Shown here one piece after another: positions 1 through 23,199 of a DNA stretch of 23,199 nucleotides (positions are counted from its first letter, which is position 1; each line of letters opens with the position of its first letter). Source of the stretch: an uncultured archaeon (GTDB lineage: Archaea > Asgardarchaeota > Lokiarchaeia > Sigyniarchaeales > SOKP01); NCBI GenBank assembly GCA_964493715.1, contig CAZBPC010000021.1, positions 12,501-35,699 on the forward strand, written 5' to 3'. Under the pieces are notes generated by a model, which had not been told where the DNA came from, ran no database searches, and saw only the letters and a list, made by a program, of their open reading frames with translations. The position numbers were made by a program, and so were the translations under genes.

Positions 1-20
1 AAAAAAAGAAATAAAAAGAA
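1..20 (-). terminator. T-rich tract downstream of hsp20 (candidate archaeal terminator)
   Basis: The - strand reads TTCTTTTTATTTCTTTTTTT, starting 11 nt after the hsp20 stop codon. Confidence 0.45.
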
Positions 21-31
21 ATTCTAAATAA

Positions 32-583
32 TTATTTAATCTCTATTTTCTTCTTTTCAGGTTTTGGTGGTGTGACTTTTGGAATTTTCACTGTTAAAAT
101 TCCCTTATCCAGATTTGCATCAATTTTATCTTTATCGATGTTCTCTGGTAAATTGAAAGCCCTATAATAACTGGATGAATGAAATTCTCTCCGAACTAAT
201 TGTCCTTCCTTTTCTTCTTTCGTTTCTTCTTTATGTTCACCTTTAATTTCCATTATATCATCCTTGATCGTGAGTTCGATATTACTTTTCTCTAAACCAG
301 GTAACTCAGCGCTAATTTCAAAATGATCTTTAAGATCTTTAATGTTTGCTAAGGGAGTTCTAAAGAGGGGTTCATTCTCCCTAACCATAAGATCAAATGG
401 TCTATAGCTCCTTCGACTAAATGGCCAGGAAATGTCCTCAAACATATCATCAAACATTCTATCCATCTGCTGGAATAATGAAAAGGGTTTCTCTCTTCTT
501 ATTGACAATTCTCTTGATTTCTTATCATCTTTATTTTCCTTATTTGAATTTTCTTTTTTCTTGACATCAATTTTTTCTGACAT
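32..583 (-). CDS. hsp20: Small heat-shock protein (Hsp20/alpha-crystallin family)
   Basis: The 183-aa protein has an alpha-crystallin domain (AELPGL..., F.RAFNLPE.ID...I.ANL.KGILTV.IPK) and a C-terminal IEI (IxI) motif. A strong SD (AAGGAGG) lies at 592-598 on the - strand. Confidence 0.96.
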   Translation of the reverse strand: MSEKIDVKKKENSNKENKDDKKSRELSIRREKPFSLFQQMDRMFDDMFEDISWPFSRRSYRPFDLMVRENEPLFRTPLANIKDLKDHFEISAELPGLEKSNIELTIKDDIMEIKGEHKEETKEEKEGQLVRREFHSSSYYRAFNLPENIDKDKIDANLDKGILTVKIPKVTPPKPEKKKIEIK

Positions 584-628
584 ACGTTACGCCTCCTTCT
601 TTATTTTTAATTTTTTGTTAAAGGTTTT

Positions 629-690
629 TTGTCAATTATTTATTGACAATATATGCATGTCAAATATAATATTTAAATGTTTTGATCAAT
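629..690 (-). promoter_or_regulatory. hsp20 promoter with inverted-repeat operator candidate
   Basis: A TATA-like TTTAAATA sits at 677-670 (-) with an A-rich upstream element. There is a perfect inverted repeat TTGTCAAT-N5-ATTGACAA (629-649) and an overlapping TTGACA-N9-TGTCAA (643-663). Confidence 0.55.
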
Positions 691-848
691 ATTCACTAGT
701 TTCTGGCGTAGAGTATCCTAATATTAATATCCCTTATTTTTTTTTGTTATTAATGAAATTTAAATTTACATTAATGATCAATATTTTCAAGAATTTAAGA
801 ACTCAAGATTTAAATTTAAAAGAAAAAATAAAAAAATATGAAATTTTC

Positions 849-1598
849 TTATTTCCCAATTCTTTTTAAGACCCATTTTGGCATTACTAAAGAGATATAA
901 CTAAAGACAAAGAAGAGTATTGCAAAAATCCATGCTATGTATACAAATTCTGAATATCCTGGGTGATGAAATAATGAAATCATTAATGTATCTCCAATGA
1001 ACATTAAAAAGAAGAGTATCATGCTTATCATTGCATAAAATAAAAACTTCAAGCCGAGTTTAATAGTAGTATCTTGGGTAGCCCTTGCTGCTTTTAAGCT
1101 TATTCGCGCAATAAGAATGTAAATAATATAGGAATATATAACTAATGATAAAGTTGAATACAAGCGAATGCTGAGTTCTCCAGCATAATCTTCTTGTGGA
1201 ATTCCCCACCAATTCCAAGGTAAAAACAACATAATAAATATTACTATTCCCAAGATGATTATTGGAATAAAACCTTTCTTTCCTTTATTCACTAATTCAA
1301 TAATAAATTTAAATAGAAAGATGTCTGCAATGATTACCATTCCATATGAAAAGGGAAGTGAAAAACGGTACACTTCCATATAATATCCAGTGATTACGGC
1401 TTCAGCTAACCCGATAGTAAGCATTAGTAGTGCTATAGTTAAAAATAAAAATACAATCGAAAGGTACAGAGGGGGATTTACTTTACGGTCTCGCCATTTA
1501 TTATACATCTTAAGTGTCATGTAAATGCCAAGAACTGAGAGGGCAATATAATAAAAAAATAGAGGTAATACACGAAGTTCAAAAGGTGTGTAAGTCAT
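849..1598 (-). CDS. Polytopic membrane protein, about 7 TM helices, unknown function
   Basis: The 249-aa ORF has seven hydrophobic segments and ends in MPKW-basic. A TATA-like TTTATATA at 1627-1620 (-) lies about 22 nt before the ATG, suggesting a leaderless transcript. Confidence 0.8.
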   Translation of the reverse strand: MTYTPFELRVLPLFFYYIALSVLGIYMTLKMYNKWRDRKVNPPLYLSIVFLFLTIALLMLTIGLAEAVITGYYMEVYRFSLPFSYGMVIIADIFLFKFIIELVNKGKKGFIPIIILGIVIFIMLFLPWNWWGIPQEDYAGELSIRLYSTLSLVIYSYIIYILIARISLKAARATQDTTIKLGLKFLFYAMISMILFFLMFIGDTLMISLFHHPGYSEFVYIAWIFAILFFVFSYISLVMPKWVLKRIGK

Positions 1599-1800
1599 AA
1601 CCTAAGGTAAGGGACTTGATATATAAATTTTTGTAAGGAATTATAAATTAATATAATCATTCTATTTTTGTTTTATATCAGAAATCATCAAATCATACAT
1701 TTGATATTCTCAATAATTAATAGTGTGTTTTATGTGATACTCTTTTTAAATCATTCTTATTTCTTAACACAAATCGATAAAAAAAATTGTTGAATTTCAC

Positions 1801-2907
1801 ATGAAGGAATTTGATATTGTTGTCGTTGGAGCTGGGCCAGGAGGTTCGATAGCAGCAAAGGTTGCTGCTGAGAATGGATATTCCACATGCCTTATTGAAA
1901 AAGAATCACTCGCAAACAATGGAAGATATAAAGCTTGTGGGGGCGCAATGGCTTGGGAGTTAGTTGAAGAAATTGACTATCCTGAAGATAAAATTGGTCG
2001 AGTTATCGAATCTCTGGAACTTCATCATGTTGATGGTGAAGAATTTTCAAAGAAAGGTAAAGGTGCAGTTGTGTGGAGAAATGTATTTGATAAATTCTTA
2101 ACTGACTTAGCAACTGAAAGTGGTGCTATGTTAAAAGATAATGAGAAGATTATTAAAATAAAAAAATCTGAAAAGGGATATATTGTTTCAACCCAGAAAG
2201 ATGAATACAATGCTAAATACGTAATTGCCGCTGATGGTGTTTCCTCTTCGACTCTAAAACTTTTAAGATGGCCTTTTTTTAAGAGTCAAGATGTAATTTT
2301 AACGATTACTAAAGAAATGGTTACTACTAAATCTTATATTGATAAAATTCTTGGAAACGATACTGTTCACCTATTTTTCGGGATCAAGGACTTAATACCG
2401 GTAGGTTATGCGTGGTTATTTCCAAAAAACAGTAAAATCACTGCTGGTTGGGGTAACCAAATTGATTTGGTTAAGAATTCAAGAACAGAATTTGAAAAAT
2501 TTTGGACGCTCCCCTTCGTAAAGGAAGCATTGAAAAATTCTAAAATGGAAATTTTCAAGCCTCATCTGATTCCTGTAGGACTTAGACCGAAGCTTTATGA
2601 TGAAAATGTGTTTGCTGTGGGCGATGCAGGTGGAATGGTTGATCCCATAAGTGGAAAAGGAATACCGTATGCCATGATGTCAGGTCAGATTGCTATCGAA
2701 ACGATAAAATCTTGCGAGAAAAGGGATAGACTAGATAAGTTAGGAACTACGTACGAAAAATCTTTGGATCGGAGATTCCTCACGGTATTAAAGGCAAAGA
2801 GAATATTGAGAGATAAAATTTTCATTAATGATGAGAATCTCAAGAATTTTTTAAAATTGTGGGAAAAACATCGCGCTTCCGAAATTGTAATGAAAAAGTT
2901 GCTATAA
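1801..2907 (+). CDS. Geranylgeranyl reductase family FAD-dependent oxidoreductase
   Basis: Motifs GAGPGG (FAD), KACGG, R..FD.FL, IAADG, GYAWLFP and VGDAGGMVDPISGKGI are present. The gene is adjacent to a prenyl synthase. Confidence 0.9.
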   Translation: MKEFDIVVVGAGPGGSIAAKVAAENGYSTCLIEKESLANNGRYKACGGAMAWELVEEIDYPEDKIGRVIESLELHHVDGEEFSKKGKGAVVWRNVFDKFLTDLATESGAMLKDNEKIIKIKKSEKGYIVSTQKDEYNAKYVIAADGVSSSTLKLLRWPFFKSQDVILTITKEMVTTKSYIDKILGNDTVHLFFGIKDLIPVGYAWLFPKNSKITAGWGNQIDLVKNSRTEFEKFWTLPFVKEALKNSKMEIFKPHLIPVGLRPKLYDENVFAVGDAGGMVDPISGKGIPYAMMSGQIAIETIKSCEKRDRLDKLGTTYEKSLDRRFLTVLKAKRILRDKIFINDENLKNFLKLWEKHRASEIVMKKLL

Positions 2908-2923
2908 ATAAGGTGTATTATAA

Positions 2924-3991
2924 ATGAAATTTACAGAATATGCAAAAACATATATTCCAAACATTAACAATACAATCGGGATGATTCTTGATAAGAAATT
3001 GCAAAATATCAATATTACATTTTTAAAAACATACTATGAAGAAATAAAAACATATCTTTTAGTAGGAGGAAAGCGAATTCGCCCTTTACTATGTATTGCT
3101 GCTTATAACGCATTTAGCAATGAAAGAGATGATAAAATCATAACTCCAAGTGTAGGAGTGGAATTCCTTCATAATGCTTCTTTAGTACATGACGATATTA
3201 TTGATAAGGATAATTTTAGGCGAGGAAATCCTGCTTTTCATTATAGATTTCAACTGTATCATAATAATTATAGCCTAAAAAAAATGAATCAATCTGATTT
3301 TGGCAATTCGATTGGAATTATCGGTGGGGACACTATATTTTTCTTGGGGTTGGAACCGTTTTTGTTTAATAATTTTGATAGGAATTTAAATTTAGGAGCG
3401 ATCAAATATTATGAGCAAGCTTTCATAGATATTGCTGATGGAGTATTGATTGAAACAGACATGGTTAATCGAAAGAATCTTCAAATGAAAGATTATATTG
3501 AAATGATTTCATTAAAAACGGGAGCATTGTTAGAAAAATCGATTTTAATAGGTGCGAATTATGCTAATACTGATGATGATTACTATCCGATTCTCTCTAC
3601 GCTTGGAATTAACTTGGGGATCATTTTCCAAATAATTGATGATATTTTAGGAACATTTGGAGACGAAAAAGTAACTGGGAAACCTACAGACGGAGATATT
3701 CGCGAAGGTAAAAGAACGTGCTTATTAATTGAAGCCATGAACAGTTTAGATGTAAAAAAGAGAGATCAATTAGTCAATTTAATTTCGAATTCAAGGATAA
3801 CTGATGAAAATGTTGAAGAAGTAAAAAATTTATTCATGGAAGCAGATGTAATTAATTCTTGTAAAAAACTCGCTACTGATTATTACCAAGAAGTAGTACA
3901 TGCACTTGAGAAGTTGACACCAGTTATACACGATTCTGAGAAAGAATTTTTTGAAAATTTACTAAAATTTGTATTAGAAAGAAAATTCTAA
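2924..3991 (+). CDS. Trans-polyprenyl diphosphate synthase (GGPP synthase-like, IdsA family)
   Basis: Motifs GGKRIRP, first Asp-rich HDDIIDKDNFRRG, KTG, second Asp-rich FQIIDDILG and GKPTDGDIREGKRT are present. SD AGGTG is at 2911-2915. Confidence 0.93.
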   Translation: MKFTEYAKTYIPNINNTIGMILDKKLQNINITFLKTYYEEIKTYLLVGGKRIRPLLCIAAYNAFSNERDDKIITPSVGVEFLHNASLVHDDIIDKDNFRRGNPAFHYRFQLYHNNYSLKKMNQSDFGNSIGIIGGDTIFFLGLEPFLFNNFDRNLNLGAIKYYEQAFIDIADGVLIETDMVNRKNLQMKDYIEMISLKTGALLEKSILIGANYANTDDDYYPILSTLGINLGIIFQIIDDILGTFGDEKVTGKPTDGDIREGKRTCLLIEAMNSLDVKKRDQLVNLISNSRITDENVEEVKNLFMEADVINSCKKLATDYYQEVVHALEKLTPVIHDSEKEFFENLLKFVLERKF

Positions 3992-4026
3992 AATCCATGA
4001 ATAATCTTTATTTATGGTGAACATAT

Positions 4027-4578
4027 ATGGTGCTTGTTGCTATTACTGGTGCTAGTGGTGTGGATTTAGCTGTAATATTACTGCAGCAATTGAAGAAAAA
4101 TGGATTAGAAACAGAATTAATCATCTCCAAAATGGCTGAAAAAATCGTTGACATTGAAACAGATTACAAGGTAAGTCAAATAATCGAATTATCAGATAAA
4201 TCTTACGATGTTGACGATTTGGCGGCAGGTCCTGCAAGTGGTTCTTATAAAAATAACATCATGATAATAATTCCGTGCTCAATGAAAACTTTAGCGGCAA
4301 TCGCTAACGGATATGCTGATAATTTGATTACTAGAGCCGCTGATGTTGTCATCAAAGAACGAAGAAAACTTATTCTAGTTGTAAGAGAAAGTCCTTTTAG
4401 TGCAATTCATTTGGAAAATATGCTGAAACTCTCACGATTGGGCGTTATTATTGCCCCACCCATTCCATCGTATTATATAAAACCCAAAAGCATCAAAGAG
4501 CTGAATGAATATTTTATAGGTAGAATTCTTGATCATATTGGTATCGACAGTGGGATAAAAAGATGGGGGAATAAGTAA
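4027..4578 (+). CDS. ubiX: Flavin prenyltransferase UbiX (makes prFMN for the UbiD-family decarboxylase)
   Basis: Motifs AITGASG, ASGS, PCSMKTLAAIANG, RAADV..KERRKL.LV.RESP and P.PSYY.KP are present. SD GGTGA is at 4016-4020. Confidence 0.95.
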   Translation: MVLVAITGASGVDLAVILLQQLKKNGLETELIISKMAEKIVDIETDYKVSQIIELSDKSYDVDDLAAGPASGSYKNNIMIIIPCSMKTLAAIANGYADNLITRAADVVIKERRKLILVVRESPFSAIHLENMLKLSRLGVIIAPPIPSYYIKPKSIKELNEYFIGRILDHIGIDSGIKRWGNK

Positions 4579-4602
4579 AAGAATCGAAATTAGAAAAAGA
4601 AT

Positions 4603-5730
4603 TTATTTTTGATTTAACCAGAAGTATAAATCGCCAATAATAACGTATTTATCTCGTTTGTTTTTTAATTCATTTAAATTTCTTAAATTCATTAACCATA
4701 AACTCGAGCGCAATTCATTTTTCAAGGTTCTTATTTCTCTTATTGTATTTGATATCGTGTTGTTTTTTCTGTCTTGCCATGCAGATTTTAAGAATTTATA
4801 AGCAAATCCACCAATATCAGCACCTAAGGCAATGGATTTTGCGATATCAATGCCAGTTTTCAATCCTCCTGTTCCAATAATTAATTTTTGAGAAACAGAT
4901 CGAACATTAATAATACTAACAGGTGTAGGAATACCCCATTCCCTAAACACATCAGCAGGATTACGAGAATAATTATCATTATCGAAATTATTACGTTTTG
5001 ACTCTATGGCTGCGAAACTCGTACCACCCGTACCTCCCACGTCAAATCCATCAAACCCTAGCTCATCAAGCATTAAAGCAAGTTCTTGGTTTAGTCCAGT
5101 GCCCACTTCTTTTGCAAGAAGAGGAATATCAGTACTTTCTCTAATCTTCTTAAAATTTTGTCTAAAATTTCTATAGGAGATGTTTCCCTTATATTGAACA
5201 AGTTCGTGCAAAGCATTTAAGTGAATCGCCATAATATCTGCATTTACCATATCAATACACTTGGTTAAATCTTCTTCCTTAAATAAAGTGGAACTTACTT
5301 GACCTAATCCGAGATTTCCGATAACCGGAATGGTAGGAGCGTGCTTGCGTACGATCTTAAAAGAATCAATAGTTGATGGATCCTCTAATCCAATTCGTTG
5401 ACTTCCAACACTCATGATAATATTTTCTTCTTCAGCAGCCTTGGCGAGGATTTCATTAATTTCCTTTGAAACAGGGTGACCTCCCGTTAAAGCTGAAATG
5501 CAAATAGGAGCCGAGATTTTCTTGTCGAAGCAGGTGAATGTGAGATCAATTTCTTCCAGATCAATCTCAGGAATCGCATGATGAATTAATTTTATATTGT
5601 CAAAATAATTAACGGAGTGTTGTACATCATATTCAAGAGGAATTCTTAGATGTTCCTCTTTTCTATTAAATATTTCTTTAGTTTTTTCAGGTTCAGGCAT
5701 ATTCTCTTTTTCCAATTTGCTACTAGTCAT
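4603..5730 (-). CDS. fni: Type 2 isopentenyl-diphosphate delta-isomerase (FMN-dependent)
   Basis: Motifs RKEEH, LTGG, VGSQR, HLNALHELVQ..G, KEVGTG, GGTGGTSFAAIE, WGIPT and GGLKTGIDIAKSIALGA are present. The start could instead be the ATG at 5700. Confidence 0.95.
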   Translation of the reverse strand: MTSSKLEKENMPEPEKTKEIFNRKEEHLRIPLEYDVQHSVNYFDNIKLIHHAIPEIDLEEIDLTFTCFDKKISAPICISALTGGHPVSKEINEILAKAAEEENIIMSVGSQRIGLEDPSTIDSFKIVRKHAPTIPVIGNLGLGQVSSTLFKEEDLTKCIDMVNADIMAIHLNALHELVQYKGNISYRNFRQNFKKIRESTDIPLLAKEVGTGLNQELALMLDELGFDGFDVGGTGGTSFAAIESKRNNFDNDNYSRNPADVFREWGIPTPVSIINVRSVSQKLIIGTGGLKTGIDIAKSIALGADIGGFAYKFLKSAWQDRKNNTISNTIREIRTLKNELRSSLWLMNLRNLNELKNKRDKYVIIGDLYFWLNQK

Positions 5731-5732
5731 TA

Positions 5733-6548
5733 TTATTCATTAATTAATATATTTGTACAATTTATTTTTTGATTCTTTAATGATTTAAAGATATTTCCTT
5801 CAATCAAACCATTTATTAATTGAACTGGAATTTTATTTTTACATATTTCTTTTATATGAGTAAGTTTACTATTTATACCACCAGTTACGTCTATTTTTTG
5901 ACCGAGATCTGCTAAAATTAAATCATCAAGCTCGTTAGAATAGCAATCAGTAAGTAAAGCAGGTTTTTTACCCTTTGACTCATCAATTTTAAATAATCCA
6001 TCTGATTCCATTGCAAAAACTACTTTAGAAACACTATAACTTTTAAGAGATTCACATAATTTTAGAATTATCTCATCTCCTGAAAGTATAGTAAATGATC
6101 CGCTTTTATCAAGCATGATATCACCATATAAAACAGGCATGATTTTAAGGTCTAATGCAGTTTCAAGAACATCTAAAGTTTCCAATGAAATTTTATTTGA
6201 TTTCTCAATAAAAATACTTGAAGTTTGAATCGAAAGAACAGGATAATTTCTTTCTAAAAATTGTTCAATTACATATGAGTTGAATTTGATCATTGAATGA
6301 TGAGTTTTAGCTACTCCAAGAATTTGATCTGGAATGGATTCATCAAATCCATCGGATATGCTATATTCCTTTGCTAAAGGATGACCAAATGACCCCCCAC
6401 CGTGAAGAAGAATGATCTTTTCATTAGCATCAATTATTTGTTTAACTGCACTGCTAATAACATCTTCTCGTATAGAATTGGGTTTATTTTTATCAGTGAG
6501 TAACCCTCCTCCCAACTTTAAAAGAATTACGCTATAATTTGTTCTCAA
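5733..6548 (-). CDS. ipk: Isopentenyl phosphate kinase (amino-acid kinase family)
   Basis: Motifs KLGGGLLTDK, HGGGSFGH, PVLYGD, SGD and DVTGG are present. It has a TTG start and lies in the MVA operon. Confidence 0.93.
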   Translation of the reverse strand: MRTNYSVILLKLGGGLLTDKNKPNSIREDVISSAVKQIIDANEKIILLHGGGSFGHPLAKEYSISDGFDESIPDQILGVAKTHHSMIKFNSYVIEQFLERNYPVLSIQTSSIFIEKSNKISLETLDVLETALDLKIMPVLYGDIMLDKSGSFTILSGDEIILKLCESLKSYSVSKVVFAMESDGLFKIDESKGKKPALLTDCYSNELDDLILADLGQKIDVTGGINSKLTHIKEICKNKIPVQLINGLIEGNIFKSLKNQKINCTNILINE

Positions 6549-6561
6549 TTTTGATTTACAC

Positions 6562-7527
6562 TCATCCTATCATAGTTTTCCAGGTTTCATACCCTTCCAT
6601 TTCAATAGCATTGGAGATATCATCTTGAATTTCTTCCGTTCTGGCTAAAGCAATGACTAAACCTCCTCGTCCAGTCCCTGTCAACTTAGCTCCAAGTGCT
6701 CCATTATTTAAAGCAATTTCTACTAACTTATCGTTAATTTTATTTGAGACAGTAATATCTTGAAGTAATTTGTGATTTTGGTTCATTAATTTACCAATAG
6801 TTACATCATCGCTCTTTAGAAATGCTTCTTTCGCTCTTATTGATATGTTTTTATAATCAGTAAATATTTTTTCAAATTTTTCTGGATAATCTTTTTTTAA
6901 TTTACGCACATCGGCAACAACTTCTGTAGTGGAAGCTGTTATTCCTGAATTAGCAATTACTAAAGGCATCTTTTTTGGTGATTGAAGTACTTCCATAATA
7001 TTTTTCCCCCCATTTAGATTTTTAACGAACCAAATCAATCCACCATAAGTGGAAGCGGTATTATCAATTCCTGATGGCGTTCCATGATATGCTTTTTCAC
7101 CTTCGTAGGCAGCTTCGTTAATTTTTTCATCATCTAATCTTAAATTAAAACTAATATTTATTGCACGGGCTAGAGAAGTAGCTTGTGCAGCAGAAGCACC
7201 GACACCACTAGCGGCAACCAAATCTCCAGAAAAAGTTATTTCAAGTTTCTGGTGTTTAACATCTATATTCATGTGTTCAATAACATTTTTAATGGATTGC
7301 ATTGCCTCATCGTATTTTTTCTCTTTATAACCGGGAGTGGCAAGACGTTGATCGATAACATCCCAGCCTTTTCCATCAACCACTTTAACTTCAGCTGTAG
7401 TATAAGAACCTAATGCTGAGGCAATAGCAGGAAGACCATAAACGACAAAATGATAGCGTTTATTCCGAATTTGGAATTAAATTTCGCCAAATAGTATAGT
7501 CTTTCCGAATCCTTTTCCAATTCCCAT
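6562..7527 (-). CDS. mvk: Mevalonate kinase (GHMP family), two exons: 7527-7483 and 7452-6562; about 311 aa after splicing
   Basis: The ATG at 7527 directly follows the upstream TAA and has SD GAGGTGA (7539-7533). Exon 1 reads MGIGKGFGKTILFGE and exon 2 reads HFVVYGLPAIA..., giving the MVK motif GK.ILFGEH.VVYG. Downstream motifs are SGVGASAA, HGTPSGIDN and GAKLTGTGRGG. The 273-aa ORF in the track lacks this N-terminus. Confidence 0.93.
7453..7482 (-). other. Putative 30-nt bulge-helix-bulge (BHB) intron in mvk mRNA
   Basis: The sequence ATTTAATTCCAAATTCGGAATAAACGCTAT has an in-frame TAA (7479-7477). A 4-bp helix GGCG/CGCU is flanked by 3-nt bulges AA^A and AU^C. An internal hairpin (UUUA-A-UUCC/GGAA-UAAA) is present. 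Removal gives GAA|CAT (Glu-His). Confidence 0.85.
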
Positions 7528-7917
7528 TTATTTCACCTCTACAATCCCTTCAGAGCCATTAACAATTAATATTTGTCCTGTTTTAATACTATCAATATCA
7601 ATCTTATCCACGCATGGAATTTCACTGATTATACAACCGACAGCAATGATTGTATCGATTTCTTTATTTACAATTGCTATTGGAGCGGTACTATTTTTCT
7701 TCATTCGATACATGGTGTATGAACCTACGGTTGATCCTTTACCAGTAGGGAAGACTAAAACTTTTCCTGTTATAGACTGACCTTCAAGCTCGTGTCCAAC
7801 CTCAACCACTTTACCTGTATCTGGATCTACACCTCCATAAAATGAAATTCCATCATTAGTTACTATAGCTTGTCCTTCAATTGTTCCTTTATATATCTTT
7901 CTTCCCATTAACTTCAT
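7528..7917 (-). CDS. Phosphomevalonate dehydratase small subunit (aconitase X swiveling domain, DUF126)
   Basis: Motifs ISFYGGVDP.TG, H.L.GQSITGKVLVFP.GKGSTVGSY and GCIISEIP are present. It overlaps the large-subunit stop (ATGA) and has SD AGGAGG at 7930-7925. Confidence 0.92.
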   Translation of the reverse strand: MKLMGRKIYKGTIEGQAIVTNDGISFYGGVDPDTGKVVEVGHELEGQSITGKVLVFPTGKGSTVGSYTMYRMKKNSTAPIAIVNKEIDTIIAVGCIISEIPCVDKIDIDSIKTGQILIVNGSEGIVEVK

Positions 7918-9107
7918 TTTATCGCCTCCTCAACGCATTCTTCAATTGTTCCAATTTTTACCTTGAATTTATTTTTAGCACGTCCATAATAACATGCTTT
8001 TGCTGAGTCCACCATAATTCCTTTGAAACGTCCCTTTATTGGAGCTACTACACAGCAAGTATCTGCTGCAAACTTAGCTCCAGCATCTTCAATTATTTTA
8101 GAATATCCCGCTTCGTCAGCAATTTTTTTAGTAGGTCGAGCAGTAGTAATCCAAAATTCTTTCTTCACTTCTTTTCCTTCCAATAATTTAGAAAGTTCCG
8201 CAATTTCATGAATTGAAGCATGAGGACATCCTATACTAACGAAATCTACTTCAATATCATTATCAATAAGTTCAACTCGAGCTTTTGCCAAGTCTTTAGG
8301 ACTAATCTCAACCACCTTCTCACTCGGTTTGGGATATTTATTATACTCTGGAGTGATTCCATCCATGTGGAATAATGCTGTTCCGCCATAAGTTGCCACG
8401 GAAGCACAAAAAGATTTGAGTTCTTCAACTGTTGCGCAAGGGATTCCAGTGATGTATGGAATTTTTTTTCCTAATTCCCCTAATTTATCGCCAATTAATT
8501 TTCCTAGCACTCCAAATTCATCTGTACCTTTAACTGGTGTATTTACTTTAAATAATACTTGACCATAACGATTCTTATCTATATGATATCCATAATTAGG
8601 TGTCTTTCCCGTTAATGCAGCAGCTAATGCACTTGGTCCGCCCTCACGATTTGTTCGAGCACCTATTATAGAATTTGAATAACATACTGCACTGCTTTCT
8701 GCCCACGCAATATGTTGTCCATAATGAGGAGTGTTTCCAATTAGGTAGGGAGTACAGGAACATGTAGTTATTATTCCCATTTTTGCAAAAGCATCCAAAG
8801 CTCTATTTTGATTTATAGCGAATTCTTCATCTATTCCTAATGCTTGCCAATTTTCACGATCCATTCCCGCTGGATTTAATGTCGTTAAAACCCTAACCTT
8901 TCCATCTTCTGCCATTTCATTTAGAAATTCTAATCCTGCTTCGCCAAGATTGTCATATGAAACTCCTGCTATTTGAACGCCATAAACATCGATCATATTC
9001 TCAGCTCCAAAAATATCGCCGAGCGTAGCTAATATTTCCATAGATTTTTTTGTAGCTTTTCCATATTTCCCATCGAGCATTTCTTTTTCTTCTTGATTTA
9101 ATTTCAT
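7914..9107 (-). CDS. Phosphomevalonate dehydratase large subunit (aconitase X catalytic domain, DUF521)
   Basis: Motifs GVSY, TTLNP, TCSCTPY, AWAESSA, GARTNREGG, IGCPHAS, DTCCVV and DSAK are present. The ATG at 9107 (SD AGGTG at 9121-9117) is preferred over the GTG at 9119. Confidence 0.92.
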   Translation of the reverse strand: MKLNQEEKEMLDGKYGKATKKSMEILATLGDIFGAENMIDVYGVQIAGVSYDNLGEAGLEFLNEMAEDGKVRVLTTLNPAGMDRENWQALGIDEEFAINQNRALDAFAKMGIITTCSCTPYLIGNTPHYGQHIAWAESSAVCYSNSIIGARTNREGGPSALAAALTGKTPNYGYHIDKNRYGQVLFKVNTPVKGTDEFGVLGKLIGDKLGELGKKIPYITGIPCATVEELKSFCASVATYGGTALFHMDGITPEYNKYPKPSEKVVEISPKDLAKARVELIDNDIEVDFVSIGCPHASIHEIAELSKLLEGKEVKKEFWITTARPTKKIADEAGYSKIIEDAGAKFAADTCCVVAPIKGRFKGIMVDSAKACYYGRAKNKFKVKIGTIEECVEEAIK

Positions 9108-9119
9108 AGTCCAATACAC

Positions 9120-10427
9120 CTATTGGTTAAAATATTTCTCAATATCAACATGAGGAAAATCTGCTCTTTCGAAACTTTTTCCTTTTGCGATTAAAGGTTT
9201 TGTTAAATCGAATCCTATCTTGGTTGTCATTTTCGTTCCCACTTCTGCGCTCGGATCTAAACTACTACCAGGTTCCTTATCTTTTATAATCATATCTATA
9301 TCACCTTGAAAGCGTGTTGCCATTGCCCATTCTACCGAAAGAGGATCATAGATATTAATATCCTTATCGACAATAAACACGTGTTTGCAACTACTATGAC
9401 CAATAAATGCCCCTTTAATAGCTTTTTTACCATCTTCTTCTGACTTCTTATCTATTTTTACAATTGCATGTAACCAAGAACATCCTCCAGGATTCACATT
9501 AACATCTAGGCATTTAACTCCAGTTTCGTTAACTTTATTGAAAATAGTTGGTTCTCTTGGCATACCCATCAATATCTTATGCTCAAGTGCGCCGGGTAGT
9601 AAAGCTTGCCAAATCGCGTCCTTTCTATGAGTTATTCTTTTTACTTCGAATACGGGTTCTTCTCTTACGATGTCATAAGTTTCTGTCAAGTCGACAAAAG
9701 GACCTTCAGCATGTCTTTCTTCTAAATAGACTCTTCCTTCTAATATAAATTCTGCTTCTGCTGGAATTAAAAGATCTACAGAATTTGCTTTAACAACTTT
9801 TATTGGTTCTAATGCATTTGCTATATGTAATTCATCAACTCCAATATCCACAGATGTAGCTCCAGCAATTAGAATGTTAGGCGTGTTACCTATGCAAAAA
9901 ACAACGTCCAATTCGTTGTTTTTTTTTAAAAATGTGTGAAAATGACGGCCACTCACTATACGAGTAGAAAATTTGTTTTTTGAAAATTGCATGGCTCGAT
10001 GAAAATCCACATTTTGCCCATAATCTGGATCTCTTGTGATTACGACAGCAGAGCTGACATAATTACCACCATCTTTTTCACAATGAAATAAAATAGGTAA
10101 TTTATCTAAATCTACAATTGGTTCTACAATTTCTTGGCAAGGCGCTTTTGATACGATTTCTGGTTCTGAGCGTTCAACAATTGCTTTAGAAAGCATTGGT
10201 ATGAGGTCTGCTGGAGATACGTTGAAATATGAAGCAATTACATTTTTAGTGCAGAATATGTTGCCTACTAACTTGAATTCAGATTCTTTAATATTATTAA
10301 ACATTAAGGGGGTTGGTTCTTTCTCTTTTAATATTCCAGAGATCTCTAAATTCTTTGAAGTCTCGACATCTACTTTTTGAAGTAATCCTTTCTCATCAAT
10401 ATTTTTTATATATTCTCTAAATCCCAT
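9120..10427 (-). CDS. UbiD-family decarboxylase, probable trans-anhydromevalonate 5-phosphate decarboxylase
   Basis: Motifs LP......DGG.Y, FHR, PAEAEFILEG, EGPFVDLTETYD, VD.DINIYD...VEWAMATRFQ and GSSLDPS are present. The specific function is inferred from its position between HMGR and PMDh. Confidence 0.9.
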   Translation of the reverse strand: MGFREYIKNIDEKGLLQKVDVETSKNLEISGILKEKEPTPLMFNNIKESEFKLVGNIFCTKNVIASYFNVSPADLIPMLSKAIVERSEPEIVSKAPCQEIVEPIVDLDKLPILFHCEKDGGNYVSSAVVITRDPDYGQNVDFHRAMQFSKNKFSTRIVSGRHFHTFLKKNNELDVVFCIGNTPNILIAGATSVDIGVDELHIANALEPIKVVKANSVDLLIPAEAEFILEGRVYLEERHAEGPFVDLTETYDIVREEPVFEVKRITHRKDAIWQALLPGALEHKILMGMPREPTIFNKVNETGVKCLDVNVNPGGCSWLHAIVKIDKKSEEDGKKAIKGAFIGHSSCKHVFIVDKDINIYDPLSVEWAMATRFQGDIDMIIKDKEPGSSLDPSAEVGTKMTTKIGFDLTKPLIAKGKSFERADFPHVDIEKYFNQ

Positions 10428-10470
10428 AAAAATCCTCTCAAAATTTTATTTATCTTTATGCAGTTATCAA

Positions 10471-11742
10471 TTATTTTTCCAATAATTTATTTAATATCTT
10501 TTTTGCGTGATCAACTCGAATTTTGCCATCTTGTACTAATATTTTCGCAACTTTTTCTATCAGATTGTCTGGAACCCCAGCAGTTTTGGCGATATTTCGT
10601 GAATGTAGCACCATATGTCCCTTCTGTATCCCCTCTGCGGCTAAAGCTCTTAAAGCAGCTACATTCTGAGCTAAACCTAACGCGGCTGCAATTTGAGATA
10701 ATTCTCCAGCACTCTTAACACCTAAAATTTTTAATGCTAAACGTGCCATAGGATGAATCTTAGTCATTCCTCCAACAATTCCAAGAGCCAGAGGAATTTC
10801 TATCTCGCCAACTAAATTACCTTCTGAGTCTGATTTAAATTTCGTAAGAGGTTTGTATTGTCCACTCAAAGAAGCATATGCATGAGCTCCTGCTTCTATA
10901 GCACGAGTGTCATTTCCTGTTGCTATCGTTAATGCAATTATTCCATTCATTATCCCTTTATTATGCGTTGTTGCCCTATAGGGATCGGCAAGCGCAAATT
11001 CATAAGCATTTAATATGCCCTCAACTACTTCTTCTCCACCTAACAAATTCTTATCAAAAGTTGCTTTACATTTAGCAATTCGATGAGTTGCCAAGTTGGA
11101 TACAATTCTAAGATATATTTTCCCTCCACTAATTTCTTCTATATAAGGAGTTACGGCTTCCGCCATTGTATTTACGACATTTGCACCCATAGCGTCTAAT
11201 ACATTAACTAGTAGGTGAAGGATTAGCATTTTACCTTTATTTGTTTCTATCTCTCTGATCTCTATATCTAGAGCTCCACCACCAAGTTGATTAAGTAATG
11301 GGTCTTGCTCATTAGCAATTTTTAAGATTTTTTCCTTATTTTTTACTAAAATTTTGTTAGCAGCAACTGTATCTTTTAATTGAGTTATTTGTATTTGAGA
11401 AACCATAATTGATCTAACTTCTTCAGACTGAAATCCTCCATTTTTTCTTGCTATCTTAGCAGCATTAGAAGCAGCAGCTACGACTGAAGGTTCTTCAATC
11501 ACCATAGGCAAAATATAATCTTTTCCGTTGATTTTAAAGTTTAAAGCAATCCCCAAAGGTAATTGGTAGCTCCCAATTACGTTTTCTATTAGCGTGTCGA
11601 TTTGAGTGGGTGTAAAATACCCTAAAGTTCGCAATAGTTGAATTTCTTCTTGCCCTAACTTAAACATTTTAGCCAATTGATCCTGACGTTCTTCTAAGGG
11701 TAGATTATAAAAACCAGATATATCTGAAGTGATATGTTTCAT
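10471..11742 (-). CDS. mvaA: HMG-CoA reductase, class II
   Basis: Motifs IENVIG, EEPSVVAAAS, DAMGAN, RATTHNKGIMNG, GNDTRAIEAG and GIQKGHM are class II signatures. Confidence 0.95.
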   Translation of the reverse strand: MKHITSDISGFYNLPLEERQDQLAKMFKLGQEEIQLLRTLGYFTPTQIDTLIENVIGSYQLPLGIALNFKINGKDYILPMVIEEPSVVAAASNAAKIARKNGGFQSEEVRSIMVSQIQITQLKDTVAANKILVKNKEKILKIANEQDPLLNQLGGGALDIEIREIETNKGKMLILHLLVNVLDAMGANVVNTMAEAVTPYIEEISGGKIYLRIVSNLATHRIAKCKATFDKNLLGGEEVVEGILNAYEFALADPYRATTHNKGIMNGIIALTIATGNDTRAIEAGAHAYASLSGQYKPLTKFKSDSEGNLVGEIEIPLALGIVGGMTKIHPMARLALKILGVKSAGELSQIAAALGLAQNVAALRALAAEGIQKGHMVLHSRNIAKTAGVPDNLIEKVAKILVQDGKIRVDHAKKILNKLLEK

Positions 11743-11870
11743 ATTTTATCTTCTCTTTAATTTAAGTCTAAAAATTTTATTTTATAATAAGAGATATCAT
11801 GTTTTAAATCACAAATGATAAAATTAGGGATAGATAATGACATTATTGAACATGATATAATAGTTTTAAT

Positions 11871-13499
11871 TTAATAGATATTTTGGACGGGATAATAAAT
11901 TGGGGTCCAATTTAGTAATCCAATGGCATTAACATTAGTTTCATGCTTATTTTCATTTCTACGAATCTCGTATTCCAATAAAGTACCTTCTTTCACTTCA
12001 CCAGCAATCCTTACTAAACCATTATAGAGGAAGTTGAGCTTGTTTTCATCAGGATTTACAATAGGTTCTGATTTTAACACGGCATACAATGGAAAAAACT
12101 TCTCGTGGAAACCAGAATGACCTTTTGGACAATGATTCAAACCTATAATATTTGGAATTATGCACCCCTCATCACAAAAATGAAGTGTGAATCCACGATG
12201 ATTATTATCTTCATGTTCTACAATTTTACCTAAGACTGTTGCTATTGGACTTGTTCCAGCCTTTAATAATTCGTATTCTTGAATCGTTTTTCGTTCTTTA
12301 TTATTAATAAAGTCTTTGATTTGAGGAGATTGTCTCACAATGGTATTAAATCCTCGTTGCATTTTTAACAATCCAGAAATACACGTAGCACCCGAGCCAT
12401 ACGAGCCGAAGTAGATTATGTCATTAGCACGAGCATACTCTTCTGCTATATATAGTATTTGAGCCCAAATCGAGGCATTGTACATGTTGCCAAAATGCGA
12501 AGGAACTCGTAATTGAGGTAACACTTTTCCTTTAATATTTCGAATCAATTTATAAGAGATTGATTCTAGAGCTTCAGAGGAGTACCCTCTTTCTTTTAAT
12601 TTTAAATATAGCCACTCAGGTAAAACTGTGATATCATGCATAAAGGTATCTAATTTTTTAAGAATAGAGGCAGTAATTTGGTTTCTATTCAGTCTTGGAA
12701 GGTTGTTAATGTGTTTAATCCATCGCTTCTGGATTATTTGTTGCATGCATTTAATTGGTAATTTTGAAAAAGGCGCGTGAAAAGTGTAAAAATCTGCGTG
12801 AAAATCTCCAATGTGACTAATTAAATCATCATATGCTTTCAATTGAAAATCAAGATATGTTTCTACCGAATATTGACCAAAAACTTGAGCATTTTTTTGA
12901 TTTGCAGGTCTAAAAAAATCATCAACATTTCCAGAAACCTTGCCGAATTTCTCACTAAATACTGCAACCCTAGGATTTTTTGAAATTACTAAGGCAACGG
13001 CTCCTGAGCCTTGAGTAGCCTCACTTGGAGAACCCAGATGATAGGATGATATGTCAGCACTAATAACAAGAGCTTTGTTTATAATGTCTTTTTCTACCAA
13101 TGCAATCGCATTGAGAAGCGCAAGTGTACCTCCTGCACACGCGTTATAAACGTCTTGACAAAATGAATTAGGCGATATACCTAATAATTGAGCAAAAATA
13201 TTCGAGACGGACTTCACAGCATAGGTAATTGTTTCCGTTCCTACGAATAGCGCGTCAATACTTTTAGGATCTATATTTCCTTTCACTAGTGCTTGATATC
13301 CCGCCTTCAATCCGAGAGAGATAATGTCCTCATTAACCTCAGGTACCCTCATTTCAACTGCCATCAATCCTTTTTTATATTTATTAGGATCGACTTTCCG
13401 CTCAATTGCTAAATCTTTTAACTTGATATAGGATCTGGGAGCGTAAAATCCCATTGAATCAATACCTATAGAGGAAAATAATGAATTATTACGAATCAT
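11871..13499 (-). CDS. HMG-CoA synthase with internal insertion and C-terminal Zn-ribbon/OB (DUF35-like) extension
   Basis: Catalytic motifs GTET (Glu), NACAGG (Cys) and FHAPF (His) are present, with E.TQGSGA, DFFRP, GNMYNAS and SYGSG. At 542 aa it has about 120 extra C-terminal residues. Confidence 0.9.
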   Translation of the reverse strand: MIRNNSLFSSIGIDSMGFYAPRSYIKLKDLAIERKVDPNKYKKGLMAVEMRVPEVNEDIISLGLKAGYQALVKGNIDPKSIDALFVGTETITYAVKSVSNIFAQLLGISPNSFCQDVYNACAGGTLALLNAIALVEKDIINKALVISADISSYHLGSPSEATQGSGAVALVISKNPRVAVFSEKFGKVSGNVDDFFRPANQKNAQVFGQYSVETYLDFQLKAYDDLISHIGDFHADFYTFHAPFSKLPIKCMQQIIQKRWIKHINNLPRLNRNQITASILKKLDTFMHDITVLPEWLYLKLKERGYSSEALESISYKLIRNIKGKVLPQLRVPSHFGNMYNASIWAQILYIAEEYARANDIIYFGSYGSGATCISGLLKMQRGFNTIVRQSPQIKDFINNKERKTIQEYELLKAGTSPIATVLGKIVEHEDNNHRGFTLHFCDEGCIIPNIIGLNHCPKGHSGFHEKFFPLYAVLKSEPIVNPDENKLNFLYNGLVRIAGEVKEGTLLEYEIRRNENKHETNVNAIGLLNWTPIYYPVQNIY

Positions 13500-13780
13500 T
13501 TATAGAATCTCTTTATTAATTAATTTTCTTAGAATAATTGGAAATTTGAATGATTAAATCTAACGTTTATTTATTCAAAAACTTATCTAATCAAATGTTT
13601 ATTTAAATAAGCAAAGTATGTTTATAATAGTTCTCATCGATTTACTAATTTCAATCATTCAGAATATTGAAATTAGGAATGTAATTTTTTTATAAAATTT
13701 AATATTTTTACGAGTATTAATATTAATGTTACTTTATTATTTTAATATGCAAATATTTCGGTCCTGAGAGTTAAAAAACT

Positions 13781-14506
13781 GTGGAAGAACGAAAAAAGAT
13801 ACCTGAAGATAAGTTACCTCGGCACATTGGTTTAATTCTTGATGGAAATCGACGATGGGCAAAAAAAAACCTCCTTAGTCCAAATGTTGGTCACCTGGTT
13901 GGATATAAAAATCTTCGAGATAGACTCTTTGATTTCTTTGAAGCGGGAATTCATTATTTATCAATTTATGCTTTATCACTGGAAAATGTTCGAAAAAGGA
14001 GTGATGCCGAAATAGAGTATATATTTGGCATTATTTTAGATGCTGTAGATGCAACTGTCAAAGAAGGAACAGTTAAAGAGGAAAGAGTCAATTTCAATGT
14101 AATAGGTAGGATCTACTTGCTACCAAAAAGCGTCCAAGAAAAGATTCAGGAATTGAGGGAGTTTACAAAAGAACACGATCAAAATTTCATCAATTTATGT
14201 ATAATGTATGATGGACAAGAAGAAATCGTTGACGCTGTCAAAGCTATAATTAACGCGAACATTCAATCAGATAAGATAAATAAAGATACAATAAAAAGCT
14301 ATTTATATACACGAAATTTCCCTGAAGTCGATTACATAATTAGAACGGGAATGGAAGATGGAGCTAGAATTTCGGGATTTTTGTTATGGGATGCATCTTA
14401 TGCTGAATTTAAATTTAGAACAGATTTATGGCCCGATTATGATAAAGTCATGGTGATAGAAGATTTACTAGATTATGTCAACAGAAATCGACGTAAAGGG
14501 AAATAA
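13781..14506 (+). CDS. uppS: cis-prenyltransferase (polyprenyl/undecaprenyl diphosphate synthase family)
   Basis: Motifs PRHIGLILDGNRRWA, YALSLEN..KR, Y.GQEEI, IIRTG...RISGFLLW...YAE and LWPD are present, with a C-terminal RRKG (RxG). The start is GTG. Confidence 0.94.
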   Translation: MEERKKIPEDKLPRHIGLILDGNRRWAKKNLLSPNVGHLVGYKNLRDRLFDFFEAGIHYLSIYALSLENVRKRSDAEIEYIFGIILDAVDATVKEGTVKEERVNFNVIGRIYLLPKSVQEKIQELREFTKEHDQNFINLCIMYDGQEEIVDAVKAIINANIQSDKINKDTIKSYLYTRNFPEVDYIIRTGMEDGARISGFLLWDASYAEFKFRTDLWPDYDKVMVIEDLLDYVNRNRRKGK

Positions 14507-14686
14507 ATCTTAAAAAAAGTATTTGCTACAGTAAGATTCTGCTAAAGTAAAAATTTAAAACTAATCAATTTTATGTTTGAGATATAAATTAAATACACAC
14601 GATTTTAAGTAAACGAAATACTTAACAATTAAAAACCTCTCTTAATTTAATATCTAAATAAATCCGACACGAATCTATCCTTAAAT

Positions 14687-16513
14687 ATGCCATCTCATAA
14701 TCCAAATACAGCCATCATATTAACAGTGACAAAATTTCCTCAAAACTTGTTGATTCCTAATGAAGATAATCTGGTTTCATTTCAAGTAAGAAATAATGTA
14801 GGAAAGGAAGGAGATTTTAAATTTTCATTTGAGGGTGAAAATCTAAATGTCAGTCTTAAAACAGCGGAATTCGCAAATAAAATCACTCTTAAAAAAGATG
14901 AAACTAAAACTATTGATTTGATGTTGACTCCAACCGCTGATGGCATAGGAAAATTGATAATCAATATTTATTGGTTAAAATTTGTCGAATATAAAATTAA
15001 AACACAGAAAGTAAGGGATTCTATATCTTCAAATAAGAAATTGGTTGCAATTCTTAACACAAAACAAATTTTACCAGAACATTTCGAAGATAATTTTAAT
15101 CCTGATGAATTTTTCAATTCAAAAAACAAAGGAGAAAGTAAAAAAAGAGAAAAGGAGATTAAATCTTTACGAGATGATCAATCAACCACTGCAAATCATG
15201 TAAAAGAAATCGATATGAATCTAAAAGAATTAGCGAAAATATACCTTGAATCAAACGAGTTTTATAAGGCACTAGAAACGGCTTTAGAATTATCAATAGA
15301 GAGTGAAAGAATTGAATTTTACTATAATTTAATAAGGGCATATGCAATTATTGATTTTGATCAATGCATTCAAATCATTTCAAATTTGAATGATATTGAT
15401 AAGAAATATGAACTCATCCAAAAGTTAGGTTTAGATTTTGTTTTAGTGTCAATTGACCAGGTAAATAGACTCCTCGCTTTAGTTGAAAATGAGGATGAGA
15501 AACAAAAGATCCTAATGAAAATAATTAGCAAGGTCTCTCAAAAGAATGTAGACATGGCACTAAAATTGTTAAAACATGTTTCTGAAGAGACTATAAAGGT
15601 AAAAATCCTTTTTAATCTCATAAAAATTCTCCATGATAACAAAGAAAATGATAAAATTTCAGCACTGATAAGTGATATAAATGCAGTCTTAAAATCATCA
15701 AATCTTAACGATAATAATTTTGAAAATTTTAATTATCATTTGCTTAAAGATTCTATTTATCTACTTGCAGCTTTCGATTGTCCGAAATCAGCGGATTCCA
15801 TAATAAAAGGAATTGGGGTGAGTGATCTAAGAGATAAATTCACAAGGGATCTATTTGATGACATTTATATAATGGTTGATGAAATCAAAACAAAAATAGA
15901 ACCTACTAACATATTTTCTCAGTATTATACATTAAATGTATTAGTTTCAAAGATTTCTAAAGAAATCAAGGATTTCTCTTTTGTTGGAGGAAATGTCAGC
16001 AATAACGTTCTCATAAATGATTTTAACTTCAAAATCGCCTTCATTACATTATTTAGCTTAGATTTTAGCATATTTCCCTTTATTGATCGCGTATATAATG
16101 ATTTGAAAAATAATTCTCATGAGTCATTTGCCTATTATCTTTATCCCTCAATAAGTAATCATAATGAGGAAGAACTCCAGATAATGCAATCCACATTAAC
16201 GCAATTCTTTCCAATTAACAAGATGAAAAGTCCAGTTACCCTGTTTAATTTAGATTTTATTCCATACTTGGGTAAACCTACAATTATTATGTCATTACAA
16301 AATTCTCAATTAATAAGTTCTAAAATTCAAAATAAATTAGCAGATCGTGTCAAATTAATTATTGATGATGATCTATTTGAAGGGGGAAAAGTGAAAGAAT
16401 TTTTAGATCGCGTGTTTCATTCTAATAATATAACAATTATCAACCTTGTTTTATCATATGAATTTATTAATGATTATGACATCCTTAAAGCATTTATTGA
16501 GGCGTTAATTTAA
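14687..16513 (+). CDS. Hypothetical multidomain protein (N-terminal Ig-like beta domain, central helical repeats, C-terminal alpha/beta domain)
   Basis: This is a long 608-aa ORF. The domain layout is inferred from residue patterns only. Confidence 0.75.
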   Translation: MPSHNPNTAIILTVTKFPQNLLIPNEDNLVSFQVRNNVGKEGDFKFSFEGENLNVSLKTAEFANKITLKKDETKTIDLMLTPTADGIGKLIINIYWLKFVEYKIKTQKVRDSISSNKKLVAILNTKQILPEHFEDNFNPDEFFNSKNKGESKKREKEIKSLRDDQSTTANHVKEIDMNLKELAKIYLESNEFYKALETALELSIESERIEFYYNLIRAYAIIDFDQCIQIISNLNDIDKKYELIQKLGLDFVLVSIDQVNRLLALVENEDEKQKILMKIISKVSQKNVDMALKLLKHVSEETIKVKILFNLIKILHDNKENDKISALISDINAVLKSSNLNDNNFENFNYHLLKDSIYLLAAFDCPKSADSIIKGIGVSDLRDKFTRDLFDDIYIMVDEIKTKIEPTNIFSQYYTLNVLVSKISKEIKDFSFVGGNVSNNVLINDFNFKIAFITLFSLDFSIFPFIDRVYNDLKNNSHESFAYYLYPSISNHNEEELQIMQSTLTQFFPINKMKSPVTLFNLDFIPYLGKPTIIMSLQNSQLISSKIQNKLADRVKLIIDDDLFEGGKVKEFLDRVFHSNNITIINLVLSYEFINDYDILKAFIEALI

Positions 16514-16547
16514 ATTTCATTACCCCATATTATAAAGTGAGAGAAAA

Positions 16548-18245
16548 GTGGCCAAAGACAAGAAAAAGAAAAAGAAAGGAGAAGAACAACAAGACTTCGG
16601 TACGTTCTCCCAGTTAATGGGAGGTTCTTCAGATTCAAAATCACACAAAGGAAAAGATAAAAAAGCCCAAAAAGCAGTAGATATCTCCTCAGGAATACAG
16701 ATTGGAGCACAAATAGATCGATCGAATGATAATTTATTTCTCGGAACTGATTACAGAGAAATTCTTATCCCAGATAGACCTTGGGCTGAAATTCTAGCAG
16801 ATATTGAACATTGGACTCCATTACCATTCACTCACGGTATTGAAATGGAATTAATTATTGCTGATGATATTGGAGACTATCCCCCAGGAGACGAGATGGT
16901 GTTTCGGATGAAAGAAATCGTAAAAGACGCTATAAAAATAATGGACCAGATCCTGTATCAAGGAAGAGCTGAGTTCCTTCCAGTTCCGGATTTCATTCGA
17001 CAAAAAGTTATGGCTCGTCCTTGGGGTCGGGATGATCTCGAAAAGGGATATGCTATGGATATCCGTTATAGATTACCCAATAATGTTGAAGTAGATATTG
17101 ACACTTTTGCTCGTGATGGCAACGTAACTGCTGTGACATATATATTGGAACTCGTAACTCCTCCATGTGAATATGCTGAGGAACTCGCATACTGGGCAAG
17201 CACTCTTTTCCTTTTAGCTAAAAATACTTTACCTAATGATCTCCACATAATCGCTTCAGCAATTAATCCTGCAGCGAAAGAATATATGCGTGGCTTGACC
17301 CAAGCTGATCACTCTCACTTAGGTTCTTTTGGCTCAGATTTAGAAAAGATTCAAGCATATTGCATGATAAGAAATTTTCTTCCTCATATCATTGCATTAA
17401 CCTGCAATTCTCCCATATTGAACAACCAACCAACAGATGTAGTAAAAATAGTTGATAGAAGGATCACTGCTCCTAATTGTGTGCGATCCTTAAGATTGAA
17501 AAACAATACGACAATGCTAAGTAATAATGATCCGAAACATTTTATTCCATATTTAACATCTGCGGATGAAGAATCTATTAAATATTTCCTTCAAGTAGTT
17601 CAAAAAGCAAGCCTGGAAGATGGCCGGTTCCAAGATGTATTTCCATTTACAGATTGGGGCACTATTGAAATTCGTATTAGTGATGCCCAAATCTCGATAT
17701 GTCGTAGAATTGGTATTGCATTATTAATCCAAACACTCTGTTATAAAGCCGTCAAACTTCTTCAGAAAGGTGTATGGGTACCCGATGCCGGTTCTGAAAC
17801 CATAGCCTATAACAGGAAAACTTCAATAGAACGTGGTCTAATTTCATTATTCCGTCCTCAAAATCTTACTCGCGAGCATTTGGCACAATATGATCCTGCA
17901 TTTGCAGAACAATATCTTGGTCCTGAAGCTCAACCTGTTAGATATATGACTCAAGCAGTTCAAAGAATGTTCTTTTATCTAAAGGATGAGCTGAAAGAGC
18001 TTGGTTTTCTATACTCTCCATTCTTAAAACCAATCCTTCAGTCTGTTTTTGGGAGTGTAAGTTATGCAAAGCCTCCAATAACAGAAGCAGAGTATCAATT
18101 GAGCTTATATCAATATAAATTAGATAATAATGAAGATCCAAACATTCTCTACGATTTGATCTACTTTACCATTCAATACTGCCAAGACCCCCTAAATAAT
18201 CCTCTAACTGGGACACTAACTCTTCCGAAAGAAATGAGAGAATAA
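16548..18245 (+). CDS. Glutamate-cysteine ligase family 2 (GCS2/YbdK-like) carboxylate-amine ligase with Lys-rich disordered N-terminus
   Basis: Motifs THGIEMEL (ExE), LELVTPP, DHSHLG, LPHIIAL..NSP and GTIEIRISDAQ are present. The start is GTG. Confidence 0.82.
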   Translation: MAKDKKKKKKGEEQQDFGTFSQLMGGSSDSKSHKGKDKKAQKAVDISSGIQIGAQIDRSNDNLFLGTDYREILIPDRPWAEILADIEHWTPLPFTHGIEMELIIADDIGDYPPGDEMVFRMKEIVKDAIKIMDQILYQGRAEFLPVPDFIRQKVMARPWGRDDLEKGYAMDIRYRLPNNVEVDIDTFARDGNVTAVTYILELVTPPCEYAEELAYWASTLFLLAKNTLPNDLHIIASAINPAAKEYMRGLTQADHSHLGSFGSDLEKIQAYCMIRNFLPHIIALTCNSPILNNQPTDVVKIVDRRITAPNCVRSLRLKNNTTMLSNNDPKHFIPYLTSADEESIKYFLQVVQKASLEDGRFQDVFPFTDWGTIEIRISDAQISICRRIGIALLIQTLCYKAVKLLQKGVWVPDAGSETIAYNRKTSIERGLISLFRPQNLTREHLAQYDPAFAEQYLGPEAQPVRYMTQAVQRMFFYLKDELKELGFLYSPFLKPILQSVFGSVSYAKPPITEAEYQLSLYQYKLDNNEDPNILYDLIYFTIQYCQDPLNNPLTGTLTLPKEMRE

Positions 18246-18341
18246 GAACATCAATTTTATTATCTTATAAAACTTATAAAAATTAAATAAAAAAGGATAT
18301 TCCACTCTTAATAATATTCTTTATGCACAATATATAATAAT

Positions 18342-19223
18342 ATGGTAGAAAAGAAGAAAATTGTCTTCGTTGGCCCTTCTGGTGTGGGAAAGACGACAAT
18401 TAAGAATGTATTTTTCGAAATGGCTAATCCGCTTTATCTTTTAAATAATTCTCTTCCCCCCACACGAGGGTTTAATTCAACCTCATACCACTTTCAAGAT
18501 GATGAAGTTGGTGTGTTTGACTTGGCAGGGCAAGAGAACGAAAAATGGTTTAATCAAGAGCGAGAAATCTTTGCATTTGCTAACCTTATAATCTGTGTTT
18601 TAGATGTTAATAGTTATTTGAATGATATCTTCAAATTTATAAAAAAATTATATATCTTAATCAAAGAAATCGGGTTGGGTAATCTTTCTTTAGCGATCTT
18701 GTTACATAAGGTAGATTTAACGGAGTCGCTATATCTTCAGCACAAGGTAAAAGCAGTTGAAGAATTTGTTGAAAAGGAAGTAACGGGGATTAAGAAGATT
18801 TCAATCCATGCTACATCAATATCGAAAGAATACTTTTTAGACACTTATGATAAAACAGCAGAAATATTTCTTAATGTATTTCAAGATAAATTAAATTATA
18901 GTCAAAAATCCTTTATTCAAGATTTTCGAATGGATATGAAAATCATACTCCAATATGATGATTTAGAGAAGCATTCACAAGCTGAACTTTTTCAAGATTT
19001 AGATTTACCAACAAAAGAATCAAGTTTACATCTCGCTAGATTAGAAAAATTAGGTTTTCTTGAATTCTTAGGAACCACTCAATATTTTAAGATGACAGAA
19101 CGTGCGATTTTTATTAAATCTGATATAGTAAGCACGAAATTAGATGAAAGAGAAAGTAAAATTAACAAGGTTCTTGAATTTCTTTATTTATTTTCTAATT
19201 TCAAGCTAATGAGTAATAATTGA
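18342..19223 (+). CDS. Small GTPase, Rag/Gtr1-like, with C-terminal winged-helix-like domain
   Basis: G1 GPSGVGKT, G2 PT, G3 DLAGQE, G4 HKVD and G5 TSI are present. The tail SQAELFQDL...HLARLEKLGFLE...FKMTERA resembles a winged helix. Confidence 0.82.
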   Translation: MVEKKKIVFVGPSGVGKTTIKNVFFEMANPLYLLNNSLPPTRGFNSTSYHFQDDEVGVFDLAGQENEKWFNQEREIFAFANLIICVLDVNSYLNDIFKFIKKLYILIKEIGLGNLSLAILLHKVDLTESLYLQHKVKAVEEFVEKEVTGIKKISIHATSISKEYFLDTYDKTAEIFLNVFQDKLNYSQKSFIQDFRMDMKIILQYDDLEKHSQAELFQDLDLPTKESSLHLARLEKLGFLEFLGTTQYFKMTERAIFIKSDIVSTKLDERESKINKVLEFLYLFSNFKLMSNN

Positions 19224-19304
19224 TTGCCTAATGGTTTATCCTATTATGAGAAGAAAAAATTGGTTTTTTCAAGAAAAAGGTATTCTCAATTCGTTTTTTA
19301 TCTC

Positions 19305-19976
19305 TTATTCTTTTTTACGTTCTACTATTACATAATTAATCAATCTTAGTGCTATAAGAAACAAGGTAACAATTTGGTAAGTAATAGCGAGGGGTAATAC
19401 CAGTTGATCTTGGGCTATAATAATAGCTAAAATATCCAACCACATAAGTACCAGTAATAATAAAAAGGAATCGAGTACGATCCTAATATTTTCTTTCTTT
19501 ACTCCCATACACATCCATAATAGAATCGTGCTAAAAACAAAGGGTAAATATAACAAATTCATTGGAGAAAACCAATTCCATGGAGCAGCAAATATCATCA
19601 AGCCATAACCTAAGGTTGCAAAGAGAAAAGCAATGACTGATATGCGTCTTAATACTCTACGCCATATTGGGGGTTTCTCTTCCCATTCAATCTTATCAAT
19701 AAGGGATATTATAAATCTACTCCTTCCAATCTTTGCTTTAAACGTCATTCCTTTCTTTTTTAATAGAACACCTGAAATTAAAAACAGTAATAAAATTTTA
19801 GCTAAACCATATTCTAGGTACACCATGAATGGAAAATGATATATGGGCGGATCATCTGGTATCGGGACAATTAGTGTTACTACTATAATACACGCCGTAA
19901 TGATGTTTATAGTGAGAATTAAACGAACAATTAAAGTTGTTCTTTTCATTATAAATTCGGATAATGCCATTATCAT
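19305..19976 (-). CDS. Hypothetical membrane protein (about 6 TM)
   Basis: The 223-aa ORF has about 6 hydrophobic segments and fills the gap between the flanking genes. The exact start is uncertain. Confidence 0.7.
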   Translation of the reverse strand: MIMALSEFIMKRTTLIVRLILTINIITACIIVVTLIVPIPDDPPIYHFPFMVYLEYGLAKILLLFLISGVLLKKKGMTFKAKIGRSRFIISLIDKIEWEEKPPIWRRVLRRISVIAFLFATLGYGLMIFAAPWNWFSPMNLLYLPFVFSTILLWMCMGVKKENIRIVLDSFLLLLVLMWLDILAIIIAQDQLVLPLAITYQIVTLFLIALRLINYVIVERKKE

Positions 19977-20154
19977 GTTATAAAATTATAATAGGATTTA
20001 AAAAGGTTTTACTATGATTAAAATTGTTAATATGATGACAGATCTTCATTTGATTCAAATTACAAATTACATAATATTAAATCCAATAAGTTAGATATTT
20101 ATTGCATATTAGCAATTTTTAGATTAGAGGATAACAACCATACAAGGATAGAAA

Positions 20155-21690
20155 ATGTTAACAGCAACAATTGAACAAAATGGACAGAAAAAAACCGAAA
20201 ATGTTTTTGTTATCGACGCTCATTCTCATCTAGGGGAAGATGTTGATGGCGCCACCATGATGAATCCATTAGCACCTGGTACGGGGACCTTTGATTTTTG
20301 GGGGAATGTTCAGGGTCGAATTAAAGCGGATTGGGAAACAAATGGAGAACAATCTTTCATGACCAGTATTGCTGGAACTCCGACCAGAATCACGTGGTCC
20401 TTCAATCAGTTTCCATTCACAGATAAATTGTATATGGCTTTGGAGGAATTAGGTAAGCGATATTCTGATTTAAAGCAGAAATCGAAATTTTATGCTTTTA
20501 TTGATCAGGGTGTTGTGTTTCCCTTTCAAGATGTTTTTCGAGATAAACATCCCGAAGCATTATATAGGGCAAGCAACATAAATATTTCCCGATTTACAAC
20601 TCGATTCCCCTTTTCCATGAAACTAATTGGATACGCACGTGTCGATCCTATGGAGGGAGAGAAAGCAGTGAGAGAAGTAAAATATGCACGCGAAGTATTG
20701 GGACTTAGAGGATTGAAGTTACATCCTCGGTCTGAAGGCTGGATTGATAATGTAAATGAAAATAGAGTAATTAATGTTTTAGTGGAAGCTTCAAGGCATT
20801 CAATGCCGGTCATTTTTGATACTAGAGGAAGAGGGACAATTTTAAGCATTGCTGAATTAATAAGATCCACGAGAGCTTTTTTGAGCCAGAATCATCCGAG
20901 TTTAGTTCCTCACTTCAAGGTTATTATAGCTCATTTTGCTCAGGGAAATATTGGAGATACGGAAGTATATAATGCCGTTGTTCAACCTAATGTATATGGA
21001 GATCTATCAATGCTTCATGGAGAAGGTGCAGGTAATTTTTTTGAAGATTTTCGCCGCTGGTTTAAAAGCAATAATAAGATTACTGTAGATAACCGAGATT
21101 GGTCAGAATATTTATTATACGCTTCTGATTATCCTTATTTTGGAGATGTACATGCTGAAAAACTCATGATTTACATTATTAATAAACGTTTTTTTGATTC
21201 GGGAGGGACCTTAGCAGATACAAGAAACATATTGGGGTTAAATCAATTAAAAATATTACCTGAGTATAACCTCTATCCTGAGCAGAAAAGCAAAAAAAGC
21301 CTTTCGACTACCATTATTTCTCAAACTAAACCCAGAATCTCCCCTTATGATTTAGGAATAAAAGTTTTGGCAAAATTGATTAATGAGAACAAAATGGACA
21401 TTAAGAAATTTTGTATTCAAATTAAAACCAACTGGAATGATTTTAATAATATTTTGATTGATGCGGTAAACCCAATCACAAAAGAAGAAATTCTCTTGAC
21501 TTTTATGGAATTAGTAAAAGATCAAATTTCTATATTAGCTCCTCTTGCTCAAAATTCAAAATGGAATTCAAAGCATATGAAGTATTTTAATCCCACAGAT
21601 AGATCTTTTTTTGCTTCACTCTTTAATAGAACATATTTAGCGAGTGATGAGGAGCAAATAACAAATTGCTTTAATCAGATTTTATTGTAA
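20155..21690 (+). CDS. Metal-dependent amidohydrolase (TIM barrel, Amidohydro_2-like) with C-terminal extension
   Basis: Motifs IDAHSH, GYARVDP, GLKLHP, IIAHF and YASDYPY are present. Confidence 0.85.
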   Translation: MLTATIEQNGQKKTENVFVIDAHSHLGEDVDGATMMNPLAPGTGTFDFWGNVQGRIKADWETNGEQSFMTSIAGTPTRITWSFNQFPFTDKLYMALEELGKRYSDLKQKSKFYAFIDQGVVFPFQDVFRDKHPEALYRASNINISRFTTRFPFSMKLIGYARVDPMEGEKAVREVKYAREVLGLRGLKLHPRSEGWIDNVNENRVINVLVEASRHSMPVIFDTRGRGTILSIAELIRSTRAFLSQNHPSLVPHFKVIIAHFAQGNIGDTEVYNAVVQPNVYGDLSMLHGEGAGNFFEDFRRWFKSNNKITVDNRDWSEYLLYASDYPYFGDVHAEKLMIYIINKRFFDSGGTLADTRNILGLNQLKILPEYNLYPEQKSKKSLSTTIISQTKPRISPYDLGIKVLAKLINENKMDIKKFCIQIKTNWNDFNNILIDAVNPITKEEILLTFMELVKDQISILAPLAQNSKWNSKHMKYFNPTDRSFFASLFNRTYLASDEEQITNCFNQILL

Positions 21691-21738
21691 ACTACTTAAC
21701 TGAATATTAATTTTTGAATGGTTTTTTAAGGTCCATTA

Positions 21739-22275
21739 TTATTTGAAAGAATTTTTATCTAATAGTTTCTTCATCATTAATTCGAATGCATACTCTATAT
21801 TTAATCCCGTTTTCGAAGATGTTTTTATATTAGCTATTAATCTATTCTTAAGCATTAAATTAATTGGAACATCGTCCTTAATTAAATCAGGCTCTACTAA
21901 ATCATATTTAGTACCAACTAATAGAATCAATAGATCTTCATCTTGAGATCTTACAAGATTTATCCATTCTTCAGCGTTAATAATACTTTTTGGTTCAGAT
22001 AAATCATAGAGTAAAAATGCTCCAGAAGCACCTCCAATATATTTATTTTGCATGAATCTAAATTGATTTTGACCACCAAAATCCCAAAGTTGAAACGCAA
22101 CTTCATAAGTTTTATATATTAACCGCTTTAAATAAAAATCCACTCCAATGGTAATTTTGGGAACATCATAAAATAATCCCTCAACGTATCTTCTAAGGAG
22201 AGTAGTTTTTCCTACAAATCCATCTCCTACAGTGATTAATTTGAATAGAACTTGTTTCAACATGGATTTTTCCAT
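21739..22275 (-). CDS. Rab-like small GTPase (Ras superfamily)
   Basis: Motifs G1 GDGFVGKTT, TIGVDF, QLWDFGGQ.QFR, GTKYD and TSSKTG.NI..AF are present. There is no C-terminal Cys motif. Confidence 0.92.
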   Translation of the reverse strand: MEKSMLKQVLFKLITVGDGFVGKTTLLRRYVEGLFYDVPKITIGVDFYLKRLIYKTYEVAFQLWDFGGQNQFRFMQNKYIGGASGAFLLYDLSEPKSIINAEEWINLVRSQDEDLLILLVGTKYDLVEPDLIKDDVPINLMLKNRLIANIKTSSKTGLNIEYAFELMMKKLLDKNSFK

Positions 22276-22688
22276 TCTTGATATATTTTACTCATCTAAT
22301 CTAATTTACGTATTGCTATCGTTTCTTTGATCTTTTAGTTGTGTAACCTTTCGAGAATTACTTGCGTATTACTTGTTATTCCAACATTAGTATAACCTAC
22401 AAAAGTGCTTTTCTTTACTAAAAGATCTTTTATAAAAAATTACTAATATATACTATAAAAGAATAACTTAGTACATATAAATATCTACGTTTTATATTTT
22501 TACATATAGTAAAAGCATCGTTTTAAAGTAAAATAGCATTATTTTCTCATTGATTTAAGAGACATTAGCTTTTTTGCTAAAATTTAAATACACATAGTTA
22601 TTCACTATTATTATTCAGATTAGTGTATATTTACAAATGTGTAAACTAATTTGAGATATAATTTAAAAATTTTTATTTCAAATATATT

Positions 22689-23105
22689 ATGCATACTCAC
22701 GAAAGTTTAATTAATCAAAAAGATCTGCATCGATTAAAATTAGAAGTATTAGGTGCAGAGTTAATAAGATTTTCAAAATCTTCAAATCTCTTAGAAATTC
22801 TTTTTAACGATGGAATCGCAATTTCATTAACACAAAAGATGTTATATAAATTCAGAAATGAACTATTTAAAAGAAAACAAGGAAATATTATGGGAAATAT
22901 AGATGATTTCACAGCGTACATCCATTTTTTTGAGCTTGAGAGAAATGAAGTTTTAATTGTGTTTTATTTAGATAAAAAAGAAAGCGTGAACAGAATTATA
23001 GATAGAGCTTATTGTATCTATGAGAAAATTTATTTCAATTTATTATGCGAACACAATGTGCAAGATATAGTTAATCTCTGTAATAATATTTTTCTAGTTC
23101 GTTGA
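22689..23105 (+). CDS. Hypothetical protein
   Basis: The 138-aa ORF has an ATG start and a TATA-like TTTAAAAA about 20 nt upstream. No recognisable motif was found. Confidence 0.55.
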   Translation: MHTHESLINQKDLHRLKLEVLGAELIRFSKSSNLLEILFNDGIAISLTQKMLYKFRNELFKRKQGNIMGNIDDFTAYIHFFELERNEVLIVFYLDKKESVNRIIDRAYCIYEKIYFNLLCEHNVQDIVNLCNNIFLVR

Positions 23106-23199
23106 TTCAAATCATTTACTCATTATAACAATTAAATTTTGAAATAGATATTTATTTTTAAATCAAATAAGAGTGCAATCTTTACATATTTGATAAAAA

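Follow-up and report, generated by a model that had tools for sequence, protein, structure and literature searches.

The archaeal splicing endonuclease EndA cuts bulge-helix-bulge (BHB) motifs after the second nucleotide of the bulge, as at tRNA position 37/38. Removal of a short intron from a coding sequence without the spliceosome is also known from HAC1/XBP1, where the RNA is cut at stem-loops and, in metazoa, sealed by RtcB. For archaeal protein genes, the literature on the cbf5 pre-mRNA intron reportedly includes Watanabe 2002 and Yoshinari 2006. According to the cited passages of two later papers, the only archaeal coding sequence reported to contain a BHB intron is cbf5 of Crenarchaeota (PMC7714728, 2020; PMC2738675, Yokobori 2009). 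In the literature that was searched, no report turned up of BHB introns in the protein genes of Asgard archaea.

The insert described here splits the mevalonate kinase gene (mvk) of an Asgard archaeon and lies within a window of 23,199 nt, the whole stretch of DNA that was analysed. It resembles the cbf5 intron, as presented in the cited passages of PMC2738675, in being a BHB-type element within protein-coding sequence whose motif is often relaxed, in being tied to a hetero-oligomeric EndA, in being gained or lost among relatives and in escaping gene callers. However, the gene is a different one, the host belongs to the Asgard archaea and not to the Crenarchaeota, and the single cbf5 case stands against about 13 in this one genome, where the size is a uniform 29-32 nt. 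The cbf5 introns of the first species are described there as experimentally confirmed, whereas the mvk intron is predicted from DNA sequence. In this genome cbf5 itself is uninterrupted, its TruB_N domain lying in one frame of 343 aa. The putative mvk intron is not a member of the cbf5 intron lineage, although the predicted mechanism is the same.

Three other systems invite comparison. The BHB introns of archaeal tRNAs share with mvk the motif, the cut rule, the enzymes and a similar size class, but differ in that the mvk host would be an mRNA accessible to ribosomes, with no tRNA body to aid recognition, and in that the mvk exon gives only 6-7 nt to the motif. Asgard tRNA genes are heavily interrupted, with a median intron length of 22-23 nt, according to the cited part of preprint 10.64898/2026.10.13.758758, in which the word 'mRNA' does not occur. 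In Haloferax volcanii, the cited passages of PMC7714728 describe a BHB intron in the 5' UTR of HVO_1309, an mRNA cut by the archaeal splicing endonuclease as is proposed here, although its position in the untranslated leader means that no reading frame is interrupted. The HAC1/XBP1 intron is likewise a non-spliceosomal coding intron whose splicing alters the protein product, but its endonuclease is IRE1, not EndA/TSEN, and its splicing is regulated by stress.

The split mevalonate kinase gene and its relatives

The gene and its neighbours are laid out as follows:

7914-9119, minus strand: aconitase-X-like protein, 401 aa, upstream of mvk
7528-7917, minus strand: DUF126 protein, immediately upstream of mvk
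7533..7539, minus strand: Shine-Dalgarno-like GAGGTGA, read directly, 5 nt before the mvk ATG
7483..7527, minus strand: mvk exon 1, 15 codons, from the ATG (7527-7525) to the Glu codon (7485-7483)
7453..7482, minus strand: candidate mvk mini-intron, 30 nt, with an in-frame TAA (7479-7477)
6562..7452, minus strand: mvk exon 2, 296 codons from the His codon (7452-7450), stop at 6564-6562
5733-6548, minus strand: isopentenyl phosphate kinase, downstream (NF040647, 208 bits, over the cut-off)
4603-5730, minus strand: type 2 IPP isomerase, downstream (TIGR02151, 354 bits, over the cut-off)

The frame of exon 2 is open from the His codon through to the stop, while the unspliced frame ends in a peptide of 16 residues. 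The GAGGTGA motif falls inside the final codons of the DUF126 gene. A preliminary description, made from the letters of the window, had reported the sequence, frame, Shine-Dalgarno motif, ATG, insert, TAA and 16-residue peptide, all of which hold base for base. Exon 2 alone matches Pfam GHMP_kinases_N and GHMP_kinases_C and reaches 216 bits against the mevalonate kinase profile TIGR00549 over profile positions 11-276, above the curated cut-off (163.05) that serves as the equivalog criterion. Profile positions 1-10 are missing from exon 2 alone; an intron-less orthologue (L007), which scores 231.4 bits over positions 3-276, covers the profile from position 3.

The split gene is the only one in the genome over the TIGR00549 cut-off. 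Just below 163, at 147.6 bits, comes another GHMP kinase, encoded on the minus strand of G000:C2 at about 17001-17945. The preliminary description had called the gene essential, a word that this second kinase tempers. As for the archaeal mevalonate pathway, its phosphomevalonate dehydratase is presumably the DUF126 and aconitase-X-like pair. No known RNA family reached its gathering score when the entire window was scanned with Rfam.

With its 160 contigs, the metagenome-assembled source genome is a setting in which an insert could be an assembly or sequencing artefact. Insert-spanning contigs from four independent DNA runs on different samples (X3, X4, X6 and X9) carry the insert with no indel and no joint, and these contigs have SNPs elsewhere in the vicinity, the insert itself being unchanged. 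The runs listed as holding this DNA are DNA metagenomes, with none of RNA among them. Diverged homologues are present in 21 other assemblies, which go by different isolate names. As far as DNA contigs can show, an artefact is refuted, and we give it next to no credence.

Of 60 readable related genes, 22 have the insert at this position and the other 38 are without it, to the exact nucleotide. The 22 comprise the gene of this genome and the diverged homologues from the 21 other species or assemblies; being kin, they are not independent, and counts taken over them exceed the number of events. The insert is 31 nt long in 19 of the 22 and 30 nt in the other three, with an in-frame stop in every one, and these lengths and stops exclude a translated insertion. 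Where the insert is lacking, orthologues join Glu and His directly, in agreement with the Glu-His junction that had been proposed for the cuts.

Could the locus be a pseudogene, or the two-piece remnant of one, holding an inert hairpin insertion while another GHMP kinase phosphorylates mevalonate? The second GHMP kinase noted above would be a candidate substitute, and the start-codon position reads ACG or CTG in seven of the 22 intron-bearing genes. Against this, exon 2 is open and conserved at 68-87% identity in 22 species, while in exon 1 the synonymous sites vary and the encoded residues are conserved. The gene also sits in an intact mevalonate-pathway operon as the genome's sole candidate above the mevalonate kinase cut-off, and inserts of the same kind interrupt the genes for RtcB, LeuRS and aEF-2 (a second EF-2-family match, 41% identical, lies on contig C1). 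Decay of the gene is a highly improbable reading, slightly more so than the two alternatives weighed below.

One of these is translational recoding without splicing, by ribosomal bypass (hopping), stop read-through or frameshifting. It would suit a short, hairpin-bearing insert with a stop right after the last exon-1 codon. The bypass elements of phage T4 gene 60 and of mitochondria (byps) are also short hairpin inserts with a stop in a conserved gene, and that of gene 60 likewise has its stop just after the take-off codon. Furthermore, in four relatives (L010, L011, L014 and L015) the exon-2 frame is open across the 31-nt insert, for 323 aa. A bypassed stretch, however, is bordered by a take-off codon and a landing codon that match, and such a match is absent in mvk: take-off would be from the Glu codon, yet in none of the 22 sequences does a Glu codon directly precede His, and the last codons of the insert vary. 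With an insert of 30 nt in some genes and 31 nt in others at the same site, two different recoding mechanisms would be needed, and three relatives (L017, L020 and L021) have a stop in the exon-2 frame immediately before the His codon (open frame of 296), which makes frameshift rescue impossible. A translated insert would add 10 residues inside the most conserved motif of the protein. Bypass elements are not known to pair exon with insert, and recoding leaves unexplained both this pairing and the rescue, by the BHB rule, of about 12 other genes with inserts of 29-32 nt. We consider recoding very unlikely, and removal of the insert from the RNA remains the preferred reading.

RNA fold at the insert and its conservation

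The minimum-free-energy (MFE) fold was computed on 7500-7440 and gave these elements:

7485..7488, minus strand: central helix H, 5' strand GGCG, in the exon (fold and covariation)
7455..7458, minus strand: central helix H, 3' strand CGCU, in the intron (fold and covariation)
7482..7484, minus strand: 5' bulge AAA, inferred EndA cut between 7483 and 7482
7452..7454, minus strand: 3' bulge AUC, inferred EndA cut between 7453 and 7452
7459..7481, minus strand: inner hairpin h', 4 bp, bulged A7477, 4 bp, with a 6-nt loop (7472-7467)

Along 7488-7485/7458-7455 the central helix is formed by the pairs G-U, G-C, C-G and G-C, in that order. The fold thus holds a 4-bp central helix, two 3-nt bulges on opposite strands and at least one flanking helix of two or more pairs, namely h'. 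Towards the outside, the 3' bulge is closed by the single pair U7489-A7451. The predicted motif is the relaxed HBh' form and not the full, strict hBHBh', because h consists of that one pair while h' has 8 bp. Motif classes such as hBH and HBh' are used as defined in the cited parts of preprint 10.64898/2026.10.13.758758 and PMC5829648. Cuts placed by the BHB rule excise exactly the 30 nt that are missing from the intron-less orthologues. The preliminary description had proposed this fold, and the MFE calculation returned the same central helix, 5' bulge, 4+4-bp stem and 6-nt loop. Its BHB assignment stands as regards the helix, the 3-nt bulges and the cut sites, but has to be relaxed on the outer side, where the helix comes down to one pair.

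The folding energy of the mvk region is -8.6 kcal/mol (z = -1.44), and 14 of 200 shuffled sequences were as stable. By itself, this energy is not beyond chance. The case against chance is a comparative one, made by the 22 inserts at the same site, by covariation, by the freezing of codons and by a genome-wide test.

Covariation was counted on a MAFFT alignment (A1) and not on a model-fitted alignment, which leans towards the model. A shift of the partner by 1-3 columns lowers the share of pairing cells in A1 from 85.2% to 41-49%. Both sides changed in five pairs, against a mean of 2.3 in shuffles, and five was reached in 3 of 500 shuffles. Changes on both sides affect 4 of the 9 aligned pairs of the inner hairpin. 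Within the central helix, the rows divide into 21 with C-G and one with U-A at pair 17-47, 21 with G-C and one with G-U at pair 16-48, and 13 with G-U and nine with G.A at pair 15-49. In L020, GGCG/CGCU has become GGUG/CACU, a double compensatory change. All four pairs form in 13 of the 22 relatives; the remaining nine have three pairs and an outer G.A.

The exon side of the helix is reflected in codon usage. Of the 22 intron-bearing genes, 21 encode the Gly by GGC, and the only one with the compensating intron change has GGT, while the 27 intron-less ingroup genes vary freely between GGA (11), GGT (8), GGG (5) and GGC (3). The Phe codon is TTT in all 22 intron-bearing genes and is divided between TTC (17) and TTT (10) in the intron-less ingroup. 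From these alignments, the predicted helix covaries and freezes synonymous sites of the exon. Under a constrained fold, L021 has an inner hairpin of 4 bp and the other 21 of the 22 relatives have one of 6-9 bp. In 13 of the 22 the inner stem abuts the bulge, and in the other nine the MFE fold would have a bulge of more than 3 nt. RNAalifold, run on the MAFFT alignment, did not recover the BHB and gave a different, weak consensus (-3.32 kcal/mol), which we attribute to indels that misalign the hairpin. The comparison of mvk genes proposed in the preliminary description has hence yielded both of the things it looked for, presence or absence of the insert (22 versus 38) and covariation in the helix.

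Further candidate mini-introns and the predicted splicing enzymes

The genome was scanned by the BHB cut rule for inserts with an inner hairpin of 20-26 nt, an energy of -6 kcal/mol or lower and at least 40 codons of open frame on both flanks. Ten loci joined long open reading frames, versus two in each of six controls in which one cut was shifted by 1-2 nt. An equal shift of both cuts keeps the frame and is not a valid control, so it was left out. Enrichment appeared only when a hairpin of 20-26 nt was combined with flanking frames of at least 25-40 codons on both sides. Loose scans gave none (158,558 real hits versus about 160,000 control hits, and 15,738 versus about 16,000), and neither did a scan at -6 kcal/mol or lower with hairpins of all lengths (75 real hits versus 71-88 in controls). 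Only one control hit, C58:1608-1640, fell at a locus outside the real set; it resembles a pair of neighbouring genes, along with a hairpin of terminator type and a Shine-Dalgarno motif.

The rule restores the genes for RtcB, LeuRS, NadE, aEF-2, thiolase, a Ras-like GTPase, CdhD and PFK. Pfam profile coordinates run on contiguously across the insert in RtcB, the Ras-like GTPase, LeuRS, NadE, thiolase and CdhD. Some candidates were set aside. In an FAD oxidoreductase gene (C52:6951-6981), exon 2 starts from profile position 8 and the reading of exon 1 is unconvincing; a TPP enzyme (C53), a VWA_CoxE protein (C28:34412) and a locus on C145 have Pfam matches on one side only, or weak ones. The search for other genes split in this manner, suggested in the preliminary description, has thus turned up about a dozen. 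Going by sequence, the genome appears to hold at least about 13 such mini-introns in protein genes, mvk included, with sizes of 29-32 nt. Across the related loci examined, the intron is present in 22 of 60 for mvk, in 2 of 29 for RtcB and in 3 of 29 for aEF-2.

The tRNA genes of the same genome offer a point of reference. With its flanks parsed by hand, a 29-nt intron in a tRNA-Thr gene on contig C4 shares the architecture of the mvk insert (4-bp helix, bulges of 3 nt, hairpin), and the tRNA introns found by ARAGORN measure 11-39 nt. As a calibration the tRNAs are weak: a 4-bp helix placed by the rule came within 3 nt of the ARAGORN boundary in 8 of 12 cases and was exact in 2 of 12, the ARAGORN boundaries not being based on the BHB.

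Two genes of the genome, L087:1150-1773 and L088:1210-1827, encode PF01974 (EndA) proteins. One is alpha-like, with 3p1z_B as its best solved match, and retains the Tyr/His/Lys residues as well as those that align with K44/R46 in the specificity loop of A. pernix EndA. In the other, a paralogue, the residue opposite the catalytic His is Ser. The genome would therefore be predicted, from these alignments, to encode a two-subunit EndA of the alpha/beta type with a broad-specificity loop. The EndA of Haloferax volcanii is presumably of the narrow-specificity type. An (alpha-beta)2 EndA with an L1 loop has been reported for Asgard archaea, according to the cited passages of PMC5829648. The genome also has genes for RtcB (PF01139, 484.5 bits) and for archease (141.7 bits), which lie side by side. 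Both a ligase and an EndA predicted to accept relaxed motifs are consequently at hand. The RtcB gene carries a 29-nt insert of its own (folding z = -1.62), so that ligation presupposes RtcB protein already made.

This interruption of the RtcB gene, together with a motif that has no real outer helix, is what could be said for removal of the insert from the RNA by another machinery, for example a structure-specific nuclease and an ATP-dependent RNA ligase. Yet the geometry is exactly that of an EndA substrate and predicts the right junction in about 13 genes, and the alpha-like subunit keeps the loop residues that allow relaxed, non-tRNA motifs in A. pernix. The cited passages of PMC2738675 also link the relaxed cbf5 introns of Crenarchaeota to hetero-oligomeric EndA. 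Another machinery seems to us about as improbable as recoding.

Altogether, the 30 nt in mvk very probably represent a relaxed BHB (HBh') intron, part of a family of mini-introns, 29-32 nt long, that the mRNAs of a Promethearchaeota genus would carry. The EndA/RtcB-type intron put forward in the preliminary description finds support in the junction, the insert lengths, the covariation, the enzymes and the DNA contigs, from which we infer splicing. In the transcript, the exon at 7488-7485 would pair with the intron at 7458-7455, and the 8-bp hairpin of the intron would stack on one side of this helix, leaving a 3-nt bulge on each strand. The two-subunit EndA would then cleave after the second nucleotide of either bulge, and RtcB with archease would join the exons, freeing a 30-mer that would probably be circular. 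Cleavage, ligation and the intron circle are all predicted steps. The spliced mRNA would encode a kinase of 311 residues with the N-terminal motif restored as in the intron-less orthologues; the unspliced mRNA would give the 16-residue peptide only.

Probable mini-introns and the biology of the Promethearchaeota

On a wider scale, we think it likely that a genus of Promethearchaeota keeps BHB mini-introns of a uniform 29-32 nt in housekeeping coding sequences, at least about 13 in this genome, and that these are gained and lost singly between species. Protein-gene introns handled by EndA and RtcB would then be frequent and in flux among the prokaryotes most closely related to eukaryotes. If this is true, the intron in the RtcB gene would make the splicing system depend on its own product.

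Should the inserts be spliced, Asgard genomes are systematically mis-annotated, with mvk, RtcB, LeuRS and aEF-2 called as truncated, split or pseudogenes, and metabolic reconstructions would be distorted as a result. An archaeon with coupled transcription and translation would also need some way of protecting or timing splicing in a dozen mRNAs, and the coexistence of intron-bearing genes and ribosomes would become a directly testable question. The distribution of the introns, present in one species and absent from the next, is a natural data set for the study of how introns are gained and precisely lost. TSEN and RTCB are the counterparts of EndA and RtcB that eukaryotes inherited, and splicing of these mini-introns would provide a route by which protein-gene introns could spread by means of EndA and RtcB alone, in the lineage nearest to eukaryotes.

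Architecture of the interrupted mevalonate kinase gene

The preliminary description read the mevalonate kinase gene (mvk) as split by a bulge-helix-bulge (BHB) intron. Each element of the anatomy it had proposed was found in place:

Elements of mvk (window positions)
7539-7533, minus strand: SD-like GAGGTGA, read from the sequence
7527-7483, minus strand: exon 1, 15 codons, ATG at 7527 to the Glu codon at 7485-7483, read from the sequence
7482-7453, minus strand: 30-nt insert, in-frame TAA at 7479-7477
7452-6562, minus strand: exon 2, 296 open codons, His codon at 7452-7450 to the stop at 6564-6562

The RNA structure drawn there was likewise reproduced by the minimum-energy fold of 7500-7440, which contains the helix 7488-7485/7458-7455, a 3-nt bulge at 7484-7482 and an inner stem (4+4 bp, one A bulged out) closing a 6-nt loop. 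At -8.6 kcal/mol (z = -1.44), this fold was equalled by 14 of 200 shuffles, so its energy by itself is not special.

If the insert is not removed, the exon-1 frame gives only a 16-residue peptide. That mvk is simply a dead gene is unlikely. Exon 2 by itself scores 216 bits on TIGR00549 (mevalonate kinase equivalog, cut-off 163) over profile positions 11-276, and an intron-less orthologue (L007) spans positions 3-276. On the same strand, mvk is neighboured by genes for type 2 IPP isomerase, isopentenyl phosphate kinase, a DUF126 protein and an aconitase-X-like protein. The source genome, G000 (3.68 Mb, 160 contigs), is rated 100% complete. A search of it with mvk gave a single match at 100% identity; three further GHMP kinases matched at 26-40% identity, and all three stay below the TIGR00549 cut-off. 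One of these (contig C2, about 17001-17945, minus strand; locus L002:1477-2421) may provide back-up mevalonate kinase activity, since at 147.6 bits it lies just below 163.

An artefactual insert is also unlikely. Contigs from four other public DNA runs of different samples (X3, X4, X6 and X9) span 7453-7482 without indel or joint and leave the insert unchanged; they carry SNPs elsewhere in the covered stretch. The survey of public sequencing runs listed DNA metagenomes only.

The start-codon position of mvk (7525-7527) lies directly 3' of the upstream gene's stop, and exon 1 has no other in-frame start. Among the 22 intron-bearing genes described below, six have ACG and one has CTG at this position; two intron-less genes also have ACG there (loci L010, L011, L014, L015, L049, L052, L005, L040, L043).

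Distribution and conservation of the insert

Related mvk genes were compared for the insert, as had been suggested. They came from 41 related genomes that were searched and from a scan in which each species was represented by one genome; most record titles of the scanned relatives read Promethearchaeota, an Asgard phylum. Of the mvk genes of this type, 60 distinct ones have a readable junction (two loci ending at a contig end were left unscored), and 22 of these carry an insert at exactly the same site. It is missing from the other 38 (27 ingroup, 11 outgroup), where the Glu and His codons are adjacent, and eight more distant genes (about 30% identity) are likewise uninterrupted. On a protein phylogeny with 59 rows, the distribution of the insert requires at least 7 changes, and at least 3 are forced by well-supported branches; the earliest ingroup branches have the insert and all 11 outgroup rows lack it. 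This distribution, together with the evident homology of the inserts, fits one gain that would have been followed by several precise losses.

The insert measures 31 nt in 19 of the genes and 30 nt in the other 3, and all 22 contain a stop in the exon-1 frame. Translational recoding of mvk is thus unlikely in either form: a translated insertion is ruled out by a length not divisible by three, and a frameshift by the presence, in several species, of stops in both frames (open frame 296: L017, L020, L021).

In a plain MAFFT alignment of the intron-bearing genes (A1), the BHB pairs are formed in 85.2% of cells, a proportion that falls to 41-49% when the partner is shifted by 1-3 columns; these sequences are kin and not independent, so that counts overstate the number of events. 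The covariation sought in the helices was present, with both-sided changes at 5 of 13 pairs (shuffle mean 2.3; 5 reached by 3 of 500 shuffles). Within the central helix, C-G is replaced by U-A in L020 and one G-C by G-U in L048. At the outermost position, 13 sequences pair G-U and the other 9 have G.A. RNAalifold, when run on A1, did not give the BHB and returned another, weak structure.

The most telling signal comes from exon codon usage. At the Gly codon, the third base of which pairs with intron sequence, 21 of the 22 intron-bearing genes have GGC; the remaining gene has GGT together with a compensating change in the intron. The preceding Phe codon is TTT in all 22. The 27 intron-less ingroup genes have GGA (11), GGT (8), GGG (5) or GGC (3) for Gly, and TTC (17) or TTT (10) for Phe. 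Synonymous sites are thus frozen only where and when pairing with the insert is required. The remaining exon-1 codons keep their amino acids and vary at synonymous sites, which indicates that exon 1 is translated.

Splicing enzymes and further split genes

Removal of the insert by enzymes other than the archaeal splicing endonuclease (EndA) and the RNA ligase RtcB is unlikely. G000 has two EndA-domain genes. The 207-residue product most closely resembles 3p1z_B, the catalytic subunit in the heterotetrameric A. pernix enzyme (E = 1e-36), and retains the aligned Tyr, His and Lys as well as a Lys and an Arg aligned to K44 and R46 of the Crenarchaea-specific loop. This loop is reported to allow A. 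pernix EndA to cut relaxed motifs in unusual contexts (PMC3241643), and Asgard archaea are reported to have an (alpha-beta)2 EndA carrying it (PMC5829648). The 205-residue paralogue has Ser at the position aligned to the catalytic His, as would be expected of a structural subunit. RtcB and archease genes lie side by side.

ARAGORN recognized only 27 tRNA genes in G000. Introns of 11-39 nt interrupt 12 of these, and many other tRNA genes are probably too interrupted for recognition. These counts fit the heavily interrupted Asgard tRNA genes described in a preprint (10.64898/2026.10.13.758758). One 29-nt tRNA-Thr intron on contig C4 has, when its flanking sequence is parsed by eye, the same architecture as the mvk insert.

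The RtcB gene is itself split by a 29-nt insert (C2:12136-12164, minus strand; locus L090, about 1469-1497). Its Pfam profile falls into two parts, positions 1-47 and 48-426, which are read in different frames and separated by 29 nt. The insert folds into a 4-bp helix, a 3-nt bulge, a 9-bp stem and a 4-nt loop, and cutting after the second nucleotide of each bulge takes out exactly 29 nt and restores the frame.

Other split genes, for which a genome scan had been proposed, were sought in G000 as a 4-bp helix, 3-nt bulge and inner hairpin whose rule-defined removal joins two otherwise broken open frames. Loose settings gave no enrichment over controls across G000. Under strict settings (hairpin 20-26 nt, energy <= -6 kcal/mol, both frames >= 40 codons), 10 loci were found, against 2 per control in six runs where one cut had been moved by 1 or 2 nt, and the control matches were alternative parses of two real loci plus one adjacent-gene pair. 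Eleven further genes have inserts of 30-32 nt with the same shape as that of mvk:

Further split genes of G000 (contig:insert position, strand, gene, Pfam profile evidence)
C6:80447-80476, plus: Ras-like GTPase; exon 1 1-58, exon 2 60-160
C44:26027-26056, plus: LeuRS (tRNA-synt_1g); exon 1 4-46, exon 2 48-135
C39:8748-8777, plus: NAD synthase; exon 1 3-143, exon 2 144-242
C28:23007-23036, plus: thiolase (Thiolase C domain); exon 1 14-49, exon 2 52-143
C8:45566-45597, plus: CdhD; exon 1 7-178, exon 2 181-227
C76:5211-5240, minus: aEF-2; exon 2 from position 48
C2:84740-84771, plus: PFK; exon 2 from position 11
C2:119236-119265, plus: alpha/beta hydrolase; exon 2 from position 12
C53:2033-2062, minus: TPP enzyme; evidence one-sided or weak
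C28:34412-34441, plus: VWA_CoxE protein; evidence one-sided or weak
C145:299-328, minus: thiolase-N-like protein; evidence one-sided or weak

Pfam coordinates are contiguous across the insert in the first five; the first exons of aEF-2, PFK and the alpha/beta hydrolase are too short to score. Among 29 readable loci each, the RtcB insert occurs in 2 (G000 and the related G001) and is precisely missing from 27, and the 30-nt aEF-2 insert occurs, with stem changes, in 3 (L134, L140 and L141, set against L135-L163; genomes G000, G015 and G023) and is precisely missing from 26. Since G015 carries the aEF-2 insert and lacks that of mvk, the distribution of one intron is independent of that of another, and the differing presence and absence of the mvk, RtcB and aEF-2 inserts gives each its own species distribution.

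On C52 (6951-6981, minus strand), the frame of an FAD-dependent oxidoreductase begins at profile position 8 of 416, directly after a strong BHB-like hairpin, and the reading upstream is unlike the missing N-terminus. This hairpin may mark an intron bounded differently, or may have arisen by chance.

Proposed splicing and relation to known BHB introns

We propose from sequence that the mvk insert shares its mechanism with tRNA introns and the crenarchaeal cbf5 intron. The transcript would fold locally, EndA would cut after the second nucleotide of each bulge, RtcB with archease would seal the exons, and the resulting mRNA would encode the full kinase. Cleavage and ligation, as well as what becomes of the 30-mer and any regulatory role, are what we infer. 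The original reading of an EndA/RtcB-spliced BHB intron is supported by the anatomy, the presence of the insert in DNA, the evolutionary constraint on pairing, the insert's precise occurrence in some species and not others, the encoded enzymes and the general validity of the cut rule, and is very probably correct.

In contrast to Crenarchaeota, where cbf5 is the classical protein-gene host of a BHB intron, cbf5 (TruB_N) of G000 is a single uninterrupted 343-aa frame (C34:27218-27559, minus strand). One paper names cbf5 as the only further archaeal BHB intron reported besides the 5'-UTR case that it describes (PMC7714728), and another states that pre-mRNA splicing was confirmed for no other gene (PMC2738675). 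Searches of the main texts of freely accessible papers found no description of BHB introns in Asgard protein genes, and 'mRNA' does not occur in the Asgard tRNA preprint (10.64898/2026.10.13.758758). The mvk intron taken singly is a further case of an already known intron type. What appears to be new is the presence of many uniform mini-introns in the coding sequences of one Asgard genus, including, it would seem, the gene for the ligase.
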